In this document: one piece after another, positions 1 to 64,000 of the stretch | Numbering within the stretch: the stretch's first letter is position 1 | Layout of the letters: every line of letters starts with the position of its first letter | Source of the DNA: Candidatus Latescibacterota bacterium | Lineage (GTDB): Bacteria; Latescibacterota; UBA2968; UBA8231 | Direction of reading: 5' to 3' | Length of the DNA: 64,000 nt | Assembly (NCBI GenBank): GCA_965203175.1 | Contig: OZ241867.1 | Span: forward strand, 1,344,001 to 1,408,000 | Position numbers and translations under genes: made by a program | Notes under the pieces: generated by a model | What the model saw: only the letters and a program-made list of their open reading frames with translations | Told to the model about the DNA's origin: nothing | The model's database searches: none

Positions 1-337
1 TGGAGCGCTCCGATTGATCTAGGTCAAGGGCGCTGCGGACGATGGCGTCCACTTGCGCGAAGCTCAAGGAGGCGTTTAGGGTTGCCGACGAGGCCAACTC
101 CGGGTCGCTCGAAGTGGCAACCGCCACGGTCGGATTGCCCTCGCCCAAGGTGAGGGTGCCAGGGCGCAGGAGGGGCAAGCCTTCTACCTGAAGGGGCTCT
201 TGGGCTTGCTGCGCCGAGCCTGCCGTCCCAACGAAAAAGGTCTGCGCTTGGTGGGCGTAGATGTCCCAGCCGATCAGCGCGCCGATCAGCAGGAGCAGCG
301 CCGAAGTGGCAAGTTTGCGTTTTGTTATTTGGGGCAT
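1..337 (-). CDS. N-terminal part of a secreted/membrane-anchored protein, possibly DUF362-like; runs off the window edge
   Basis: Not in the ORF track. ATG at 337 after GGAGAG; open frame MPQITKRKLATSALLLLIGALIGWDIYAHQ...FAQVDAIVRSALDLD with a hydrophobic N-terminus. Confidence 0.6.
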   Translation of the reverse strand, partial: MPQITKRKLATSALLLLIGALIGWDIYAHQAQTFFVGTAGSAQQAQEPLQVEGLPLLRPGTLTLGEGNPTVAVATSSDPELASSATLNASLSFAQVDAIVRSALDLDQSERS

Positions 338-435
338 GACCAACTCTCCCGTATTAATCCGCAGATGGACGCAGATGGACGCAGAATAGTAGAAACGAGA
401 CGATCTGTATCTCGAATCGTTCAAGTTCTATATAG

Positions 436-999
436 TTACGGTATTTGGCGCAGTATTGAAAGTGATCCTTGGCCTATCTTGATTTTTCCCCAACTCAACT
501 TCTCGATTGCGGTAGCGTCTGGACTGTGCACGTAGATTTCCACCTCGTAGAAGATGGTAGGGCCCAGCGTCCATAGTTCGAGGTTGTCGGCCATAGTGTC
601 GGGGGGGAAATGAATCTCAATCCACTGGTTCACTGCCCGCGCATTCTCTTCGATCAGGGCGGTTTGCACTCCTTCGGGTTCGCGCAGGGTGCCGGTCTCG
701 TCTAAGCGCCCGCCTAGATAGGCGCGAACTTGGTAGTCGTTGCCGATGGCGCCGACGTAGATCCGCAACTTTTCCAATTGCAGCGGTTCCTCCCAGGCAA
801 ATACCAAAATCCCTTTGGTATTCCAGGTGAAGGGTAGGGCATCGGCATCTTGGGGAACCTTGCCGTCCCCCAAGACATCGGGGTCGCCTTCGTGGGAATT
901 CCAGATCGTAGCCCGGGTCACGGCGTCGGGTGTGATGTTGCGGCTGGAGGCACCCAAAAAAAAGAGGATCGCAAAAATTGCTGGTATGACTATTCTCAT
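436..999 (-). CDS. Secreted hypothetical protein (discoidin/F5-8-like) with C-terminal SWGxIK tag
   Basis: Signal peptide MRIVIPAIFAILFFLGA; ATAIEKLSWGKIK near the C-terminus. Confidence 0.7.
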   Translation of the reverse strand: MRIVIPAIFAILFFLGASSRNITPDAVTRATIWNSHEGDPDVLGDGKVPQDADALPFTWNTKGILVFAWEEPLQLEKLRIYVGAIGNDYQVRAYLGGRLDETGTLREPEGVQTALIEENARAVNQWIEIHFPPDTMADNLELWTLGPTIFYEVEIYVHSPDATAIEKLSWGKIKIGQGSLSILRQIP

Positions 1000-1185
1000 G
1001 CGGATAGCCTATGCCAAGGCGACCATGCAGGACTTGAAGATCTCCGATTCTACGCTTCTGATGAAGATGGCACGGGACGGCATGCAGTGAAAGCCTTCCT
1101 CTTTGTAGTGGCGACCTTGGCAAGCACAAGTGGGGTTGTGAGCGGGTCTCCCTAAATATATCTTGGGCGCAAAAGGAGGAGGACT

Positions 1186-1500
1186 ATGGAAGCAAACAAA
1201 ACCATTTCGCCAGAGGTGGGAACGCAGTTGCTCTTTGAGAATGATCGGGTGCGGGTTTGGGATCTGCGGTTGGCACCGGGCGAGAGCACGGGCCTGCATC
1301 GGCACGAGCACGACTACCTATACGTAGTTATTGGCGACGGCCGGTTGCAGGCGGCTGATGCAGAAGGAAACCGCGGGGAGGCTAGGGATATGCAGGATGG
1401 AGATGTGCGGTTCAGCGAGGTCGAAGGGGAGGCGGTACACGAGGCATTTAACGTCGGCGAAGGGCCGTGGCGGAATATTATCGTCGAATTGAAAGACTGA
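1186..1500 (+). CDS. Cupin-domain protein
   Basis: AGGAGG RBS; LFENDRVRVW...PGESTGLHRHEHDY...HEAFNVG cupin motifs. Confidence 0.85.
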   Translation: MEANKTISPEVGTQLLFENDRVRVWDLRLAPGESTGLHRHEHDYLYVVIGDGRLQAADAEGNRGEARDMQDGDVRFSEVEGEAVHEAFNVGEGPWRNIIVELKD

Positions 1501-1734
1501 AGCTAGCCACCATTAAGTCGGTCGTGACGGACTACGGAGTCAAGTAGACGAGCAAGCGGAAGAAGCTCCTTTAGCCGGACCTCGCTGGCCCAGCGGGAAG
1601 AAGTGGCCGGCCGGTACTTGACGGGATCCACAAGAAAAGGGTACAGCCGCCGACCCTTTGCGTGGCCTATTTTCAGCCCCATCAATGGCAAGTCCGCCGT
1701 GGTGGACGGATACCGAGCAGACACCCCTCGCCGA

Positions 1735-1959
1735 AAGGGTGGGATTGTGGCCTTCCTCAGGCGCAAGGTTTTGTCCTATGCCCCCGATGTTTGGTACGTT
1801 CCGAACAGCGTCAAGATCGGCCACGAGATAAGCGTCTCCTGCTACTTTTTTAAGCTGCAGCCGCTGTGCCCACTGGCGGAAATCCGAGCGGAGATTCGAG
1901 CATTGGAGCAGGAGGCAGAGGGGCTGTTGGACGAGATTATTGGGAAGTCTGGGGCATGA
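1735..1959 (+). pseudogene. hsdM: 3' remnant of a type I RM methyltransferase (HsdM C-terminus)
   Basis: GGIVAFLRRKVLSYAPDVW...KIGHEIS...YFFK.QPL.PLAEIRAEIRALEQEAEGLLDEII resembles an HsdM C-terminus; no catalytic part upstream. Confidence 0.65.
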
Positions 1960-2135
1960 GCACACGGCAGTTTGGGATATATACACCCTGCGTATTCTTG
2001 CGCCGACGCCCGGTATTCCGGTATTATTATTATAATTGAAAATGACAGATTTCCGCCCCATAATTTTATAATGGACTGTTCAACAACAAGTTACGCAGAT
2101 GAATTTTTAGCAGGAATCTTGTTTATAGAGCAATT

Positions 2136-2621
2136 ATGAACGGCAAACGGCGATTACTTATTCTATCGTGTTCACAACGCAAACGCGCTTCTCACAAGCC
2201 GTTACCTGCAATTGACAGATACAACGGCCCGTTATTTTTGGTCTTACGTCGTTTCCTTCGTGAATGTCCGCATCAGGCAAGGCTGCTTGATGTATACATT
2301 TTATCTGCTGCCTATGGGCTTATTCCAGGGGATTTCCCAATTGCATGGTACGACCGAAAGATAAACACGTCGCGGGTCGTTGAGTTGCAGTCCCAAGTCA
2401 ATACAACGTTTTCAGATCTCCCACGCGACAACTACGCTTCAATCTGTTTTGTACTTGGGAAGACCTACCTGAAGGCATTTGAGGGCTTACAAGATTTGGT
2501 TCTAGCCCATACGGAACCAATTGTCGCTTATGGTCCGATGGGCAAAAAACAGACGCAACTGAAAAAATGGCTGTGGCGAGAACTTCGTTCGATAACGGAG
2601 GAAACTTATGGTTACTATTGA
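2136..2621 (+). CDS. DUF6884/YaaA-like protein
   Basis: LLILSCSQRK...PAIDRYNGPLF...YILSAAYGLI motif pattern. Confidence 0.65.
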   Translation: MNGKRRLLILSCSQRKRASHKPLPAIDRYNGPLFLVLRRFLRECPHQARLLDVYILSAAYGLIPGDFPIAWYDRKINTSRVVELQSQVNTTFSDLPRDNYASICFVLGKTYLKAFEGLQDLVLAHTEPIVAYGPMGKKQTQLKKWLWRELRSITEETYGYY

Positions 2622-2982
2622 AATTCTCGAACAAGTTGATGCAGAAGGACAAGAAGACGCTGAAGAAGGCGAGCCAACGATCAGGGAAAAAATAGAGATA
2701 GAAAGAATTGAATTTTTGCACATTACTCCTGTGAATACGAAAGCCGGCAGTCTGATTCCGATAACTGAACTTTTGAATCTCATCACCGAAATCAAACCGA
2801 TCGGACAACCACAACAGGAAGAACTTGACCGTTATTATGCCCAGCGTGTGTCTGTTTATGAGGACGGAGATTTATCATCCAAAGCACTAGACCTTCCACA
2901 CTACATCGGGCTACGTGTTGTGTTGGAAAATGTCCTACAAAAATACGGTATATCCGATAACCTGCAAATCCGAATTAGTTGA
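2608..2982 (+). CDS. Hypothetical acidic protein
   Basis: GGAGG RBS; overlaps the stop of the previous gene; AT-rich segment. Confidence 0.55.
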   Translation: MVTIEILEQVDAEGQEDAEEGEPTIREKIEIERIEFLHITPVNTKAGSLIPITELLNLITEIKPIGQPQQEELDRYYAQRVSVYEDGDLSSKALDLPHYIGLRVVLENVLQKYGISDNLQIRIS

Positions 2983-3061
2983 GGTCCTTTGATGACTATC
3001 CTTTCGCTTGATGAATTCAGATCTTCACCAGATGCTCGGTTTTCCGAGGGCACTTGGGTTG

Positions 3062-4221
3062 GGCGTTGTTGCATGAAAGCTGTGTTCGGGTCTTGAAATG
3101 AGTCAGGCTCTTCGGTTAGATTGGTTCGTGGTTTCCAGCAAGAAACACGTTCCTTTCTTCCCAAAGAGCCTGTGATGAGCAAAGTATCTGGCAGTTCGCC
3201 CTCGGTCAAGTCGCAACCGGTGTATCGGGTTAAGAATTGGTCGTCGTATAATCGGGCGTTGGTGGCTCGTGGTAGCCTGACGGTGTGGCTGGACGATGGT
3301 CTGTGGAAGCAATGGTATGCTCAGGGGCCATCGCAACGGGGTGCTCAGTTTGTCTATTCGGATCCAGCGATTGAATGGATGTTGACGATGCGGGTGTTGC
3401 TTGGGTTGCCGTTGCGCCAGACGCAGGGGTTTATCCAATCGCTGTTGGACTTGATGGGGTTGGCCTTGGCCGTGCCGGACTACTCGACCTTGTCGCGTCG
3501 CCAAGGGGCCTTGGCGGTGGAGTTGCCGAAAAAGCAGCCCGATAGCCCGGCTAGCCCGATGCACTTGGTAGTGGATTCGACGGGTTTGAAAGTCTATGGC
3601 GAGGGCGAGAGGAAAGTCCGTCAACACGGCTGGACCAAACGGCGCACGTGGCGCAAACTGCATGTGGGGGTCAACGAGGCCACCGGCGAGGTGGTCGCGC
3701 AGACGTTGACGTCCCATCGGATCGATGATGCCTCGCAGGTGGCCCCTCTGTTGACCCAAGTCGACGAGGCGGTGGAGGCGGTAGGCGGCGATGGGGCCTA
3801 TGACAAACAGAAGGTGTTCGACGCCTTGGCCACGCGGAGTGATCCCTCGATTCGGCCGATCATCGCACTGCGCAAAGACGCTACAATCCATCAGCATGGT
3901 AATTGTAAGGTCCCCCCGTTGGCGCGCGATGAAATCCTGCGGGCCATACGACGAAAGGGACGCAAGGAGTGGAAACAGGCCAGTGGCTATCATCGACGCT
4001 CGTTGGCCGAAACGCAAATCTATCGCTATAAGCACCTCATCGGCGACAAGCTGAAGGCGCGTAGCTGGATCAACCAACAGGTCGAAAGTCGCCTCGGCTG
4101 TGCCCTCCTCAATCGAATGATCCATGTGGGCAAACCCCAGTCGTATCGAGTAGAAAAAATCAACTGAACAAAAAACAACATTCGACAATGATGCCCCAGA
4201 TATGATTCATGCAACAACGCC
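3062..4221 (+). mobile_element. IS5-family (IS903-group) insertion sequence
   Basis: Perfect 16-bp terminal inverted repeats GGCGTTGTTGCATGAA (3062-3077) and TTCATGCAACAACGCC (4206-4221); GTTG on both flanks (3058-3061, 4222-4225). Confidence 0.9.
3121..4167 (+). CDS. IS5-family DDE transposase (start may be the ATG at 3175)
   Basis: YRVKNWSSYNRALVARGSLTVW, PDYSTLSRR, VVDSTGLKVYGEGE, RRTWRKLH, GDGAYD, GYHRRSLAET. Confidence 0.92.
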   Translation: MVRGFQQETRSFLPKEPVMSKVSGSSPSVKSQPVYRVKNWSSYNRALVARGSLTVWLDDGLWKQWYAQGPSQRGAQFVYSDPAIEWMLTMRVLLGLPLRQTQGFIQSLLDLMGLALAVPDYSTLSRRQGALAVELPKKQPDSPASPMHLVVDSTGLKVYGEGERKVRQHGWTKRRTWRKLHVGVNEATGEVVAQTLTSHRIDDASQVAPLLTQVDEAVEAVGGDGAYDKQKVFDALATRSDPSIRPIIALRKDATIHQHGNCKVPPLARDEILRAIRRKGRKEWKQASGYHRRSLAETQIYRYKHLIGDKLKARSWINQQVESRLGCALLNRMIHVGKPQSYRVEKIN

Positions 4222-4898
4222 GTTGCAAACTCACCGTATGCCGGCTCTCCACTGATCCGTTCGCGATTTTTGAATGCAAGCGCGTGGGGGTGGAGGAAGG
4301 GATGAGAAAAGGACCTCAGACGATTGAAAAAGCAAAACAGGGCGCTTACGTTGCACGGTCTGTCTCTTCTCTGCAAAAAGTGCGGCTTCGGAATGGGCAG
4401 TTTCAAGGTGTCATGGAACAACTCGACGGTAGCCTTCGAACTGACCTCTACGATAAATTACTCAAGGAAGTCATCGATGCGCCGTCGGTTGTTGAGTTCG
4501 CTGGATTCATACTTACCGTTGGTGCCGTCAGCAACCATGGCAACTGGTTTACCTCTGATAACCACAACAAGGAACTTCGCGTACTGGCTCAGTCATATGA
4601 CTGGCTCTTATTTCTCACAGACGCTGGGTTATCTCAGTTTATTGACAGGCTGCTGCTCAACCCTACACCAGAACTGGAACCTGCTCGTGAGGCGTTCTTA
4701 GCAAGCTATCCCCGTAGCTCTGGAACGAATAGATTCACCAAGGTGCGCATGGCCGTTGACGCAGACGAAGCGCTCCGAAGCTACTTCATGGGGCACGAAG
4801 CCGAGGTCGAAACGTGGTTTAACGTCATCTCTCCCCATGACGGTACGATTGAGAACCTACAGGTTGATCTGCGGAAACTCGCAACAAAAGGCTGGTAG
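4222..4898 (+). pseudogene. 5'-truncated putative PD-(D/E)xK restriction endonuclease
   Basis: The ORF's ATG lies inside the IS end. Contains FECKRVGVEEG (E-x-K) and lies directly upstream of a DNA methyltransferase. Confidence 0.55.
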
Positions 4899-4912
4899 GA
4901 GGAAGACTAAGC

Positions 4913-5509
4913 ATGACTGCAGGACGTAACAATGCTGAAGTGCTAAGTCAACACTGGTGCACTCCGCCAAAGTACGTTAACGCGATACGAGAGTTTTTCG
5001 CCGAATCAGTCGCGCTGGATCCATGCTCCAATCGCCATTCTATCGTGGGGGCGACTGTAGAGTACTCTCTGCCTGAGATTGACGGATTGTCAGCATCGTG
5101 GAATTATCCGACCATCTTCGTCAATCCTCCTTACGGCAGGGACCGCAAGAGGGGCACCACGATTCGAGATTGGCTCCGAAAATGTACCGAGGCTCACTTA
5201 CAACATGGTGTTGAGGTGCTCGCCCTTGTGCCTGTCGCTACGAATACTCGCCACTGGAAACAATACGTATTCGGCGCTGCTACTGCGGTCGCATTTCTCT
5301 ACGACACTCGGCTGCGCTTCCTCGTGAACGGGAAGGACGGCGGCAAAGGTGCTCCAATGTCCTGCGCGATGGTCTATTGGGGTCCGCAGTACGAGCGCTT
5401 TGAAAAGATATTCGTCCGCTTTGGGGCGGTCGTTGACGTTCGGCATCTACACGGGAAACTCGTTGGCACAGGCGAGCACTTGGATCTATTCGAAAGAGTG
5501 GAGAACTAA
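4913..5509 (+). CDS. DNA N6-adenine methyltransferase (phage Dam-like family)
   Basis: AGGAGG RBS; WCTPP, LDPCS, IFVNPPYG, LVPVATNTRHW, RLRF motifs. Confidence 0.85.
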   Translation: MTAGRNNAEVLSQHWCTPPKYVNAIREFFAESVALDPCSNRHSIVGATVEYSLPEIDGLSASWNYPTIFVNPPYGRDRKRGTTIRDWLRKCTEAHLQHGVEVLALVPVATNTRHWKQYVFGAATAVAFLYDTRLRFLVNGKDGGKGAPMSCAMVYWGPQYERFEKIFVRFGAVVDVRHLHGKLVGTGEHLDLFERVEN

Positions 5510-5512
5510 CGC

Positions 5513-6535
5513 TTATCCTCCTAATCCCTGTAGCTGCGTTGGCTCTTCGAGCGGCACCACGGGATTTTCCAAAATTCCGATTCCGCCGGAAAACTCCAAC
5601 TGCATCACGTCTCCGTCCAAAAGCCCTGTCGCCAAGTCCGCCTCGGCAAAGACGATGGGCGTCCCCCAGTAAAACGCCATCAGGGTGCGCGGCGCTAGGG
5701 GCAACCGACTGAAAAGGTGGCGCTCTAAGTGCAGGAGCCGCCCGGGCATGTTCAGGTTGTTCTGGCCGGTCGGGCCTTTCTTGTAGGCTATGGATTGTCC
5801 GTCGCGCAAGATGCGGCACGAGACCTCGACCTCGGCGTCGTCGTACTCGTCGGCTGTAATCAACACCGGCCCTAGGGAAGCGCAGCCACCCGCCCAGTTT
5901 TTGGCTTGGGGCAGGTTGAGGGGATTGGCGGCCTCAATGCCGTTGTCGGTGGCGTCGTTGCCGCCGGTGTAGCCCAGCCTCTCCAAGTGGCCTTGGCGCG
6001 TCAGGCCGTAGACTGACACTAGCTCGGTCTCGGGTACTAAGCGCTGGGTGTCGCCGGGCCGGGTGATGGGCTGGCCGTGACCGACGACGGCGTCCGGCTC
6101 GCCTTTGGCGAACAACTCGGGCCGCCCGCCGCCGGACACTTCGCGGTATTTCTGGTCATACACGTTGACAGCCTCGCCGGTGGCTTGCTGGGCCTCGATT
6201 TCGCGCAATTTGGCGCTGACTTGGTGGGTCACGCCAGCCAGCCACACGCGCAGGGCGTAGGGATGGCCGGCCGGGCCGCTGACTGGCTTGGTGAGGTACG
6301 GGTCGCTGGTGCTGCGGTTGGCTAACAGCGCGTCTAGCGGCAAGCGCCGCGCCGCCCGTTTTTGCAGGTTTTGAGCGGCGGCTACTAACCCAATCTCGTC
6401 GCCGCCGCCGTCGTAGTAGAGCTGATGCACAGTGCGCAGTCCCTGTTCTGTATCCGTCAGATCTAAGACCTCGTCGCCGATGACGAGGCCTAAGCGCATG
6501 CCGTCGCCCGGCTCGATAAATTGCACTAGTTTCAC
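5513..6535 (-). CDS. Fumarylacetoacetate hydrolase family protein (2-keto-3-deoxy sugar-acid dehydratase-like)
   Basis: AGVTH, RPELFAKG, VPETEL, GYTGGND, NPLNLPQAK, SLGPVL. Confidence 0.8.
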   Translation of the reverse strand: MKLVQFIEPGDGMRLGLVIGDEVLDLTDTEQGLRTVHQLYYDGGGDEIGLVAAAQNLQKRAARRLPLDALLANRSTSDPYLTKPVSGPAGHPYALRVWLAGVTHQVSAKLREIEAQQATGEAVNVYDQKYREVSGGGRPELFAKGEPDAVVGHGQPITRPGDTQRLVPETELVSVYGLTRQGHLERLGYTGGNDATDNGIEAANPLNLPQAKNWAGGCASLGPVLITADEYDDAEVEVSCRILRDGQSIAYKKGPTGQNNLNMPGRLLHLERHLFSRLPLAPRTLMAFYWGTPIVFAEADLATGLLDGDVMQLEFSGGIGILENPVVPLEEPTQLQGLGG

Positions 6536-6558
6536 GCGTATTGCTCCCTGGTAATCGT

Positions 6559-7386
6559 TTAAGAGATAAAGAGCGGCGCATCGGACTTGGGCGCGATGCC
6601 GGCCCGCTCGGCCCGCTCGATTAGGTCGAATATAGCGGCCTCACCGTCCGCTCCGTAGTCGAGCGTGTGCTGGTTGACGTACAACTCAATGTGCGCCTGC
6701 ATGACGCTGTCGTCCATTTCTTGGGCGTGCTGGCGGATGTAGCCCCGCACCGCGTCTGGGTGAGCATAGGCGTACTCCACGCTCCGCACGAGCGCGCTGT
6801 CGAGTTGGCCGATGAGTTTGGGGCCGAGGCTGCGCCGCGCGAGGATGCCGCCGAGGGGGATCGGATGCCCAGTGCTTTCCTCCCACCACTGGCCTAGGTC
6901 GATGATCGCTGCTAGCCCGTGTTGGGCATAGGTGAAGCGGCTCTCGTGGATGATGACGCCTGCGTCGACTACGCCTTGCGCGGTCGCGTCGACGATCTGG
7001 TCGAAAGGCATGACCGCTAGCCGCTCAATGCTGGGGTCAAAGAGCCGCAGCAAGAGGGCCGCGGTGGTCAGCCGCCCGGGAATGGCGATTCGCTTGTGTT
7101 TGAGGTCTTCCAGCGCCAGCTCCTCCCGCGCTACCAATAGCGGCCCGCATCCTCTCCCCAAGGCACCACCCGAGTGCAGGAGGCAGTACTCCTCCCGCAA
7201 ATGCGCCAGCGCGTGGAAGGATATTTTGGTCGCGTCGAGTTGCCCTCGCAGCGCCATCTCATTGAGCGTCTCGATGTCCGCCAGCACCTCCTCGCATACC
7301 GGCGCGCCGGCGATATGCCCGTGGACCAAGCCGCAAAAGACAAACGTATCGTTGGGACAGGGCGAATAGCCCAAGGTCACGCGCAT
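6559..7386 (-). CDS. mqnD: 1,4-dihydroxy-6-naphthoate synthase
   Basis: LGYSPCPNDTFVF, ADIETLN, GGALGRGCGP, IIHESRFTY, DLGQWWE, PIPLGG, HIELYVN. Confidence 0.93.
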   Translation of the reverse strand: MRVTLGYSPCPNDTFVFCGLVHGHIAGAPVCEEVLADIETLNEMALRGQLDATKISFHALAHLREEYCLLHSGGALGRGCGPLLVAREELALEDLKHKRIAIPGRLTTAALLLRLFDPSIERLAVMPFDQIVDATAQGVVDAGVIIHESRFTYAQHGLAAIIDLGQWWEESTGHPIPLGGILARRSLGPKLIGQLDSALVRSVEYAYAHPDAVRGYIRQHAQEMDDSVMQAHIELYVNQHTLDYGADGEAAIFDLIERAERAGIAPKSDAPLFIS

Positions 7387-8099
7387 AGCCCCTCCTTCAA
7401 GAGTTGCTGAACCGCTGTCTGCGCCCTAGCAGCGGCTCCTGGCAAATCCCATTGCTCCCGCGCGCGCTGCTCGACGATGTTGCTCATGGCGCGCAGTTCG
7501 GCAAAAGGCACCTCGTACAGGGCGCATAGGTGCGCGGCCGCCGCGCCCTCCATGTTTTCGCACAAGGCCTCAAAGCGCCGGCCCCTTTCTACCCCCAATT
7601 CGTCGGTTCCCGAGCATTCCTGCACGGTGACGAAGGGGCCGATGTGGGCTTCGGGTAAAGCCGCCGCCGCCCGCTGCACCCACTGCTCGTCGATGGGAAA
7701 GCAATTGTAGTAAGAGCGCCCTTTCTCCAGCACTGGAATGCCGATCAGCTCTCCACCCTGCCAGCCATCCGGCGTCCGCACCCCCAGATCTCCGTAGTTT
7801 TCCTCGCTGGCCAAGGCCAGGTCTCCTATGCTTGCCCCACTTTCTGGATACGCTCCACCCACACCGATCTGTACGACCCGCTGCGGCCGCTGCGCCTGCA
7901 AGTAGCAGGTGAGCGCGTGCGCTGTGTTCACTGCGCCGACTCCAGTCGCTACCAAAGTCACCGGCTGCGCGCCAATTTTCCCGCTCACCCATTCGCGCTC
8001 GGCGACTTTGTGCTGCACGCGCTCGGCCACGGCCTCTCTTAGGGCAAGCTGCTCAAAGGCCGTCGCGCTCAACACGAGTATCTCTTCCGTGGCCGTCAT
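7377..8099 (-). CDS. mqnB: Futalosine hydrolase
   Basis: MTA/SAH nucleosidase fold (TGVGAVN, GVGGAY, ENMEGAA, ELRAMSNIV, WDL); overlaps mqnD. Confidence 0.9.
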   Translation of the reverse strand: MTATEEILVLSATAFEQLALREAVAERVQHKVAEREWVSGKIGAQPVTLVATGVGAVNTAHALTCYLQAQRPQRVVQIGVGGAYPESGASIGDLALASEENYGDLGVRTPDGWQGGELIGIPVLEKGRSYYNCFPIDEQWVQRAAAALPEAHIGPFVTVQECSGTDELGVERGRRFEALCENMEGAAAAHLCALYEVPFAELRAMSNIVEQRAREQWDLPGAAARAQTAVQQLLKEGLCA

Positions 8100-8193
8100 C
8101 CGGCAGTCCTGTTAAAATGTCGAATAATATACGGTTGACTGCACCGAGGGCCAGCCGTACAATCCGGCCAGTCACCCTTCCCTGGATAGCCTT

Positions 8194-9366
8194 ATGCACA
8201 TTTGCCACATCCGCGTTTACTCGGTCGCCGTCCCCCGCGTGTACCACACCTACGTAGCCCCCACGGGCGGCCACAGCAAGAATGCCTCGCGCTACTACGT
8301 GCTGGAACTCGAGACCAATACCGGCCTGTGCGGCCTCGGCGAAATCTCGGATCTAGAAGATGCGTGGCAAGCGCCGTCGCCAGCGGTACTGTGCGAAACT
8401 CTGACGCCTCTGCTCGTTGGTGCCGATCCGCGCAAACGCCTCCTCGCTTGGGAGCGCGTCGCCGAGGCGCTGCCCACCAGTTACCACCCGGAATTCCGCC
8501 GGCTCGTCAGTGCAGCCGTGGAAATAGCCCTGATTGATCTCGCGGGCAAGTACTACAACGCCCCGGCCCACGCGCTTTTAGGCGGCCAGTACCGGAATGC
8601 GCTGCCTATCTCTTGGGTCGCGTACATTCGCAGTGCGGAAGAGCTGGCCGAGGAAATTCAGGAAAAGGTCGCCGAGGGCTTTACGGCCTTCAAGCTCAAG
8701 GTGGGGGCCGACTTTGACCTCGACTGCGAGCGCGTCCGCGTCTGCCGCCGGATCGTCGGCCCGGATGCGTACCTCAAGGCCGATGCGTCGGGCGCGTGGG
8801 AAGAAGAAGAGGCCATCGAGCGGATCCGCGAGTTGGCTGCGCTGGGCGTGGATGCGGTTGAGACGCCGATCCAATGCGTCGCCCGCAAGGTGGCCAAGGA
8901 TCACCCCGAACAGGTCAATGCCGACCCAGACTCCGCAGCATTGGCCTTGGCGAGGGTGCGCGCAGCCGTGCCCGCGGCCATTATCGAACACGTCGCCGAC
9001 TTTGACGACTCGTTTGCCCTCGCTCTCTTGCACCACCGGGCCGTGGACGCCTTCAACGTCGCGCCCGTCCAGGCCGGCAGCCTGCACCGCGCCCAGCGGC
9101 TGAGCCAGATCGCTGCGGCCGCTGGCGTACCCGTCTTGCTCGGCAGCACGGTCGAGCTCGGCATTGGCACGGCCGCGGCCGTGCATTTTGGCGTGGCTAC
9201 TAAAGCCGTTTGCGCGCCATCGGATTTGGTCGGTCCGGGCCTGTTGGCGAGCGATGTGGTCGCGCCGCGCTTGACCTATCAGCAGGGCTGTTTGCACGCC
9301 CCGCCCGGCCCGGGGTTGGGCGTCGAGTTGATCCCCGAGTTGATGGAACAGAAAGGAACTTCATGA
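8194..9366 (+). CDS. Mandelate racemase/muconate lactonizing enzyme family protein
   Basis: GLGEIS, AAVEIALIDLAGK, LLGG, FKLKVG (KxK), PGPGLGVEL. Confidence 0.85.
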   Translation: MHICHIRVYSVAVPRVYHTYVAPTGGHSKNASRYYVLELETNTGLCGLGEISDLEDAWQAPSPAVLCETLTPLLVGADPRKRLLAWERVAEALPTSYHPEFRRLVSAAVEIALIDLAGKYYNAPAHALLGGQYRNALPISWVAYIRSAEELAEEIQEKVAEGFTAFKLKVGADFDLDCERVRVCRRIVGPDAYLKADASGAWEEEEAIERIRELAALGVDAVETPIQCVARKVAKDHPEQVNADPDSAALALARVRAAVPAAIIEHVADFDDSFALALLHHRAVDAFNVAPVQAGSLHRAQRLSQIAAAAGVPVLLGSTVELGIGTAAAVHFGVATKAVCAPSDLVGPGLLASDVVAPRLTYQQGCLHAPPGPGLGVELIPELMEQKGTS

Positions 9367-10400
9367 GCCAACGCCTCTCCTATGCTAGCACGGGCGTCGA
9401 TATAGACCAGACCGATGCGGCCAAGCGCGCCATGGCCGCGAGCATGGAAACCGCAGACCCGCGCGTACTCAACCGAATTGGCGCGTTCGCTACCCTGCTC
9501 GACGCCCGCTTCCCCGAATACGCATACCCGGTGCTGGTCCACAAGAGCGAGGAGCCTGGGTCCAAGCAAAAATTGGCTTTTGCCCACGGCCGCCATCGCG
9601 GGGTCTGCTACGACATGGTCAACCACCTCATCGACGACATAATCGTCATGGGTGCCGAGCCGATTTCGATCCAAGACGTCATCGTATGCGGCGCGATGGA
9701 TGGAGCCATCGTCAACGACCTTGTGGACGCCTTGGCCGACGCCTGCCGCCAACAGGGCTGCACCCTGACCGGTGGCGAGACTTCGGTGCAGCCCGGCGTG
9801 GTCCCCGACGGCCTCTACGTGCTGACCGCCAGCGTCATCGGCGTGGTCGATAAGGACAACATCATCGACGGTCAGTCGATTGAGGCCGGCGATCAGGTTG
9901 TGGCGCTCGCTTCCAACGGTTTGCACACCAATGGCTACACGCTGGTCCGCGCCCTCTTAGACCGCAAACCGCATCTACACGCCGCAAACGTAGCTGGCGA
10001 ATCTTTCCTCGAAGCGGTGCTCAAACCCCATACTTGCTACTTGCAGGCCGTGCGCGGCCTTTTTACCGAATCCAGCCTCCACGGCATGGCCCACATTACC
10101 GGCGGCGGCCTCCGCGACAACCTCAGCCGCATCTTGTCGCCGGGACTCAGCGCGCAACTCGACTTAGAAGCCATACAGATTCCGCCGATTTTCCACATCT
10201 TGCGAGCAGAAGGCGACTTAGAGGTGGAGGATATGCTGCGCACGTTTAATATGGGCGTGGGCATGGCGCTGGTGATCGCGCCCGAGGCCGTGGAATCGGT
10301 GCTGGCCCACTTAGCGGCCCAAAACTGCCGGGCCTATCGGCTCGGGGAAATCGTCTCTGGTGGGCAAAAGGTCGCCTTGCAGGGGGCACTCGCTTGGTAA
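9363..10400 (+). CDS. purM: Phosphoribosylformylglycinamidine cyclo-ligase
   Basis: Start MSQRLSYASTGVDI overlaps the previous stop; GGETS, SNGLHTNGY, AHITGGG, RTFNMGVG. Confidence 0.92.
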   Translation: MSQRLSYASTGVDIDQTDAAKRAMAASMETADPRVLNRIGAFATLLDARFPEYAYPVLVHKSEEPGSKQKLAFAHGRHRGVCYDMVNHLIDDIIVMGAEPISIQDVIVCGAMDGAIVNDLVDALADACRQQGCTLTGGETSVQPGVVPDGLYVLTASVIGVVDKDNIIDGQSIEAGDQVVALASNGLHTNGYTLVRALLDRKPHLHAANVAGESFLEAVLKPHTCYLQAVRGLFTESSLHGMAHITGGGLRDNLSRILSPGLSAQLDLEAIQIPPIFHILRAEGDLEVEDMLRTFNMGVGMALVIAPEAVESVLAHLAAQNCRAYRLGEIVSGGQKVALQGALAW

Positions 10401-10430
10401 ACGATCAATTTTAGAAAAGAGAAGGCGTAG

Positions 10431-13400
10431 GTGAACGACGCGAGCGGAGCCGCAAGATCCCCAAGACAGAGAAGCCCCTTTGATCACATCCTAGGACACC
10501 AGTACACGGTTTTCGACGGGCTGGCCGGGATGCAGGTGGAAGACATCTACCAAGATCAGCGCGGCCTCCTCTGGATCGCCACAGCCGACGGCGGCGTGAG
10601 CCGATTCGACGGAGCGCATTTCGATACCTTTGGCCTGTCGGACGGGCTCCCCAGTCTCACGGTAATGAGCATCGCCGAGGATCAAGACGGGCGACTGCTC
10701 TTCGGTACGCTGGGAGGTGGGATAGCTGCATACGACGGGCATGGCTTTCAGGTGTACACCACCGAGCACGGGCTGCCTTCCAACGACATAATGAGCCTGC
10801 AACCCCAAGCCGATGGTTCGATGCGAGTGCTGACCGACGCTGGGATAGGCTGGTTTGTCGAGGGGCGATGCGTAGAGTGCGTGACAGAAATTGCAGGTCA
10901 GCCGCTAGGGTGGGTGTACGACATGGTCACCGACACGACGGGTACGACGTGGCTGGCGACGCAGCAACGGGGGACCATCAGTCTGGACGGTCGGCGCATG
11001 AGCGCGAAGAACGGTGCAATGCAGTGGCCGTGGAAATTCGCTCAAGACGCCTCCGGCCCTCTGTGGATCGCCTTTCGCTACGTTGGTACCGAAGTCGTGA
11101 TAGGCCGCTACGATTCAGACAGCCAACAGCTCGACCTCATCAAGGCAGACGCGGCTATCGAGGGGACGGAGGCCGTAAATCACGGTACGCGCCATGTACG
11201 CTTGGACGATAAAGGCCGGTTGTGGATGGCTCGTCAGGGCGTGCTAGTGTACGACGGAGCCGACTGGCATTCGTTCTCGGCCGGTTTGCCGGATGTTCAC
11301 TTTTCGGAGGCGCGGCTGACCTACGAGGACCGCGAAGGAAATATCTGGGTGGGATTGTGGGGCGGCGGGCTAGTTTTTTGCGATCCGGTCAGTGTCCAGT
11401 TATACACCGGGGCCGACGGCCTGCCCGACCGCGAGGTCCACCAGCTAAGAGAAGACCACCAAGGTCGGATCTGGATCGGTACGATGGGAGGCCTAGCCTG
11501 TCTTGAAGACGGCCGGATTCGCTCAGTGGAGACCGGGCACAAGGTCTCGGCGTTGGCGATAGACTGCCAAGGGCAGGTCTGGCACGGGAGCCCCGAGGGC
11601 AAAGTAATTAAGGGAGTGGGGAAAGATGCCCAAGTGATCGAGGTGACAAAAGACAACTGCTACGACTACGAAGAAGTTAAGCTATACCCAGACCAAGAAG
11701 GGGGCATAAAGGTCGGCACTTCCGAGGGACGTTTGGGAAGGATAGAAGACGACCGTTTTATAGCGGAGGAGCAGGGGCCTGCCAATTGCCGAGTCGTGTT
11801 GCAGGATAGCGAAGGCACCTTGTGGATCGGTAGCTATGGGGCAACGCCGGCTCTGTACTATTACAAAGATGGCCATTTTCACGCATCTGATATGGCTGGG
11901 ATAGAAACCGTCGCTTACGTAAGTACATTGTGCGATTACGAAGGCACGCTTTGGGTTGGGACAGCCAACGGTCTTTTCGCCTTTGACTACCGCGCCCAGC
12001 AGGTGCGTCGGTTTACGGCAGACCAAGGAGACCTGTCCGTCAATAGCATCTTGGCTCTGGTAGCCGATTCTCATCAAGGGTGTCTGTGGATTGGGACCAG
12101 CGGCGGGGGTGTGATGAAGTACGATGGTCGAGTGTTTCAGAGCATCCGTTTGGGCAAATCCACCTTGGAGAATATCGTCGAGGCCATCCTGCGCGATAGT
12201 CGGGGCCGGTTGTGGTTCGGGACGAGGGCGGGGCTGATTGCGTATCAGCCTGGCAATACGCCCCCGGGTATCGTGATTCGCCAAGTCATGGCGGGGCGTC
12301 TGTTGGAGATGCCCCAAGCCGTGTCCTGTCCAGATAGCACCCCTGAGATTCAGTTCCACTTCCAGGGCCTCAGCTTCCGAAGCGGGGCCGAGCAGATGCG
12401 CTACAGCCATCGGCTCGTCAGCCACAGCCCGGCAGAAGAGTGGAGTGCGTTCACGTCTTCCAACAGAGTGTCGTACAACGGCGTACCGGTCGGCCAGTTC
12501 CGCTTTGAGGTACGGGTTTTAGATCGGGATGGCCTCATGTCGGAAGTCGCCAGCCTTGACGTACAGGTGTTCCCCGACGAGAAGAGCGTACGCCTCCAGC
12601 GTTTAGAACACATGCTGCAGGATGCGGATCAGGATTTTCTCAGCCAGAGCCAAGCCATGACCCAGTTCTTAGGAGAGGTCGCACAGATGGCCGAGACCGA
12701 TATGACGATGCTGGTGATGGGCGAGACCGGCGTGGGCAAGGGTGTACTCGCCCAGAGGATCCACAACCTGAGCCGACGCCGAGGGCAGCCCTTTATCGAA
12801 CTCAATTGCGGCTCCCTGCCCGCCGGACTGATCGAGAGCGAGTTGTTCGGCCACGAGCGAGGGGCCTTTACTGGTGCCGTGAAGCGGCATATCGGCTGTT
12901 TTGAACGGGCTAACTACGGCACCTTGTTCCTCGATGAAATCGGCGATCTGCCGTTGGAAGCCCAACGGGCACTGCTCCGCATTCTGGAGAATCGCTACCT
13001 GACCCGCGTCGGTGGCGAGCAGTCTATCCCAGTGGATGTGCGGGTGATTGCGGCGACCAACAAGGATCTGAAAGAGGCTATTGAGGTGGGGACGTTCCGA
13101 GAAGACCTGTTCTACCGCTTGAGCGCGTGGCCGGTGAAGCTGCCGCCGCTGCGGGAGCGCCGAGAGGATATTCCACTCTTGGCGGCGCATTTTGCGCGTC
13201 GGTATGCCCAAAATTTGCAGCGACCGGTGCCAGCGTTGGGCGACGGAGTGGTGAAGCATTTGCAGGCGTATGCGTGGCCGGGGAATGTGCGCGAGTTGGA
13301 GCACTTGATCCGGCGAGCGGTGGTGCTGTGCCGAGGGGAGGTTATTCAGGTGGAGGATGTGCCGCTGGCTGCTGAAGACGAGGCCAAAGAGGGGCCGTTT

Positions 13401-13580
13401 GCGCCGCCGGTTGAAGCCAAATTCAAAGACGAGAAACAGCAAATCGTGGAGGCGCTCCAAGTCTCCGAGGGGAGGATCTATGGAGAGCGGGGCGCGGCGC
13501 GGTTGTTGGGCATGAACCCGGAGCGACTGCGTTCCCGCATGCGCGTGTTCGGGTTGCAACGACCGAAAAAAAGGTCTTAA
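10431..13580 (+). CDS. Sigma54-dependent activator (bEBP 1): Reg_prop beta-propeller + Y_Y_Y + AAA+ + HTH
   Basis: Repeated D..G.LW(I/F)GT.GG blades; Walker A GETGVGKG; ESELFGHERGAFTGA; LFLDEIGDL; WPGNVREL; C-terminal GAARLLG HTH. Confidence 0.92.
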   Translation: MNDASGAARSPRQRSPFDHILGHQYTVFDGLAGMQVEDIYQDQRGLLWIATADGGVSRFDGAHFDTFGLSDGLPSLTVMSIAEDQDGRLLFGTLGGGIAAYDGHGFQVYTTEHGLPSNDIMSLQPQADGSMRVLTDAGIGWFVEGRCVECVTEIAGQPLGWVYDMVTDTTGTTWLATQQRGTISLDGRRMSAKNGAMQWPWKFAQDASGPLWIAFRYVGTEVVIGRYDSDSQQLDLIKADAAIEGTEAVNHGTRHVRLDDKGRLWMARQGVLVYDGADWHSFSAGLPDVHFSEARLTYEDREGNIWVGLWGGGLVFCDPVSVQLYTGADGLPDREVHQLREDHQGRIWIGTMGGLACLEDGRIRSVETGHKVSALAIDCQGQVWHGSPEGKVIKGVGKDAQVIEVTKDNCYDYEEVKLYPDQEGGIKVGTSEGRLGRIEDDRFIAEEQGPANCRVVLQDSEGTLWIGSYGATPALYYYKDGHFHASDMAGIETVAYVSTLCDYEGTLWVGTANGLFAFDYRAQQVRRFTADQGDLSVNSILALVADSHQGCLWIGTSGGGVMKYDGRVFQSIRLGKSTLENIVEAILRDSRGRLWFGTRAGLIAYQPGNTPPGIVIRQVMAGRLLEMPQAVSCPDSTPEIQFHFQGLSFRSGAEQMRYSHRLVSHSPAEEWSAFTSSNRVSYNGVPVGQFRFEVRVLDRDGLMSEVASLDVQVFPDEKSVRLQRLEHMLQDADQDFLSQSQAMTQFLGEVAQMAETDMTMLVMGETGVGKGVLAQRIHNLSRRRGQPFIELNCGSLPAGLIESELFGHERGAFTGAVKRHIGCFERANYGTLFLDEIGDLPLEAQRALLRILENRYLTRVGGEQSIPVDVRVIAATNKDLKEAIEVGTFREDLFYRLSAWPVKLPPLRERREDIPLLAAHFARRYAQNLQRPVPALGDGVVKHLQAYAWPGNVRELEHLIRRAVVLCRGEVIQVEDVPLAAEDEAKEGPFAPPVEAKFKDEKQQIVEALQVSEGRIYGERGAARLLGMNPERLRSRMRVFGLQRPKKRS

Positions 13581-13723
13581 AGGGAAAGTCGCGGCCAACT
13601 AGGACCATTGGGCTATTGGTGAAAAATCGTATTAAATACGGAATTTTTTAGATCAACTTGTAACGACGGCGGACGGTACGCCTGATAAAAAGAAGCTTCA
13701 GGCTATATAAAACTATGTTTTCC

Positions 13724-13755
13724 AATTCTTTAGGGCATATCCTAAAGGATTTTTT
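13724..13755 (+). terminator. Hairpin + T-run, copy 1 of the repeated promoter-cassette element
   Basis: AATTCTTTAGG-gcatat-CCTAAAGGATT followed by a T-run. Confidence 0.55.
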
Positions 13756-13772
13756 GTGCGGGGTCTGCTGTG

Positions 13773-13788
13773 TGGCACGAAACATGCT
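13773..13788 (+). promoter_or_regulatory. Sigma54 -24/-12 promoter
   Basis: TGGCACGAAACATGCT with exact GG-N10-GC spacing; just downstream of a bEBP gene. Confidence 0.8.
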
Positions 13789-13880
13789 AACACCTATATA
13801 CCGTTTCAAGTCAATTACAAGATACAGAGTCTCTGCGGTAAGGTCAGTTAGTTATAAAGTGCGGAAAGAAAAGAAATGCT

Positions 13881-16800
13881 ATGAAACGATTGCTAAAGTG
13901 GCAGATAGCTCTCTTAGCCGCATTATCTCTGCCTAGCTTCTGTGTGGCCCAAACGGATGCCTATAGACTTTTCGGCAATTCGATTCGCGTGGATCGGGCC
14001 TCGCACTGGGAGAACTGGATTTATCAGAACGACTTGGTTTCCCAATTGAATGTGCCAATCGGCGATGCGGATATTTTTCAGGTAGAGGCCAATGGGCTGC
14101 GGCCGGTATTCTTCCGCCGCAATATCAACGTGGCCCCGACGGCTGTCGATTTCACCTATCCCGATTTGGTCCGCGCTGGCGGTGATATAGTCTCTGGGGG
14201 TGCAACGGCCAAATCCAACGATGCCTTGGCTAATAATGTTATCGATGGCGACTTGAGCACCTTCTGGGAACCGGACACGCCGATCAGTTTTGCGAGTCGC
14301 TTGACTCGCCCCGGAGACTTCCATCTCGACGGCCTGCGCAACTGGGAAATCGAGATTGATCTAGGACGGTTGGTTTTTGCCGACAGCCTGACGATTATCT
14401 TTCCCGCTGGTCAGTTTGAGGACGAGTTTCTTGGCGAGCCGGTCAAGTCTTTCGTGCTTTTTGCCTCAATGGGCGAGCGCTTTCCCTTTCCTTTAGGCAA
14501 CAAGCTCAAGTTTTCCCTTATCGGTCAAGTCTCTACCGGTAGTGTAGGGGGTGAAACCGGTGCAGGGACGCTGGTTTCGGTACCCGGCACCGAAGGGCGC
14601 TATGTGCAAATGACCTTTCCGCTCTGGCCACTGGACCGAGCTGACTGGGACTTGGATGGCCGGCCCGATATCAGCGGAGCCTTCATCCATTGCGTCCGCA
14701 TTAAAATTACGGATTCAGACCTCTGGCACGACGCCTTTTTGGGTACGGGCGAAGAGGCACGTCTAGCCTATGAAGCATTGCCCCAAGATCAGCGCGGTGC
14801 GCTTGTTTATCAGCGCCAGACTGCCGGCGGGTTGCTCGTCGAAATCGAGGACGATACCAATCAGACCGCCAGCGAAAAATACCAAACCTTACCCGAAGAG
14901 AAGCGTGGCCCGGTCCTCTACTACAGCAAAGAGGTTCCCCGGATTGCCGAGGTTCAGGTCTGGGCTAAAGGCGACAACTACGCGCTGCAACCCGAAAGGC
15001 GCGGGGGGGCCTCGTTTGAAAACGGTGCCTTGGGTGCGCCCCATTTGGCCACGGATGGGCTGTACGACTCGGAGTGGCAGGCCAATACGTGGTCGCCGAT
15101 TTACGACAAGGGTACGGCTTGGTACGACTTAGGAGCCGTGTTTTGGGTCGATAATCTCTCGGTGGTCAACAAGCGCATCAACCAGAGCCACTATGGAGCC
15201 TTTTTGGGACCGGATATTTTGGTTTCCGACGGCACGTTGCTCAAACCTGTGAGTATGAACGACCGCGACGACTTTCCCCAACTCGAAGAAGCGCTCAAGT
15301 GGGACAACATCATCAGCGAGGAGCACGTCGATAACCACACTCCGATAGTGCGCATTTTTCAAGAGAACTTCCCCTATCGCAAGATTCGCTTTCTACAGAT
15401 TCGCGACATTGACGTCACCGGGGAAGTTTCGGGTCAGTACGGCCATCTGGCGACGTTGGGCGAGGTCCAGCTTTACGGCGAGGGATATCCAGTCAGCGTG
15501 TGGGCGTACTCGCCGCCGATCACGCTGACTGATTCGCGTGGCAATTTCATTCGCAAAACCCTGCCGCGCATCGCCTGGGAAGGCGATGTCATCGTCCACG
15601 AGACCGATCCGCTCACCGGCCAAGCCATCGAACGCATCGAGCCGCTGGGGCTTCACCCGGATGTCCGCTTGCAAATCCAGACCCGCACCTCTGAGCAGAC
15701 CGACACCAACTTCACATACTATCAGGTCGTGACCGTCGCTGGCAACGAAGAGCGCACGGAAGTGTCAAAGGAAGTCCACGATGAGATTGCCTTGGAGTGG
15801 ACGGCCTGGGAGATCTGGCAGACCCTGCCCGCCAGCCAGAAACACGCCTCGCGCACCGACGACGACGGCGACGGTCTGGTGGACGAGGATCGGATTGACC
15901 TGATTGACAACGATGGCGACGGTCTGGTGGACGAGGACGGCAGGAAGCTGCGCCGGGCACCGCGCTCGAGCTTTGCCAAAGACGGCGAGCTGGCGTTTGT
16001 CGGCTGGAGCGAGTGGAGCGAGAGCTACCTGCCGACCCATGGCGTCAACGAGGCGACCATCACCTCGCCCAGCCCGCGCAAGTTCGTTCAGGTACGAGTT
16101 AATATCTCCTCCGAGGATCCCTTCAAGACGGCGCGCATCCGCAGTTTGCGCATTGAGTTGGCACCACCGCTGTCGCTGGAGCTAGCTGGCGAGTTGGCGC
16201 TCCTCACCGACGAGGGAGTAGCGCGCGTGCCGACCGATTTGGGTGTCCTCCCTTCGGACTACACGCCGCCGCGCAATATAGACCCACTCGCGCCCCAGAA
16301 ATTTGCTTATTTCATTCGCGCTGCCGCGCCCGACCCGACCGATACAACGGTGCGCGACGGCTTTAACGAGGTGCTGGTTGTCGCGCCGCGCGATGCGCGC
16401 TTGACCGGTGTGCGCTTGGGGCAGGTCGCCATCGCTCGAACGCCCTCGCTGCTCAACCCAGAGCAAGTGCTGACCTCGGCGACGACCACGAAGTTTGACC
16501 GTGCCTTTGTCCTCGGCGACGACGGGGTCCTGCGCGATGCAGACGGCGCAGTGTTGGAACGCATGGCGACCGGCGCGGATTCGATCTGGGTGCGGTTTCC
16601 CTTTTCGCTCAATGCCGATCTACCAGCTGATCAGAACGCCCTCATTGAGGTGCAGTTTGCGTCGCAAAGCTTCCGCGAGGGCATTGAATTCGCCTCGTTT
16701 GTGCGCTCTTCAGGCTCGGAGGAAGGTGTATTCCAACGGGTGGACACCACCGATAAGGATGCGACCGAGTTGGTGGATTCTTCGACGGCGCAGGTCAGCT

Positions 16801-17141
16801 TGGTGGCGCTGCCGGGGTCTTTGATCCAAGACGTAATGCTAGCACCGGTTTTTACGCCCAACGGCGATGGGATCAACGATGAACTTTTGGTGCATTTCGT
16901 TTTGTTGAAGGTACAGGAGGAGCGTCCGTTAGACGTTGCATTGTACGATTTGGGAGGACGCTTGGTAGGTCAAGGGCAGGGCTCGGCGGTTGGTGGCAAG
17001 GTAGGGACGCAGGCGTTTGTGTGGGATGGACGGGATATGAATGGTCAGATTGTGCCGCCGGGGATCTATCTCTGTCAGATCAAGCTAGAAGCCGATGATC
17101 AAGCCAGCAAATTGACGCGACTCGTTCACGTGGCCTATTAA
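13881..17141 (+). CDS. Large secreted protein with C-terminal FlgD-Ig/gliding-motility-type sorting domain
   Basis: Signal peptide; discoidin-like IDGDLSTFW; Ca-binding-like DDDGDGLVDED repeats; C-terminal FTPNGDGIND...WDGRD...PPGIY. Confidence 0.8.
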   Translation: MKRLLKWQIALLAALSLPSFCVAQTDAYRLFGNSIRVDRASHWENWIYQNDLVSQLNVPIGDADIFQVEANGLRPVFFRRNINVAPTAVDFTYPDLVRAGGDIVSGGATAKSNDALANNVIDGDLSTFWEPDTPISFASRLTRPGDFHLDGLRNWEIEIDLGRLVFADSLTIIFPAGQFEDEFLGEPVKSFVLFASMGERFPFPLGNKLKFSLIGQVSTGSVGGETGAGTLVSVPGTEGRYVQMTFPLWPLDRADWDLDGRPDISGAFIHCVRIKITDSDLWHDAFLGTGEEARLAYEALPQDQRGALVYQRQTAGGLLVEIEDDTNQTASEKYQTLPEEKRGPVLYYSKEVPRIAEVQVWAKGDNYALQPERRGGASFENGALGAPHLATDGLYDSEWQANTWSPIYDKGTAWYDLGAVFWVDNLSVVNKRINQSHYGAFLGPDILVSDGTLLKPVSMNDRDDFPQLEEALKWDNIISEEHVDNHTPIVRIFQENFPYRKIRFLQIRDIDVTGEVSGQYGHLATLGEVQLYGEGYPVSVWAYSPPITLTDSRGNFIRKTLPRIAWEGDVIVHETDPLTGQAIERIEPLGLHPDVRLQIQTRTSEQTDTNFTYYQVVTVAGNEERTEVSKEVHDEIALEWTAWEIWQTLPASQKHASRTDDDGDGLVDEDRIDLIDNDGDGLVDEDGRKLRRAPRSSFAKDGELAFVGWSEWSESYLPTHGVNEATITSPSPRKFVQVRVNISSEDPFKTARIRSLRIELAPPLSLELAGELALLTDEGVARVPTDLGVLPSDYTPPRNIDPLAPQKFAYFIRAAAPDPTDTTVRDGFNEVLVVAPRDARLTGVRLGQVAIARTPSLLNPEQVLTSATTTKFDRAFVLGDDGVLRDADGAVLERMATGADSIWVRFPFSLNADLPADQNALIEVQFASQSFREGIEFASFVRSSGSEEGVFQRVDTTDKDATELVDSSTAQVSLVALPGSLIQDVMLAPVFTPNGDGINDELLVHFVLLKVQEERPLDVALYDLGGRLVGQGQGSAVGGKVGTQAFVWDGRDMNGQIVPPGIYLCQIKLEADDQASKLTRLVHVAY

Positions 17142-17182
17142 CAAAGGCAGCAGTTCGGACCAGAAGTCCCGATAGGAGCGTA

Positions 17183-17428
17183 ATGGTACCATACGAAGAC
17201 TTCACTTGGGCACCCAACAGCACGAGGATGGCCTTCACTTCTTTTACCACTAGCGACGGCTTTAGGGAGATATGGGCCGTTGATATAGACGGGAGCCACT
17301 TGGTCAATCTGACCAACGGCTTAGGTGGACACTCTCCCGCTTGGCAATCGGTGCTCCCTACTGCCACGAGCGTCGAGGCCCAGTCGTGGGGACGGATCAA
17401 ATCGCTGCTTTCAACGGGTATCCGTTAA
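17183..17428 (+). pseudogene. 3' fragment of a TolB-like array gene
   Basis: Only the conserved tail remains: TWAPN...LTNGLGGHSPAWQ...ATSVEAQSWGRIKSLL. Confidence 0.8.
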
Positions 17429-17582
17429 TGGCTGCGACGAGGTCAGCTAGGGGTAGTCTCTGGAGTATATCTATAAGGCCGAGATGGACGGATAGAAGCC
17501 AAGAAGACGAAGAAGTTGCCGTGATGAGTGGTTGAAAATGGAGTGTGAAAGTGTCCTCAAAACTCACCGAAAGGAGTTTCCC

Positions 17583-18107
17583 ATGAAAACGCGAGTTGTG
17601 CATCAAGCTCGTCTCGTGTTAATCGCCTGTTTGATAGCTTTTGGCCTGTTGGGTATTAGCCATGCCCAAAAAAATGGACATCCGCCTTGGGTCTGGAGTG
17701 TAGCGTATTCGCCAGATGGAGGCACGCTGGCTAGCGGGGGTACCGACGAGACGATACGCCTTTGGGATGTGGCGACGGGAGAAATTCTTGCCACGCTGAG
17801 CGGGCATACGGACTGGGCCTGCGGTGTCGCCTATTCACCGAATGGCCGTACGCTGGCTAGTGGGGGCGGCGACAACAAGGTTCGTCTTTGGGATGTGGCG
17901 ACAGGAGGCCTCCTCGCCACGCTGAGCGGGCATACAAAAGCGATCACTAGCGTGGCGTATGCACCGGCTGGGGGCACGTTGGCTAGCGGGGGGTACGACA
18001 ACAATGGGGTGCGTTTCTGGGACATCGCGTCTTATATCGGCGGGGAGCCGACAGCCGTGGCCGAGACCTCATGGGGTCAGGTCAAAGTGCTGCTTTCAGT
18101 CCCGTGA
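17583..18107 (+). CDS. Secreted WD40-repeat protein with SWGxxK tag
   Basis: AAGGAG RBS; signal peptide; three VAYSPDG.TLASGG.D..IRLWD repeats; ends TAVAETSWGQVK. Confidence 0.88.
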   Translation: MKTRVVHQARLVLIACLIAFGLLGISHAQKNGHPPWVWSVAYSPDGGTLASGGTDETIRLWDVATGEILATLSGHTDWACGVAYSPNGRTLASGGGDNKVRLWDVATGGLLATLSGHTKAITSVAYAPAGGTLASGGYDNNGVRFWDIASYIGGEPTAVAETSWGQVKVLLSVP

Positions 18108-18158
18108 CATATATCTAACCTTACTTATTCAATCTATCCATCCGAAAGGAGCCACGTT

Positions 18159-19022
18159 ATGAACTATCGATCTCTACTGATCGCCTGCTTGGCAACGCTG
18201 GGGCTGGCCGTCGCTGGCTGGGGGCAAGCCGACGGTAAAATCGCATTTGTCTCCGACCGCGAGGGACATGGTGACGTGTGGATTATGAATGCGGATGGGA
18301 GCGATCCCGTAAATCTAACCCAAGGACGGGATTGCGCTGGCCCGGCTTGGTCGCCAGATGGCACGCAGATCGCCTATATTGCCGGCGGCGAAATCTGGTT
18401 GATGAATGCCGACGGCAGTAATCCGCAACAGGTGACAGACGATCCCGTCGATAAAGCGCGGCTTTTTTGGTCTGAAGACGGGAGTAGCATTTACTATGTC
18501 GCCGTCGTGGCTTTGCCGATTCCAGAGGAGTGGGACGGCCCTGATGCGTTTGTTACGGCGCTGGACGGCAGTGGCGCGTCGCCTGTGGACTGGAGAGAGG
18601 TATATCGCCGCTTCCTCCCTGGTGTTTCTCCAGACGGAACCCTACTAGCAACCGTCTCGTTGTGGGACGGAGGGGGCCATAAGCATGTCAATTTCTACAT
18701 CCGCACCAGTGCCAGTGATCACATGCATCCGGGTCTTCTCCTACCTGAATCACTCCAGAATAAACTGATATACACCGAACCCTACGAAAATTGGCGAACA
18801 TTCCCTACTTGGTCGCCCGACGGACTGAGAATAGCCTTCTCTGGTTTTCTCGATTTCATGGGTCAGTTTGAGATTTGGGCCGCTGATACAGACATGGACA
18901 ACTGGGTCGAGTTGACCAACGGCTTAGGTGGACACTCTCCCGCTTGGCAACCGGCGATCCCTGCTGCTACGGGCGTCGAAGCCCAGTCGTGGGGACAGGT
19001 CAAATCGCTGCTTTCTCATTAA
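18159..19022 (+). CDS. TolB-like (PD40) secreted protein, array class A
   Basis: MNYRSLLI signal; KIAFVSDREG; PAWSPDG; C-terminal SWGQVK. Confidence 0.88.
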   Translation: MNYRSLLIACLATLGLAVAGWGQADGKIAFVSDREGHGDVWIMNADGSDPVNLTQGRDCAGPAWSPDGTQIAYIAGGEIWLMNADGSNPQQVTDDPVDKARLFWSEDGSSIYYVAVVALPIPEEWDGPDAFVTALDGSGASPVDWREVYRRFLPGVSPDGTLLATVSLWDGGGHKHVNFYIRTSASDHMHPGLLLPESLQNKLIYTEPYENWRTFPTWSPDGLRIAFSGFLDFMGQFEIWAADTDMDNWVELTNGLGGHSPAWQPAIPAATGVEAQSWGQVKSLLSH

Positions 19023-19034
19023 TCGCGTCTCGTG

Positions 19035-19069
19035 CGTAGGGGCGGTGCGGAGCGCAAGCCGCCCCTACG
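19035..19069. repeat. GTAG-type REP-like palindrome; further copies at 26656-26690, 32254-32288, 34137-34171, 35888-35917 and a partial copy at 28937
   Basis: CGTAGGGGCGG-tgcggagcgcaag-CCGCCCCTACG; most copies follow genes ending LLSH*. Confidence 0.8.
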
Positions 19070-19154
19070 CGCCTTTCTGCACCAATCCTGCCTTATCGGT
19101 CCACAAGCGCAAAATCCAAAGTAATCTCTATTCGAAAAGATCGTAGGCGGCCAA

Positions 19155-19273
19155 CACGGAAAGCCGTGGACAACCTTGCGCTGACGGCTGAAGCTGCACA
19201 TCGTAAAAAGAATCATCTCATATTTTGAATGTTATGTTTTTCAATCCTTTAGGGTGCCCCTAAAGGATTTTTT
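19155..19273 (+). promoter_or_regulatory. Promoter-cassette copy 2: one CACG-N6-CGTG palindrome plus hairpin/T-run; no -24/-12 box seen
   Basis: CACGGAAAGCCGTG at 19155; AATCCTTTAGGG..CCCTAAAGGATT-TTTT at 19243-19273; aligns with 29010-29170. Confidence 0.65.
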
Positions 19274-19344
19274 GTCGGCGGTTGTATCTTAGGGGTGGGT
19301 CATGTGTTAAAGGCCGGGACCTCCCAATCGTCGGAAGGACGAAT

Positions 19345-22300
19345 ATGAGCGACATATCCTTTGAGCACGTGTTGAGCAGTCAGTACACCATCTTTGATGG
19401 GCTGGCTGGGATGCACGTGGAAGACATCTACCAAGATAGCCGCGGGTTGTTGTGGATATCCACTGTCGATGGGGGCGTCAGTCGGTTCGACAGCGCCCGT
19501 TTCGAGACCTTGGGCCTTAAAGACGGCCTGCCCAATCTCTCGGTTATGACCATTGCCGAGGACGCGGATGGACGGATGCTGTTCGGCACGTTCGGCGGGG
19601 GGCTTGCCGTGTACGACGGGCGCGATTTTCAGGTGTACACCACGGAGCACGGCCTGCCTTCCAACGAGATTTTTAACCTGCAACCGCAGCCGGATGGCTC
19701 GATTCTAGTGCTGACCAGTGAGGGTGTGGGGTGGGTTGCTCAAGGCCACTGCATAAAGTCCATAACCCATATTGACGGCCAACCGCTGGGGCGGGTGTAC
19801 GATATGGTCACCGACGCGGGTGGCATCACTTGGTTGGCGACATGGGGCCAAGGTGTCCTCAGTTTGGATGGGCGGCGCATGGATACTGGAGGTCGGCAGG
19901 TCCAATACTCTTGGAAACTCGCCCAAGACCCCTCCGGCTATTTATGGATCGCCTTCCAATATACGGGAACCGAAGCCTTGATTGGCCGTTACGATCCGCG
20001 GAATGAACAGCTTGCATTCATCAATGTGGGCAATGAGACTGAGGGGGCCGTGCAGCAGGGGACGCGGCACATCCGCAGCGACGAGCGAGGCTGGCTCTGG
20101 CTGTCTCGTCGGGGCGTACTTTGCTACAATGGGCAGGAGTGGCACTCTTTTTCCGCCTCCCTGCCGGATATTGACTTTTCGGATACACGTCTGACCTACG
20201 AGGACCGCGAGGGCAATATCTGGATAGGACTCTGGGGAGGTGGGGTAATTTTTTGCGATCCGGCCAGCATCCGGCGCTACATCGAAGCCGACGGCCTACC
20301 CGACCGCGAGATTCGCTGCTTGGGCGAAGATCGCGAAGGACGGGTGTGGATTGGGACGATGGGGGGCATGGCCTGCATGGAAGAGGGCCAAATCCGCCCG
20401 GTCAAGACAGGGGAAATTGTCTCGGCGATGGTAATAGATGGCCAGGGCCAGGTCTGGAGTGGCGGGAATGCAGGCAAGGTGTATAAGTGTGAGGGCCAAA
20501 CGCTACAAGCGATCTCCGTGTCCGAAGAGACCCATCCCGAAGAAATCGTCGGGCTATGCGAAGATGAGCAAGGGCGTATCTGGGTCGGCACGTTCGATGG
20601 CCGCTTCGGCTGGATAGAAGAGGACCAAATCACCTGCCTCACCGATATGTCGCTCTATGAAGGCCGAGCTATGCTACACGACCAAGATGGAGTACTCTGG
20701 ATCGGTTCATACGGAGTAATACCGGCACTCTGGTGTTATGAAGGTGGGCACTTGCACCCGGCGGATATGGCCGAGTCCGAGTCCATCGCCTATGTCAACG
20801 TCTTGTGGGAGCATCAAAACACGCTGTGGGTCGGCACGGCCAAGGGGCTTTTCGCCCTTGATCTCTCGTCGCGGGAGGCGCGTCGGTTTACTGCCGAGCA
20901 GTTTGGGCTGTCGGCCAATAGCATTTTGGCGTTGACAGCCGACTCACACGGCAACATCTGGATCGGCACCAGCGGCGGCGGCGTCCTCCGCTACGACGGT
21001 CAGACCTTCCAGAGCATTCGCTTGGGGCCATCCGCTCTTGAAAACAAGGTCGAAGCCGTCCTGTGCGACCATCGCGGTCGGCTGTGGTTTGGCACGCGGG
21101 CGGGACTGGTTGCCTACCAGCCGGGACACACGCCGCCGCGCTTGGTCATCCGCGAGGTCATGGCCGGTACCCTATTGGCCGCCCCCGAAGCCGTATCCTG
21201 TCCAGAGAGTACCCCTGAGATCCGCATTCACTTCCAAGGTATCAGCTTCCGAACCGGCGCGGGACAAATGCGCTATAGCCACCGGCTGTTAGGGCACGAT
21301 CCGACGGAACAATGGAGTGCGTTTACGGCTGCTAATGCGGTCGCGTATAGTACCCTGCCAGTGGGCGAGTATCGCTTTGAGGTGCGGACGATGGACCGCG
21401 ATGGCCTGATCTCTGAGGTCGCCAGCTTAGAGATTCAGATCCTCCCCGACGCCAAAACCGAACGCATCCATGCCCTTGAAAACGTACTGCGAGCTACCGA
21501 CCACGTCGTACACAGTCAGAGTTGGGCGATGCGCCAAGTGATGGAGCAGACCGTGCGCGTCGCTGAGACGGCGATGACCGTGCTGGTGCTAGGCGAGACT
21601 GGCACGGGCAAGGGCTTACTCGCGCAGACCATCCATGAAACAAGCACCCGCCGCGAGCGGCCCTTCATCCGCGTCAATTGCGGAGCGCTGCCGGCTGGGT
21701 TGGTTGAAAGCGAACTGTTCGGCCACGAGAAGGGGGCCTTTACTGGGGCGGCGAGCCGTCAGCTCGGCCGCTTTGAGCTGGCCGATGGCGGTACGCTCTT
21801 CTTGGACGAAATCGGCGATTTGCCGTTGGAATCTCAGCGGGTGCTGCTGCACATCTTAGAGGAGAAGGCGCTGACTCGGGTTGGCGGCCAACAGCCTGTA
21901 AGCGTGGACGTACGGGTCATTGCGGCGACCAATCGCGATCTGCGGCAGGCGATCCAAGAGGGTACGTTCCGCGAAGACCTATTCTACCGGCTGAGCGTAT
22001 TTACCTTAGAGCTTCCACCACTGCGGCAGCGGCAAGAGGATATACCGGCTCTGGCGGTGCATTTTGCGAAGCAGTATGCCCAACATCTGCAGCGGCCGGT
22101 GCCGACGCTAGATGAGGGAGTGGTCGCGCACTTGCAGGGGTATGCTTGGCCGGGGAATGTGCGCGAGTTGGAGCACCTGATCAATCGGGCGGTTTTGCTG
22201 TGCGAGGGTGGGGTGATACGCGCTGGAGACTTGCCGCTGCTGTCGGCTGCACGGCGCAGGGATGCGGTGCTGTCCGCGACAGCAGATGGCGAAGGCTTGG

Positions 22301-22461
22301 ACGAAAAGCAGCAGCTTGTGGAGGCGTTGCAAGCGACTAACTGGATTATCTATGGCGAGCGGGGTGCGGCGCGCTTGTTGGGCATGAATCCGGAACGGCT
22401 GCGCTCCCGCATGCGCTACTATGGACTGCGACGACCGAAAAAACCCGGTACGGGCAAGTAG
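19345..22461 (+). CDS. Sigma54-dependent activator (bEBP 2), paralogue of 10431-13580
   Basis: Same architecture; GETGTGKG, ESELFGHEKGAFTGA, WPGNVREL; start chosen at MSDISF after GAAGGA. Confidence 0.92.
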   Translation: MSDISFEHVLSSQYTIFDGLAGMHVEDIYQDSRGLLWISTVDGGVSRFDSARFETLGLKDGLPNLSVMTIAEDADGRMLFGTFGGGLAVYDGRDFQVYTTEHGLPSNEIFNLQPQPDGSILVLTSEGVGWVAQGHCIKSITHIDGQPLGRVYDMVTDAGGITWLATWGQGVLSLDGRRMDTGGRQVQYSWKLAQDPSGYLWIAFQYTGTEALIGRYDPRNEQLAFINVGNETEGAVQQGTRHIRSDERGWLWLSRRGVLCYNGQEWHSFSASLPDIDFSDTRLTYEDREGNIWIGLWGGGVIFCDPASIRRYIEADGLPDREIRCLGEDREGRVWIGTMGGMACMEEGQIRPVKTGEIVSAMVIDGQGQVWSGGNAGKVYKCEGQTLQAISVSEETHPEEIVGLCEDEQGRIWVGTFDGRFGWIEEDQITCLTDMSLYEGRAMLHDQDGVLWIGSYGVIPALWCYEGGHLHPADMAESESIAYVNVLWEHQNTLWVGTAKGLFALDLSSREARRFTAEQFGLSANSILALTADSHGNIWIGTSGGGVLRYDGQTFQSIRLGPSALENKVEAVLCDHRGRLWFGTRAGLVAYQPGHTPPRLVIREVMAGTLLAAPEAVSCPESTPEIRIHFQGISFRTGAGQMRYSHRLLGHDPTEQWSAFTAANAVAYSTLPVGEYRFEVRTMDRDGLISEVASLEIQILPDAKTERIHALENVLRATDHVVHSQSWAMRQVMEQTVRVAETAMTVLVLGETGTGKGLLAQTIHETSTRRERPFIRVNCGALPAGLVESELFGHEKGAFTGAASRQLGRFELADGGTLFLDEIGDLPLESQRVLLHILEEKALTRVGGQQPVSVDVRVIAATNRDLRQAIQEGTFREDLFYRLSVFTLELPPLRQRQEDIPALAVHFAKQYAQHLQRPVPTLDEGVVAHLQGYAWPGNVRELEHLINRAVLLCEGGVIRAGDLPLLSAARRRDAVLSATADGEGLDEKQQLVEALQATNWIIYGERGAARLLGMNPERLRSRMRYYGLRRPKKPGTGK

Positions 22462-22482
22462 AAGGCAGAGCTCGGAGCTAAC

Positions 22483-22538
22483 TACGAAAAATCGTATTGA
22501 GGATACGAAAAATCGTATTGAGGATACGGAAAATCGTA
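22483..22538. promoter_or_regulatory. Three TACG-N6-CGTA palindromes at 21-bp period (candidate enhancer)
   Basis: Units start at 22483, 22504 and 22525, about 140-180 bp upstream of a sigma54 box. Confidence 0.7.
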
Positions 22539-22612
22539 TATTGCCTTGTGCCGATGGCGAGGCTGCGCATCAGGAAAGCCTCACGATATAATTGTTAAGT
22601 ATTATGTTTTTC

Positions 22613-22644
22613 AATCCTTTAGGGTATTCCTGAAGGATTTTTTT
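22613..22644 (+). terminator. Hairpin + T-run, cassette copy 3
   Basis: AATCCTTTAGG-gtatt-CCTGAAGGATT followed by a T-run. Confidence 0.55.
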
Positions 22645-22661
22645 GTAGGTGGCCGAATTTT

Positions 22662-22677
22662 TGGCACGGAATATGCA
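22662..22677 (+). promoter_or_regulatory. Sigma54 -24/-12 promoter
   Basis: TGGCACGGAATATGCA with GG-N10-GC spacing. Confidence 0.85.
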
Positions 22678-22735
22678 TACATATAAGTTCTCAGTAGTGT
22701 GCCTTATTCATAAATCTTATGAAAGGAGCCGCGTT

Positions 22736-23629
22736 ATGAACTATCGGTCGATACTGATCGTCTGCTTGGCAACGCTGGGACTGGCCGTCGCCGGCTGGGG
22801 GCAAGCCGACGGTAAAATTGCGTTTATCTCCGACCGCGAGGAACACGATGACGTGTGGATTATGAATGCGGACGGGAGCAATTCCGTAAACCTGACCAAA
22901 GGACGGGATTGTGCTAGCCCGGCTTGGTCCCCGGATGGCACGAAGATCGCCTATATCGGCGACGTTTTTGATGATGATCAGTACGGTGGGGAGATTTGGT
23001 TGATGGATGCCGATGGCGGCAATCCACAGCAGCTAACAGAAGATAGAGTAATTCTTTGGTTGGCTTCAGCCGATAAAGAGAGTCTTTCGTGGTCTGAAGA
23101 CGGGAGTAGCATCTACTACACTACGGTGCGTTCGGAGGACGGCGGCTTCAGCGTAGAGTTCGATAATTTCGTCGTAGGGCTAGACGGAAGTGAGCCCATA
23201 TACGTAGATTCAGAGTTCCCCGATTTCGCTATTCTTCATCCGGTTTCTCCGGACGGCACCAAAAGAGCTCACGTCGTGTTAAACGATGAAGACGGTCAGG
23301 CTCGCCTCTATATCGTCGACTTGGTCGAGTACGAGCAAATAGCCATTGATCTGACGGATCTACCCAACGTCGACGTTACAGGCGTAAACCTAGTGACTTC
23401 TTCTACTTGGTCGCCCAACGGCATGAGAATCGCCTTCGAGTTTTACCCCGATTTTTTCAGCCAGCATGAAATCTGGGCGGTTGATATAGACGGGAGCGAC
23501 TTGGTCGAATTGACCAACGGCTTGGGTGGACGCGATCCCGCTTGGCAACCCGTTGTCCCTTCTGCTACTGCCACGAGCGTCGAAGCCCAGTCGTGGGGAC
23601 GGATCAAATCGCTGCTTTCAGTTCCATGA
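22736..23629 (+). CDS. TolB-like (PD40) secreted protein, array class A
   Basis: AAGGAG RBS then MNYRSILI; conserved ends; SWGRIK. Confidence 0.88.
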   Translation: MNYRSILIVCLATLGLAVAGWGQADGKIAFISDREEHDDVWIMNADGSNSVNLTKGRDCASPAWSPDGTKIAYIGDVFDDDQYGGEIWLMDADGGNPQQLTEDRVILWLASADKESLSWSEDGSSIYYTTVRSEDGGFSVEFDNFVVGLDGSEPIYVDSEFPDFAILHPVSPDGTKRAHVVLNDEDGQARLYIVDLVEYEQIAIDLTDLPNVDVTGVNLVTSSTWSPNGMRIAFEFYPDFFSQHEIWAVDIDGSDLVELTNGLGGRDPAWQPVVPSATATSVEAQSWGRIKSLLSVP

Positions 23630-23678
23630 CATAGATCAACCTTCTTATTCAATCTATCCATCCGAAAGGAACCACGTT

Positions 23679-23777
23679 ATGAACTATCGGTCTCTACTAA
23701 TCGCCTGCTTGGCAACGCTGGGTCTAGCTGTTGAATGTTGCTTTTCACTCACCATCCAGAAAGGATGTGAACTATGA
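23679..23777 (+). pseudogene. Signal-peptide-only remnant of an array gene
   Basis: MNYRSLLIACLATLGLAV followed by unrelated sequence. Confidence 0.75.
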
Positions 23778-24526
23778 CACATATTATTGCAGTCTCGTGC
23801 GCCCTCGCTTTGTGGGCCTTGCCCGCCGCTGCTCAAAACGACTGGCTGGGCACTTGGGAAGCTCACGTCGATCAAGTCGAGCACTACGTCTTCTACGACA
23901 AAAACGGTCGTGAGGTCACACAAGCGAAGTACGACAAGCTCATCCCTAGCTTTCAGGGGTCCATCGACACCCTGCGCATCAACGACGCGGACTGGATCAT
24001 CATCCACATGACCTTCAACGTCGATGGCACCTTTCAAATCCGCGAAGAGTTCCTCGCGAATGATGGCGACCTGTTCGCCAGCTTAGATGAAATGCTAGCC
24101 GCAAAGCTGGAACTCGACTCAATCAACGCCTTTCCTGCGGTAGCCACCATGACCTACGAGACAACCGGCACCTATGGCATCGATGGCGATACCATGTCGT
24201 GGGAAGCCGACGAACAGACTCTGTACGCAGGTGACACAGAGGCCAACGCATTCTTCGCCGCAGTCGCCTCGCAGCTAGCCGAGCAGTCAGAGCTTCCCGG
24301 AGACATAGGCCCCGACTTTGTAGAGGAATTTGGCGACAACTTGGGCAGAGTGCAGACGACGTCTGGCTCGTATGTTTACCAAGTTGAGGACGGCAGCCTC
24401 TTTCTCTCGCGCAACGGCAACTCCCTCTTGCAAGCGAGTTGGTTGAGTTCCATAGTACTGTCCCGCGTCGCCGACGACACGGCCGTGACCCCTACTAGTT
24501 GGGGCAGCCTGAAAGCAAGCAACTAA
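23774..24526 (+). CDS. Secreted hypothetical protein with SWGxLK tag
   Basis: Signal peptide ending AAAQ; C-terminus TAVTPTSWGSLKASN. Confidence 0.8.
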   Translation: MTHIIAVSCALALWALPAAAQNDWLGTWEAHVDQVEHYVFYDKNGREVTQAKYDKLIPSFQGSIDTLRINDADWIIIHMTFNVDGTFQIREEFLANDGDLFASLDEMLAAKLELDSINAFPAVATMTYETTGTYGIDGDTMSWEADEQTLYAGDTEANAFFAAVASQLAEQSELPGDIGPDFVEEFGDNLGRVQTTSGSYVYQVEDGSLFLSRNGNSLLQASWLSSIVLSRVADDTAVTPTSWGSLKASN

Positions 24527-24713
24527 GCAGGCGAAGCGATGAATAGGCTGACCGGGCCAACAATGGACACGCCGCCGGCACTTGGATAATTCCCACGTTG
24601 TTTCTCAGACTCCAAGGATGACTTTTAAATTTCAAACGGATACACTACCAAGCACATACTTGGGCGCTCAGGGATATAAATCCCATTCCTAATCTTCTGA
24701 AAGGAGCCATATT

Positions 24714-25625
24714 ATGAACTATCGATCTCTACTGATCGTCTGCTTGGCAACGCTGGGACTAGCCGTCGCTGGCTGGGGGCAAGCAGATGGTAAAATCGCA
24801 TTTATCTCCGACCGCGAGGGGCACTCTGACGTGTGGATTATGAATGCCGATGGGAGCGACCCCGTGAATTTGACCCAAGGACGGGATTGCGCTAGTCCGG
24901 TTTGGTCCCCGGATGGCACACAGATCGCCTATATTGCCAGCGGCGAAATCTGGTTGATGGGTGCCGATGGCAGCAATTCGCAACAGGTGACAGATGATGC
25001 CGTCGATAAAGCGCGGCTTTGGTGGTCTGAAGACGGGAGTAGCATTTACTATGTCGCCGTCATGACCGAGCCGCTGCCAGACGAGTGGGCTCCTGATGCG
25101 TTCGTTGCGGCGCTGGACGGCAGTGGCCCGTCGCCTGCGGACTGGAGAGAGGTATATGACCGCTTCCTCCCTGGTCTTTCCCCAGACAGAACCATAGCAG
25201 CATGGCTCACGTTGATAGAGCACGAGGATGCAGAGGGCCTTATCTATGCTTACTTCAACTTTTACAGTTACGGTGATCCCGATGATCACAGGCACCCAGG
25301 TCTTCTCCTGCCTGAATTGCGCCAGAATAAAGATATATACGGCGAACCCTACGATCATTGGCGGACTTTTCCTACTTGGTCGCCCAACGGCATAAGCATC
25401 GCCTTCGCTGGTTTTCTCGATGTCATTGGCCAGTTCGATATTTGGGCTGCTGATGTAGCAGAAGCAGATGAGAAAGGAAGGATCAAATTGACTGACTTGA
25501 CTAGCTTGACTAATGGTTTAGGTGGACGTGAGCCCGCTTGGCAACCGGTTCTCCCTTCTGCTACTGCCACGAGCGTCGAGGCCCAGTCGTGGGGACGGAT
25601 CAAATCGCTGCTTTCAGTACCATAG
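24714..25625 (+). CDS. TolB-like (PD40) secreted protein, array class A
   Basis: Conserved termini; SWGRIK. Confidence 0.88.
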   Translation: MNYRSLLIVCLATLGLAVAGWGQADGKIAFISDREGHSDVWIMNADGSDPVNLTQGRDCASPVWSPDGTQIAYIASGEIWLMGADGSNSQQVTDDAVDKARLWWSEDGSSIYYVAVMTEPLPDEWAPDAFVAALDGSGPSPADWREVYDRFLPGLSPDRTIAAWLTLIEHEDAEGLIYAYFNFYSYGDPDDHRHPGLLLPELRQNKDIYGEPYDHWRTFPTWSPNGISIAFAGFLDVIGQFDIWAADVAEADEKGRIKLTDLTSLTNGLGGREPAWQPVLPSATATSVEAQSWGRIKSLLSVP

Positions 25626-25677
25626 ACATATATCTAACTTTCTCATTCAATGCTATCCATCCGAAAGGAGCTACGTT

Positions 25678-26643
25678 ATGAACTATCGATCTCTACTAAT
25701 CGCCTGCTTGGCAACGCTGGGGCTGGCCGTCGCTGGCTGGGGGCAAGCCGACGGCAAAATCGCATTTACCTCGTGGCGCGAGGGGTCCGGGGACGTGTGG
25801 ATTATGAATGCGGATGGAAGCGACCCCGTAAACTTAACCCAAGGTCGGCATGGGCATTGCGTTGACTTGGTTTGGTCTCCAGATGGCACGAAGATCGCCT
25901 ATCTCGCCTTTAGTGACGATCCCGAGCCCGATTCTGATGGTGCCATTTGGGTCGATTATTCCGTTGCCGATATATGGGTGATGGACGCCGATGGTGGCAA
26001 CTCGCAACAAGTGGGATCTCTAACTCCCGGAAATGAAGTACTTTTTTGGGCTGAAGACGGAAGTAGCGTTTACTACTACCTGCGGGACCCCCAACAGCTA
26101 TTCGCTGTGGCGCTGGACGGCAGTGGTTTCTCACCTATATCTCGGACGGACGGGACTGGAATAGTCCGCCGGTTCTTCGATAATTCCAATCTTTCTCCAG
26201 ACGGAACCAAGCGGGCAACCGTCGTGTTGCAGGACGACGAGGGCAATGCCTATCTACGCCTAGCTGGCTACACCCCTATACGCCTAGCTGGCCTAGCTGG
26301 CTACGCCCCTACTGAGGGGCCGCAGCCTTCTGACCAGATAGAAGATTTCAGGGAGATTCCCCTTCCCGATCTACCCTATCAACAAGCTGAACTTGAACCC
26401 GGCTGGTATAGAGTGGCTCACTCTACTTGGTCGCCTGACAGCATGAGAATCGCCTTCTATGCCGCTAACGAGAAAGGGTACAGGGAGGTTTGGGTTGTTG
26501 GTATAGACGGGAGCAACTTGGTTAATCTGACCGACGGTTTGGGCGGAGATTATCCCGCTTGGCAACCCGTCGTCCTTTCTGCTGCCGCCACGAGCGTCGA
26601 AGCTCAGTCGTGGGGACGGATCAAAGCGCTGCTTTCTCATTAA
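25678..26643 (+). CDS. TolB-like (PD40) secreted protein, array class A
   Basis: AAGGAG RBS then MNYRSLLI at 25678; SWGRIK. Confidence 0.88.
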   Translation: MNYRSLLIACLATLGLAVAGWGQADGKIAFTSWREGSGDVWIMNADGSDPVNLTQGRHGHCVDLVWSPDGTKIAYLAFSDDPEPDSDGAIWVDYSVADIWVMDADGGNSQQVGSLTPGNEVLFWAEDGSSVYYYLRDPQQLFAVALDGSGFSPISRTDGTGIVRRFFDNSNLSPDGTKRATVVLQDDEGNAYLRLAGYTPIRLAGLAGYAPTEGPQPSDQIEDFREIPLPDLPYQQAELEPGWYRVAHSTWSPDSMRIAFYAANEKGYREVWVVGIDGSNLVNLTDGLGGDYPAWQPVVLSAAATSVEAQSWGRIKALLSH

Positions 26644-26766
26644 TCGCGCCTCGTGCGTAGGAGCGGTGCGGAGCGCAAGCCGCCCCTACGTGCCTTGATG
26701 GGAAGCGAAAAAAACGACCAAGCTGCCATAAGGGATGAGGTCTAATCTTCTGAAAGGAGGCACGTT

Positions 26767-27801
26767 ATGAACTATCGGTCTCTACTGATCGTCTGCTTGG
26801 CAACGCTGGGGCTGGCCGTCACTGGCTGGGGGCAAATCGACGGTAAGGATGTTGACAATCCGGCCGGTCCGTCGTTGTCGGCGGGGACGAGCAGTAATGA
26901 GGAGGCTTGGGTCGTCGGGGCCATACGCCGCCTGACCGATCACTCGGCCAATTACAGGTCTCCGTCTTGGTCTCCGGATGGCCAGCATATCGTCTTCGAT
27001 TCCAACCGCCGCGGCAAGGCGGATATTTACGTAATGGGTGCGGATGGGAGCAACCCCCGCCGCCTGACCGACCACCCAGATTGGGCCGCGTATCCCTCTT
27101 GGTCTCCGGATGGCCAGCACATTGCCTTCATATCCGAGCACGACAGCAGCGATGTAGGTTCGGATATTTACGTGATAGGTGCGGATGGGAGCAACCGCCG
27201 CAACCTGACCAACGACTCGGAGTGGCACTATTCTCCGTCTTGGTCTCCCGATGGCCGGCACATCGCCTTCGTGACCGTGGCCGGGCACTACGGAGAGTCT
27301 AATATTTACGTAATGGATTTGGATGGGAGCGGCCCCCGCCGCCTGATAGCCCACCCAGGGCCGATCCGGTCTCCGTCTTGGTCGCCGGATGGCCAATACA
27401 TCGCCTTCGATTCCGACCGCGACGGCAACATTTACGTAATGGGTTCGGATAGGAGCTACCGCCGCCGCCTGACCGACCACCCGGCCGACGATAGGTCTCC
27501 GTCTTGGTCTCCGGATGGCCGGCACATCGCCTTCGAGTCCAATCGCGACGGCGACTGGGAGATCTACGTGATGGATTCGGATGGGAGCAATCCCCGCCGC
27601 CTGACCGACCACCCGGCCGACGATAGGTCTCCGTCTTGGTCTCCGGATGGCCGGCACATCGCCTTCGAGTCCAATCGCGACGGCAACTGGGAGATCTACG
27701 TGATGGACATCGCGTCTCATATCGGCGGGGAGCCGACGGCTGTGGCCGAGACCTCGTGGGGACGGATCAAGAGGCATTTGCAAGATCATGCCGGCAACTA
27801 A
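26767..27801 (+). CDS. TolB-like protein with six regular PD40 repeats, array class B
   Basis: Repeated RRLTDHP...SPSWSPDG.HIAF.S.R....IYVM..DGS; tail GGEPTAVAETSWGRIK. Confidence 0.9.
   Translation: MNYRSLLIVCLATLGLAVTGWGQIDGKDVDNPAGPSLSAGTSSNEEAWVVGAIRRLTDHSANYRSPSWSPDGQHIVFDSNRRGKADIYVMGADGSNPRRLTDHPDWAAYPSWSPDGQHIAFISEHDSSDVGSDIYVIGADGSNRRNLTNDSEWHYSPSWSPDGRHIAFVTVAGHYGESNIYVMDLDGSGPRRLIAHPGPIRSPSWSPDGQYIAFDSDRDGNIYVMGSDRSYRRRLTDHPADDRSPSWSPDGRHIAFESNRDGDWEIYVMDSDGSNPRRLTDHPADDRSPSWSPDGRHIAFESNRDGNWEIYVMDIASHIGGEPTAVAETSWGRIKRHLQDHAGN
27462..27707 (+). repeat. Near-exact intragenic tandem duplication (132-bp period, one PD40 blade)
   Basis: 27462-27575 versus 27594-27707; one visible mismatch. 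Confidence 0.85.
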
Positions 27802-27958
27802 GCAGAACAGGTTGAGTGCATTTGTCGGCTCCTCCAGCGCCTGCCAGAGGAGTTCCGCCGAGCGCTGGACAACCTAGCCATCGTCGTCGAGGACTCATAA
27901 CAACTAAAGGCTGCGTAACGTCAGTTATTCAATCTATCCATTCGAAAGGAGCCGCGTT

Positions 27959-28924
27959 ATGAACTATCGAGCCATATTTGTCGTCTGCTTGGCAACGCTG
28001 GGACTAGCTGTCGCAGGCTGGGGGCAAGCCGACGGTAAAATCGCATTTATCTCCGACCGCGAGGGGTACTCTGACGTGTGGATTATGAATGCGGATGGGA
28101 GCGACCCCGTAAACCTGACCCAAGGACGGGATTGCGCTAGCCCGGCTTGGTCTCCAGATGGCACGAAGATCGCCTATATTGCCAGCGGCGAAATCTGGTT
28201 GATGGACGCCGCCGGCAGCAATCCGCAACAGGTGACAGACGATGCCGTCGATAAAGCGCGGCTTTTTTGGTCTGAAGACGGGAGTAGCATTTACTATGTC
28301 GCCGTCCCGACTTGGCCGCTTCCGGACGAGTGGGCCCCTGATGCGTTCCTTGCGGAGTTGGATGGCAGTGGCTCGTCGCCCGTGGACTGGAGAGAAGTAT
28401 ACAGCCGCTTCCTCCCTGGTGTTTCCCCTGACGGAAGCCAACTAGCAACTGTCACGTTGTGGGATGGAGAGGGGGGCCATAGGCATGGTCCCCGTGTTCT
28501 CCGGCCGGGCGAGCCCGGCACTGTCCGGCCAGGCGAGCCCTACACAGCAAAGCACAGGCGCTACGAAGCGGGCCGTGTCCATGCTCTCTTCTACATCGGC
28601 ACCAGTGCCTTTGATCACATGCACTCAGGTGATCTCCTGCCTGAATCGCTGCAGAATAAACTGATATATACCGAACCCTACGAAGAGTGGCGAACCTACC
28701 CTACTTGGTCGCCCGACGGCCTGAGAATAGCCTTCGCTAGTTTTCTCGATTTCATGGGTCAGTTTGAGATTTGGGCTGCTGATACAGACGGGGACAACTG
28801 GGTCGAGTTGACCAACGGCTTGGGAGGACATGAGCCCGCTTGGCAACCTGTCGTCCCTTCTGCTACTGCCACGAGAGTAGAGTCTCAGCCGTGGGGACAG
28901 ATCAAAGCGCTGCTTTCTCATTAA
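27959..28924 (+). CDS. TolB-like (PD40) secreted protein, array class A
   Basis: Close to 18159-19022 with an inserted RPGEPG/RPGEPY loop; tail PWGQIK. Confidence 0.88.
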   Translation: MNYRAIFVVCLATLGLAVAGWGQADGKIAFISDREGYSDVWIMNADGSDPVNLTQGRDCASPAWSPDGTKIAYIASGEIWLMDAAGSNPQQVTDDAVDKARLFWSEDGSSIYYVAVPTWPLPDEWAPDAFLAELDGSGSSPVDWREVYSRFLPGVSPDGSQLATVTLWDGEGGHRHGPRVLRPGEPGTVRPGEPYTAKHRRYEAGRVHALFYIGTSAFDHMHSGDLLPESLQNKLIYTEPYEEWRTYPTWSPDGLRIAFASFLDFMGQFEIWAADTDGDNWVELTNGLGGHEPAWQPVVPSATATRVESQPWGQIKALLSH

Positions 28925-29009
28925 TCGCGCCTCGTGCGTAGGGGTGGTGTGGAGCGCAAGCGCATGGAGAATACGGGTTGCGCCGACTTAAGACGTCGCA
29001 AGCGGCTAA

Positions 29010-29065
29010 CACGGAAAGTCGTGGAAAATCCACGGAAAATCGTGAATATTCCACGAAAAAACGTG
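29010..29065. promoter_or_regulatory. Three CACG-N6-CGTG palindromes at 21-bp period (candidate enhancer)
   Basis: Units start at 29010, 29031 and 29052. Confidence 0.7.
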
Positions 29066-29139
29066 GAAAACTTTGCGCCGACGGCTGAGACTGTGCATCG
29101 CAGAAAGGCTCGTTTCATATTTTAAGTGTTATGTTTTTC

Positions 29140-29170
29140 AAGCCTTTAGGGTATTACTAAAGGCTTTTTT
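29140..29170 (+). terminator. Hairpin + T-run, cassette copy 4
   Basis: AAGCCTTTAG-ggtatta-CTAAAGGCTT followed by a T-run; compensatory T-A to G-C change relative to the other copies. Confidence 0.6.
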
Positions 29171-29187
29171 GTCGGCGATCGTATTTT

Positions 29188-29203
29188 TGGCACGGAATGT
29201 GCC
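29188..29203 (+). promoter_or_regulatory. Sigma54 -24/-12 promoter
   Basis: TGGCACGGAATGTGCC with GG-N10-GC spacing. Confidence 0.8.
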
Positions 29204-29256
29204 TATATTCCCTCCATAGCGAACCCTATTCATAACCTTTTGCAAGGAGCTACGTT

Positions 29257-30291
29257 ATGAACAATCGGTCTCTACTGATCGCCTGCTTGGCAACGCTGGG
29301 GCTGGCCGTCGCTGGCTGGGGGCAAGCCGACGGTAAGGATGTTGACAATCCGGCCGATCCGTCGCTGTCGGCGGGGATTGGGCAAGCGGTGACGAGCAGT
29401 GGTGGGGAGGCTTGGGTCGTCGGAGCCATACGCCGCCTGACTGACTATTCGGCCAGCTACAGCTCTCCGTCTTGGTCCCCGGATGGTCAGCACATCGCCT
29501 TTGGGTTCGAGCGCGACGGCCGGGCTAAGATTTACGTGATAGGTTCGGATGGGAGCGACTTCCGCCGCTTGACCGACCACCCGGCTTGGGCCGCGCTTCC
29601 CACTTGGTCCCCGGATGGTCAGCACATCGCCTTCGTGTCTGAGCGCGGCGTCAGCGATATTTACGTGATAAGTTCGGATGGGAGCGACCGCCGCAATCTG
29701 ACCAACGATTCGCATTGGGACTGGTCTCCGTCTTGGTCTCCAGATGGTCGGCACATCGCCTTCGTGTCCGGGCGCGGTAGCTACGGCAAGGCTGAGATTT
29801 ACGTGATAGATTCGGATGGGAGCAACTCTCGCCGCCTGACCGACCACCCGGAGCAGGTCGATTCTCCCACTTGGTCCCCGGATGGTCAGCACATCGCCTT
29901 CGTGTCCGAGCGCGGCGGCAGGGCTGGGATTTACGTGATGGGATCGGATGGGAGCAACCCTCGCCGCCTGACGGACCCCTCGGCCGACTACAAGTCTCCG
30001 TCTTGGTCTCCAGACGGCCAGTACATCGCCTTTGAGTCCGAGTGGTACGACAGGGTTGGGATTTACGTGATGGATTCGGATGGGAGCAACCCCCGCCGCT
30101 TGACGGACCCCTCGGCCGACTACAGGTCTCCGTCTTGGTCTCCGGATGGTCGGTACATCGCCTTCGAGTCCAACCGCGACGGCGACTGGGGGATTTACGT
30201 GATGGACATCGCGTCTTATACCGGTGGGGAGCCGACGGCTGTGGCCGAGACCTCGTGGGGACGGATCAAATCGTTGCTTTCAACCCCATGA
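29257..30291 (+). CDS. TolB-like protein with regular PD40 repeats, array class B
   Basis: Paralogue of 26767-27801; tail GGEPTAVAETSWGRIK. Confidence 0.9.
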   Translation: MNNRSLLIACLATLGLAVAGWGQADGKDVDNPADPSLSAGIGQAVTSSGGEAWVVGAIRRLTDYSASYSSPSWSPDGQHIAFGFERDGRAKIYVIGSDGSDFRRLTDHPAWAALPTWSPDGQHIAFVSERGVSDIYVISSDGSDRRNLTNDSHWDWSPSWSPDGRHIAFVSGRGSYGKAEIYVIDSDGSNSRRLTDHPEQVDSPTWSPDGQHIAFVSERGGRAGIYVMGSDGSNPRRLTDPSADYKSPSWSPDGQYIAFESEWYDRVGIYVMDSDGSNPRRLTDPSADYRSPSWSPDGRYIAFESNRDGDWGIYVMDIASYTGGEPTAVAETSWGRIKSLLSTP

Positions 30292-30336
30292 CATACATCT
30301 AATCTTCTCATTCATCCTTCTGAAAGGAGCCACGTT

Positions 30337-31281
30337 ATGAACTATCGGTCTCTACTGATTGTCTGTTTGGCAACGCTAGGGCTAGCCATCGCTGGCTGGG
30401 GGCAAGCAGATGGTAAAATAGCGTTTATCTCCGACCGCGAGGGGCACAAGGACGTTTGGATTATGAATGCGGATGGGAGCGACCCCGTGAGCCTAACCCA
30501 AGGGCAGTATTGCGCTAGCCCGGCTTGGTCCCCGGATGGCACGAAGATCGCCTATATAGACATTGGTGCCGATCATTCTGGTAGTGATGTCTGGGTGGTA
30601 GACGCCGCCGGCGGCAATCTGCAACAACTGACAGGCAAGCCAGTGACGGAATACATAGCCAGGGGAGCTCTTTTTTGGTCTGAAGACGGAAGTAGCATTC
30701 GCTTCTACGCGTTGGGCCGCACAGACATATTCGCTGTGGCGCTGGACGGCAGTGGATCCTCACGCATGGAATGGACGGAGGGGGCTTTGGAAATCCTCCG
30801 CTTCCGAAACCACCACCATCTTTCTCCAGACGGAACCAAACGAGCCTCCGTCGCCTTGCCGCGTGATGACGTAGAAGGCCAAGCTCTCTTCATGATCTAC
30901 AATGTCGAAGACAGGCAGACCACGGTCGCCCGGGCCATTACCCTGTCCGACCAACCTAACGTCGATCTCTCTGCTCTGGATCGCGCCGCTTGGTTTTACC
31001 CTTCTTTTCCCCTTACTTGGGCACCCAACGGCACGAGGGTAGCCTTCACTTCGTACACCGTTCGCGAAAGGACTGACACTCCTTCCCCCAACGACTTTTC
31101 CTATTCCGAAGCCACTGGGGAGATTTGGGCCGTTGATATAGACGGGAGCAACTTGGTCGAGTTGACCAACGGCTTGGGTGGATATTCTCCCGCTTGGCAA
31201 CCAGTTTCCTCTTCTACTATTGCTACAAGTGTCGAAACCCAGTCGTGGGGACGGATCAAATCGCTGCTTTCAACCCCATGA
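30337..31281 (+). CDS. TolB-like (PD40) secreted protein, array class A
   Basis: Conserved termini; SWGRIK. Confidence 0.88.
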   Translation: MNYRSLLIVCLATLGLAIAGWGQADGKIAFISDREGHKDVWIMNADGSDPVSLTQGQYCASPAWSPDGTKIAYIDIGADHSGSDVWVVDAAGGNLQQLTGKPVTEYIARGALFWSEDGSSIRFYALGRTDIFAVALDGSGSSRMEWTEGALEILRFRNHHHLSPDGTKRASVALPRDDVEGQALFMIYNVEDRQTTVARAITLSDQPNVDLSALDRAAWFYPSFPLTWAPNGTRVAFTSYTVRERTDTPSPNDFSYSEATGEIWAVDIDGSNLVELTNGLGGYSPAWQPVSSSTIATSVETQSWGRIKSLLSTP

Positions 31282-31326
31282 CATACATCTAACCTTCTCA
31301 TTCATCCTTATGAAAGGAGCCGAGTT

Positions 31327-32241
31327 ATGAACTATCGATCCATATTGATCGCCTGCTTAGCAACGCTGGGGTTAGCCGTTGCTGGCTGGGGGCAAGCCGA
31401 CGGTAAAATCGCGTTTATCTCCGACCGCGAGGGATACGAGGACGTGTGGATTATGAATGCGGATGGGAGCGATCCCGTAAACCTAACCCAAGGACGGCAT
31501 TGCACTACCCCAGCTTGGTCCCCGGATGGCACGCAGATCGCCTATATCTACCTCGACGATTATCCCCATGGTCGGTACGGTGGAGAGATTTGGTTGATGG
31601 ATGCCGACGGCGGCAATCCACAGCAGCTAACAGACGATTCCGTCGATAAAACATCGCTTTCGTGGTCGGCCGACGGGAGTAGCATTTACTATGTCGTCAG
31701 GTGGACGGCGGAAATGACTAAGGAGTCGGAGGCGGGTGAGAGGGACGGCCCTGATGCGTTTGTTATGGCGCTGGACGGCAGTGGCCCTTCGCCCGTGGAC
31801 TGGCGAGAGGTGCCCCACTTCCGTCACTCCAGTCTTTCCCCGGACGGAACCAAAGAAGCCATCGTCGTGTTGCGGGAAAAAGGGGACGCAGAGAATCTCG
31901 CCCGCCTCTATGTCCGCGATGCCAATGAAGACGAGTACTTTATCGCCCGGTCCACCGGCAAGTACCCGGGTATTCCTCTGCTTGGCTTACCCCGGAACGC
32001 GACCGTGAGCGACGCCACATGGGTAACTAAGCCTACTTGGTCACCTGACAGCATGAGAATGGCCTTCACTTCTCTCACTCACCTTGGGCTCATTTGGGCC
32101 GTTGATCTAGACGGGGGCAACTTGGTCGAGTTGACCAACGGCTTAGGTGGACGCGGGCCCACTTGGCAACCGGCGATCCCTGCTGCTACGAGCGTCGAGT
32201 CCCAGTCGTGGGGACAGGTTAAATCGCTGCTTTCTCATTAA
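31327..32241 (+). CDS. TolB-like (PD40) secreted protein, array class A
   Basis: Conserved termini; SWGQVK. Confidence 0.88.
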   Translation: MNYRSILIACLATLGLAVAGWGQADGKIAFISDREGYEDVWIMNADGSDPVNLTQGRHCTTPAWSPDGTQIAYIYLDDYPHGRYGGEIWLMDADGGNPQQLTDDSVDKTSLSWSADGSSIYYVVRWTAEMTKESEAGERDGPDAFVMALDGSGPSPVDWREVPHFRHSSLSPDGTKEAIVVLREKGDAENLARLYVRDANEDEYFIARSTGKYPGIPLLGLPRNATVSDATWVTKPTWSPDSMRMAFTSLTHLGLIWAVDLDGGNLVELTNGLGGRGPTWQPAIPAATSVESQSWGQVKSLLSH

Positions 32242-32331
32242 TCGCGCCTCGTGCGTAGGGGCGGTGCGGAGCGCAAGCCGTCCCTACGTGCTTTTCTGCA
32301 CCAACCTACCCTTTGATCTAGGAGGTCAACT

Positions 32332-33972
32332 ATGCACCGCTTTATCGTAGCTATTTTGCTGTTGGCGGCTCCACACGGGGCTTTTGCCTCGCCCGGTGCG
32401 TTGTTCGCAGAACCCGACTTTTTCACCCTTGGTCCGGGCATCGGCACGGGATTCCCTGATGATACCGGCGCTTTGGGCGATGTAGATGGCGATGGGGATG
32501 TGGATCTCGTGGTAGGTTGGACTCGTTGGTCGCCACACGTATATGCAGACGACGGAGCCTCGGGAGAGCACTTTCCACATTGGGGCTGGACCGTGGCGTC
32601 CAACGACGGCTTGGGTGGCTTGGTCCCCACCCGCGACGTCATGCACGGAAGAGAAGAAGCAGGAGCAAGCAGTGCGCCCGGCATTGGTATCTGGGGGGAT
32701 GACTTCGACGGGGATGGACTTTTGGACCTAGCCTTCGCGGAGGGATTGGACCTCGAACTGTGGCACAACCGGGGCGAGGACGGCTTTGCAACCATCCTGC
32801 GACTGCCCAACACCGGTTTCGTTGGCCTAGCCGATGGTGAAGGCGACGGCGATTTGGACCTGTTGGTCACGGAGTATGAGGAGTATGAGGACGAGGCAGA
32901 GCACACCCACGACGGGACATCCCAAGCGACCCTGTGGTTCAATGACGGCGACGCGGAGTTTGTCCGCAGCGATCGGTTCACCCTCGACAGCGAGGCGGGG
33001 CTCTGGCCTATGCTTTGGCCCGCCGAGCAATCGTTGGGAGCGGGAAGGTCCATACGGCTGTTATGGACCCGATCGTGCTATCGGCAGCTCCAAGAGTCTG
33101 GGCCGACGGGGATTTGGCTGACCCAGCCGTGGGCGGCCAGCGCGGAGCCGCCGCTGTTTTTCGAGTCCATGGTCAGCCCCTGTAGCTACACCCCTCTGCA
33201 GGTTGGTCGCGATGGACAGGTGGATTTAGTTGGCATCGCCGAGGCAACCGTTTCCTCCTACGTACACACCTATCACGGCTTGGCGCTGTGGCGTCTGGAC
33301 GCCTCGGGCGCGGTGGCAAGCCACACCCTGCTCGGCTCGCAGGTACACGTGCAAGGTCGCCCCCTCGTCAGCGACCTCAACGGCGATGGTCTGCAGGACG
33401 TGGCCTTGGTCGATGGCAATTTGGAAACGGGTCCGGCCTTGGTCGTCTTGCTCGGCCAGCGCGGTGGCGTGCCCGTGCTTGAAGGCCGCTACCGGCTGCC
33501 GGGCACAGGAGGCATGGGCAACGAGGTGCTCGCTGGCGACCTCAACGGCGATGGGGCCGCCGATCTGGTCGTGTTGGGGCGGAATGAGGATGGCGGGACT
33601 TTAGGGGCTTGGGGGGTTCCTGGTGGGGCTTTCGTCTTTATCAATCAGAACAGTCTGCCCACAGCCGTCGCCGTTGAGTCGGCCACGCCGTCGGCCTTTG
33701 TCTTGGGTGCGAACTATCCCAATCCGTTTAATCCGGCCACGACCATCCCCCTATCGGTGCCCGACGGTGCTGAGAGTGTGGACGTAGCCATCTACAACCT
33801 CTTGGGACAACTTGTGCGCCAAGTGTGGTCGGGTCCGTTGGCGGCGGGCGAACACCGGCTGACTTGGGATGGCCGAGACGATAAGGGCCAACTCGTCGCT
33901 TCTGGAGCCTATTTGTATCAGGTACGCGTGGGTGAGCAGCTACGCACCCGAAAAATGGTCAAGCTCGAATAG
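32332..33972 (+). CDS. Secreted FG-GAP/VCBS-repeat protein with T9SS/FlgD-like CTD (copy 1)
   Basis: GDVDGDGDVDL and DLNGDG repeats; NYPNPFNPATTI...WDGRD...SGAYLY...RKMVKLE. Confidence 0.88.
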   Translation: MHRFIVAILLLAAPHGAFASPGALFAEPDFFTLGPGIGTGFPDDTGALGDVDGDGDVDLVVGWTRWSPHVYADDGASGEHFPHWGWTVASNDGLGGLVPTRDVMHGREEAGASSAPGIGIWGDDFDGDGLLDLAFAEGLDLELWHNRGEDGFATILRLPNTGFVGLADGEGDGDLDLLVTEYEEYEDEAEHTHDGTSQATLWFNDGDAEFVRSDRFTLDSEAGLWPMLWPAEQSLGAGRSIRLLWTRSCYRQLQESGPTGIWLTQPWAASAEPPLFFESMVSPCSYTPLQVGRDGQVDLVGIAEATVSSYVHTYHGLALWRLDASGAVASHTLLGSQVHVQGRPLVSDLNGDGLQDVALVDGNLETGPALVVLLGQRGGVPVLEGRYRLPGTGGMGNEVLAGDLNGDGAADLVVLGRNEDGGTLGAWGVPGGAFVFINQNSLPTAVAVESATPSAFVLGANYPNPFNPATTIPLSVPDGAESVDVAIYNLLGQLVRQVWSGPLAAGEHRLTWDGRDDKGQLVASGAYLYQVRVGEQLRTRKMVKLE

Positions 33973-34015
33973 ACGATCCGTAGCCTATTCATAACCTTCT
34001 GAAAGGAGCCGCGCT

Positions 34016-34124
34016 ATGAACTCTCGATCCCTATTGATCGTCTGCTTGGCAACCGGCGATCCCTGCTGCTACGAGCGTCGAGTCCCAGTCGTGGGGACAG
34101 ATCAAATCGCTGCTTTCTCATTAA
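34016..34124 (+). pseudogene. Array gene with the whole middle deleted (signal start fused to tail)
   Basis: RBS, then ATGAACTCTCGATCCCTATTGATCGTCT, then GCTTGGCAAC, then the tail ...SWGQIKSLLSH*. Confidence 0.85.
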
Positions 34125-34214
34125 TCGCGCCTCGTGCGTAGGGGCGGTGCGTAGCGCAAGCCGTCCCTACGTGCCTTTCTGCACCAACCTACCCTTTGAT
34201 CTAGGAGGTCAACT

Positions 34215-35834
34215 ATGCACCGCTTTATCGTAGCTATTTTGCTGTTGGCGGCTCCACACAGGGCTTTTGCCTCGCCCGGCGCGTTGTTCGCAGAACCCGA
34301 CTTTTTCACCCTTGGCCCGGGCATCGGCATGGGGTTCACTGATGATACCGGCGTTTTGGGCGATGTAGATGGCGATGGGGATTTGGATCTTGTGGTAGGT
34401 TGGAATCGTTGGTTGGTGTACGCAGACGACGGAGCCTCGGGAGGGCACGAGCACCTTACACATTGGGGCTGGACCGTGGCGTCCAACGACGGCTTGGGTG
34501 GCTTGGTCCCCACCCGCGACGTCATGCACGGGAGAAAAGAAGCAGGAGCAAGCGGCGCGCCCATCATTAGTATCTGGGGGGATGACTTCGACGGGGATGG
34601 ACTCCTGGATCTGGCCTTTGAGCAGGGATTGAACCTCGAACTGTGGCACAACCGGGGCGAGGACGGCTTTGCAACCATTCTGCAACTGCCCAATGTCGGT
34701 TTCATTGGCCTAGCCGATGGTGAAGGCGACGGCGATGTGGATCTGTTGGTCATGGAGTATGACGACGAGTCATTGGAAAACCACGAGGGGACATCCCAAG
34801 CGACCCTGTGGTTCAACGACGGCGACGCGGCGTTTGTCCGTAGCGACCGGTTCACCCTCGACAGCGAGGAGAGGCTCTGGCCTAGGCTTTGGCCCGCAGA
34901 GCGATGGTTAGGAGCGGGAGGGGCCGTGCGCCTTTTATGGTACCGAACGTGCTATCAGCAGCTCCGAGAGGCTGGGCCGACGGTGGGTTGGCTGACCCAG
35001 CCGTGGGCGGCCAGCGCGGAGCCGCCGCTTTTTTTAAAGTCCATGGTCAACCCCTGTTACTCCATCCCTCTACAGGCCGGTCGCGATGGACAGATGGATT
35101 TAGTCAGCATCGCCGAGGTAACCGTTTCCTCCAACATACACACCAACCACGGCTTGGCGCTGTGGCGTCTGGACCCCTCGGGCGTGGAGGCACACCACAC
35201 GCTGCTCGGCTCGCAGGTACATGTGCAAGGTCACCCCTTGGTCAGCGACCTCAACGGCGATGGTCTGCCGGACGTGGCCGTGATCGATGGCAACGAGGAA
35301 ACGGGTCCGGCCTTGGTCGTCTTGATCGGCCAGAGTGATGGCGTACCCGTGCTCGAAGGTCGTTACCGGCTGCCGGGCACGGGGGGCATGGGCAACGAGG
35401 TACTTGCCGGTGACCTCAACGGCGATGGGGCCACCGATCTGGTCGTGCTGGGGCGGAATGAGGAAGGAGATCTTGATGATTTTGGCGGGGCTTTTGTCTT
35501 TATCAACCAGAACAGTCCACCCACAGCCGTAGCCGTTGAGTCGGCCACGCCGGCGGACTTTGTCTTGGGTGCGAACTATCCCAATCCGTTTAATCCGGCT
35601 ACGACCATCCCCCTGTCGGTGCCCGACGGTGCCGAGGCTGTGGACGTAGGCATCTACAACCTCTTGGGACAGCTTGTGCGCCAAGTGTGGTCGGGTCCGT
35701 TGGCGGCGGGCGAACACCGGCTGACTTGGGATGGCCGAGACGGGCAGGGACGCCCCGTCGCTTCTGGAGCCTATTTGTATCAGGTACGCGTGGGTGAGCA
35801 GCTACGCACCCGAAAAATGGTCAAGCTCGAATAG
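34215..35834 (+). CDS. Secreted FG-GAP/VCBS-repeat protein with T9SS/FlgD-like CTD (copy 2)
   Basis: High identity to copy 1. Confidence 0.88.
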   Translation: MHRFIVAILLLAAPHRAFASPGALFAEPDFFTLGPGIGMGFTDDTGVLGDVDGDGDLDLVVGWNRWLVYADDGASGGHEHLTHWGWTVASNDGLGGLVPTRDVMHGRKEAGASGAPIISIWGDDFDGDGLLDLAFEQGLNLELWHNRGEDGFATILQLPNVGFIGLADGEGDGDVDLLVMEYDDESLENHEGTSQATLWFNDGDAAFVRSDRFTLDSEERLWPRLWPAERWLGAGGAVRLLWYRTCYQQLREAGPTVGWLTQPWAASAEPPLFLKSMVNPCYSIPLQAGRDGQMDLVSIAEVTVSSNIHTNHGLALWRLDPSGVEAHHTLLGSQVHVQGHPLVSDLNGDGLPDVAVIDGNEETGPALVVLIGQSDGVPVLEGRYRLPGTGGMGNEVLAGDLNGDGATDLVVLGRNEEGDLDDFGGAFVFINQNSPPTAVAVESATPADFVLGANYPNPFNPATTIPLSVPDGAEAVDVGIYNLLGQLVRQVWSGPLAAGEHRLTWDGRDGQGRPVASGAYLYQVRVGEQLRTRKMVKLE

Positions 35835-35949
35835 ACGATCTGACTGTCTCGCTGCTTTCAACGGACACTCGTTAATTGCGCCTCGTCCGTAGGGACGGTG
35901 CACAAGCCGTTCCTACGTGCCTTTCTGCACCAACCTCAGGAGGTAAACT

Positions 35950-37581
35950 ATGCACCGCTTTATGGTAGCTATTTTGCTGTTGGCGGCTCCACACGGGGCT
36001 TTTGCCTCGCCCGGTGCGTTGTTCGCAGAACCCGACTTTTTCACCCTTGGCCCGGGCATCGGCATGGGGTTCCATGATGGTACCGGCGTTTTGGGCGATG
36101 TAGATGGCGATGGGGATTTGGATCTCGTGGTAGGTTGGAATCGTTGGTCGCCACACGTATATGCAGACGACGGAGCCTCGGGAGAGCACTTTCCACACTG
36201 GGGCTGGACCGTGGCGTCCAACGATGGCTTGGGTGGCTTGGTTCCCACCCGCGACGTCATGCACGGAAGAAAAGAATCAGGAGCAAACAGTGTGTCCATC
36301 ATTAGTATCTACGGGGATGACTTCGACGGGGATGGACTCTTAGATCTGGCCGTTGAGGAGGGATTCAACTTCGAACTGTGGCACAACCGGGGCGAGGACG
36401 GCTTTGCAACCATCCTGCGACTACCCAACACTGGTTTCGTTGGCCTAGCCGATGGTGAAGGCGACGGCGATTTGGACCTGTTGGTCACGGGGTATGACGA
36501 CGAGTCATTGCGCAACCACGAGGGGACATCCCAAGCGACCCTGTGGTACAACGATGGCGACGCTGCGTTTGTCCGTAGCGACCGGTTCACCCTCGACAGC
36601 GAGGAGAGGTTCTTGCCTATGCTTTGGCCCGCTGAGCAATCATTGGGAGCGGAAGGGACCGTGCGGCTGCTATGGACCCGATCGTGCTATCGGCAGCTCC
36701 AAGAGTCTGGGCCGACTAGGGTTTGGCTGACTCAGCCGTGGGCGGCCAGCGCGGAGCCGCCGTTTTCTTTTGAGTCCATGATCAACCCCTGTAGCTACAC
36801 CCCTCTGCAGGTCGGTCGCGATGGACAGGTGGGTTTAGTTGGAATCGTCGAAGTAACCGTTTCCTCCCACATATACATCTACCACGGCTTGGCGCTGTGG
36901 CGTCTGGACGCCTCGGGCGCGGTGGCAAGCCACACCCTGCTCGGCTCGCAGGTACACGTGCAAGGTCACCCCCTCGTCAGCGACCTCAACGGCGATGGTC
37001 TGCCGGACGTGGCCTTGGTCGATGGCAATTTGGAAACGGGTCCGGCCTTGGTCGTCTTGCTCGGCCAGCGCGGTGGCGTGCCCGTCCTCGAAGGTCGCTA
37101 CCGGCTGTCGAGCACAGGGGGCATGGGCAACGAGGTGCTTGTCGGCGACCTCAACGGCGATGGGGCCGCCGATCTGGTCGTGCTGGGGTGGAATGAGGAT
37201 CGCGGGATTTTAGGGGCTTGGGGGGTTCCTGGTGGGGCTTTCGTCTTTATCAACCAGAACAGTCCACCCACAGCCGTGGCCGTTGAGTCGGCTACGCCGT
37301 CGGCCTTTGTTTTAGGTGCGAACTATCCCAATCCGTTTAATCCGGCCACGACCATCCCCCTATCGGTGCCCGACGGTGCCGAGGCTGTCGATGTAGCCAT
37401 CTACAACCTCTTGGGCCAGCTTGTGCGCCAAGTGTGGTCGGGTCCGTTGGCGGCGGGCGAACATCGGCTGACTTGGGATGGCCGAGACGGGCAGGGCCGA
37501 CCCGTTGCTTCTGGAGCGTATTTGTATCAGCTACGCGTGGGTGATCAGTTGCACACCCGCAAGATGGTCAAGCTCGAATAG
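35950..37581 (+). CDS. Secreted FG-GAP/VCBS-repeat protein with T9SS/FlgD-like CTD (copy 3)
   Basis: High identity to copies 1 and 2. Confidence 0.88.
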   Translation: MHRFMVAILLLAAPHGAFASPGALFAEPDFFTLGPGIGMGFHDGTGVLGDVDGDGDLDLVVGWNRWSPHVYADDGASGEHFPHWGWTVASNDGLGGLVPTRDVMHGRKESGANSVSIISIYGDDFDGDGLLDLAVEEGFNFELWHNRGEDGFATILRLPNTGFVGLADGEGDGDLDLLVTGYDDESLRNHEGTSQATLWYNDGDAAFVRSDRFTLDSEERFLPMLWPAEQSLGAEGTVRLLWTRSCYRQLQESGPTRVWLTQPWAASAEPPFSFESMINPCSYTPLQVGRDGQVGLVGIVEVTVSSHIYIYHGLALWRLDASGAVASHTLLGSQVHVQGHPLVSDLNGDGLPDVALVDGNLETGPALVVLLGQRGGVPVLEGRYRLSSTGGMGNEVLVGDLNGDGAADLVVLGWNEDRGILGAWGVPGGAFVFINQNSPPTAVAVESATPSAFVLGANYPNPFNPATTIPLSVPDGAEAVDVAIYNLLGQLVRQVWSGPLAAGEHRLTWDGRDGQGRPVASGAYLYQLRVGDQLHTRKMVKLE

Positions 37582-37676
37582 ACGATCCGACTGTCTCGCT
37601 GCTTTCGTCGGGCCTATATTTCCTCTGAAAATGGCATGTGGAAGAGTCCTCAAAAATCACCGAAAGTAGGATACAA

Positions 37677-38219
37677 ATGAACAAATCAATGCTACGCACG
37701 TTGCAAGCCGCAACGATCCTCACGGTGCTCGTGCTCCTGCTTTCGATCAACTTGGGCCAAGCCGACCATGACAAGGATCGAGTTCGTTGTGGTAGCGATG
37801 AAACAAAATGGGACCAGTGTTTTGATTGTAGCTTAAACCCCGATCATCGTTTTTGTTCTTGGGAATATATAGATAGAAATACACCATATCCGAAATACGC
37901 TTGGATCACGTTTGCCTTAGATTGGGAGTGCAATCTATATATAGCGGATAGGCAGTATTCCTCTACTCCCTGTTCATTGGTCGTGCCAGACAATGCAACG
38001 GATCAGAATTTTAGCTGCCGCCGCTTCCGTGGTAGCTTGTGCGAGGATTTTAACCCGGACGAACCATATACATTAGGCACCAGTTACCATATCGACAACA
38101 AGACGCAGGACAGTCGTCTGTGTTCGTCCGCTCCTTGTTCAGAAACCAATCAGGCTACGGTTGTGGACGAGACCTCGTGGGGGCAAATCAAATCGCTGCT
38201 TGCAACGGGAACTCATTAG
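37677..38219 (+). CDS. Cys-rich secreted protein with SWGxIK tag
   Basis: Signal peptide; about ten Cys; ends ATVVDETSWGQIKSLLATGTH. Confidence 0.75.
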   Translation: MNKSMLRTLQAATILTVLVLLLSINLGQADHDKDRVRCGSDETKWDQCFDCSLNPDHRFCSWEYIDRNTPYPKYAWITFALDWECNLYIADRQYSSTPCSLVVPDNATDQNFSCRRFRGSLCEDFNPDEPYTLGTSYHIDNKTQDSRLCSSAPCSETNQATVVDETSWGQIKSLLATGTH

Positions 38220-38260
38220 TCGCTCTTGGTTTATAAGCTTCTGCGCCTAAAGGATGCAAC

Positions 38261-38428
38261 GTGATTCCCGCCCTACTCGACCGCATTCTCGAACTAGCCT
38301 TCGACCCCCGAGTCGCCGCCTTCTTCGGCGTCTGCTTGGGGCTGTATATCCTGCGGGACGTGGCCCGTATATGTTTGCGGCTACTGGAGGCTTTTTGGCG
38401 GGGACGGAGGAAGAAGGGCGATGCGTGA
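38261..38428 (+). CDS. Possible small (55 aa) membrane protein
   Basis: GTG after AAGGA; hydrophobic VAAFFGVCLGLYIL; basic tail WRGRRKK. Below the ORF-track cutoff. Confidence 0.4.
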   Translation: MIPALLDRILELAFDPRVAAFFGVCLGLYILRDVARICLRLLEAFWRGRRKKGDA

Positions 38429-38457
38429 TGAGTGGTTAGACGCTATCCACTGACCAC

Positions 38458-39183
38458 TTAAACGAAATGTTCGGAGTTATCTTGGGGGTCGTAGCCTAAT
38501 TCGCGGCGGGCGTTTTCGAGGTCCCAGTAGGCGCGGGTGTTGCCCGAGATGCCGTAGTAGATTCCGAAGCGCACATCGGCCTCAATGGAGCGCTGCACGA
38601 GTTGGACGCAGTCGCGGTGGCTCAGCCAGGTGGAGAGAATCCGGTCGCTTTGGCGCTTGACGACTGCGGAATCCGGCTGGAACGAGCCGATGCGCAGGCA
38701 TACGACCTCCAAACCGTAGCGATCCACATAGTAGCGTCCCAAACTTTCGCCAAATGCCTTGCTGGCTCCGTACAGGCTGTCGGGCCGCACGGGCATTTCC
38801 GACGTGGTGTACATCCTTTCTTCCTCGTAAAGGCCGGTCACGTGATTGGTGCTGGCGAAGACGACCCGCTTGACGCCCGCGTTTCTGCAGGCCTCATAGG
38901 TGCAGTACACGCCTTGGATGTTCTTTTCTAGCACCGACTCCCAAGTGGCGCTAACCTCTGGATCGCCGGCGAGGTGGACTACCGCATTGACGCCGGCGAC
39001 CGCCTCGACCATAGCGGCCAGATCGGCGACGCTGCCGCGGACGACCTCTTCGCCTGCGGCGGCTTCCCGCACTGTGCGGTGATACATCAGCCGCAAGTCG
39101 TAATACTCCCGCAGCCCTTGGCGCATCACCTCGCCGATGCGTCCGGCCGCTCCCGTAATTAGCACTTTTTTGCGACCCATCAC
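38458..39183 (-). CDS. NAD-dependent epimerase/dehydratase (uronate dehydrogenase-like)
   Basis: ITGAAGRIG, FASTNH, RPDSLYGASK, CLRIGSF, STWLSHRD. Confidence 0.85.
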   Translation of the reverse strand: MMGRKKVLITGAAGRIGEVMRQGLREYYDLRLMYHRTVREAAAGEEVVRGSVADLAAMVEAVAGVNAVVHLAGDPEVSATWESVLEKNIQGVYCTYEACRNAGVKRVVFASTNHVTGLYEEERMYTTSEMPVRPDSLYGASKAFGESLGRYYVDRYGLEVVCLRIGSFQPDSAVVKRQSDRILSTWLSHRDCVQLVQRSIEADVRFGIYYGISGNTRAYWDLENARRELGYDPQDNSEHFV

Positions 39184-39299
39184 TTCTCAGACAGTCGGTT
39201 AATAAGCCACCACGTCAGGACGGCTATGAGGAGGCCCGCCGCTAGCCCAAGGCTCCAAAAGAGGCACTCCTGCGAGGAAAGATTTTTGCGAAACTTCAT
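39180..39299 (-). CDS. Small (39 aa) single-TM protein
   Basis: AGGAG RBS; MKFRKNLSSQECLFWSLGLAAGLLIAVLTWWLINRLSEK; its TGA overlaps the next gene's start. Confidence 0.6.
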   Translation of the reverse strand: MKFRKNLSSQECLFWSLGLAAGLLIAVLTWWLINRLSEK

Positions 39300-39311
39300 A
39301 GCGCGATCTCC

Positions 39312-39962
39312 TCAGCGGCTGGCCCAGAGCATGCCGCGCCGCTGGATCTCGCGCGCTTCGGGCACGTCGAAGTCTCGCGCCACGTGGCCCAGCGACGAGT
39401 AGAACACCCGACCCGCTCCCCACGCGCGCTTCCACACCACTGGCATGACCGTTCCGTTGACCCAAGGCGCACTTTGACGGCCCTCTAGGGTCGTCGTGGC
39501 CAGTACCTGATTGCCCGGGTCGGTGTGCATGTAGTACTGCTCGGAGTGCATCTGGAAGTCGTCTAGGCCGGCGACGATGGGGTCGTCTGGGGCCGCGATG
39601 TTGACCGTGTAGTCGATGATGCCGTCTGGATGGGCGACAAACTGGCCGCCGACCATGAACTGATAGGTGGTATTGTTGCGAAACGAATCGGCCATGCAGC
39701 CGTGCCAGCCCGCTACGCCGGCACCGCGATCAACGGCCGCGAGCAGCCCCTGTTCCTGCTCTCCTTCGATCTGGCCCATCGTCCACGCCGGCACCACCAG
39801 ATCCTGCTCGGCCATGAGGTCGCGGTCTTTGTACGTGTCGAGGGTGTCCGAAATGGTTACTGCGAATCCGTCTTCTTCTAGAATGGGGGCGAAAATATCG
39901 ACGCACTGCTTGGGCTCGTGCCCCTCCCAGCCGCCCCAAACCATGATTGCCTTCTTTGCCAT
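39312..39962 (-). CDS. ThuA-domain (trehalose utilisation-like) protein
   Basis: [38 protein letters not shown]. Confidence 0.88.
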
Positions 39963-39977
39963 GACGCTCCTTATGCG

Positions 39978-40733
39978 TTATTCGGCGCCGCGCGCCAGTT
40001 CGTTGCCAACGAGGTATTGATAGCTTTTTTCCACAGCTTCCATCATGTCGGTCGCACAGCGGTCCAACTCGACGATCAGCCAGTCGCAGGTGCCGTGGCT
40101 GGCCTCGATAATAGGCGGGAAATCCATGGCCCCTTCGCCGACGGCGAGCATGTCCTGCTCAGGATCGCACGGGCCGTCCTTGATGTGCAAAAGCGGCGCT
40201 CGCTCGCCTAACTCCTCGACGACATGCACCGAATCGCCGCCGCCGGTATTGACCCAGTAGGTATCGACCTGAAAGAAAATGGACTCGTCGAGCTCGTCGA
40301 TTAGATGCTCAAAACCCGGACGCCCTTCCACTTCTTGGAACTCCCACCAGTGGTTGTGGAGGCCTAGCTCCAACCCGTTCTCGATGGCAATCTCGGCGGC
40401 TTGGTTCCAGCTATCGCAAAGCTCCTTGAGCGCGTCTGCGCTCGCGAAGGCATCGCGCGGCGTGGAGCTCACCACGCGGGTGGCTTCCAGCTCGTAGGCT
40501 AGTTCGATGACTTGGTTTTTTTGCTTGCCCAAGGGTAGCTGCGTATGCACGCTGCATACGTCTAACCCAAGATCGGCAAATAGGTCGCTGGCTTCATCTA
40601 CTCCGATGCCGGGGAATCCAGCCGTTTCGACTCCCACGTACCCTATCTCGGCAATCCGGGTGACCACGGACTTGAAGTTGCGAGCGAGGGCGTCGCGGAC
40701 CGTGTAGAGTTGAAGCGCTATGGGGGCAGCCAT
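39978..40733 (-). CDS. Sugar phosphate isomerase/epimerase (xylose isomerase-like TIM barrel)
   Basis: LQLYTVR, LHNHWWEF, DTYW, HIKDG, IVELD. Confidence 0.88.
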   Translation of the reverse strand: MAAPIALQLYTVRDALARNFKSVVTRIAEIGYVGVETAGFPGIGVDEASDLFADLGLDVCSVHTQLPLGKQKNQVIELAYELEATRVVSSTPRDAFASADALKELCDSWNQAAEIAIENGLELGLHNHWWEFQEVEGRPGFEHLIDELDESIFFQVDTYWVNTGGGDSVHVVEELGERAPLLHIKDGPCDPEQDMLAVGEGAMDFPPIIEASHGTCDWLIVELDRCATDMMEAVEKSYQYLVGNELARGAE

Positions 40734-40962
40734 TTCTTCCTTCCTTGTGGGTGAGATATAATAGGGATATGAAAGTTAAAGCGATAGTTAAGCGGGCGGG
40801 CGAATGGTCAGGCGTCAATAGTCGATAGGGGACTCGTGTGTAACGTCAGATAATTAAAGAAAAAAAATAAGCCGGTAGGCAAATTAATTTGTAATGACAC
40901 TGCACTTGCTGCGCCGCTCACTCGCTCCTACATTAGCCGCTCCAACCAAGGAGCAATTGCCA

Positions 40963-42036
40963 ATGAGCACCCAAAACAAAGCGCGCCTCGGGTTTATCGG
41001 CGCTGGCTGGTGGGCCACCAGCAACCACATGCCCGTTTTTGCCACCCGCGACGACGTCGAGTTGACGGCCGTGTGCCGCTTGGGCCAAGCCGAGCTAGAG
41101 CAGGTGCGGGATCACTTCGGATTCGCGTTTGCCACCGAGGACTACCGAGAGTTATTGGCCGACTGCGAACTCGACGGAATCGTCGTGGCCTCGCCACACC
41201 CCCTGCACTACGAACACGCCCGCGCCGCCTTGGAGGCGGGCCTGCACGTGATGTGCGAAAAACCCCTGACCACCCGCGCTGCCCACGCGCGCGAATTGGT
41301 GCGCCTCGCCGCGGAGCGAGACCGCCACTTGCTCGTGCCCTACGGCTGGCACCACAAGCCTTTTATCCAGCGGGCCAAGGCGCTGATGGACGAACAAGCT
41401 ATCGGCGAGGTCGAGTTCGCGCTCTGCCACATGGCCTCGCCGATCCGCGCCCTGCTGTCGGGGGAGGAGGTGGATGTGTCCGACATTTCTGGGCAGGACA
41501 GTGCTAGCCTTTTCGGCCCCACGCCGTCTACGTGGGCCGATCCCGCCATTGCCGAAGGCGGCTACGCCCACGCGCAAATATCGCACTCCTCGGGGCTGCT
41601 GTTTTGGCTGTCCGGGCTGCGCGCCGAGCGCGTCTTTGCCGCCATGAGCGCGCCCGGGTCCGAGGTTGAGCTGTACGACGCGCTGACGGTGCGCTTTACC
41701 TCGGGGGCCGTGGGCACGGTCAGTGGTGCAGGCACCGTGCCCACAGATCAGACCTTTCAGGTCGATGTGCGCCTGTTTGGCTCGGAGGGTATGCTGCTAG
41801 TCGATTGCGAGCGCGCCCGCATGCACCTGCGCCGCCACGACGGTCAACACGTCGTCGAGGAGGTGGCCGAGGACGCGGGGGCCTACGAGTGCGATGGTCC
41901 GCCGAACAACTTTGCCGACTTGATCTTGGGCAAAACCGACGTCAACTGGACCCCGGGCGAAGCGGCCATGCGCGGGGTGGAAATGCTCGACGCAGCGTAC
42001 CGCTCGGCCGCTTCGGGCCGTGAAGAGCAGGTGTAA
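40963..42036 (+). CDS. Gfo/Idh/MocA family oxidoreductase
   Basis: AAGGAG RBS; GFIGAGWW, SPHPLHYE, HVMCEKP. Confidence 0.9.
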   Translation: MSTQNKARLGFIGAGWWATSNHMPVFATRDDVELTAVCRLGQAELEQVRDHFGFAFATEDYRELLADCELDGIVVASPHPLHYEHARAALEAGLHVMCEKPLTTRAAHARELVRLAAERDRHLLVPYGWHHKPFIQRAKALMDEQAIGEVEFALCHMASPIRALLSGEEVDVSDISGQDSASLFGPTPSTWADPAIAEGGYAHAQISHSSGLLFWLSGLRAERVFAAMSAPGSEVELYDALTVRFTSGAVGTVSGAGTVPTDQTFQVDVRLFGSEGMLLVDCERARMHLRRHDGQHVVEEVAEDAGAYECDGPPNNFADLILGKTDVNWTPGEAAMRGVEMLDAAYRSAASGREEQV

Positions 42037-42060
42037 CATCGGCCCTGTCCGCTTGCGGTA

Positions 42061-42963
42061 ATGGCCTTTCTGCTCGACGTCATTGCCCCGATTTTCCTGC
42101 TCATCGGCTGTGGCTATCTGTTGGGGCGGCGGCGCTCTGTTGACCCCGCCCCCTTGGCCGATGTGGCCATATACATCTGCCTGCCCTTCTTGCTGTTTTC
42201 GGCACTGGTGCGCCACCCGGTTACCGGCGCGGCGGCCGCTCAAACCTTCGCTTGGCAAGTTGGGATGTACGTGGTCAGCATGCCCATCATTGCGCTCGTT
42301 GCGCGTCTCGCTGGCTGGGACAAACCCACTCGCAGCGCAGTTGCCCTCTCCCTCCCCACGGTCAACATCGCCTCGTATGGCGTCCCTGTAGTGCTCTTCG
42401 CCTTTGGTGATGAGGCCCTGGCGATCGTCATGCTGCTCTTTGTGTACGGCAATGTTACGGCCGCGTCGCTCGGCACGTACATCGCCGCTGGCGGGCGGCA
42501 AAGTCCGCTGCAAGCGTTCAAGAGCATTTTCAGGTTGCCGCTGATTTACACCGCGGTCTTGGCCTTGGCCGTCAATGCCCTCGCCGTACCGATCCCGGCC
42601 TCTGTCCTCGACGCGGCCGATCTGATCGGCAAAGCCGGCCCGATCCTCGCGATCATCCTCCTCGGAGTCCAAGTCTCGCACATCCCCATCCGCGGCCGCA
42701 ATTCAGCCGCCCTGTACGGCGGCATTGGCGCCAAGGTCCTGTTGGGGCCAGCGATTGGCATCGGCCTGACGCTGCTCATCGGCGCGCAGGGCGCGGTGCG
42801 CGACGTGCTGTTGCTGTGCTCTTGCCTGCCTACGGCCATCAGCGCCCTCATCCTCACGGTGCGCTTTGACGCGCGTCCCGATCTGCTCGGCGGCATTCTC
42901 ATTGGCTCGACTTTGTGGAGCCCGCTTGGGCTGTCGATTCTGCTCTATTGGATCGGCCCTTAG
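42061..42963 (+). CDS. AEC (auxin efflux carrier) family transporter
   Basis: Multi-TM; IAPIFLLI..GY, N...YGVPV, LPTA. Confidence 0.85.
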   Translation: MAFLLDVIAPIFLLIGCGYLLGRRRSVDPAPLADVAIYICLPFLLFSALVRHPVTGAAAAQTFAWQVGMYVVSMPIIALVARLAGWDKPTRSAVALSLPTVNIASYGVPVVLFAFGDEALAIVMLLFVYGNVTAASLGTYIAAGGRQSPLQAFKSIFRLPLIYTAVLALAVNALAVPIPASVLDAADLIGKAGPILAIILLGVQVSHIPIRGRNSAALYGGIGAKVLLGPAIGIGLTLLIGAQGAVRDVLLLCSCLPTAISALILTVRFDARPDLLGGILIGSTLWSPLGLSILLYWIGP

Positions 42964-43107
42964 CCTGAGATTGATGTAGCCTCATTTCGCGTTTTCTAAA
43001 AATTTTCACATCCCCTTGACACTGTTTTACGCCCCCTCGTAACTAGAGCTTATAGGGCAAACGACAGACTCCACGACGCTTTCAAAAGCGCCCACAGGAG
43101 AATGAAA

Positions 43108-43257
43108 ATGATAGGTGTACATCGCTTCGACATGCGCGGGACGCTGCGCATAGACGCCGGGGAAAATCTATATGGTGGGTGCACCTATCTAGCTGCCGAT
43201 GTGCAGCTCGAAAACACCCTATTCGCGCCGAGAGGAAGGGGCTGTGTCCCCGACTGA
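43108..43257 (+). CDS. Possible small (49 aa) protein
   Basis: AGGAG 7 nt before the ATG; followed by a terminator. No recognisable motif. Confidence 0.3.
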   Translation: MIGVHRFDMRGTLRIDAGENLYGGCTYLAADVQLENTLFAPRGRGCVPD

Positions 43258-43287
43258 AGCTCGCCTTTGCGAGAAGCTCAACGTGGC

Positions 43288-43332
43288 AAGAGGCCGTGGC
43301 GCGAAAAACAACGCGCTGCGGCCTCTTTTTTT
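43288..43332 (+). terminator. Intrinsic terminator
   Basis: AAGAGGCCGTGGCGCG / CGCGCTGCGGCCTCTT stem followed by a T-run. Confidence 0.8.
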
Positions 43333-43411
43333 GTGAAAAATGCTTGACATTGTATCAGGTTTATACTGAACTTTTGTTCAGGTAAAAAGAGTAATAAACG
43401 GAACCGTAAAA

Positions 43412-43729
43412 ATGAAAACCAACGAGAAAACACGACACTTCAACACCGCCCACGGCGGTGCCAAGATGCGCGTTGTGACCAGGGCCGGCCGGGTCATCGA
43501 CGCGCGACCGCGCTTCGCCGCTTTGCGGCGCGGCTTAGACAGCGGGGCGTTGCCGCCCACCCCGGGCGGACGGCAGCGGGTCTGCGCGACATTCACCAAG
43601 CCAACCAAGGACCTCATCGCAAGGAGCAACCACACTATGCGACGCGAGATCATCAACCAAGGACTGATGTACGTACTCATCAGCCTCTTTGTATTCGCGA
43701 TGATGCCGCTCCTGCGCTTCCTAAGCTAA
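43412..43729 (+). CDS. Hypothetical basic protein with C-terminal TM
   Basis: C-terminal GLMYVLISLFVFAMMPLL. Confidence 0.45.
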   Translation: MKTNEKTRHFNTAHGGAKMRVVTRAGRVIDARPRFAALRRGLDSGALPPTPGGRQRVCATFTKPTKDLIARSNHTMRREIINQGLMYVLISLFVFAMMPLLRFLS

Positions 43730-43833
43730 TGGCTCTTTGACGCGCAGCGGCATTGCGAAACGGCCTGGGGCAGCGGCGGCGACCGCTGCCCCAGGGATAT
43801 CAACCCCCTCGACTTTAGGACACAGAAAACAAC

Positions 43834-46341
43834 ATGCAAAGCTACAAGACAAATAACATGCAAAACCGCAAGACAAACGTGTGCTATCGGCTGCTCAACT
43901 GGCTGTATTGCTTGGCATCGGTGGCCTGTGCAGTCCTCGGCCCTCGCGGTCTGCACGCTCACCAAGCGCCCGACCGCGCGCTCGACGCCGTGCGTATAGA
44001 GGGCACCGGCCCGCAGATCGACGGCGTGCTCGACGACTCGGTGTGGCAGCAGGCCCCGATTTTTACGGGTTTTGTCCAGCGCGAGCCAGAGGAAGGGCAG
44101 CCGGCGAGCGAAAAGACCACCGTACAGTTGGCGTACGACGACGAGGCGCTCTACGTGGGGATCACGGCCTACGATTCGGCTCCCGAGCAGATCGTCTCGC
44201 GCTTGGTGCGCCGCGACCAGTGGACCGAAGCCGATTGGATCCAAGTTAGCTTAGACACGCATCACGACCACCAGACAGGCTATGCCTTTGCGGTGTATGC
44301 TGGTGGATCGATCTACGACGCTGTAATCAAGGATTATGGTTGGGACAACGACACCTGGAACGGCGTGTGGGAATCCGCGCATACTATCGGTGCAGAGGGA
44401 TGGAGCGTGGAGTTTGCCATCCCGTTCCACAACCTCCGCTTTAGCAGCGGCGGGGACTGGGGTATCAACATCGCCCGCTACATCAGCCGCAAGAAGGAAC
44501 AGGCCTTCTGGGTCATGGTTCCGCGCAAGGAAAGCGGCTCGGTCTCGCGCTTTGCCCACCTAGAGGGCTTAGCGGACATCGAATCTACGCGTGCGCTGGA
44601 GCTTTTGCCCTATTCGGTGGGCCGCTCCACTGTGGCGGATGCGCGCGAATTATTCGGCAGTGCTGGCGCAGACTTGCGCTACGGACTGTCGTCGAATATT
44701 TCGCTCAACGCCACGATTAACCCGGATTTTGGCCAAGTGGAGGCCGACCCGGCCGAGCTCAACCTCTCGGTCTTTGAGACGTTCCAGGATGAGCGCCGCC
44801 CCTTCTTCGTGGAGGATGGCGAGGCGTTCGACACGCCAATCGACCTGTTCTACTCGCGGCGCATCGGCCGCCAGCCCGGCTATCACTCGCTGCCCGACGG
44901 CTACGACGCCCTCAACGAGAGTGAGTCCACCACCATTCTGGGCGCAGCCAAGCTGACGGGCAAGACCGCATCCAAGACCACTTTTGGCCTGCTGACGGCG
45001 CTTACCGCCAAAGAGTACGCGCGCGTTGAAACGATTCACTCGCCGCCTTCAGGCGGTGCGACGACCATGGTGCGCGAGGTGTCCGGCGAGGAGTACCAAG
45101 AGCGCAGCGACTTTCTCGTCGAGCCGCGCACCCACTTTCTCGTCGGCCGCGTCAAGCAGGATCTATTTGCTGGCAACTCGCACGTCGGCCTCTTGGGCAC
45201 GGCCGTGCAGCGCGACCGGGCTCGGAATGCCTATACCGGCGGCGTGGATTGGACTCTCAAGTGGCGCGACAACGGATACACCTTTTGGGGCCAGCTCGCC
45301 GGCAGCCGCGCCACAGTGGAGGACCAGCGCCGCAGCGGTTTGGGCAATATGGCGGTTTTGAGTAAGAACAGCGGCTGGTTGCGCGGCGAGCTTTGGTGGG
45401 AGGCCTATTCACGGCATTTCGAGATCGACGACTTGGGCTTCCAATGGCGCAGCGACTTCTACAACCCTTGGCTCTGGATCCAACTGCGTAAGGAAGAGGA
45501 CTGGGCCATCTTTCGCCGCAATTTCTACAACTTCAACCGCTGGGGCACGTGGAACTTCGACCGCACCAATCTGCAAAACGGCTTTGACTTCAACACCCAC
45601 CACCAGCTCAAAAACTACTGGTGGATCCACTTCGACTACTACCACATGTGGCGGGCCTTCGACGATCTCGACACCCGCGGCGGCCCCCTAATTGTGAGGC
45701 CGGCAAGCGATGGCTTTGAGATTGAACTGGAAAGCGACGATCGCTTTATGGTCAGCGGCTGGGTCGAGTACGAGTGGGACGGCAACTCGGCTGGTAGCTC
45801 CCACCGCGAGGTCTCCGGCAGCATCCGCATCCGGCCGACCTCGCGGTTCGAGATCAGTCTCCGGCCGCGCTATAGTTGGGGTTTCAACGATGCTCAATGG
45901 GTCGAAAACTTCGATGCGAACGCCGACGGAGAAGACGATCAATTCGTGTATGGGGAGTTAGACAGCCAAACCCTCGATCTGACGACGCGGGCCAACATCC
46001 TCTTCAGCCGCGACTTGAGTTTGGAGCTCTATGTCCAGCCTTTTATTAGCGCGGGCCAGTACTCCAACTTCAAGGAGCTGGCCCAGCCGCGCTCCTACTC
46101 GTTTGTCGCGCATCCCGGCCCAGAGGAAAGCCCTGATTTTCGCAACCGCTCGCTGCACAGCAACGCCGTCCTGCGCTGGGAGTACAAACCGGGCAGCACC
46201 CTTTTCGTCGTCTGGTCGCAGTTCCGCCACGACGACTCCGACTTGGGCGCGTTTCGCCCCGGGTACAACCTGCGGCACAGCTTTGTGGACGAGGGAACCA
46301 ACATCTTCTTGGTGAAGCTCAACTATTGGTTGAACATTTAG
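43834..46341 (+). CDS. CBM9-like + DUF5916 outer-membrane protein
   Basis: PQIDGVLDD..W, WSVEFAIPF, NPDFGQVEAD, ERRPFFVE, FYSRRIG; aromatic barrel-like C-terminus VKLNYWL. Confidence 0.85.
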   Translation: MQSYKTNNMQNRKTNVCYRLLNWLYCLASVACAVLGPRGLHAHQAPDRALDAVRIEGTGPQIDGVLDDSVWQQAPIFTGFVQREPEEGQPASEKTTVQLAYDDEALYVGITAYDSAPEQIVSRLVRRDQWTEADWIQVSLDTHHDHQTGYAFAVYAGGSIYDAVIKDYGWDNDTWNGVWESAHTIGAEGWSVEFAIPFHNLRFSSGGDWGINIARYISRKKEQAFWVMVPRKESGSVSRFAHLEGLADIESTRALELLPYSVGRSTVADARELFGSAGADLRYGLSSNISLNATINPDFGQVEADPAELNLSVFETFQDERRPFFVEDGEAFDTPIDLFYSRRIGRQPGYHSLPDGYDALNESESTTILGAAKLTGKTASKTTFGLLTALTAKEYARVETIHSPPSGGATTMVREVSGEEYQERSDFLVEPRTHFLVGRVKQDLFAGNSHVGLLGTAVQRDRARNAYTGGVDWTLKWRDNGYTFWGQLAGSRATVEDQRRSGLGNMAVLSKNSGWLRGELWWEAYSRHFEIDDLGFQWRSDFYNPWLWIQLRKEEDWAIFRRNFYNFNRWGTWNFDRTNLQNGFDFNTHHQLKNYWWIHFDYYHMWRAFDDLDTRGGPLIVRPASDGFEIELESDDRFMVSGWVEYEWDGNSAGSSHREVSGSIRIRPTSRFEISLRPRYSWGFNDAQWVENFDANADGEDDQFVYGELDSQTLDLTTRANILFSRDLSLELYVQPFISAGQYSNFKELAQPRSYSFVAHPGPEESPDFRNRSLHSNAVLRWEYKPGSTLFVVWSQFRHDDSDLGAFRPGYNLRHSFVDEGTNIFLVKLNYWLNI

Positions 46342-46376
46342 GGCGCAGGATGTGCATACCGCTGACATCTGGTGCT

Positions 46377-46455
46377 TGTCATGCTGAGGGAGCCGATGGG
46401 CGGACGAAGCATCTTTTACCTAGGTAGGAGATGCTTCGCTCCGCTCAGCATGACA
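46377..46455. repeat. TGTCAT-type REP-like palindromic element between convergent genes
   Basis: TGTCATGCTGAG...CGAAGCATCT...AGATGCTTCG...CTCAGCATGACA. Confidence 0.8.
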
Positions 46456-46459
46456 GAGC

Positions 46460-47488
46460 CTATTCTTCCAAGAAGCTCCACAGCGCGTCGAAGCGCGCTC
46501 CTTCAATCGGCTCTCGCAGCACCGAGTTGACGCCTCTTTCCGCCATGTAGTGTGGTGTAAACGACAGCCCCTTTTGCAACGCCGTGCGCTCCAGTCCCAT
46601 TTGCTTGGGCCGCCAGCGCACCTGACAGCGGTCCAGCCGCTTTGCCAACCCCGCCGTATCCCCCGCGCAGCACCAAGTGATGATCATCGCCCCCAAAGCC
46701 ACTAGCTCGCCGTGGATCCAGGTCCGTCGGTTGGCCGTCTCCAATGCGATCCAGAACGGATGGTCGCCGCTTTCCGTAGGGGCGTTTAGCTGCTGGCTAT
46801 CGCGCTCCTTAATCCGCTGCGCGATGTTGGCCGCGCTCGCCTCGGTCATGCGCCCGTTGGAATCCAACGTTGCGGCAAAAGAACTGGCGATTGATTCGTG
46901 ATGGGTCACCTGCTGTGCCGCCAGCGCCAGGTCGAACGCTGCCCCTTGTCCCAACGCCGCCCGCCGCTGCCACTCCTCTAACCCGGCATGGCCGCAGAGG
47001 ATGTCGCCTAGCCCAGCGGTGTGCAAGTAATCTGGTGCCTTGAGGACCACATCGACATCCACGAGCACGTATTGGCAATCCACCCACGGCCAGTCGTCCA
47101 AATCGCCCACGGTCTGATAGCCGTCCCACCGCGCCACGTGGCTGTGGATGATCGCCCCGGAAGAGAGAATTGTCGGTGCCAAGATCAGTTCGGCGTCCTT
47201 GTCCAAGGCCACGAACTTAGAAGCATCTAGGGCCTTGCCGCCGCCTAGACCGATGACCAACTCGATCCCGGCTGGCAGCTGGTCGCTGAGATCCTGCTGA
47301 TGCGCCGAGTCCAGCCACTCGGCAAAAACTACGCCCTCTGGCTCGCGCCCAAGGTATTCTTGGGCGGCTGCGTACGCGCTGGGTGTGGTGACAATCGCAT
47401 ATGCTGGCCAACGGACGCTTTCTCGTTGCAACAAGCCACGGGCGACGCGCATGTCGTATTCAGCAGCCGGTTTGCACTGGCGGCCCAT
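46460..47488 (-). CDS. Glycerol-1-phosphate dehydrogenase-like / iron-containing ADH family protein (start uncertain)
   Basis: IGLGGGKALDASKF, PTILSSG, AGLGD, SGDH, HGELVALG. Confidence 0.75.
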   Translation of the reverse strand: MGRQCKPAAEYDMRVARGLLQRESVRWPAYAIVTTPSAYAAAQEYLGREPEGVVFAEWLDSAHQQDLSDQLPAGIELVIGLGGGKALDASKFVALDKDAELILAPTILSSGAIIHSHVARWDGYQTVGDLDDWPWVDCQYVLVDVDVVLKAPDYLHTAGLGDILCGHAGLEEWQRRAALGQGAAFDLALAAQQVTHHESIASSFAATLDSNGRMTEASAANIAQRIKERDSQQLNAPTESGDHPFWIALETANRRTWIHGELVALGAMIITWCCAGDTAGLAKRLDRCQVRWRPKQMGLERTALQKGLSFTPHYMAERGVNSVLREPIEGARFDALWSFLEE

Positions 47489-47627
47489 GGACCAGCCTCG
47501 ATTGGTTTTAGGCATCTGCTCTCTTTCCCGTCTAGGCAAAGCAAACTATTGCGTCTGTTATTGTGATTGCACAACAATATACAAGTCCTTTTTTCGCTGC
47601 CAACGCATCTTTCCGAGTGCAAAACCT

Positions 47628-48542
47628 ATGTCCACTGCCCACATCGCCCGCGCGCTCTCCGCAATGGACGAGCCTTTTGTACGCTACAAGATCCGCCTCA
47701 ATGTCTCGGCTCGCCCGCCCAGCGAGCGCGAGATTCGCATTCTCCGCGACGAGATCCGCGAATCGGTTTTGGTCCGTACTCTGTTGGCCGAGTTGGATGC
47801 TACAGGCCGCATTCCCCTCCCGCCGATTCACCGCTGGCGCGGTGCCCATTGGGTGCTCTACATGCTGGCCGACCTAGGCTCTGCGTCTGGTGACCGGAGC
47901 CTCTGGGCCTTGCGCGATCAAGCGTGCGAGTGGCTTTTGGACCCCGACCGCCCCGAGCCCATCTGCGGCGCAATTGAGGGCAACGCGCTGTACTATTTGC
48001 TTTTCCTCGAGATCGACAATGGCCGCGCCGACGCCTTGGCCCAGCGCCTCGTGGGCAGTTTGCCCAAGGCGTTGGGCCGCAGTCCCGCTGCCTTCGGCCA
48101 AGCGCTCACCGCCCTGCGCGGCCTCGCCCTGCATGCTCGCCTCTGCGCCGACAAAGCCTCTGGCGAGGCCGCCGATCGGCTCACCGAGCACTTGCTCGCC
48201 CACCGCCTCTACCAAAAGCCCGATGGCAACCCCTTGAGCGCGGACGGTGCCTCGTTGCACTACCCCTGCTACGAGCACTGCGACTTTCTCTTTGCTCTCA
48301 AGGTCATGGTCGAAGCCGGCCATCTGGCCGATGCGCGCTGCCGCGATGCGCTCGATCTGCTCAAGTCGAAGCAACTCGCCGATGGCGCGTTCCCGGCCGA
48401 GCGCAAACACTACCGAGTCGGGCGCGTCGGCAAGGGCGACGATTCGCTCGTCGATTGGGGCCGTCCCAACCGCAGCCGGCCCAACCTCCACGTCACCTGC
48501 GATGCGCTCGGCGTGCTCCACGCTGCGGGCGAGCGGTTTTGA
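47628..48542 (+). CDS. Hypothetical protein, prenyltransferase/alpha-alpha-toroid-like
   Basis: WRGAHWVL, EGNAL, DALDLLKSKQLADG.F, LVDWG, NLHVT.DAL.VL; start chosen at MSTAHI. Confidence 0.6.
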   Translation: MSTAHIARALSAMDEPFVRYKIRLNVSARPPSEREIRILRDEIRESVLVRTLLAELDATGRIPLPPIHRWRGAHWVLYMLADLGSASGDRSLWALRDQACEWLLDPDRPEPICGAIEGNALYYLLFLEIDNGRADALAQRLVGSLPKALGRSPAAFGQALTALRGLALHARLCADKASGEAADRLTEHLLAHRLYQKPDGNPLSADGASLHYPCYEHCDFLFALKVMVEAGHLADARCRDALDLLKSKQLADGAFPAERKHYRVGRVGKGDDSLVDWGRPNRSRPNLHVTCDALGVLHAAGERF

Positions 48543-48602
48543 GTGCCAACTCAAAATGTCGATATTGTGCCATATCACTCCCCGCTTCACAGGTTTGCTG
48601 CC

Positions 48603-49559
48603 ATGCGCTCTCTACTGTTGTTCTTCGCCCTCGTTTTTGCGGGCTGCTATGCGGCCTCGCTCGCGCCCGATCCCTTGGGCCACTTTGCCGCGCGCACCGA
48701 CCACCTCCACCGCCTAGAGCCGCTCGGCGAGCGCATCTTGCACGGAGCTGCGCTCAGCTATGGGCCGCTCGACCACGAAGAACGCACGCGTCCGCTTTTC
48801 TATGCCGTGTACTACGAGCTCCACGATCTGCCCTACGACTGGCATTTGGCGTTGCTCGCGAATCTGGACCAGCACGTAGGGTACGGCCTACCCCAAATTG
48901 ACCTTGGTTTCAACTCCGCCGGCCAACCCTACGAGGCGGCCATTGCCGATGGTCAGCTCGACGAGGCGATTGAGCAGCTCTGCTGGGGGTTGCAGCAGCT
49001 AGAGCGCCCGGTTTTGCTGCGGTTAGGCTATGCGTTCAATAGCTCTTGGCGCGCCTATGACGCGACGAGTTACACCGAGGCTTGGCGACGGATAGCGCAA
49101 ACGCTGCGGGGCCGCTGGGGTTTGGACCACGTGGCGCTGGTATGGACGCAGAAGGAAGACGGCGGTCCCGATTACTTGGCCTACTATCCGGGGGATGAGT
49201 ACGTCGATTGGTGGTCGATTGACGTGGCTGCGCCGCAAGATCTGCGCCGCAGCCGCGCCTTTATCGAGGCGGCGCAGGAGCGCGGCTACCCCGTGCTGGT
49301 TGGCGTGGTCACGCCGGTTACTACCGATCTGAGCCAGGCCGAGCAGGCGTGGCCCCATTGGTTCATCCCCTTCCTCCGCTTCTTGCGCCACCATCCCAAC
49401 ATCAAGGCATTTACTTATATAGATTGGGACTGGTCGCAGGCGGAGCGCTTTGTCGATCCCATACTCTTCGCGCGCTATCGCAGCGAGCTGATGAATCCGA
49501 TTTACCTACACGCGGCCTCGCCCGGCGAGTTGCGCTGGAACCTAAACCTCGATCCCTAG
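48603..49559 (+). CDS. GH26-like lipoprotein, catalytic Glu residues apparently substituted
   Basis: Lipobox FAGC; PVLLRLGYAFN, YYPGDEYVDWW, PVLVGV, IKAFTYIDWDW. Confidence 0.7.
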   Translation: MRSLLLFFALVFAGCYAASLAPDPLGHFAARTDHLHRLEPLGERILHGAALSYGPLDHEERTRPLFYAVYYELHDLPYDWHLALLANLDQHVGYGLPQIDLGFNSAGQPYEAAIADGQLDEAIEQLCWGLQQLERPVLLRLGYAFNSSWRAYDATSYTEAWRRIAQTLRGRWGLDHVALVWTQKEDGGPDYLAYYPGDEYVDWWSIDVAAPQDLRRSRAFIEAAQERGYPVLVGVVTPVTTDLSQAEQAWPHWFIPFLRFLRHHPNIKAFTYIDWDWSQAERFVDPILFARYRSELMNPIYLHAASPGELRWNLNLDP

Positions 49560-49579
49560 CTAGAGAAAGGATGTAGCAG

Positions 49580-50458
49580 ATGGATAAAGTTGATGTGCAC
49601 GTTCACGTCTTTGACCTGCCGAGCGAGCGGTTTCCCCGCGAGCTGAGCAGCCTCGCACCGGCTGACCGCGCCTGTCCGATTGAGGCGCTGATAGCCGACA
49701 TGGATGCTTCGGGCATCGACCGCGCCGTGTTGATCGAAATGAACGGCATCCAAATCGAGCAGCACGCTTACGTCACGCACTGCGTGCAGACGTGGCCTAA
49801 CCGTTTTACGGCGACGGGCTTGATTGACATGAACGATCCGGACCCGCCCGCTCGCCTGCGCGAGCTCGTCGCCGCCACTGGCATTGAGGGGATCCGGCTG
49901 GGGGCGTTGGGCGACCCGGCCGCCCAGCGGGCCGAGGACCTGGCGACCTACGCGGTCTTTGAGTGTGCGGACGAGTTGGGGCTCAACATCAATATCTACA
50001 CCGGCGGTGCTCAGTTCCCCTGCATCGAACTGTTGGCCGCGGCTTTTCCCGGGGTGAACATTTCCCTCGACCACTTAGGCGTGATGCCAACCACGCCCAA
50101 CGAGCCGGACCGGTGGGGCCGTCCCCGCTTTGGAGCCGAGCCGTTGCCGCCGGCCAATTATCCGCAAGTGATGGCGCTGTCTCGCTTTCCCAATGTCTAT
50201 GTCAAAATTTCGGGGGAGTACGCGTTTTCCAAGGTGCCTTGGCCCTATGGGGATATGCAGTCCATGGTCGAGGATGTGTATCGGGCCTATGGCGCGGATC
50301 GGATGATGTGGTGTACGGATTCGCCGTGGATTGTGGTGGAGCCGGGCTATCAGAAACTGGTGGATTTGCTCGACTGCCATTTGCCGAATATTTCCGCGGC
50401 GGAGAAGGAGATGATTATGGGTGGGACGGCGATGAAGTTGTGGTTTAAGGGGCGGTAG
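49580..50458 (+). CDS. Amidohydrolase_2 family protein (lactonase-like)
   Basis: DVHVH, LDHLG, NVYVKISG, RMMWCTDSP. Confidence 0.88.
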   Translation: MDKVDVHVHVFDLPSERFPRELSSLAPADRACPIEALIADMDASGIDRAVLIEMNGIQIEQHAYVTHCVQTWPNRFTATGLIDMNDPDPPARLRELVAATGIEGIRLGALGDPAAQRAEDLATYAVFECADELGLNINIYTGGAQFPCIELLAAAFPGVNISLDHLGVMPTTPNEPDRWGRPRFGAEPLPPANYPQVMALSRFPNVYVKISGEYAFSKVPWPYGDMQSMVEDVYRAYGADRMMWCTDSPWIVVEPGYQKLVDLLDCHLPNISAAEKEMIMGGTAMKLWFKGR

Positions 50459-50489
50459 CAGATGGAGCTAAAGATAGATTGAGGAGCAG

Positions 50490-50660
50490 TGCGATGAAAC
50501 GAGCGGAGCTGTTGCCCGTTTCTGGCAGCGGCCTGTGCGATTTGAGCCGGACGCGTCTGGTGGATTACCTCACCCTTCTGACTATCGACAATCCCGAAGA
50601 GTGCCGCTTTTACGAGGTTGAGGCTGAGGCCGCCAAGGTTCAGTATCTTTAGAAGAGTGA
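50490..50660 (+). pseudogene. Chimeric remnant: start of the RecG-C/ATP-binding fragment fused to a DUF1016 fragment
   Basis: 50490-50573 resembles 51374-51458; 50571-50660 resembles 55884-55973. Confidence 0.7.
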
Positions 50661-50694
50661 TCGTGGTCGCCTGTAATTGCAAAGGAGAAATAAA

Positions 50695-50970
50695 ATGCCC
50701 GTACCAAAACCTCGGTACAGCAAAGAGGAGTTCGCTCGTCGTGGCGATGAGATTTACGACCGAGAGATAAGGCCCCATGTTGGGCCTGATGACGAAGGTA
50801 AATTCGTCGTCATCGACATTGAGACGGGAGCTTATGAGATCGATAAGGACGAATTGGCTGCATCCGACCGGCTTCTTGCCCGCAGACTTGATGCACAAAT
50901 TTGGACAAGGCGTGTCGGTTCTCGTTATGCTCGCCGCTTTGGCCCTCGCTACAGGGCGAGTGGTGCATGA
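50695..50970 (+). CDS. Small protein of the type paired with clan AA aspartic proteases
   Basis: AAGGAG RBS; YSKEEFARRGDEIY...GKFVVIDIETGAYE; ATGA overlap with the next gene. Confidence 0.75.
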   Translation: MPVPKPRYSKEEFARRGDEIYDREIRPHVGPDDEGKFVVIDIETGAYEIDKDELAASDRLLARRLDAQIWTRRVGSRYARRFGPRYRASGA

Positions 50971-51356
50971 TAACCGGCCATGTTACTGCATACCGAGAGG
51001 CCGTCATTTCTCTGAATGTGGGGGGACCTAGGAACCAAGAGCGGGAGATTGATGCGGTTGTAGATACAGGTTTCAACGGTTTTCTGACGCTTCCTGCATC
51101 CATTATTCAGGAGTTGGATCTCGTCTGGCATCGGCGGGGTCGGGCTATGCTTGCCGACGGCAGTAACAGCGTCTTCGATATCTACGAGGCTACCATTACA
51201 TGGAATAGCAGGCCGAGACGGATCGCCGTGGACGAGGCAGAGTGTGATCCTCTTGTTGGCATGTCTTTGCTTTACGGCTGTGAGTTGACTGTTCAAGTCG
51301 TAGATGGAGGCCGTGTGTCTATATATCCCCTGCCGCGTCAGATCGAAAGGGGCTAA
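50967..51356 (+). CDS. Clan AA aspartic protease (AF_0612-like)
   Basis: AVVDTGFNGFLTLP, LADG, PLVGMSLL. Confidence 0.88.
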   Translation: MITGHVTAYREAVISLNVGGPRNQEREIDAVVDTGFNGFLTLPASIIQELDLVWHRRGRAMLADGSNSVFDIYEATITWNSRPRRIAVDEAECDPLVGMSLLYGCELTVQVVDGGRVSIYPLPRQIERG

Positions 51357-51378
51357 CGATAGATTGCGGAGTGGTGCG

Positions 51379-52208
51379 ATGAAACGAGTGGAGCTATTGC
51401 CCGTTTACGGCAGCGGTCTGTGCGATTTGAGCCGGACGCGGCTGGCGGACTACCTTACTGCTATCGTCGGCGACCGGGAAGTGCCAGAGACCGATGAGGA
51501 GTGGAATGAGCGGCTTTGCGCGCTGGGGTTCATGGTCGAGCGAGAAGACGGCCCGCCCGCCTGTACTATCGCCGGGTTGATCCTGTTTGGCTATCGGCCC
51601 CGTCGCCTGTTGCGCCATGCTGGCATCCGCTGGATGTGCTTTGAGGGGGAGGAGAAAACCTACGATGCCATTGACGATCAAGTGATTGAAGGGCCGCTGG
51701 TCGATCTTTGGCAGGTGCTGTCAGGGGGGCGTGAACTGGTGGAAAAGGGGCTGATTGAACGCCTTGCCGATGCGATGCGGCCGTTCGTATCTGAGGAGGC
51801 GGGCCAAGTGGAAGAGTCCATGCGTCGGGAACGACGCTGGCACTATCCGCTGGAAGCGCTGCGCGAAGGTGTTGTCAATGCGCTGACGCATCGGGACTGG
51901 ACGCGGTACGAGGAAATTGAGGTGGTCCGTTATGCGGACCGGATAGAGATACTCAGCCCTGGTGCACTGCAAAACGCATGACGATCGAAAAAATGATTGC
52001 TGGTCAACGGGTGCCGCGCAATCTGCTCATCTCTGAGACGTTGCGGGACTATAGCTATTCTGATGCTCGCGACATGGGGGTGCGGAACAAGATCATTCCG
52101 TTGATGCGAGCGCATAACGGGGTTGACCCGGAGTTTGAGGCGACGGAGGACTACTTGCGATTGACGCTGCGCCGAGGTTCGTCACCCTGTACCGAAGCTG
52201 AACGGTGA
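51379..52208 (+). pseudogene. Truncated, frameshifted ATP-binding protein (RecG C-terminal/HATPase_c_4; AlbA domain missing)
   Basis: ALREGVVNALTHRDW, IEILSPGAL; frame change near 51977 to MTIEKM...RN...GMGVR-like sequence. Confidence 0.75.
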
Positions 52209-53014
52209 CGAGACGGATGAATCGGTATTCTGTTGGCTACAATGAGCGCACGGCTGGTTTCTTCCAAGAGCGCACAGCCGACACGCACGCTCAGTTTCTT
52301 CTGGAGTACCTCGTGCCCGGGCTGGCTCTCTTAGACGGTGGATGTGGGCCCGGGACCATAACCAAAGGACTCGCAGAGATCGTGGCACCTGGGCGCGTCG
52401 TAGGGATCGACAGAGAGCCGAGTCAAATCGATCTTGCTCAGCGTCTCACCGATGGATTCCCTACAATCGAGTTCAAAACGGACGACCTTTGCAGCCTGAC
52501 TGCTGATGACGAGTCATTCGATGTCGTCTTCGTTCACGGAGTCTTAGAGCACATCGCTGACTCAGAGCAAGCTACCTCTGAGATTCGCCGAGTACTGAAA
52601 TCGGGAGGGCTAGTGGGCTCAAGACACGCCGACTTCGGAGGATTCCTGCTTGAGCCTACGCCTGAGCCGCTTGGGAAATTTTCGCAGTTATTCATCGAAC
52701 TGATGAAACGAAATGGCGGAGATCCGTACTGTGGACGTCGCCAGCCAGGACTATTCCGCAAGGCAGGATTCGAGATTGTCAAGGTTTCCGCGTCGTATGA
52801 CTGTTGGACGCCGGATGCGGAGTCCACGCGGAGAAACGCGCACTTTCTGGCGGAGTTGTGCGGCGACTCTGAATTCTCTGATCAGCTTGTGGAATACGGA
52901 CTAGCAGACGAACGGGTCTTGGCTCAACTAAAGTCATCATTCCTCACGTGGGGAGAGATGCCAGAGGCATTTGCCGCAGAAGCGTGGGGCGAGCTCGTCG
53001 CCAGAAAAGCGTAA
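52205..53014 (+). CDS. Class I SAM-dependent methyltransferase
   Basis: LDGGCGPGTIT, VVGID, FDVVFVHGVLEH, RRVLKSGG. Confidence 0.88.
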   Translation: MTRRMNRYSVGYNERTAGFFQERTADTHAQFLLEYLVPGLALLDGGCGPGTITKGLAEIVAPGRVVGIDREPSQIDLAQRLTDGFPTIEFKTDDLCSLTADDESFDVVFVHGVLEHIADSEQATSEIRRVLKSGGLVGSRHADFGGFLLEPTPEPLGKFSQLFIELMKRNGGDPYCGRRQPGLFRKAGFEIVKVSASYDCWTPDAESTRRNAHFLAELCGDSEFSDQLVEYGLADERVLAQLKSSFLTWGEMPEAFAAEAWGELVARKA

Positions 53015-53126
53015 ATTTGGGTTCCGCAGATTCAACAGACAGTGTTAGTTGAATCCACCGAACCGACCAAGAATCGGCAATCATTTTGCTCATCGGCGGG
53101 CATTTTAGAAGGAGCTAGCAGCGCAC

Positions 53127-55571
53127 ATGGCTTTGAAAAAGTCCCAACTCTACTCCTCGCTGTGGCAAAGCTGCGACGAGTTACGTGGCGGCATGGACGC
53201 CTCGCAGTACAAGGACTACGTCCTGACGCTGCTGTTTATGAAGTACGTCTCGGACAAATACGCTGACGATCCGTACCCGCTCATTGAAGTTCCACCCGGC
53301 GGCAGCTTCGCGGATATGTCAAACCTCAAGGGCGACAAGGAGATCGGCGACAAGATCAACAAGATCATCGGTCAGCTCATCGAGGCCAATGACCAGCTCA
53401 AGGGCGTCATCGACCAAGCTGACTTCAACGACGAGAGCAAGCTCGGCACAGGCAAGGAGATGCAGGACCGACTCTCGAAGCTGGTCGCTATATTCGAGGG
53501 GCTCGACTTCCGCGCCAACCGGGCCGAGGGCGACGATCTGTTGGGCGATGCCTACGAATACCTGATGCGGCACTTTGCGACCGAGTCAGGGAAGAGCAAG
53601 GGGCAGTTCTATACGCCGGCCGAGGTCTCCCGCATTATGGCACAGGTGGTTGGGATCGGCTCGGGCACCCAACAGGATCAGACTATTTACGATCCGACTT
53701 GTGGCTCTGGCTCGCTCTTGCTCAAGGCTGCGGACGAAGCGCCGCACGGCATTACCGTTTACGGCCAGGAGATGGACAACGCCACCTATGCGCTGGCACG
53801 GATGAACATGATCCTGCATGGCCATGAGACCGCTGAACTTTGGCGCGGCAACACCTTGGCCGCTCCGTACTTCAAGAACCCGGACGACCGCCTTAAGACC
53901 TTTGACTTTGCCGTCGCTAATCCGCCTTTTTCCGCCAAGGCTTGGTCCAGCGGCCTCAATCCAGACCACGACGAGTACGGGCGCTTCGAATACGGCATCC
54001 CTCCGACGAAAAACGGTGACTACGCCTTCCTTTTACATTTAATTGCGTCGCTCAACAGCAAGGGCAAAGGCGCGATTATCCTGCCGCACGGCGTGCTGTT
54101 TCGCGGCAACAAGGAGGCGGACATCCGCAAAAAGCTCATCCGCCAGGGCTTCATCAAGGGCATCATCGGCCTGCCGGCCAATCTGTTCTACGGCACTGGC
54201 ATCCCCGCCTGTATCTTGGTTCTCGATAAAGAGAACGCCCACGCTCGTAGCGGTATCTTCATGATCGACGCGAGCAAGGGCTTTCTCAAGGACGGCAACA
54301 AGAATCGCCTGCGCGCACAGGACATCCACCAAATCGTCGATGTGTTCAACCGGCAGACTGAGTTGTCGCGCTATTCCCGCATGGTGCCGGTGGCTGAGAT
54401 CGCTAGTCCGGCTAACGACTACAATCTGAACATTCCGCGCTACATTGATTCCAGCGAATCGGAAGACCTGCACGACCTCGACGCGCATTTGCACGGCGGC
54501 ATTCCCGACCGCGATCTCGACGAGCTCGGAACCTATTGGGATGTCTTCCCTTCGTTGCGCCAAGCGTTGTTTGTCGGCAACGGACGGGCGGGCTACAGCG
54601 AGGCTCGCGTTGAGACGCCGCAGGTGAAGGCCGCCATTCTCGGGCATGGGGAGTTCAAGTCGTACGAGGCGCGGGTCGCGGTCGTTCTCGACGGTTGGTG
54701 CAAGACGCACGAGCCGGTTCTCAAGGGGCTGGAGATAGACGCCAATCCCAAGGACATCATCCACACTCTGGCGGAGGATCTGCTGGCGAGTTTTGCCGAC
54801 TTGCCGCTGCTTGATCCGTACGACGTGTATCAGCGGCTGATGGACTATTGGGACGAGGTGATGCAGGACGATGTGTATCTCATTACTGCGGACGGTTGGG
54901 AAGAGGCAGTCAAGCCGCGTGGGATCATTGAGGACAAAGAGAAGAAGATCAAGGAGACGCCGGACCTGACTGTCAAACGCAGGAAGTACAAGATGGACCT
55001 GATTCCTCCGGGGCTGATCGTCGCGCGTTATTTCGCTGATGAACAGGCCGCTGTCGAGGCGCTACAGGCCAAGCAGGAGGCCGCAGCCCGCGAACTGGAA
55101 GAGTTCGTCGAAGAGCACACTGGCGAGGAGGGCTTGCTGGAGGATGCGGTCAACGACAAGGACAAAGTCACCAAGGGCGGCGTGACGGAGCGGCTCAAGG
55201 CTATCCGGTACGAGCCGGAGAGCGACGAGGAACGCGATGCCCTCAAGCATTGTAAAAGTCTGATTGAGGGCGAGGCTAAGGCGGCTAAGGCCGTCAAGGA
55301 GGCCCAAGCCCGCTTGGATGAGCAGGTGCTGGCCCGCTACGGCGTGCTCACTGAAGCCGAGATCAAGACGCTGGTGGTTGAGGACAAGTGGTTTGCGAGC
55401 ATCCGGGGTGCTATCGAAGGTGAGGTGCAGCGGTTGACACAGCAGCTCGCCGGGCGGGTGAAGGAGTTAGAAGAGCGCTACGCCCGTCCGCTGCCGGAGT
55501 TGGAGCGGGAGGTGGAGGTGTTTGGTGATAAGGTCGAGGAGCACTTAAAGAGGATGGGGATTTCGCTATGA
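53127..55571 (+). CDS. hsdM: Type I restriction-modification methyltransferase subunit
   Basis: LWQSCDELRGGMDASQYKDY, GQFYTP, YDPTCGSGSLL, ANPPF, PHGVLFRG, YNLNIPRYI. Confidence 0.95.
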   Translation: MALKKSQLYSSLWQSCDELRGGMDASQYKDYVLTLLFMKYVSDKYADDPYPLIEVPPGGSFADMSNLKGDKEIGDKINKIIGQLIEANDQLKGVIDQADFNDESKLGTGKEMQDRLSKLVAIFEGLDFRANRAEGDDLLGDAYEYLMRHFATESGKSKGQFYTPAEVSRIMAQVVGIGSGTQQDQTIYDPTCGSGSLLLKAADEAPHGITVYGQEMDNATYALARMNMILHGHETAELWRGNTLAAPYFKNPDDRLKTFDFAVANPPFSAKAWSSGLNPDHDEYGRFEYGIPPTKNGDYAFLLHLIASLNSKGKGAIILPHGVLFRGNKEADIRKKLIRQGFIKGIIGLPANLFYGTGIPACILVLDKENAHARSGIFMIDASKGFLKDGNKNRLRAQDIHQIVDVFNRQTELSRYSRMVPVAEIASPANDYNLNIPRYIDSSESEDLHDLDAHLHGGIPDRDLDELGTYWDVFPSLRQALFVGNGRAGYSEARVETPQVKAAILGHGEFKSYEARVAVVLDGWCKTHEPVLKGLEIDANPKDIIHTLAEDLLASFADLPLLDPYDVYQRLMDYWDEVMQDDVYLITADGWEEAVKPRGIIEDKEKKIKETPDLTVKRRKYKMDLIPPGLIVARYFADEQAAVEALQAKQEAAARELEEFVEEHTGEEGLLEDAVNDKDKVTKGGVTERLKAIRYEPESDEERDALKHCKSLIEGEAKAAKAVKEAQARLDEQVLARYGVLTEAEIKTLVVEDKWFASIRGAIEGEVQRLTQQLAGRVKELEERYARPLPELEREVEVFGDKVEEHLKRMGISL

Positions 55572-55616
55572 GTCAAAAATTCGATTTCCGGCAGCCCTGA
55601 GATTTCCGCGACAGCG

Positions 55617-55975
55617 TTGCGGAAATTGTCTGACCCACTGATGGAACTACCGAAAATTCCACAGACACTGTCTGTTGAATTGGCAAAGCGACTTCCCCTT
55701 GCTTGGTCTCCCTACGTTACCCTGCTGACCATCGACAATCCCGAAGAGCGCCAGTCGTCTGCAAAGGATCGGGATAAAGAGCAGTTCGGGGACCCGTTTG
55801 AAGCTCTACCGACGTTTCTACCAGAAGCAGAAAGAAATTGGTCCGACACTGTCGGACCAATTGGCATCCTTGGCGTCCGTTGTCACCCTGCTGACCATCG
55901 ACAATCCCGAAGAGCGCCGCTTCTACGAGATTGAGGCTGAGGCCGCCGAGGTTCAGTATCTTTAGAAGAGCGATT
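55617..55975 (+). pseudogene. DUF1016 (YhcG-like) N-terminal fragments
   Basis: PQTLS...LPLAWSPYVTLLTIDNPEER, plus a second LLTIDNPEERRFYEIEA piece. Confidence 0.7.
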
Positions 55976-56010
55976 CTCCAGTTGGCGATCAAGAGAATGA
56001 GAGGTCTGAA

Positions 56011-56305
56011 ATGACCAAAGACATAGAGAAGGGCTACCCCTGGGCAGTCCTTTGATGATTATCTCAAGGAGCAGGGTGCCTATGAGAAAACCACTGAACT
56101 GGCCGTGAAGCGTGTGCTGGCCTTCCAACTTGCCGAGGCAATGAAGCAGCAAGGCATCTCCAAGGCGGAAATGGCGCGCCGCCTCCGTACAAGCCGGTCT
56201 CAGCTTGATCGCCTGCTTGATCCTGGGCATGACGGCGTGACAGTCGGCGTACTGGCGCGCGCTGCAAAAGCGGTTGGCCGTGAATTTCGGCTCGAACTTG
56301 CCTGA
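56011..56305 (+). pseudogene. XRE-family HTH antitoxin, apparent frameshift near 56040; no toxin partner seen
   Basis: GQSFDDYLKEQG...AVKRVLAFQL...ISKAEMARRLRTSRSQLDRLLDP is out of frame with the ATG at 56011. Confidence 0.65.
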
Positions 56306-56315
56306 TCGGAGATTC

Positions 56316-56453
56316 CATATTGAGACGGGAGCGTATGAGATTGGTCAGGACGAACTGGTAGCATCCGACCGGCTTCTTGCCCGCAGACTCGATGCACAAA
56401 TTTGGACAAGGCAGGTTGGATCCCGGTATGCCCGCCGCTTTGGACTTCGCTAC
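56316..56453 (+). pseudogene. 3' fragment copy of the 50695-50970 gene
   Basis: IETGAYEIGQDELVASDRLLARRLDAQIWTRQVGSRYARRFG. Confidence 0.8.
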
Positions 56454-56665
56454 AAGCGAATAGATTTATCTGATTCTAAAACAAGAAGTTACATCAAACA
56501 GAAGAGTGTTAAGTGGGAATTGGGAAACAGAAAAAATTGAAAGCGGAGGAAGGGTGAACGGCAATTGCGGGAACAGTGGATGAGCATCAAGTCAAAATGG
56601 ACGAGGTAATAAACGATAGTTATATTTTTGCACCAATAAATAATATGAAGGAGGACATCAACATC

Positions 56666-56902
56666 ATGCCAGACCGTTATGTAACGAAGCATCCAGAAGG
56701 GTGGTCAGTGAAAGCACCGGGTGCCGCACGCGCAAGCAGCGTTCATGGGACGCAGCGGGAGGCCGAGGCGGCGGCGAAACAGATCGTGGCTAATCTTGGC
56801 GGCGGTGAGGTTCGTATCCAAGGACGCGATGGCAAGTGGCGTGATTCGGACACGGTCCCGCCGGGTAACGACCCGAATCCGCCACGCGACAAGAAGCACT
56901 AA
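56666..56902 (+). CDS. DUF2188 family small protein
   Basis: GWSVK..GA.RAS....TQ.EA...A...GGEVRI.GRDG..R. Confidence 0.8.
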   Translation: MPDRYVTKHPEGWSVKAPGAARASSVHGTQREAEAAAKQIVANLGGGEVRIQGRDGKWRDSDTVPPGNDPNPPRDKKH

Positions 56903-56923
56903 CGGAAGGTTAGGGGTATTTCG

Positions 56924-57874
56924 ATGAGAATATTCATTTCATATTCGCACAAAGACCAAGCAGTACTGGAGCGGCTACATACCCATTTGGCTCCCCTTCA
57001 GTCTGAAGGGCTTATTGATACATGGTATGATCGCCAAATTCTGGCGGGTGGGAGGGTCGACGAGGAGATCGGCAAAGAACTTGAGTCCTGCGATCTCTTC
57101 CTGATGCTTGTCAGTCCTGATTTCCTAGCGTCTGACTATTGCGTCAATCGTGAAATGAGGCGAGCGCTTGAGCGCCATAGGGACGACGCGGCGCATGTTG
57201 TACCAATTATCGTCGAGCCCTGCGATTGGCTTTCTTCGCCACTAAGTGAACTCAAGGTCCTACCACTTGATGGGGAACCTATTAGCGAGTGGCCAAACCC
57301 AAACAACGCCTATCTCGATGTAGTCAGGGAACTTCGGCGTATTCTTGAAACTCGTAAGGCCGCTGTGCCTCCTATGGGACATGCTACGTTCTCCGAGGAG
57401 ACTAATGAAACGCGACCTGTGGCTTCCCGTTATAGGGTACAGCAAGACTTCGATGATATAGATCGTAGTGAGTTCCGAGAGACCGCGTTTGCGACTATCT
57501 GCGATTACTTCCAGCAGCAGATTGCCGAGATCAATACGGACAGCAAATTACGCGGGCGTTTTGTGCCCCGGGGGCCGAGTTCGTTCGGATGCACAATCGT
57601 CAATAGGGCACGTGAGTTGAACCGTGGTACGGCGCACATCACTGTACATCGCGGAGACGGTGCCCCTGGGCTTGGCGACATCTACTACTCGTTCTCGGAA
57701 AATGCCGCAGCCAATACTGCAAGTGGCATGCTCTACATTGAGTCGGACAATTACGAAATGTATCTCAGCAGTATGATGAACTTCGGCAGTGGGCGGGAAC
57801 GGCTCACTCCGGAAGAAGCGGCAGAGTGCTTGTGGGCTGATTTTATCGAGAAGGCAGGAGTTTCTTTGGGCTGA
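56924..57874 (+). CDS. TIR-domain protein with an unknown C-terminal domain
   Basis: IFISYSHKD, WYDRQILAG, LVSPDFLASDYC..REM (catalytic-position Glu), VVPII. Confidence 0.88.
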   Translation: MRIFISYSHKDQAVLERLHTHLAPLQSEGLIDTWYDRQILAGGRVDEEIGKELESCDLFLMLVSPDFLASDYCVNREMRRALERHRDDAAHVVPIIVEPCDWLSSPLSELKVLPLDGEPISEWPNPNNAYLDVVRELRRILETRKAAVPPMGHATFSEETNETRPVASRYRVQQDFDDIDRSEFRETAFATICDYFQQQIAEINTDSKLRGRFVPRGPSSFGCTIVNRARELNRGTAHITVHRGDGAPGLGDIYYSFSENAAANTASGMLYIESDNYEMYLSSMMNFGSGRERLTPEEAAECLWADFIEKAGVSLG

Positions 57875-58103
57875 TTTGATTTGCAGAGGACAATCCGTCG
57901 ATTTCAATTCGGGGGACGTCTTGGCAACACCGCCGGGAAATCACTTTGGGACACCATGCTGGAAATCAGCCACAACGCGCAACGGTGCGGTCTAACTCCG
58001 GAAATTTTGCAGTCCATCCTAGCCGAAGAATGATCCGCTTCATCTTCGATACAAACGTCTAACCATTGGGGCCGCGCTGCTGTCCGAGGGCCGGTGAACG
58101 TGG

Positions 58104-59392
58104 ATGAATAGCGAGCAAGGGACAACGGGCAGCACCCTTGGAGGCGGACGCCGTGTGCCCGTGGAACCTGTTCCCGCCGGCTACAAGCGCACCGAAGTGG
58201 GCGTAATTCCGGAGGATTGGGAGCGTTCGAGCGTACATGCCATTGCCTCATCGACGCGCAACGCGATCGTTGGTGGTCCCTTTGGATCTGACCTCGTGTC
58301 CAAGGACTACGTGGCTCATGGCGTTCCGGTTATTCGTGGCCAGAATATGAGCGGCCAGTGGGTTTCGGGCAGTTTTGTTTTTGTTACGCCAACGAAAGCA
58401 AAATCACTCGAAGCGAATCTAGCGCATCCTGGAGACATTATCTTTACGCAACGAGGAACGCTTGGCCAAGTAAGCCTCGTTCCGGACAAACCCTTCAGCG
58501 CTTACTTGGTCTCCCAGAGCCAGATGAAGCTTTCGGTAAACCGCAAGGTGGCTGATCCGCTCTTCCTCTTCTATTTTTTTACAAGCTACGAACAGCAGAA
58601 ATCGATTCAGGGCAGGACGATTCAGACGGGAGTTCCGCATATTAATCTCGGAATTCTTCGTGAGATGCCCGTTCGACTTCCGCCATTAGCCGAGCAACGC
58701 GTCATCGCCGAGGCGTTGTCGGATGTGGATGGGTTGCTCACGGCGTTAGAGGCGCTGATCGCCAAGAAGCAGGCCGTCAAGCAGGCCGCCATGCGGCAAC
58801 TCCTCTCTGGCAAGACTCGTCTGCCGGGGTTTAGTGAGGCGTGGGAGACGAAGCGGATTGGCGACTTACTCTATTATGAACGACCAGATCGCTACATTGT
58901 GCAATGCACAGAGTACAGCGATTACGGCAATGTTCCAGTATTGACCGCAAACAAGTCGTTTGTTTTGGGCTACACCGACGAAGATTTCGGTATCTGTACT
59001 GATACTCCTGTTATCGTTTTTGACGATTTTACGACCGATTCAAGTATGCAACGTCTCCATTCAAAGTAAAGTCGTCAGCGATCAAGCTTCTCCGCGCCCG
59101 TCAGAATCAAGCACATCTTAGGTACGTTTTTGAACGTATGCAGTTGATTCGCTTCCCGTTGGGCGATCATAAGAGATACTATATATCGGATTATCAAAAC
59201 ATTGAGTTGGCCGTTCCCGGTTTCGGTGAACAACAGGCTCTTTCTTCAGTCCTCTCCGAAATGGACGCCGAGATCGCCACGCTGGAGCGACGCCGGGACA
59301 AGATTCGCGCCGTCAAGCAGGGCATGATGCAGCAGCTTCTCGTCGGTCGGGTGCGGCTGGTCGAACCAGACTTAGATCGTACGAGGAGTTAA
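58104..59392 (+). pseudogene. hsdS: Type I RM specificity subunit, frameshifted near 59042
   Basis: GYKRTEVGVIPEDW, PPLAEQRVIAEALSDVD, KQAAMRQLLSGKTRLPGF. After FDDFTTDS the expected KY...PFKVKSSAIKLL continues in another frame to KQGMMQQLL.GRVRL. Confidence 0.88.
59307..59350 (+). repeat. hsdS 3'-end direct repeat, left copy
   Basis: 39 of 44 nt match 63728-63771. Confidence 0.85.
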
Positions 59393-59468
59393 AGTCAGTC
59401 TCGCGAAAATGAGTCATCTTTACAGATCACACATGATGCTGTAAAAACAGACACTTGGAGGTGTGTTG

Positions 59469-60422
59469 ATGTCCAAGGACCTGAAGAGTCAGCAGGAGCA
59501 GGGTACCACCAGTATTAAGAACCGAGACTTTCCGAGCCTATACCAGAGTGCCGACAAAGCGTCACTTTCAGCACAACGACGTTATCTTTGTTTGCAGAAG
59601 AGCTATATCGGTTGTCTTATTTTGGGGAGCGTTGGTGCTGCCCTTGCGACGATAGTTCCGGTCGTAGCCGTCAAGTGGACTCACATTGTCTTGGCGATAG
59701 TTCTGGTAACTGGCGTCGTTCTCACTTGGGTATCCCGAGTACGTCGAGACGACAAGGTGTGGTTTGGCTGTCGCGCCATTGCTGAGTCCACAAAGACCGC
59801 TACATGGCGATTCATGATGAAGGCTGCACCTTTCAAAGATGACAGCATCGCTAGGCAGTCATTCATTGACCAGCTTCGACTAATACGAGAGGAGAGGCAT
59901 TTCAGTTCACACGATTTGGCGCAAAGCTTGGATGCAAACACTCAGTCTATTAGCGATTTCATGGATAATGTGCGACAGAAGCCCTTGAATAAACAGCGGA
60001 ACCTATATCTTGAGTCGAGACTTCGCGATCAAAAGGCTTGGTATTCAAATAAAGCCAAGTTCAATTCAAAGAAGGAATCTTGTTGGTTCTGGGTGGTTTT
60101 GGCACTACATGTGGTCGCCATTGCTTTTGCAATTATTCAGGCTGGTTCAGGTGGCTTACCGGTAAACATGGTTCCATTTTTGATGACCTGCGCTGCTTCT
60201 GCTATCGCATGGAGCCATATGAAGCGCTACGGCGAGTTAGCTCAGACCTACTCACTCTCTGCACAGGAGCTGAGAGACCAAGAAGCGATTGCCTCGGATA
60301 TAACGGAAGAGGCTGACTTCCTCGCACTTGTGGAGCAAGTCGAGGAGACCATTTCTCGTGAACATACCATGTGGTGTGCGCGCCGGAATGTGATAATCAG
60401 ACCAACCGACAAGGGAAACTAA
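59469..60422 (+). CDS. Tandem SLATT/DUF4231 four-TM effector
   Basis: GGAGG RBS; two TM hairpins; W...RAIAESTKT..WRFMM; Y...RLRDQKAWY..KA; ELAQTY; VEETISREHTMW. Confidence 0.82.
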   Translation: MSKDLKSQQEQGTTSIKNRDFPSLYQSADKASLSAQRRYLCLQKSYIGCLILGSVGAALATIVPVVAVKWTHIVLAIVLVTGVVLTWVSRVRRDDKVWFGCRAIAESTKTATWRFMMKAAPFKDDSIARQSFIDQLRLIREERHFSSHDLAQSLDANTQSISDFMDNVRQKPLNKQRNLYLESRLRDQKAWYSNKAKFNSKKESCWFWVVLALHVVAIAFAIIQAGSGGLPVNMVPFLMTCAASAIAWSHMKRYGELAQTYSLSAQELRDQEAIASDITEEADFLALVEQVEETISREHTMWCARRNVIIRPTDKGN

Positions 60423-60423
60423 C

Positions 60424-60825
60424 ATGGCTAAAAGGAAGATATTCGTGAGTTATGACTACGACAACGATAGGTATTACAAGAATCTACTCTTGGCATGGGA
60501 TAAGAACCGCGAATTCGATTTCGGCTTTAGTGATCAGTCCGCTGATGTGTCCATCCAGAGCACTAACGTAGTCGCCATCAAACGCGCGATTTCAGCCAAG
60601 ATCAATGCCTCTACTTACTTCCTGTGCCTTGTTGGCGAGAAGACCAGCAAGAGCTATTGGGTTGCATGGGAGATCGACAAGGCTAAGGAATTAAGAAAAA
60701 AGCTTGTTGCTGTGAAGATTTCGAATAGGAATGTGACTCCAAACGGACTCTTGAATGCCGGGGCATCGTGGGCTATGTCGTTCTCATTCGACGCCATCAA
60801 AGACGCCATCGAAGGCGCTTATTAA
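60424..60825 (+). CDS. ThsB-like stand-alone TIR protein (MTH538/DUF1863)
   Basis: KIFVSYDYDND, IKRAISAKI, LCLVGEKTSKSYWVAWEIDKA (catalytic-position Glu). Confidence 0.85.
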   Translation: MAKRKIFVSYDYDNDRYYKNLLLAWDKNREFDFGFSDQSADVSIQSTNVVAIKRAISAKINASTYFLCLVGEKTSKSYWVAWEIDKAKELRKKLVAVKISNRNVTPNGLLNAGASWAMSFSFDAIKDAIEGAY

Positions 60826-60844
60826 TGGTGATGAAACTGGAAAC

Positions 60845-61837
60845 GTGACTAAGAAAATAGCCATGGCAATAGATCGAAGCAGGAACCTATACATCGCGCA
60901 GACAGCCCTTCCTATACCATGCTTTTTTCCATCGGTTTCGAGCGTTAAGACAAACCTGATGCCCGTTGATTATGTAGAGCTTCTCGTTGCAGCCGGTCAT
61001 TCGCTCTTTCTGGTATCCGCCTATGACATTGCCCATTGCACCGATGATCAGCGCCCGCGTATGGATGCCGCGCTGACGAAAGGTAAAGAACACGATGCCG
61101 TGATCCTTATGGACAGCGGGAATTACGAAAGCTTTTGGAAAGACGACAAAGACTGGCAACCTGACAGGTTCCATGAAATTGCTGGTTCTAGCCATCATCA
61201 TCTCTGTTTCTGCTACGATAACCAGCAGCCGCCCAGCACCTCAGAGTCAATTGCCGAAGACGTAGTGGCCAGTGTTATCCGAGATCAGAAACACGCCCTC
61301 GAAACCGTAGCTCCGATAGTCCATGGGGACACAGCATTGCTATCAGATGCGGCCCGTAGAACGGCGGAGCAACTTTACCCCCTACTCTTGGCCGTCCCGG
61401 AACGTGAGCTTGGAGAAGGCATTATCGAGCGAACCCGAACAGTAAGGAAAATCCGAGAGGCGCTTGATACGCTAGAGGTATATTGCCCTCTTCATCTGCT
61501 CGGCACGGGGAATCCGCTTTCGATTATTGCTTACGCCTTAGCTGGAGCCGATAGCTTCGATGGTCTGGAATGGTGTCAGACCGTTGTCGACCACCAAACA
61601 GGTAGGCTGTTACATTTTCAACAATGGGACTTGATCCGCGATCAGACAGAATGGGGTCGATGCCCTGTACTACCGTATGTCCAATCGGTCTTGATGCACA
61701 ATCTAGATTTCTATCGCGAGTTTATGAAAAAGTTACACGAAGCAATACATCTCGAAGACACTGAAACTTTCATTCAACAGTACGTAACTAACGAACAGGC
61801 AGATCTTCTACTCCGGGCCAGCGAAGGAAGTGAGTAA
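60845..61837 (+). CDS. tRNA-guanine transglycosylase (TGT)-like protein, Cap10-like; start at 60845 or 60863
   Basis: ILMDSGNYES, PIVHG, PLHLLGTGNP, AGADSFDG, HNL; no CxCxxC zinc motif. Confidence 0.78.
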   Translation: MTKKIAMAIDRSRNLYIAQTALPIPCFFPSVSSVKTNLMPVDYVELLVAAGHSLFLVSAYDIAHCTDDQRPRMDAALTKGKEHDAVILMDSGNYESFWKDDKDWQPDRFHEIAGSSHHHLCFCYDNQQPPSTSESIAEDVVASVIRDQKHALETVAPIVHGDTALLSDAARRTAEQLYPLLLAVPERELGEGIIERTRTVRKIREALDTLEVYCPLHLLGTGNPLSIIAYALAGADSFDGLEWCQTVVDHQTGRLLHFQQWDLIRDQTEWGRCPVLPYVQSVLMHNLDFYREFMKKLHEAIHLEDTETFIQQYVTNEQADLLLRASEGSE

Positions 61838-62534
61838 CGTGACAATGATTCGCTTTTCTCTTTCAGCTATCGAACATGCGATCCGGGATGTGTACAGCGT
61901 ACTTGACGAGTGTACTTCAGTCCCATGGAAGGAAAGTAGCGAAGACGATCTATGGCGAGAGCTTGTATTTTGTATCCTAGGTAGCCGAGTGAGGTTTGAA
62001 ACTGTCCACGCAGCGGTTGAAAGAATGGACGGTATGTGTTTGCTTTCTCGTCCACGACGAAACACACAGTTCGATCAATATGAAGAGGACACGATGACGG
62101 CCCTTTCTATGGGCTATCCATTCTATCGCGTCAGGGCTAATCAGATTCGCCGGGCAGCAGAATACCTATACAACTACTCACGGGGGTCAATTGGGGAGTT
62201 ACTGAATAGCGCTAGTGATGCTCACAGCGCGCGACGCCTTCTGACGGCTGAGGTAGTGGGTTTGGGACCCAAGCAAGCAAGCCTATTCCTCCGGAACATC
62301 GGTTATGCAAAGTCCATCGCGGTCTTAGACGTACATATTTTGACATATTTGAGTTGGATCGGTCTTGCTGAATCTTCGCTCAAATCGGTTCCGACATTAA
62401 GCAAGTACGAAGCACTGGAAGAATCTTTTATCCAACATGCCTATTCATTAGGATTCTCACCCGATCAATTCGATCTTGCGGTGTGGATTGTAATGAAAGT
62501 GGCAAAGGAGGAATCAAACGCATGGGGATCGTGA
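61830..62534 (+). CDS. 8-oxoguanine N-glycosylase/DNA lyase-like HhH protein (OGG2-type, Cap11-like)
   Basis: LWRELVFCILGS, GLGPKQASLFLRNIGY, IAVLDVHIL, YEALEE.F, FDLAVW. Confidence 0.85.
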   Translation: MSNVTMIRFSLSAIEHAIRDVYSVLDECTSVPWKESSEDDLWRELVFCILGSRVRFETVHAAVERMDGMCLLSRPRRNTQFDQYEEDTMTALSMGYPFYRVRANQIRRAAEYLYNYSRGSIGELLNSASDAHSARRLLTAEVVGLGPKQASLFLRNIGYAKSIAVLDVHILTYLSWIGLAESSLKSVPTLSKYEALEESFIQHAYSLGFSPDQFDLAVWIVMKVAKEESNAWGS

Positions 62535-63118
62535 CTTTGGTATCTGGAGGATTCGATTCAACTCTTATGAGTCTTATGGCTCATGAGGAAGGGATCGCAC
62601 TATTCCCTCTCTTTATCGATTACGGGCAACTCGGAGTAAACAAGGAATGGTCAGCGTGTCAGCGACTTCACAAACAATTCGGTTTGCCACCGGTGACCTA
62701 TATGGATTTGTCTGGTTTTGGAAAAACAATCCCGAGCGGACTTACAGATAGCAGTTTACGCATCAACGAAGATGCCTTCTTGCCAGGTCGAAATCTTCTT
62801 TTTGTGCTAGCAGGAGCGGCTCATGCCTGCCAGACTCAAGCTAGTAGCGTCGCGCTTGGTCTACTCAATCCCGCCGACCACCTTTTTCCAGATCAGACCA
62901 AGGGGTTTGTAGAAGAGTGCGAAAGGATTATCGAGATGGCAATGGGCCGGAGGATTTCTGTTCTTATCCCACTGATCGAGTTCTCGAAGAGAGATATTAT
63001 GGTGATGGCTCGTGATCGGGGGATAAAGCATACCTATTCATGTCATGCAGGTGGGGACGAACCTTGCGGAGTGTGCATAGCATGCATTGAAATTATTAAT
63101 GCAAAGGAAAGGAGGTAG
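62522..63118 (+). CDS. QueC-like PP-loop ATPase (Cap9-like)
   Basis: LVSGGFDST, IDYGQ, FLPGRNLLF, FPDQ, TYSC-x6-PCGVCIAC zinc site. Confidence 0.9.
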   Translation: MGIVTLVSGGFDSTLMSLMAHEEGIALFPLFIDYGQLGVNKEWSACQRLHKQFGLPPVTYMDLSGFGKTIPSGLTDSSLRINEDAFLPGRNLLFVLAGAAHACQTQASSVALGLLNPADHLFPDQTKGFVEECERIIEMAMGRRISVLIPLIEFSKRDIMVMARDRGIKHTYSCHAGGDEPCGVCIACIEIINAKERR

Positions 63119-63120
63119 CC

Positions 63121-63618
63121 ATGGGTGGCGGACGCAGTAGTCGCGGTTTAACCCCAGACGAATTCAGGAGTGCTGAACAACGTGCCAAAAAATCTCTGAA
63201 GGAAGGCGATGGCAAGCACAATGTCTTTATCAGCTTCTCCTCGGATGATCTCGATGAAGTTAACCTGTTACGTGGTCAGGCTAAGAACGAAAACAGCAAC
63301 ATTGAGTTCAACGACCGGTCACTGAAAAAGCCGTTCGACAGTAAGAAAGCCGACTATATAAAACGAGGCATTCGGGACCGTATTCGTCAATCCTCCGTTA
63401 CTGTCGTGTATGTATCGGACAAAACCGCCGATAGTAAATGGGTGGACTGGGAAATACGAGAGAGTCTTGTCATGGGGAAAGGTGTCGTCGCCATGCACAA
63501 GGGCGACACCCCACCCAGACGTCTCCCAAAGGCTATCACCGACAACAATATTCCGGTTGTACCGTGGAACCAAGAACAGTTGGCAAAAGCCATTGAGACT
63601 CAGTTCGAGAACCGATGA
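63121..63618 (+). CDS. ThsB-like TIR protein with a Gly-rich N-terminal extension (MGGGRSSRG)
   Basis: AGGAGG RBS; NVFISF, YIKRGIRDRIRQSSVTVV, SKWVDWEIRES, KGVVAM, VPWN. Confidence 0.85.
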   Translation: MGGGRSSRGLTPDEFRSAEQRAKKSLKEGDGKHNVFISFSSDDLDEVNLLRGQAKNENSNIEFNDRSLKKPFDSKKADYIKRGIRDRIRQSSVTVVYVSDKTADSKWVDWEIRESLVMGKGVVAMHKGDTPPRRLPKAITDNNIPVVPWNQEQLAKAIETQFENR

Positions 63619-63727
63619 AACAAACTAACAATTGGTTACAAACGGACGGTTCTAGATGCTGCTGGACTAAGTAGTAGAGTAAGAATCGTAGAAATCGGGC
63701 TAGAGTGACATTTATCGAGACACACCT

Positions 63728-63771
63728 GCGCCGTCAAGCTGATCATGATGCAGCAGCTTCTCGTAGGTAGG
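63728..63771 (+). repeat. hsdS 3'-end direct repeat, right (decayed) copy
   Basis: GCGCCGTCAAGC.....ATGATGCAGCAGCTTCTCGT.GGT.GG is shared with 59307-59350. Confidence 0.85.
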
Positions 63772-63820
63772 GAGAGGTCTGCTCCAACCCGAGGCTCTAA
63801 CTAAAGAAGAATAAGGCGAC

Positions 63821-64000
63821 ATGAGCGAGAGCTAGAACATCGAATGGAAAGAGACGTGGCGGGACGAATACCTAAAATGGGTCTGCGGCTTCGCCAATGC
63901 TCAGGGCGGCGTACTGGAAATCGGCAAGAATGACCGGGGTGAGGTGGTCGGAGTGAAGGACGTTCTCCGACTGCTCGAAGAAATTCCCAATAAGGCCCAG
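63821..64000 (+). pseudogene. AlbA_2 (Schlafen-like) domain gene with TAG at codon 5; runs off the window
   Basis: MSES*NIEWKETWRDEYLKWVCGFANAQGGVLEIG.ND.GEVVGV. Confidence 0.75.

Follow-up and report, generated by a model that had tools for sequence, protein, structure and literature searches.

A probable Thoeris-type operon of SLATT and TIR genes with a type IV CBASS-like ancillary module in a Latescibacterota genome

Layout and neighbourhood of the operon

An operon of six tightly packed genes, all with intact reading frames in the ORF listing, lies on the plus strand at positions 59463-63618 of the window (the whole stretch of 64,000 nucleotides of Candidatus Latescibacterota DNA that was analysed), in the order SLATT, TIRa, Cap10-like TGT, Cap11-like OGG, Cap9-like QueC and TIRb (Table 1). 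With the gene starts picked by comparison with orthologues, the successive junctions are a gap of 1 nt, a gap of 37 nt, an overlap of 8 nt, an overlap of 13 nt and a gap of 2 nt, in agreement with a first-pass annotation of the locus that had described six co-oriented genes which abut or overlap. The same annotation had called the operon AT-richer than its surroundings, and its GC content is indeed 0.486, against 0.582 for positions 1-53000 of the window and 0.586 for hsdM; this common low GC, taken with the tight spacing, suggests a single transcription unit. The six protein identities that had been proposed from the sequence were all recovered with Pfam, PADLOC and NCBIfam profiles. The PADLOC check that had been recommended matched the TGT, QueC and ThsB models and gave no matching model for the SLATT protein or the OGG-like protein, the latter not even at E = 10.

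Table 1. Coordinates of the operon genes and associated features in the window
Feature	Coordinates	Strand	Length	Start and profile matches
SLATT effector	59463..60422	+	319 aa	GTG start; in-frame ATG at 59469, two codons on
TIRa, ThsB-type TIR	60424..60825	+	133 aa	ThsB_TIR 1.2e-19; PADLOC ThsB PDLC00429 4.3e-17
Cap10-like TGT-family protein	60863..61837	+	324 aa	ATG 60863; Pfam TGT 3.6e-10
Cap11-like OGG-family HhH glycosylase	61830..62534	+	234 aa	GTG start; orthologues point to ~61845
Cap9-like QueC-family ATP-dependent ligase	62522..63118	+	198 aa	ATG 62522; QueC 1.4e-33; PADLOC QueC PDLC00911 9.1e-28
TIRb, ThsB-type TIR	63121..63618	+	165 aa	ThsB_TIR 8.9e-25
TIRb N-terminal extension	63121..63219	+	~33 residues	Gly-rich MGGGRSSRGL, then predicted amphipathic helix 12-27
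ORFs with alternative starts	60755/60863-61837 (TGT); 62483/62522-63118 (QueC)	+		From the ORF listing

A type I restriction-modification locus encloses the operon, with hsdS on one side and hsdR on the other. The hsdS gene is frameshifted (58104-59069 in one frame, 59138-59392 in another), and the AlbA_2/HATPase_c_4 gene 3' of the operon is interrupted by an in-frame TAG close to its 5' end. Both findings bear out the earlier observation of open frames amid decayed neighbours, although these lesions could alternatively be assembly errors.

The first gene matches both SLATT_3 and SLATT_1 (Pfam 8.7e-32 and 6.2e-32, NCBIfam 1e-37 and 5.9e-31, respectively) and is thus, judged by its profile matches, a fusion of the two, a double SLATT protein, predicted to be a membrane-disrupting effector of the ThsH type. 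It had been described as having four transmembrane segments; a Kyte-Doolittle scan (window of 19 residues, mean at or above 1.6) found three hydrophobic segments, and the sole indication of a fourth comes from the 2TM SLATT_1 model. Both TIR proteins retain the Glu of the W-E-I motif, which in TIRa forms part of an S-x-W-V-x-W-E-I motif that is invariant, the Glu included. TIRa has no N-terminal extension, its first residues being MAKRKIFVSYDY.

The ancillary proteins and the tail of TIRb

The TGT-like protein matches the PADLOC TGT model PDLC00913 at 8.1e-25, over model positions 7-315 of 326, and its top PDB match is Cap10 (9ntn_A), at 1.1e-7 with a single sequence and 1.8e-9 with a profile. 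In the numbering of 60866-61837, D83-S84 falls on D73-S74 of Cap10, H210 on H226 and D232 on D248, in a likeness to the solved Cap10 that is local, HMMER being confident over residues 175-239 only and the D-S piece being a sub-threshold segment. These four residues, corresponding to the nucleobase-reading D-S and the catalytic H/D, are invariant in 18/18 sequences; the Cap10 alignments gave no position for the counterparts of D122 and K154, and inspection of the sequence shows no CxCxxC zinc motif at the C-terminus. The QueC-like protein has Cap9 as its top PDB match (9nto_B, 1.5e-12), above the canonical QueC 2pg3 (9.9e-12), and retains SGGFDS, the PGRN loop, an F-x-D at Cap9 Y115/D117 and, in the alignment with 9nto_B, a cysteine cluster C-x7-C-x2-C-x2-C spaced as in Cap9. 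The OGG-like protein matches Ogg-HhH at 2.4e-27 and the NCBIfam N-glycosylase/DNA lyase model at 3.8e-29, which is under the model cut-off; its top PDB matches are the archaeal and Thermotoga Ogg proteins (3.6e-12), and the motif G-x-G-x-K...L-D-x-H is retained. Every catalytic motif that was checked in the six operon proteins is intact.

TIRb, whose ATG is preceded at 6 nt by GGAGG, is closest in the PDB to the Bacillus cereus TIR 8fz9, in sequence and fold searches alike. It alone of the two TIR proteins bears the Gly-rich tail expected of a deazaguanylation substrate. In type IV CBASS, as described by Wassarman et al. (bioRxiv 10.1101/2025.04.06.647259), every cyclase has an N-terminal extension which starts M(G/S)G(G/S)GG and carries 7-amido-7-deazaguanine (NDG) on Gly2, and helix alpha1, which follows the extension, docks on Cap9 and Cap10. 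In an AlphaFold2 model of TIRb, residues 1-10 have pLDDT below 50 (disordered), a helix spans residues 12-27 and the first TIR strand spans residues 34-38. The orthologue consensus is MGGGGGGGRGLTPDEL..LEQRAKKSLK; Gly2 is invariant (17/17), Gly3 is present in 16/17 and an MGG start in 16/17, and the W-E-I motif is also invariant in this alignment. The first strand could be recognised in 91 of the best 150 out of 1310 TIRb relatives in a representative library; 50 of these 91 carry an extension of 20-60 residues, which starts MG[GS] in 29, while that start occurs in 0/33 relatives which lack an extension. TIRb is on these sequence grounds predicted both to accept the deazaguanine and to synthesise the signal. 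The tail in the window, MGGGRSS, departs from both the CBASS motif and the orthologue consensus at residues 5-7 by three point substitutions with loss of glycines, so that this copy may be less suitable as a substrate.

A predicted complex of Cap10 with TIRb scored 0.56, against 0.02 for the best control, with at least 46% of contacts shared between runs and partner pLDDT of at least 72. In calibration, 58 of the 80 solved complexes attained the mark, as did 2 of the 110 mismatched pairs, counts which are approximate (own alignments used), and scores at or below 0.60 belonged to only 7 of the 80 solved complexes and to both of the mismatches that passed; the prediction thus weakly supports a complex of the two proteins.

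The QueC, TGT and OGG families work on nucleobases and nucleic acids, and the operon could on that account be read as a Dpd-like cassette for deazaguanine modification and repair of nucleic acid, in which QueC makes preQ0 or ADG, the TGT-like protein inserts it into DNA or tRNA, OGG excises it, and the TIR-like proteins are nucleoside-processing enzymes, a role with which the nucleoside 2-deoxyribosyltransferase and DNPH1 folds found at lower ranks in the TIRb fold search would agree. The nearest structural relatives, however, are the protein-modifying Cap9 and Cap10 and not tRNA or DNA enzymes, the NCBIfam equivalog scores are well under their cut-offs (27 against 47.6 for tRNA-TGT, 109 against 150 for QueC), and the canonical C-terminal zinc motif of TGT is the one that was not seen. 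The genome is moreover provided with two further QueC genes of canonical type (205 and 196 bits), which together with a QueD would contribute to substrate supply; none of the six ORFs is a ParB-like DpdB or another Dpd gene, and the conserved Gly tail of TIRb would be given no role. This makes a nucleic-acid cassette very improbable, and by analogy with Cap9 and Cap10 the deazaguanine module would act on protein, with nucleic acid left unmodified.

Related loci and the connection between the TIR and SLATT genes

The order SLATT-(TIRa)-Cap10-Cap11-Cap9-TIRb was found in 19 loci with Cap10 identities of 57-83%, under titles that include Latescibacterota, Binatia, Nitrospirales, Betaproteobacteria, Acidobacteria, Phycisphaerales, Methylomirabilota, Hydrogenedentales and others, and the operon and the type I restriction-modification locus move together between phyla. 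Recurrence in unrelated genomes without a CD-NTase had been named as an outcome that would support the proposal, and no CD-NTase family is among the 25 most frequent of 79 Pfam families in 100 flanking ORFs of the 19 loci, a tally which covers those 25 families and which a lone CD-NTase in one flank would escape. The entire 6.58 Mb genome (completeness 93%) gave 0 SMODS/CD-NTase matches, which extends the earlier statement that the window holds none; SIR2 and QueD had likewise been reported as missing from the window, and the three SIR2_2 matches in the genome all lie beyond it, while QueD is ~3 Mb from the operon.

The components are not equally constant across these loci. A SLATT-type gene is found immediately 5' in 18/19 (the long form in 15, a 145-aa DUF4231/SLATT_1 form in 3), L010 being the sole locus without one directly upstream; TIRb is present in 17/19, the contig of L010 stopping before it and L018 being decayed; and the OGG-like gene is present in 17/19, being missing from L009 and L018. 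The L009 tail is non-Gly (MGNKSN), yet this locus, which has no OGG, retains Cap9 and Cap10. TIRa is intact in 7 loci, start-less in 1, a pseudogene or remnant in 3 and absent in 8, and can thus be regarded as facultative, since it is absent, decayed or start-less in 12/19.

This distribution bears on the possibility that two separate systems adjoin, SLATT and TIRa forming a type VII Thoeris and Cap10-Cap11-Cap9-TIRb a module of its own, in which modified TIRb would itself be an NAD+-depleting effector that sends no signal to SLATT. Such a division would accord with the spacing of 1 nt between SLATT and TIRa, which is the published two-gene type VII layout, with the further TIR directly 5' of SLATT in L013 and L014, and with the caution, given in the consulted text of Yirmiya et al. 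(bioRxiv 10.64898/2025.12.03.692087), that the TIR of unverified configurations might deplete NAD+. It is nevertheless unlikely, because SLATT keeps its place directly 5' of Cap10 in 18/19 loci despite the frequent loss of TIRa; in five loci (L009, L012, L016, L017 and L019) TIRb is the only TIR in the examined flanks and SLATT still adjoins Cap10; and the close spacing and common GC of the genes favour one transcription unit.

It is somewhat less probable still that the window copy is a non-functional relic within a decaying island, which the lesions in hsdS and in the downstream AlbA_2/HATPase_c_4 gene, the three glycines gone from the TIRb tail, and the decay among relatives (L018 is a remnant, TIRb is frameshifted in L008, and TIRa is a pseudogene in L002 and L007) would favour. 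The six frames are open at full length, however, the tested catalytic motifs are intact, the conjugation site Gly2 is retained, and the neighbouring lesions are possibly errors of assembly.

Proposed mechanism and relation to known systems

The operon is probably a Thoeris-type abortive-infection system of type VII layout in which a TIR is controlled by the ancillary module of type IV CBASS, a reading that relies on homology for the defence function, the NDG modification, the nature of the signal and the activation of SLATT alike. The host queuosine pathway would supply 7-carboxy-7-deazaguanine, a base that QueE makes. After removal of the initiator Met, Cap9 would activate this base with ATP and link it to the alpha-amine of Gly2 of TIRb, the product being an N-terminal NDG. 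The nucleobase pocket of Cap10 would take up the NDG tail and keep TIRb primed and inactive, and upon infection the Asp/His pair of Cap10 may transfer NDG-linked TIRb to some target. TIRb, thus freed or activated, would convert NAD+ to a signal of the cyclic ADP-ribose type, the presence of a TIR in place of a CD-NTase meaning that the signal would be NAD-derived and not a cyclic oligonucleotide; SLATT would bind the signal, oligomerise and harm the membrane, with cell death before phage maturation. Cap11 probably damps the system by reversing the transfer, and the tail-less TIRa would be an optional additional ThsB sensor for the same SLATT effector, as in multi-ThsB Thoeris loci.

The first-pass annotation had proposed a hybrid of Thoeris and type IV CBASS in which TIR proteins replace the cyclase, the deazaguanine module licenses or senses, and SLATT brings about abortive infection. 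Its observations are confirmed, its interpretation is partly supported and its functional reading appears largely correct at the level of sequence: the hybrid fits all sequence tests, but the TIR proteins, which had been treated alike, are not equivalent, the tail being on TIRb only and TIRa being facultative, and the action of the module on a TIR can be sharpened to a putative modification of TIRb Gly2 by Cap9 and holding of the tail by Cap10.

The layout itself, which had been put forward as a candidate new system, is not new, having already been noted from genome analysis in the 2025 preprint of Yirmiya et al. (bioRxiv 10.64898/2025.12.03.692087), a report of the kind that the annotation had thought comparative surveys might contain. 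In the text and legends by which it was compared here, that preprint names TIR + SLATT type VII Thoeris, describes its experimental verification (ThsB TIR and ThsH SLATT, with canonical cADPR), and presents, in two sentences and an AF3 model (Fig. 6G, Fig. S10B), Thoeris operons that also carry cap9, cap10 and cap11, the ipTM of the TIR being 0.79 with Cap10 and 0.62 with Cap9 and AF3 being the sole support. Those operons share with the present one a ThsB-type TIR, an effector, cap9, cap10 and cap11, the lack of a CD-NTase, and a TIR whose predicted binding to Cap9 and Cap10 mirrors that of the type IV CBASS cyclase. The verified type VII systems, as presented there, likewise combine, within defence islands, ThsB-type TIR genes with an adjoining gene for a SLATT membrane protein, but they are two-gene operons, whereas the present operon has a second TIR and three ancillary genes besides; the likeness is based on layout, not on membership of the cADPR-producing TIR clade. 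Type IV CBASS, as described in the sources consulted (CD-NTase and effector with Cap9 and Cap10, with or without Cap11), has in common with the operon the Cap9-like QueC, Cap10-like TGT and Cap11-like OGG, the Cap9 and Cap10 catalytic motifs, and a signalling enzyme with a Gly-rich N-terminal tail followed by a helix; it differs in that a TIR here takes the place of the CD-NTase, which neither operon nor genome contains. In QatABCD, according to published descriptions, QatC, a QueC-like enzyme, deazaguanylates QatB at its N-terminal Gly, so that both systems have a QueC-family enzyme proposed to join deazaguanine to the N-terminal glycine of a partner, but the window operon is without the QatA ATPase, QatB and the QatD TatD nuclease, and its QueC-like protein, at 198 aa and with the canonical motifs kept, belongs with the short Cap9 proteins and not with the remodelled QatC type. 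To the published account the present analysis adds that the Gly tail is conserved on just one of the two TIR proteins, that the other is facultative, that a SLATT effector is found in 18/19 loci, and that the operon is nested in a type I restriction-modification locus.

Gene content and relation to described systems

The operon is a run of six co-oriented genes, about 4.2 kb in length, in which the starts were set by orthologue comparison; successive genes are first 1 nt and then 37 nt apart, next overlap by 8 nt and by 13 nt, and are finally 2 nt apart (see the table). Its first and last TIR genes are referred to as TIRa, which is tail-less, and TIRb, which carries an N-terminal tail. The ORF map bears out the tight packing described in the first-pass annotation, as the GC content (0.486, compared to 0.582 over the window's initial 53 kb) bears out the AT-richness, and the six domain identities named there are upheld by scans with Pfam, PADLOC and NCBIfam. 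No relevant PADLOC model was found for the OGG-like or the SLATT protein in a search to E = 10, so a 2023 PADLOC run would yield only ThsB, TGT and QueC matches and no complete system. A scan of 59000-64000 for promoter and terminator consensus sequences gave no sites of either kind, the means for shuffled sequence being 5.3 and 4.2, and is uninformative about the transcription unit.

Features of the operon, of its surroundings and of variant copies in related loci (L025 is the stretch of the same genome just past the window end)
Sequence	Feature	Coordinates	Strand	Remarks
Window	hsdM	53127-55571		first gene of the order
Window	HTH gene			between hsdM and the DUF2188 gene
Window	DUF2188 gene	56576-56902	+	1.9e-18
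Window	TIR, 316 aa	56924-57874	+	PADLOC ThsB PDLC00420, 6.5e-67
Window	hsdS	58104-59069, 59138-59392		frameshifted; the two parts lie in different frames
Window	six-gene operon	59463-63618	+	after hsdS
Window	SLATT effector gene		+	SLATT_3 + SLATT_1 fusion (Pfam, NCBIfam)
Window	TIRa	60424-60825	+	133 aa; ThsB-type TIR; ThsB_TIR 1.2e-19
Window	TGT-family gene		+	PADLOC TGT 8.1e-25, near full length
Window	OGG-like gene		+	Ogg-HhH glycosylase
Window	QueC-family gene		+	PADLOC QueC 9.1e-28
Window	TIRb	63121-63618	+	165 aa; ThsB-type TIR; ThsB_TIR 8.9e-25
Window	AlbA_2/HATPase_c_4 regulator			after the operon; in-frame TAG a few codons past the ATG (within 63800-63940)
	hsdR, then YgjP-like peptidase gene			after the AlbA_2/HATPase_c_4 regulator
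Window, L025	type I R-M locus	53127-55571 with L025 2445-6294		flanks the operon
L025	HATPase_c_4 protein, 490 aa	944-2416
L018	decayed operon	4591-6953		SLATT, start-less TIRa and frameshifted TGT kept; OGG, QueC and TIRb lost
L008	TIRb	4463-4970		frameshifted
L002	TIRa	5554-5955		in-frame stops
L007	TIRa	5569-5964		in-frame stops
L009	OGG-less operon	4297-7448		TIRb tail MGNKSNDY, no Gly run; Gly2, Cap9 and Cap10 kept

The first-pass annotation saw no CD-NTase in the window, and this absence extends further, since the SMODS profile (PF18144) matches none of the six operon ORFs and has no match in the whole 6.58 Mb genome, the completeness of which is 93%. The gene order also recurs elsewhere, which, if without a CD-NTase, had been expected to favour the original reading: it is found in 19 related loci, with Cap10 at 57-83% identity, in MAGs labelled as many phyla, and there is no CD-NTase among the 25 commonest of the 79 Pfam families in 100 flanking ORFs of these loci. 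TIR_2 (8 ORFs) is among the families tallied in those flanks, along with components of type I R-M systems and further domains typical of defence. Because it contains no CD-NTase, the operon does not belong to CBASS by the defining gene of that system. SIR2_2 has three matches in the genome, none of them within the window. Modification of DNA with deazaguanine by a Dpd-type cluster, which combines a DpdA-type TGT with DpdB, DpdC and further Dpd genes, was rejected as an assignment, because the six ORFs belong to other families and the TGT-like protein is closest to Cap10.

Networks of SMODS, SLOG, SLATT and TIR were reportedly first surveyed by Burroughs et al. in 2015 (NAR). The closest description of the present layout is that of Yirmiya et al. 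(December 2025, bioRxiv 10.64898/2025.12.03.692087), in which type VII Thoeris is a verified system of TIR and SLATT that signals through canonical cADPR, and some Thoeris operons are stated to carry cap9, cap10 and cap11. At the domain level, the operon has the ThsB-type TIR with the Glu of W-E-I and the adjoining SLATT-domain predicted effector of type VII, the likeness of the latter to ThsH being by domain alone, and it unites TIR, effector, cap9, cap10 and cap11, as does the Cap-associated Thoeris in Fig. 6G of that preprint, in an arrangement which recurs. The first-pass annotation was largely correct in its reading of a real feature, but its claim of a new system does not stand, because both TIR with SLATT and Thoeris with cap9/10/11 are found in the preprint. 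Credit for the layout belongs to that preprint, and the operon is of the kind described there; what is new here is which TIR is the predicted acceptor, the facultative second TIR, and the nesting in a type I R-M island. A full-text literature search found Cap9 or Cap10 discussed together with Thoeris only in Yirmiya et al., PMC13376578 naming Thoeris solely in its references, and no experiment on an operon of Thoeris with cap9/10/11 was found in the accessible parts of the former or in the other literature searched.

The Cap module and its predicted acceptor

Among PDB structures, the TGT-like protein matches Cap10 of type IV CBASS best (9ntn_A, 1.1e-7; 1.8e-9 with a profile). Aligned counterparts of the nucleobase-reading residues D73-S74 and of the catalytic H226 and D248 of Cap10 are conserved without exception in all 18 sequences, in alignments made up of local pieces only; because only such pieces align, the counterparts of D122 and K154 are unplaced, and a profile search of the PDB left the alignment to 9ntn_A no longer. 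The QueC-like protein matches Cap9 best (9nto_B, 1.5e-12), narrowly above canonical QueC, and retains SGGFDS, the PGRN loop and, at the position that stacks on 7-amido-7-deazaguanine (NDG), an aromatic-x-Asp, together with a cysteine cluster, C-x7-C-x2-C-x2-C, which aligns with that of Cap9 and has the same spacing. The pyrophosphate loop (SxGxDS) and the Zn-Cys cluster that mark Cap9 in type IV CBASS are both present. The OGG-like protein aligns to archaeal and Thermotoga Ogg and retains a GxGxK...LDxH stretch, which presumably supplies the catalytic Lys and Asp of the OGG family.

The S-x-W-V-x-W-E-I motif is invariant in the TIRa and in the TIRb sequences, and the Glu of W-E-I is taken to be the catalytic TIR residue. 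The structural model of TIRb (mean pLDDT 77) matches in fold the B. cereus TIR 8fz9 and ThsB structures. In TIRb the fold begins only at residue 34, after an extension of about 33 residues that consists of a disordered Gly-rich tail and a predicted helix at residues 12-27; TIRa has no tail, the first TIR strand standing at its very start. All 17 TIRb sequences have Gly2, and 16 of them start with MGG, the exception being L009, which is also without OGG.

Protein deazaguanylation was first discovered in 2025. According to Wassarman et al. (bioRxiv 10.1101/2025.04.06.647259), Cap9 joins NDG to Gly2 of the type IV CBASS cyclase, all type IV CBASS cyclases have an N-terminal extension that starts with M(G/S)G(G/S)GG, and Cap9 and Cap10 serve as docking sites for the helix behind the tail. 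Type IV CBASS contains a CD-NTase and the operon does not; the N-terminal extension expected of the signal synthase is present in the operon on TIRb, which has the same succession of tail and helix as the cyclase. Sequence comparison thus predicts that TIRb, at Gly2, would be the deazaguanylation acceptor of the operon and that TIRa would not, so that, as its practical yield, it singles out both the TIR expected to be modified and the residue concerned. In the window's own TIRb the tail reads MGGGRSSRGL, point substitutions having replaced three glycines of the consensus MGGGGGGGRGL, and its MGGGRS fits four of the six positions of the CBASS motif; the three-glycine loss probably counts against full function of this copy.

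A profile of TIRb searched against a library of 1.84 billion representatives found 1310 relatives at E <= 0.001. Among the best 150 of the 1310, a recognisable first strand is present in 91, and 50 of these 91 have an extension of 20-60 residues; an MG[GS] start occurs in 29 of the 50 and in 0 of 33 relatives without an extension. These counts indicate that tailed TIRs form a sizeable family and are no oddity of this locus. Two representative proteins, P0002 (a QueC C-terminus followed by a tailed TIR) and P0050 (a Cap10-like N-terminus with a TIR at the end), look like either fusions or read-through gene calls, and hint at possible fused Cap-TIR forms.

Complex prediction weakly suggests an association of Cap10 with TIRb. 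The pair scored 0.56, compared to 0.02 for the best control, on user-made alignments and on a scale whose mark 58 of 80 solved complexes and 2 of 110 mismatched pairs attained. Only 7 of the 80 solved complexes, and both of the mismatches that passed, scored 0.60 or less; contact agreement between runs was at least 46%, and partner pLDDT at least 72. AF3 ipTM values of 0.79 for ThsB-Cap10 and 0.62 for ThsB-Cap9 are given by Yirmiya et al. (bioRxiv 10.64898/2025.12.03.692087). A supply of deazaguanine substrate by the host is plausible, because the genome contains two canonical QueC genes and QueD.

Each functional step of the favoured mechanism is inferred from homology. A further scheme, which goes beyond that mechanism, is improbable. 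In it, Cap10 would do more than hold NDG-tagged TIRb: with the Asp/His transglycosylase pair that it retains, it would attach TIRb, by way of the unoccupied N9 of the deazaguanine, to a ribose in a nucleic acid or nucleotide of phage or host origin. Once tethered, the TIRb molecules would cluster and start NAD+ cyclisation, and Cap11 would cleave TIRb off again. Tail-less TIRa would join tethered TIRb, one licensed TIR recruiting unlicensed ones. Such grafting, if it occurs, would make a protein-nucleic-acid conjugation step the trigger of TIR signalling, and, being common to type IV CBASS, would indicate one target for both systems.

If Cap9, Cap10 and Cap11 control a TIR, they would be a licensing device that can be carried over between unrelated signal synthases, in this respect like the Cap2/Cap3 ubiquitin-like module, and the TIR and cyclase contexts could then be compared as a route to the shared target of the Cap module. 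The locus family is suited to comparing contexts, being compact, kept at 57-83% identity over many phyla, and provided with natural variants (TIRa present or absent, SLATT long or short, and one copy without OGG and Gly run).

Variation among related loci and the restriction-modification island

Gene counts over the 19 loci were obtained by tblastn with the six proteins, ORF reconstruction and follow-up scans. A SLATT-type gene stands immediately upstream in 18 of them, 15 times in the long double form and three times in a 145-aa DUF4231/SLATT_1 form, while the upstream gene of L010, a 2.7 kb contig, is unrelated to SLATT. OGG is present in 17 loci, QueC in 18 and TIRb in 17; the L008 copy of TIRb is frameshifted, the L010 contig ends before the gene, and L018 has a decayed remnant. 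These counts define a conserved core of SLATT, Cap10, Cap11, Cap9 and the tailed TIR. TIRa, by comparison, is intact in seven loci, start-less in one (L018), a pseudogene or remnant in three (L001, L002, L007) and absent from eight, other TIR genes lie immediately upstream of SLATT in L004, L013 and L014, and TIRb is the sole TIR found in the fetched flanks of five loci. Extra tail-less TIRs are gained and lost, like the ThsB genes of Thoeris loci.

Two other interpretations of these loci were rejected: that L008, L011 and L015 have a different effector, since their 145-aa upstream gene is the DUF4231/SLATT_1 form, and that the single-TIR flanks hide further TIR genes, since two custom profiles matched only the flanks of L001, L004, L008, L013 and L014. 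The copies in L018, L008, L002 and L007 are a natural decay series of the operon.

The operon is nested in a type I R-M locus, where hsdS precedes it and hsdR follows it. Orthologous R-M genes flank it in L001, L003, L009, L012 and L019 (HsdM at 68-86% and HsdR at 80-82% identity), and these five loci carry labels of different phyla, so that the composite R-M and defence-operon island appears to be transferred whole. The neighbouring genes were described in the first-pass annotation as decayed, and lesions are indeed present in hsdS and in the AlbA_2/HATPase_c_4 gene, but the frameshift and the stop may be either real decay or assembly errors.

The DUF2188 gene and the 316-aa TIR gene upstream of hsdS resemble, as a pair, the predicted "DUF2188 effector" Thoeris of Yirmiya et al.; L001 has an orthologue of the TIR (72% identity) in the corresponding position ahead of hsdS, and DUF2188 was not detected there. 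The HATPase_c_4 protein of L025 ends in a T-Q-E-rich linker and winged helix that are present in two near-identical copies, an internal tandem duplication with two HTH_24 stretches.

Follow-up and report, generated by a model that had tools for sequence, protein, structure and literature searches.

A six-gene operon on the forward strand of the window, by which we mean the whole stretch of 64,000 nucleotides that was analysed, most likely (probability about 0.75) encodes a Thoeris-type anti-phage system with a SLATT effector, in which a trio of Cap9-, Cap10-, and Cap11-like proteins would serve a ThsB-type TIR protein instead of a CD-NTase through QueC-dependent tagging. This reading draws on sequence comparison, gene order, predicted structures, and analogy to CBASS. 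The genes follow each other in the order SLATT effector, tail-less TIR1, TGT, OGG, QueC, and tailed TIR2 (Table 1), and all six ORFs are intact. The sequences and models indicate that TIR2 is probably the acceptor of QueC-dependent N-terminal deazaguanylation. The first-pass annotation had proposed such an acceptor role and had regarded it as a new substrate class. The inference passes the comparative test described below and fits the published rules, but its novelty does not stand, because the tagging of TIR proteins had been predicted earlier in the available text of Yirmiya et al. (bioRxiv, Dec 2025, 10.64898/2025.12.03.692087) and the operon is a further member of this known kind. The present analysis is thus of value for the support it adds and for the test set it defines, and makes no claim to discovery.

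Table 1. Genes of the operon and features of TIR2, with positions in the window
Feature	Position	Strand	Remarks
SLATT two-domain membrane effector	59463..60422	+	319 aa; alternative start is an ATG two codons in
SLATT effector domains	SLATT_3, residues 24-179; SLATT_1, residues 182-304		Pfam, SLATT_3 8.7e-32, SLATT_1 6.2e-32
TIR1, tail-less ThsB-type TIR	60424..60825	+	133 aa, MAKRKIFVSY
Cap10-like TGT-family protein	60863..61837	+	324 aa counted from ATG 60863
Cap11-like OGG / HhH-GPD glycosylase	61830..62534	+	start uncertain, GTG 61830 or ATG 61845
Cap9-like QueC-family ligase (predicted)	62522..63118	+	198 aa, MGIVTLVSGGFDS
AGGAGG, RBS of TIR2	63110..63115	+	5 nt before ATG 63121
TIR2, ThsB-type TIR	63121..63618	+	165 aa; last operon gene
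TIR2 N-terminal tip MGGGRSSRGL	63121..63150	+	disordered by prediction; Gly2 proposed as acceptor
TIR2 helix, residues 12-28	63154..63204	+	proposed to dock on the QueC-like protein
TIR2 catalytic core, W110-E111 motif	63217..63618	+	ThsB-type TIR

Because the proposal depends on the very N-terminus of TIR2, the start of its gene matters most. The stop codon of QueC (TAG, 63116-63118) is followed by CC and the ATG of TIR2, leaving a gap of 2 nt. The TIR2 frame contains a TAA at 63097-63099 and, from there to 63121, no ATG, GTG, or TTG, so that the start is fixed and the product begins with MGGGRSSRG. A mis-called start is ruled out by this in-frame stop, the RBS, and the conserved spacing of 1-3 nt. 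The first-pass annotation had described gap, RBS, and start in the same way, and its interval, 62522-63200, covers the QueC gene but reaches no further than 80 nt into the TIR2 gene. In the middle of the operon, a longer TGT ORF beginning at 60755 overlaps TIR1.

The core of TIR2 matches ThsB in Pfam (ThsB_TIR, PF08937, 8.9e-25, residues 36-126) and in PADLOC (5.7e-17), and its best Foldseek matches are a Bacillus cereus TIR (8fz9, E 6e-10, 33% identity) and EcThsB. Among 48 sequences, W107, V108, W110, and E111 do not vary. In the AF2 model, residues 1-10 have pLDDT values below 50, residues 12-28 form a helix, and the core begins at residue 33, with the first strand comprising residues 33-38. 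The extension ahead of the core, estimated before at about 30 residues, is therefore about 32 residues long. Searching the PDB with the first 35 residues of TIR2 gave no match at E <= 10, and thus there is no detectable sequence likeness to the N-termini of CdnD or QatB. TIR1 had correctly been described as lacking such an extension: it matches ThsB_TIR from residue 7 (Pfam 1.2e-19; PADLOC ThsB 4.3e-17) and aligns to TIR2 from TIR2 residue 31 with 33% identity over 96 residues. It is an optional second ThsB, found in only 10 of the 52 QueC-linked loci described next, two of these ORFs being short.

The relation between glycine tip and QueC was analysed in 69 genome loci encoding a TIR2 relative. 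QueC is located directly upstream in 53 of these, and the TIR start could be evaluated in 52, with one start (L054) counted from the second Met, which restores the usual gap of 2 nt. The linked TIRs start with MGG in 50 cases, with MAG in one (L004), and with MGN in one (L017), so that Gly2 is found in 51 of the 52. Among the eleven unlinked relatives with a callable start, two might start with M-G (L055 with MGSEDAGG, and L056 from a GTG start), and the conserved glycine motif is present in none. As expected, Gly2 is thus conserved in nearly all QueC-linked TIRs, but it is not strictly confined to linked loci. The difference corresponds to a Fisher p of 2e-8, which is uncorrected for shared ancestry, the loci being related and the counts not independent. 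The pattern exceeds chance. The gap between QueC stop and TIR start is 1-3 nt in 44 of the 52 linked loci, which were selected for QueC (52) and contain TGT in 50, OGG in 48, and a SLATT hit in 42 cases. Cap genes and glycine tip alike are lost in L027 and L029, the unlinked relatives that are closest (62-64% identity in the best tblastn segment). Similarly, M-M-G-G is encoded on a viral contig that carries the module (L078), and the TIR of an unlinked viral contig (L079) has no tail. The family is large, comprising 1495 database proteins at E <= 1e-5, very conserved, and, by the record titles, spread over many phyla. An M-G start is present in 113 of the best 120 homologues, and in one more the G follows a GTG start. 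Both clades of the family, which are only about 50% identical and differ in the remaining extension, bear an acceptor-motif tip. Other acceptors within the operon were considered as well. At the N-terminus of the SLATT, TGT, and OGG proteins Gly2 is not conserved, and the QueC-like protein, which starts with MG here, starts with MS, VS, MA, MP, or LR in many other loci.

The family consensus (MGGGGGGG or MGGGSGGG) matches the motif M(G/S)G(G/S)GG of type IV CBASS throughout. The tip of TIR2 itself fits this motif at positions 1-4 and departs from it at positions 5-6, where R and S replace G and G, and is poorer in glycine than the consensus MGGGGGGGRG. One might therefore suppose that the tip has drifted in this genome (RSS for GGG) and that tagging no longer works. 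The MGGGR start is shared by no more than 2 of the best 120 homologues, and the nearby defence genes appear damaged, hsdS being split and an AlbA_2 gene carrying an in-frame TAG. Such decay is nevertheless very unlikely, given the intact ORFs and the retention of Gly2-Gly4, the docking helix, and all catalytic residues checked. Moreover, a 97%-identical protein with the same tip represents 9 member sequences on 8 contigs, and the need demonstrated in the published passages concerns G2 and the whole motif, not G5-G6 specifically (10.1101/2025.04.06.647259).

The QueC-like protein (Pfam QueC 1.1e-33; PADLOC QueC 1.2e-27) has Cap9 (9nto, 1.5e-12) as its best PDB match. The signature of Cap9, as taken from the available part of PMC13329287, consists of SGGxDS, RN, a Y/F-x-D base site, zinc cysteines, and a length of about 185-200 aa. 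By its signature residues and length the protein is Cap9-like: it has S8-G9-G10-x-D12-S13, R90-N91, F122-P123-D124, and four C-terminal cysteines (C174, C182, C185, C188), all with little or no variation among 48 sequences. S18/S23, R86, Y115, and D117 of Cap9 correspond to the conserved S8/S13, R90, F122, and D124. H110 and C118 of Cap9 are not kept, the aligned residues being L115 and Q125. The TGT-like protein (PADLOC TGT 8.1e-25; Pfam TGT 3.6e-10) has Cap10 (9ntn) as its only PDB sequence match. Its AF2 model (pLDDT 94.5) also finds 9ntn first in Foldseek (E 3.3e-14, TM 0.67-0.69), with tRNA TGTs ranking behind (7.8e-11). Of six named residues of Cap10, the base-reading D73/S74 and D122 and the catalytic pair H226 and D248 correspond to D84/S85, D119, H211, and D233, which are invariant in 43 sequences. 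For the sixth, the base-reading K154, no equivalent was identified in this protein; the profile alignment of its family to Cap10 is unreliable in the middle and shifts the DSG motif away from its partner in the pairwise alignment. The OGG-like protein (Pfam Ogg-HhH 2.4e-27) has G144-x-G146-P147-K148 and D167 invariant in all 47 sequences.

The exchanged residues raise the question whether the chemistry is that of CBASS. It is conceivable that the QueC-like enzyme attaches a different carboxylated base, or some small molecule, to the TIR2 tip, or that this tip binds only non-covalently and serves as a regulatory plug. The protein reads FPDQ where Cap9 has YxDC, the preceding histidine of Cap9 is not aligned, and in the related pair QatC/QatB, which combines the same type of glycine tip with an essential QueC active site, the reaction could not be reconstituted by the authors according to the published passages (PMC13279940). 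We regard such a divergent outcome as unlikely, because the Cap9 residues that hold NDG and ATP (D117, R86, SGGxDS) are invariant in the QueC-like family, and the invariance of the base-pocket residues D84/S85 and D119 in the TGT-like protein would make no sense without the binding of a 7-deazaguanine-like base. In addition, the host genome appears able to make CDG. Canonical QueC is encoded there twice, once with a QueE-like gene beside it, and a QueD/PTPS gene is present as well; the QueD and QueE-like genes could be the source of the base for tagging.

The predicted complex of the QueC-like protein and TIR2 is consistent with a docking of the tail. It has an ipSAE of 0.68 (0.50, 0.68, and 0.74 in the runs), compared to 0.00 for the best of three controls, although part of this score may reflect likeness to the already solved QueC-family complex Cap9-CdnD. 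Among 80 solved complexes 58 reach this mark, and among 110 mismatched pairs 2 do so. The runs share at least 66% of the contacts, with a partner pLDDT of at least 74. Residues 9-34 of TIR2 face residues 1-3, 16-26, 106-111, and 146-162 of the QueC-like protein, and the N-terminal helix of TIR2 is modelled in the cleft that Cap9 uses. The interface contains M19 and S109, the equivalents of M29 and L104 of Cap9, which belong to three cleft residues whose mutation abolished defence in the published passages on Cap9 (10.1101/2025.04.06.647259). The model thus places the helix but not, with confidence, the glycine tip: all confident contacts lie within residues 9-34, and with residues 1-8 absent from them the model lends no support to the tip entering the active site.

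With these results the possibility can be weighed that QueC, TGT, and OGG form a Dpd-like module for 7-deazaguanine modification of DNA or tRNA beside an independent TIR-SLATT pair, the glycine tip being a flexible linker. The TGT and OGG families, by their Pfam names, normally act on nucleic acids, and the locus lies inside a restriction-modification island. We consider this most improbable and have rejected the DNA-modification reading, since the tight spacing of QueC and TIR, the joint loss of tip and Cap genes in the closest unlinked relatives, the best matches to Cap9 and Cap10 over canonical QueC or tRNA TGTs, and the performance of the complex model against its controls all argue against it. 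Furthermore, Pfam reveals no QueD, QueE, FolE, or Dpd partner among the six operon genes.

The following course of events would agree with the tagging of TIR2. Methionine aminopeptidase removes Met before Gly, and would expose Gly2 of the 165-aa TIR2. The helix of residues 12-28 would then, by homology, dock on the QueC-like enzyme. The tag expected on Gly2 would be a covalent 7-amido-7-deazaguanine, adding about 176 Da. As suggested by the CBASS work, the base pocket of the TGT-like protein might bind the tagged tip, thereby holding or priming TIR2, and its catalytic Asp may transfer TIR2, with the OGG-like glycosylase counteracting. Upon infection, the TIR would make an NAD-derived signal, possibly canonical cADPR, and this signal would cause the SLATT protein to breach the membrane. 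It is a rather speculative and improbable extension that glycine tip and docking helix are a portable handle by which the Cap9/10/11 trio controls signalling enzymes of unrelated folds, that the TGT-like protein transfers the base-tagged TIR to a glycosidic target, for example a nucleic acid, from which the OGG-like protein removes it, and that TIR1 is an untagged second sensor partnering the tagged TIR2. The almost obligatory OGG-like gene (48 of 52 loci, as opposed to about one-third of type IV CBASS operons in the published passages; 10.1101/2025.04.06.647259) would fit such a switch between transfer and removal. Should the tag be real, deazaguanylation would not be peculiar to one type of CBASS but would serve generally to prime or restrain the enzymes of immune signalling, in this case a TIR. 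The large conserved family and a small, well-behaved TIR would offer a convenient system for finding the step that follows tagging.

Among the known systems, QatABCD likewise pairs a QueC-family enzyme, QatC, with a protein that has Gly2 at the end of a disordered N-terminus, this Gly2 and the MGTS tip of QatB being essential (PMC13279940, published passages). The system as described there differs from the present operon in that QatC carries large extensions and its site is remodelled, that QatB is all-helical, and that TGT, OGG, and TIR proteins are absent. In type IV CBASS, the available text of Wassarman et al. (10.1101/2025.04.06.647259) places NDG on Gly2 of CdnD, with the G2D mutation leading to loss of defence. 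What the first-pass annotation had given as established on Met removal, Cap9 and the CD-NTase, and QatC/QatB agrees with the published passages. Type IV CBASS, as described there (CD-NTase, effector, Cap9 and Cap10, with or without Cap11), draws its ancillary trio from the same families, whose named catalytic residues are for the most part kept here, and its acceptor has the Met-Gly-Gly tip, the disordered tail, and the first helix docking on the QueC-like enzyme that are predicted here. SLATT-type membrane effectors are also known from CBASS, according to the published descriptions. The signalling enzyme of the present operon is different, a TIR with a fold unrelated to that of CD-NTases, and neither Pfam nor PADLOC matched any of the six operon proteins to the CD-NTase family. 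The more frequent Cap11/OGG gene is a second difference.

The pairing of a ThsB-type TIR with a SLATT-domain effector is that of type VII Thoeris, which in the available text of Yirmiya et al. (10.64898/2025.12.03.692087) has a two-gene core of a TIR and the SLATT effector ThsH and uses the canonical cADPR signal. Unlike this two-gene form, the present operon has three ancillary genes and a tailed TIR. The same text describes Thoeris operons with cap9, cap10, and cap11, reports AlphaFold3 ipTM values of 0.79 for ThsB-Cap10 and 0.62 for ThsB-Cap9, and suggests "a similar mechanism". A literature search found no experiment on any TIR system of this Cap9/10/11 kind. The available main text makes no mention of an N-terminal glycine motif in the TIR, of a docking helix, of a second, tail-less TIR, or of how far Cap11 is conserved. 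With its ThsB-type TIR, the adjacent SLATT effector, and all three cap homologues, the operon fits Thoeris with Cap9/10/11 by sequence, with a predicted role in defence, and it has in common with the operons described there that binding of the TIR to Cap9 is predicted in silico.

The gene for TIR2, a tailed ThsB-type TIR protein, ends an operon of six co-directional, closely packed genes in a defence island within a type I restriction-modification locus. The hsdS gene of this locus may be broken in the window: it appears split into an ORF with a single Methylase_S domain and a separate ORF resembling the conserved C-terminal end. A DUF2188 protein, a family listed as putative Thoeris effector by Yirmiya et al. 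(bioRxiv 10.64898/2025.12.03.692087), precedes another ThsB-type TIR by 21 nt, and the two may constitute a second, separate TIR pair. The AlbA_2/Schlafen-type gene, which continues past the window end, has an in-frame stop as fifth codon and is either a pseudogene or starts elsewhere.

Features of the operon and its surroundings
Feature	Position	Strand	Evidence or detail
HsdM	53127-55571		
DUF2188 protein	56576-56902		Pfam 1.9e-18
ThsB-type TIR, 316 aa	56924-57874		PADLOC ThsB 6.5e-67
HsdS pieces	58104-59392		
HsdS ORF with Methylase_S	58104-59069		
HsdS C-terminal-like ORF, 84 aa	59138-59392		
SLATT_3 + SLATT_1 membrane protein	59463-60422	+	
TIR1, tail-less	60424-60825	+	Pfam ThsB_TIR
TGT-family protein	60863-61837	+	PADLOC TGT 8e-25
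Ogg-HhH glycosylase	61830-62534	+	
QueC-family protein, 198 aa	62522-63118	+	stop TAG 63116-63118
Upstream stop in TIR2 frame	63097		TAA
Ribosome-binding motif	63110-63115		AGGAGG
TIR2, tailed, 165 aa	63121-63618	+	start ATG 63121; Pfam ThsB_TIR residues 36-126
AlbA_2/Schlafen-type gene	63821-64000		Pfam 1.8e-07 on 63836-63997; in-frame TAG 63833-63835

The first-pass annotation, whose interval covered the QueC gene and just the first 80 nt of the TIR2 gene, held that a strong ribosome-binding site fixes the TIR2 start two nucleotides past the QueC stop. This is borne out by the AGGAGG motif and the 2 nt spacer, and because the frame offers no alternative start codon between the upstream TAA and the ATG, the product must begin MGGGRSSRG. 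The proposed extension ahead of the TIR core is equally evident. In an AlphaFold2 model (48 homologues, mean pLDDT 79) residues 1-10 are disordered, followed by a helix (12-28) and the first strand (33-38). TIR1 (MAKRKIFVSY) matches ThsB_TIR already from residue 7, and its alignment to TIR2 (33% identity) begins only at TIR2 residue 31; it therefore lacks the extension, as had been noted.

The glycine tip is widely shared. Database searches returned 1495 relatives of TIR2 at E <= 1e-5, and among the best 120 of these (73-97% identity) 113 start with M-G, including 105 with MGG, and in one more a GTG start precedes GGGG. The remaining six comprise two MAGSG proteins, a longer one with an internal MGGGGGGG, and three shorter ones (MTPDE) whose start was apparently called about ten residues too far in. 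A scan of one genome per species then yielded 69 loci; these were searched with all six window proteins, and TIR N-termini were taken from stop-to-stop frames. QueC lies directly upstream of the TIR in 53 loci. At 52 evaluable linked loci the N-terminus is MGG in 50, MAG in one (L004) and MGN in one (L017), with L054 scored from its second Met and L002 from a GTG start. In 44 of the 52, 1-3 nt separate the QueC stop codon from the TIR start. Across all 52, TGT is present at 50 loci, OGG at 48, a SLATT match at 42 and TIR1 at 9-10, where the lower figure leaves out one ORF that lacks a start close to the expected position. The family falls into two clades with only about 50% identity between them and with different extensions (GRGLTPDEL... 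versus GGLFSSDI...); the glycine tip is common to both. Loci that resemble the window most encode a long, two-domain SLATT effector of about 310-320 aa; the more distant clade, together with L003, L031 and L036, has a short version of about 165 aa. In L030 (5248-6333), on a Latescibacterota chromosome, the QueC-like gene is fused in frame to the TIR near TIR residue 53 with a shared 'AK' junction. Because the first ~52 TIR residues, and with them the tip, helix and first strand, are deleted, this locus was left out of the N-terminus count and is likely a dead copy.

No QueC hit was found at 16 of the 69 loci. Three of these (L028, L033, L063) have cut or fragmentary TIR N-termini and two (L058, L065) lack a start codon where one is expected; in the 11 others the start is not M-G in nine and possibly M-G in two (L055, MGSEDAGG; L056, via a GTG start), neither of which has the glycine-rich motif. 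Thus Gly2 is conserved in linked loci, as predicted, but is not strictly exclusive to them (51/52 versus 2/11; Fisher p = 2e-8, which overstates independence because the loci are related). The closest relatives without Cap genes, L027 and L029 from Poribacteria (62-64% identity in the best tblastn segment), still carry a vestige of the extension (…RG.LT…), but their N-terminus differs and is free of glycine; the tip and the helper genes were seemingly lost together. The L027 TIR adjoins AbiU2-like and type I specificity genes. One sister subgroup, about 50% identical and with variable N-termini, comprises L055-L058 and L061 and represents a different TIR configuration: in L056 and L061, the two scanned upstream, a TPR-S/MAP3K_TRAF_bd gene takes QueC's place before the TIR. 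Three viral contigs show the same pattern as the genomes. L077, truncated by the contig end, has a TIR starting MGGGGGGG, and the TIR of L079 is unlinked and tail-less. L078 (IMG/VR, 82.7 kb, classed viral) encodes TGT-OGG-QueC followed by a tailed TIR with M-M-G-G, and, on the other strand, a SLATT gene; a prophage or another kind of mobile element may carry the module.

The QueC-like protein has Cap9 as its top PDB sequence match (9nto, 1.5e-12), narrowly above canonical QueC, and retains all four C-terminal cysteines. The Cap9 residues named by Wassarman et al. (10.1101/2025.04.06.647259), S18/S23, R86, Y115 and D117, correspond to S8/S13, R90, F122 and D124, which are invariant or near-invariant among 48 family members. 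For the TGT-like protein Cap10 (9ntn) is the only sequence match in the PDB and the top structural match of its AF2 model (pLDDT 94.5; E 3.3e-14, TM 0.67-0.69), with tRNA-guanine transglycosylases behind at 7.8e-11. Cap10 D73/S74, D122, H226 and D248 are its invariant D84/S85, D119, H211 and D233; no counterpart of K154 was identified in the alignment to Cap10. In the OGG-like protein the G-x-G-P-K helix-hairpin-helix motif and D167 are invariant in 47/47 sequences, with the motif Lys and D167 as the probable catalytic residues of this glycosylase type. The host genome (6.58 Mb, one contig) encodes a canonical queC adjoining a queE-like gene (G000:C1:833285-834570), a second canonical QueC (G000:C1:3193150-3193764) and a separate QueD/PTPS (G000:C1:4378348-4378758), so it probably has the capacity to synthesise the Cap9 substrate 7-carboxy-7-deazaguanine.

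The QueC-like protein and TIR2 were co-folded, each with its own 48-row alignment. The model scored 0.68 (runs 0.50, 0.68 and 0.74) and the highest of three controls 0.00; part of the score may reflect likeness to a QueC-family complex already in the PDB. Among solved complexes 58 of 80 attain this mark, and among mismatched pairs 2 of 110. At least 66% of contacts are shared between runs, and partner pLDDT is at least 74. All confident contacts on the TIR2 side are predicted within residues 9-34, the helix and its flanks, and on the QueC side at residues 1-3, 16-26, 106-111 and 146-162. Joint mutation of the Cap9 cleft residues M29, L104 and S135 abolished CBASS defence (Wassarman et al.). 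M29 and L104 align with M19 and S109 inside the predicted interface, and S135 with G142 outside the confident contacts. The helix-in-cleft arrangement published for Cap9 thus recurs in the model, with a partner unrelated in fold; TIR2 residues 1-8 are not confidently placed.

The glycine tip is real, and the comparative evidence supports well, at a probability of roughly three in four, that TIR2 is the acceptor of QueC-dependent N-terminal deazaguanylation. The operon is best read as a TIR-SLATT system of the Thoeris type in which this modification would prime or restrain the TIR. From the observed gene content, residue conservation and synteny we infer all of its chemistry: the TIR2 Met would be removed, the QueC-like enzyme would ligate the base onto Gly2, the TGT-like protein would bind the tagged tip with counter-regulation by the OGG-like protein, and an NAD-derived signal from the TIR would trigger the SLATT effector. 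In type VII TIR-SLATT systems the signal is canonical cADPR (Yirmiya et al.).

Deazaguanylation of CdnD Gly2, its motif M(G/S)G(G/S)GG and the roles of Cap9 and Cap10 were established by Wassarman et al., and the MGTS tip of QatB is essential (PMC13279940). In a QueC-family survey (PMC13329287) 67% of Cap9-cluster genes adjoin a CD-NTase, and its main text mentions neither 'TIR' nor 'Thoeris'. A full-text literature search on deazaguanylation and Cap-linked TIR/Thoeris yielded no experiments on a TIR as substrate. A TIR would not be the previously unreported substrate class first supposed: Yirmiya et al. (December 2025) described Thoeris operons that include cap9, cap10 and cap11 and, from AlphaFold3 ipTM values of 0.79 (ThsB-Cap10) and 0.62 (ThsB-Cap9), proposed CD-NTase-like interactions 'suggesting a similar mechanism'. 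The window operon is a further, bacterial and very well conserved example of the kind predicted in print. In the available text of that study there was no mention of a TIR glycine tip, whether near-universal or with a docking helix, of a near-universal OGG-like gene or of the optional tail-less TIR. The OGG-like (Cap11) gene accompanies 48 of 52 TIR-linked loci, in contrast to about one-third of type IV CBASS operons (Wassarman et al.).
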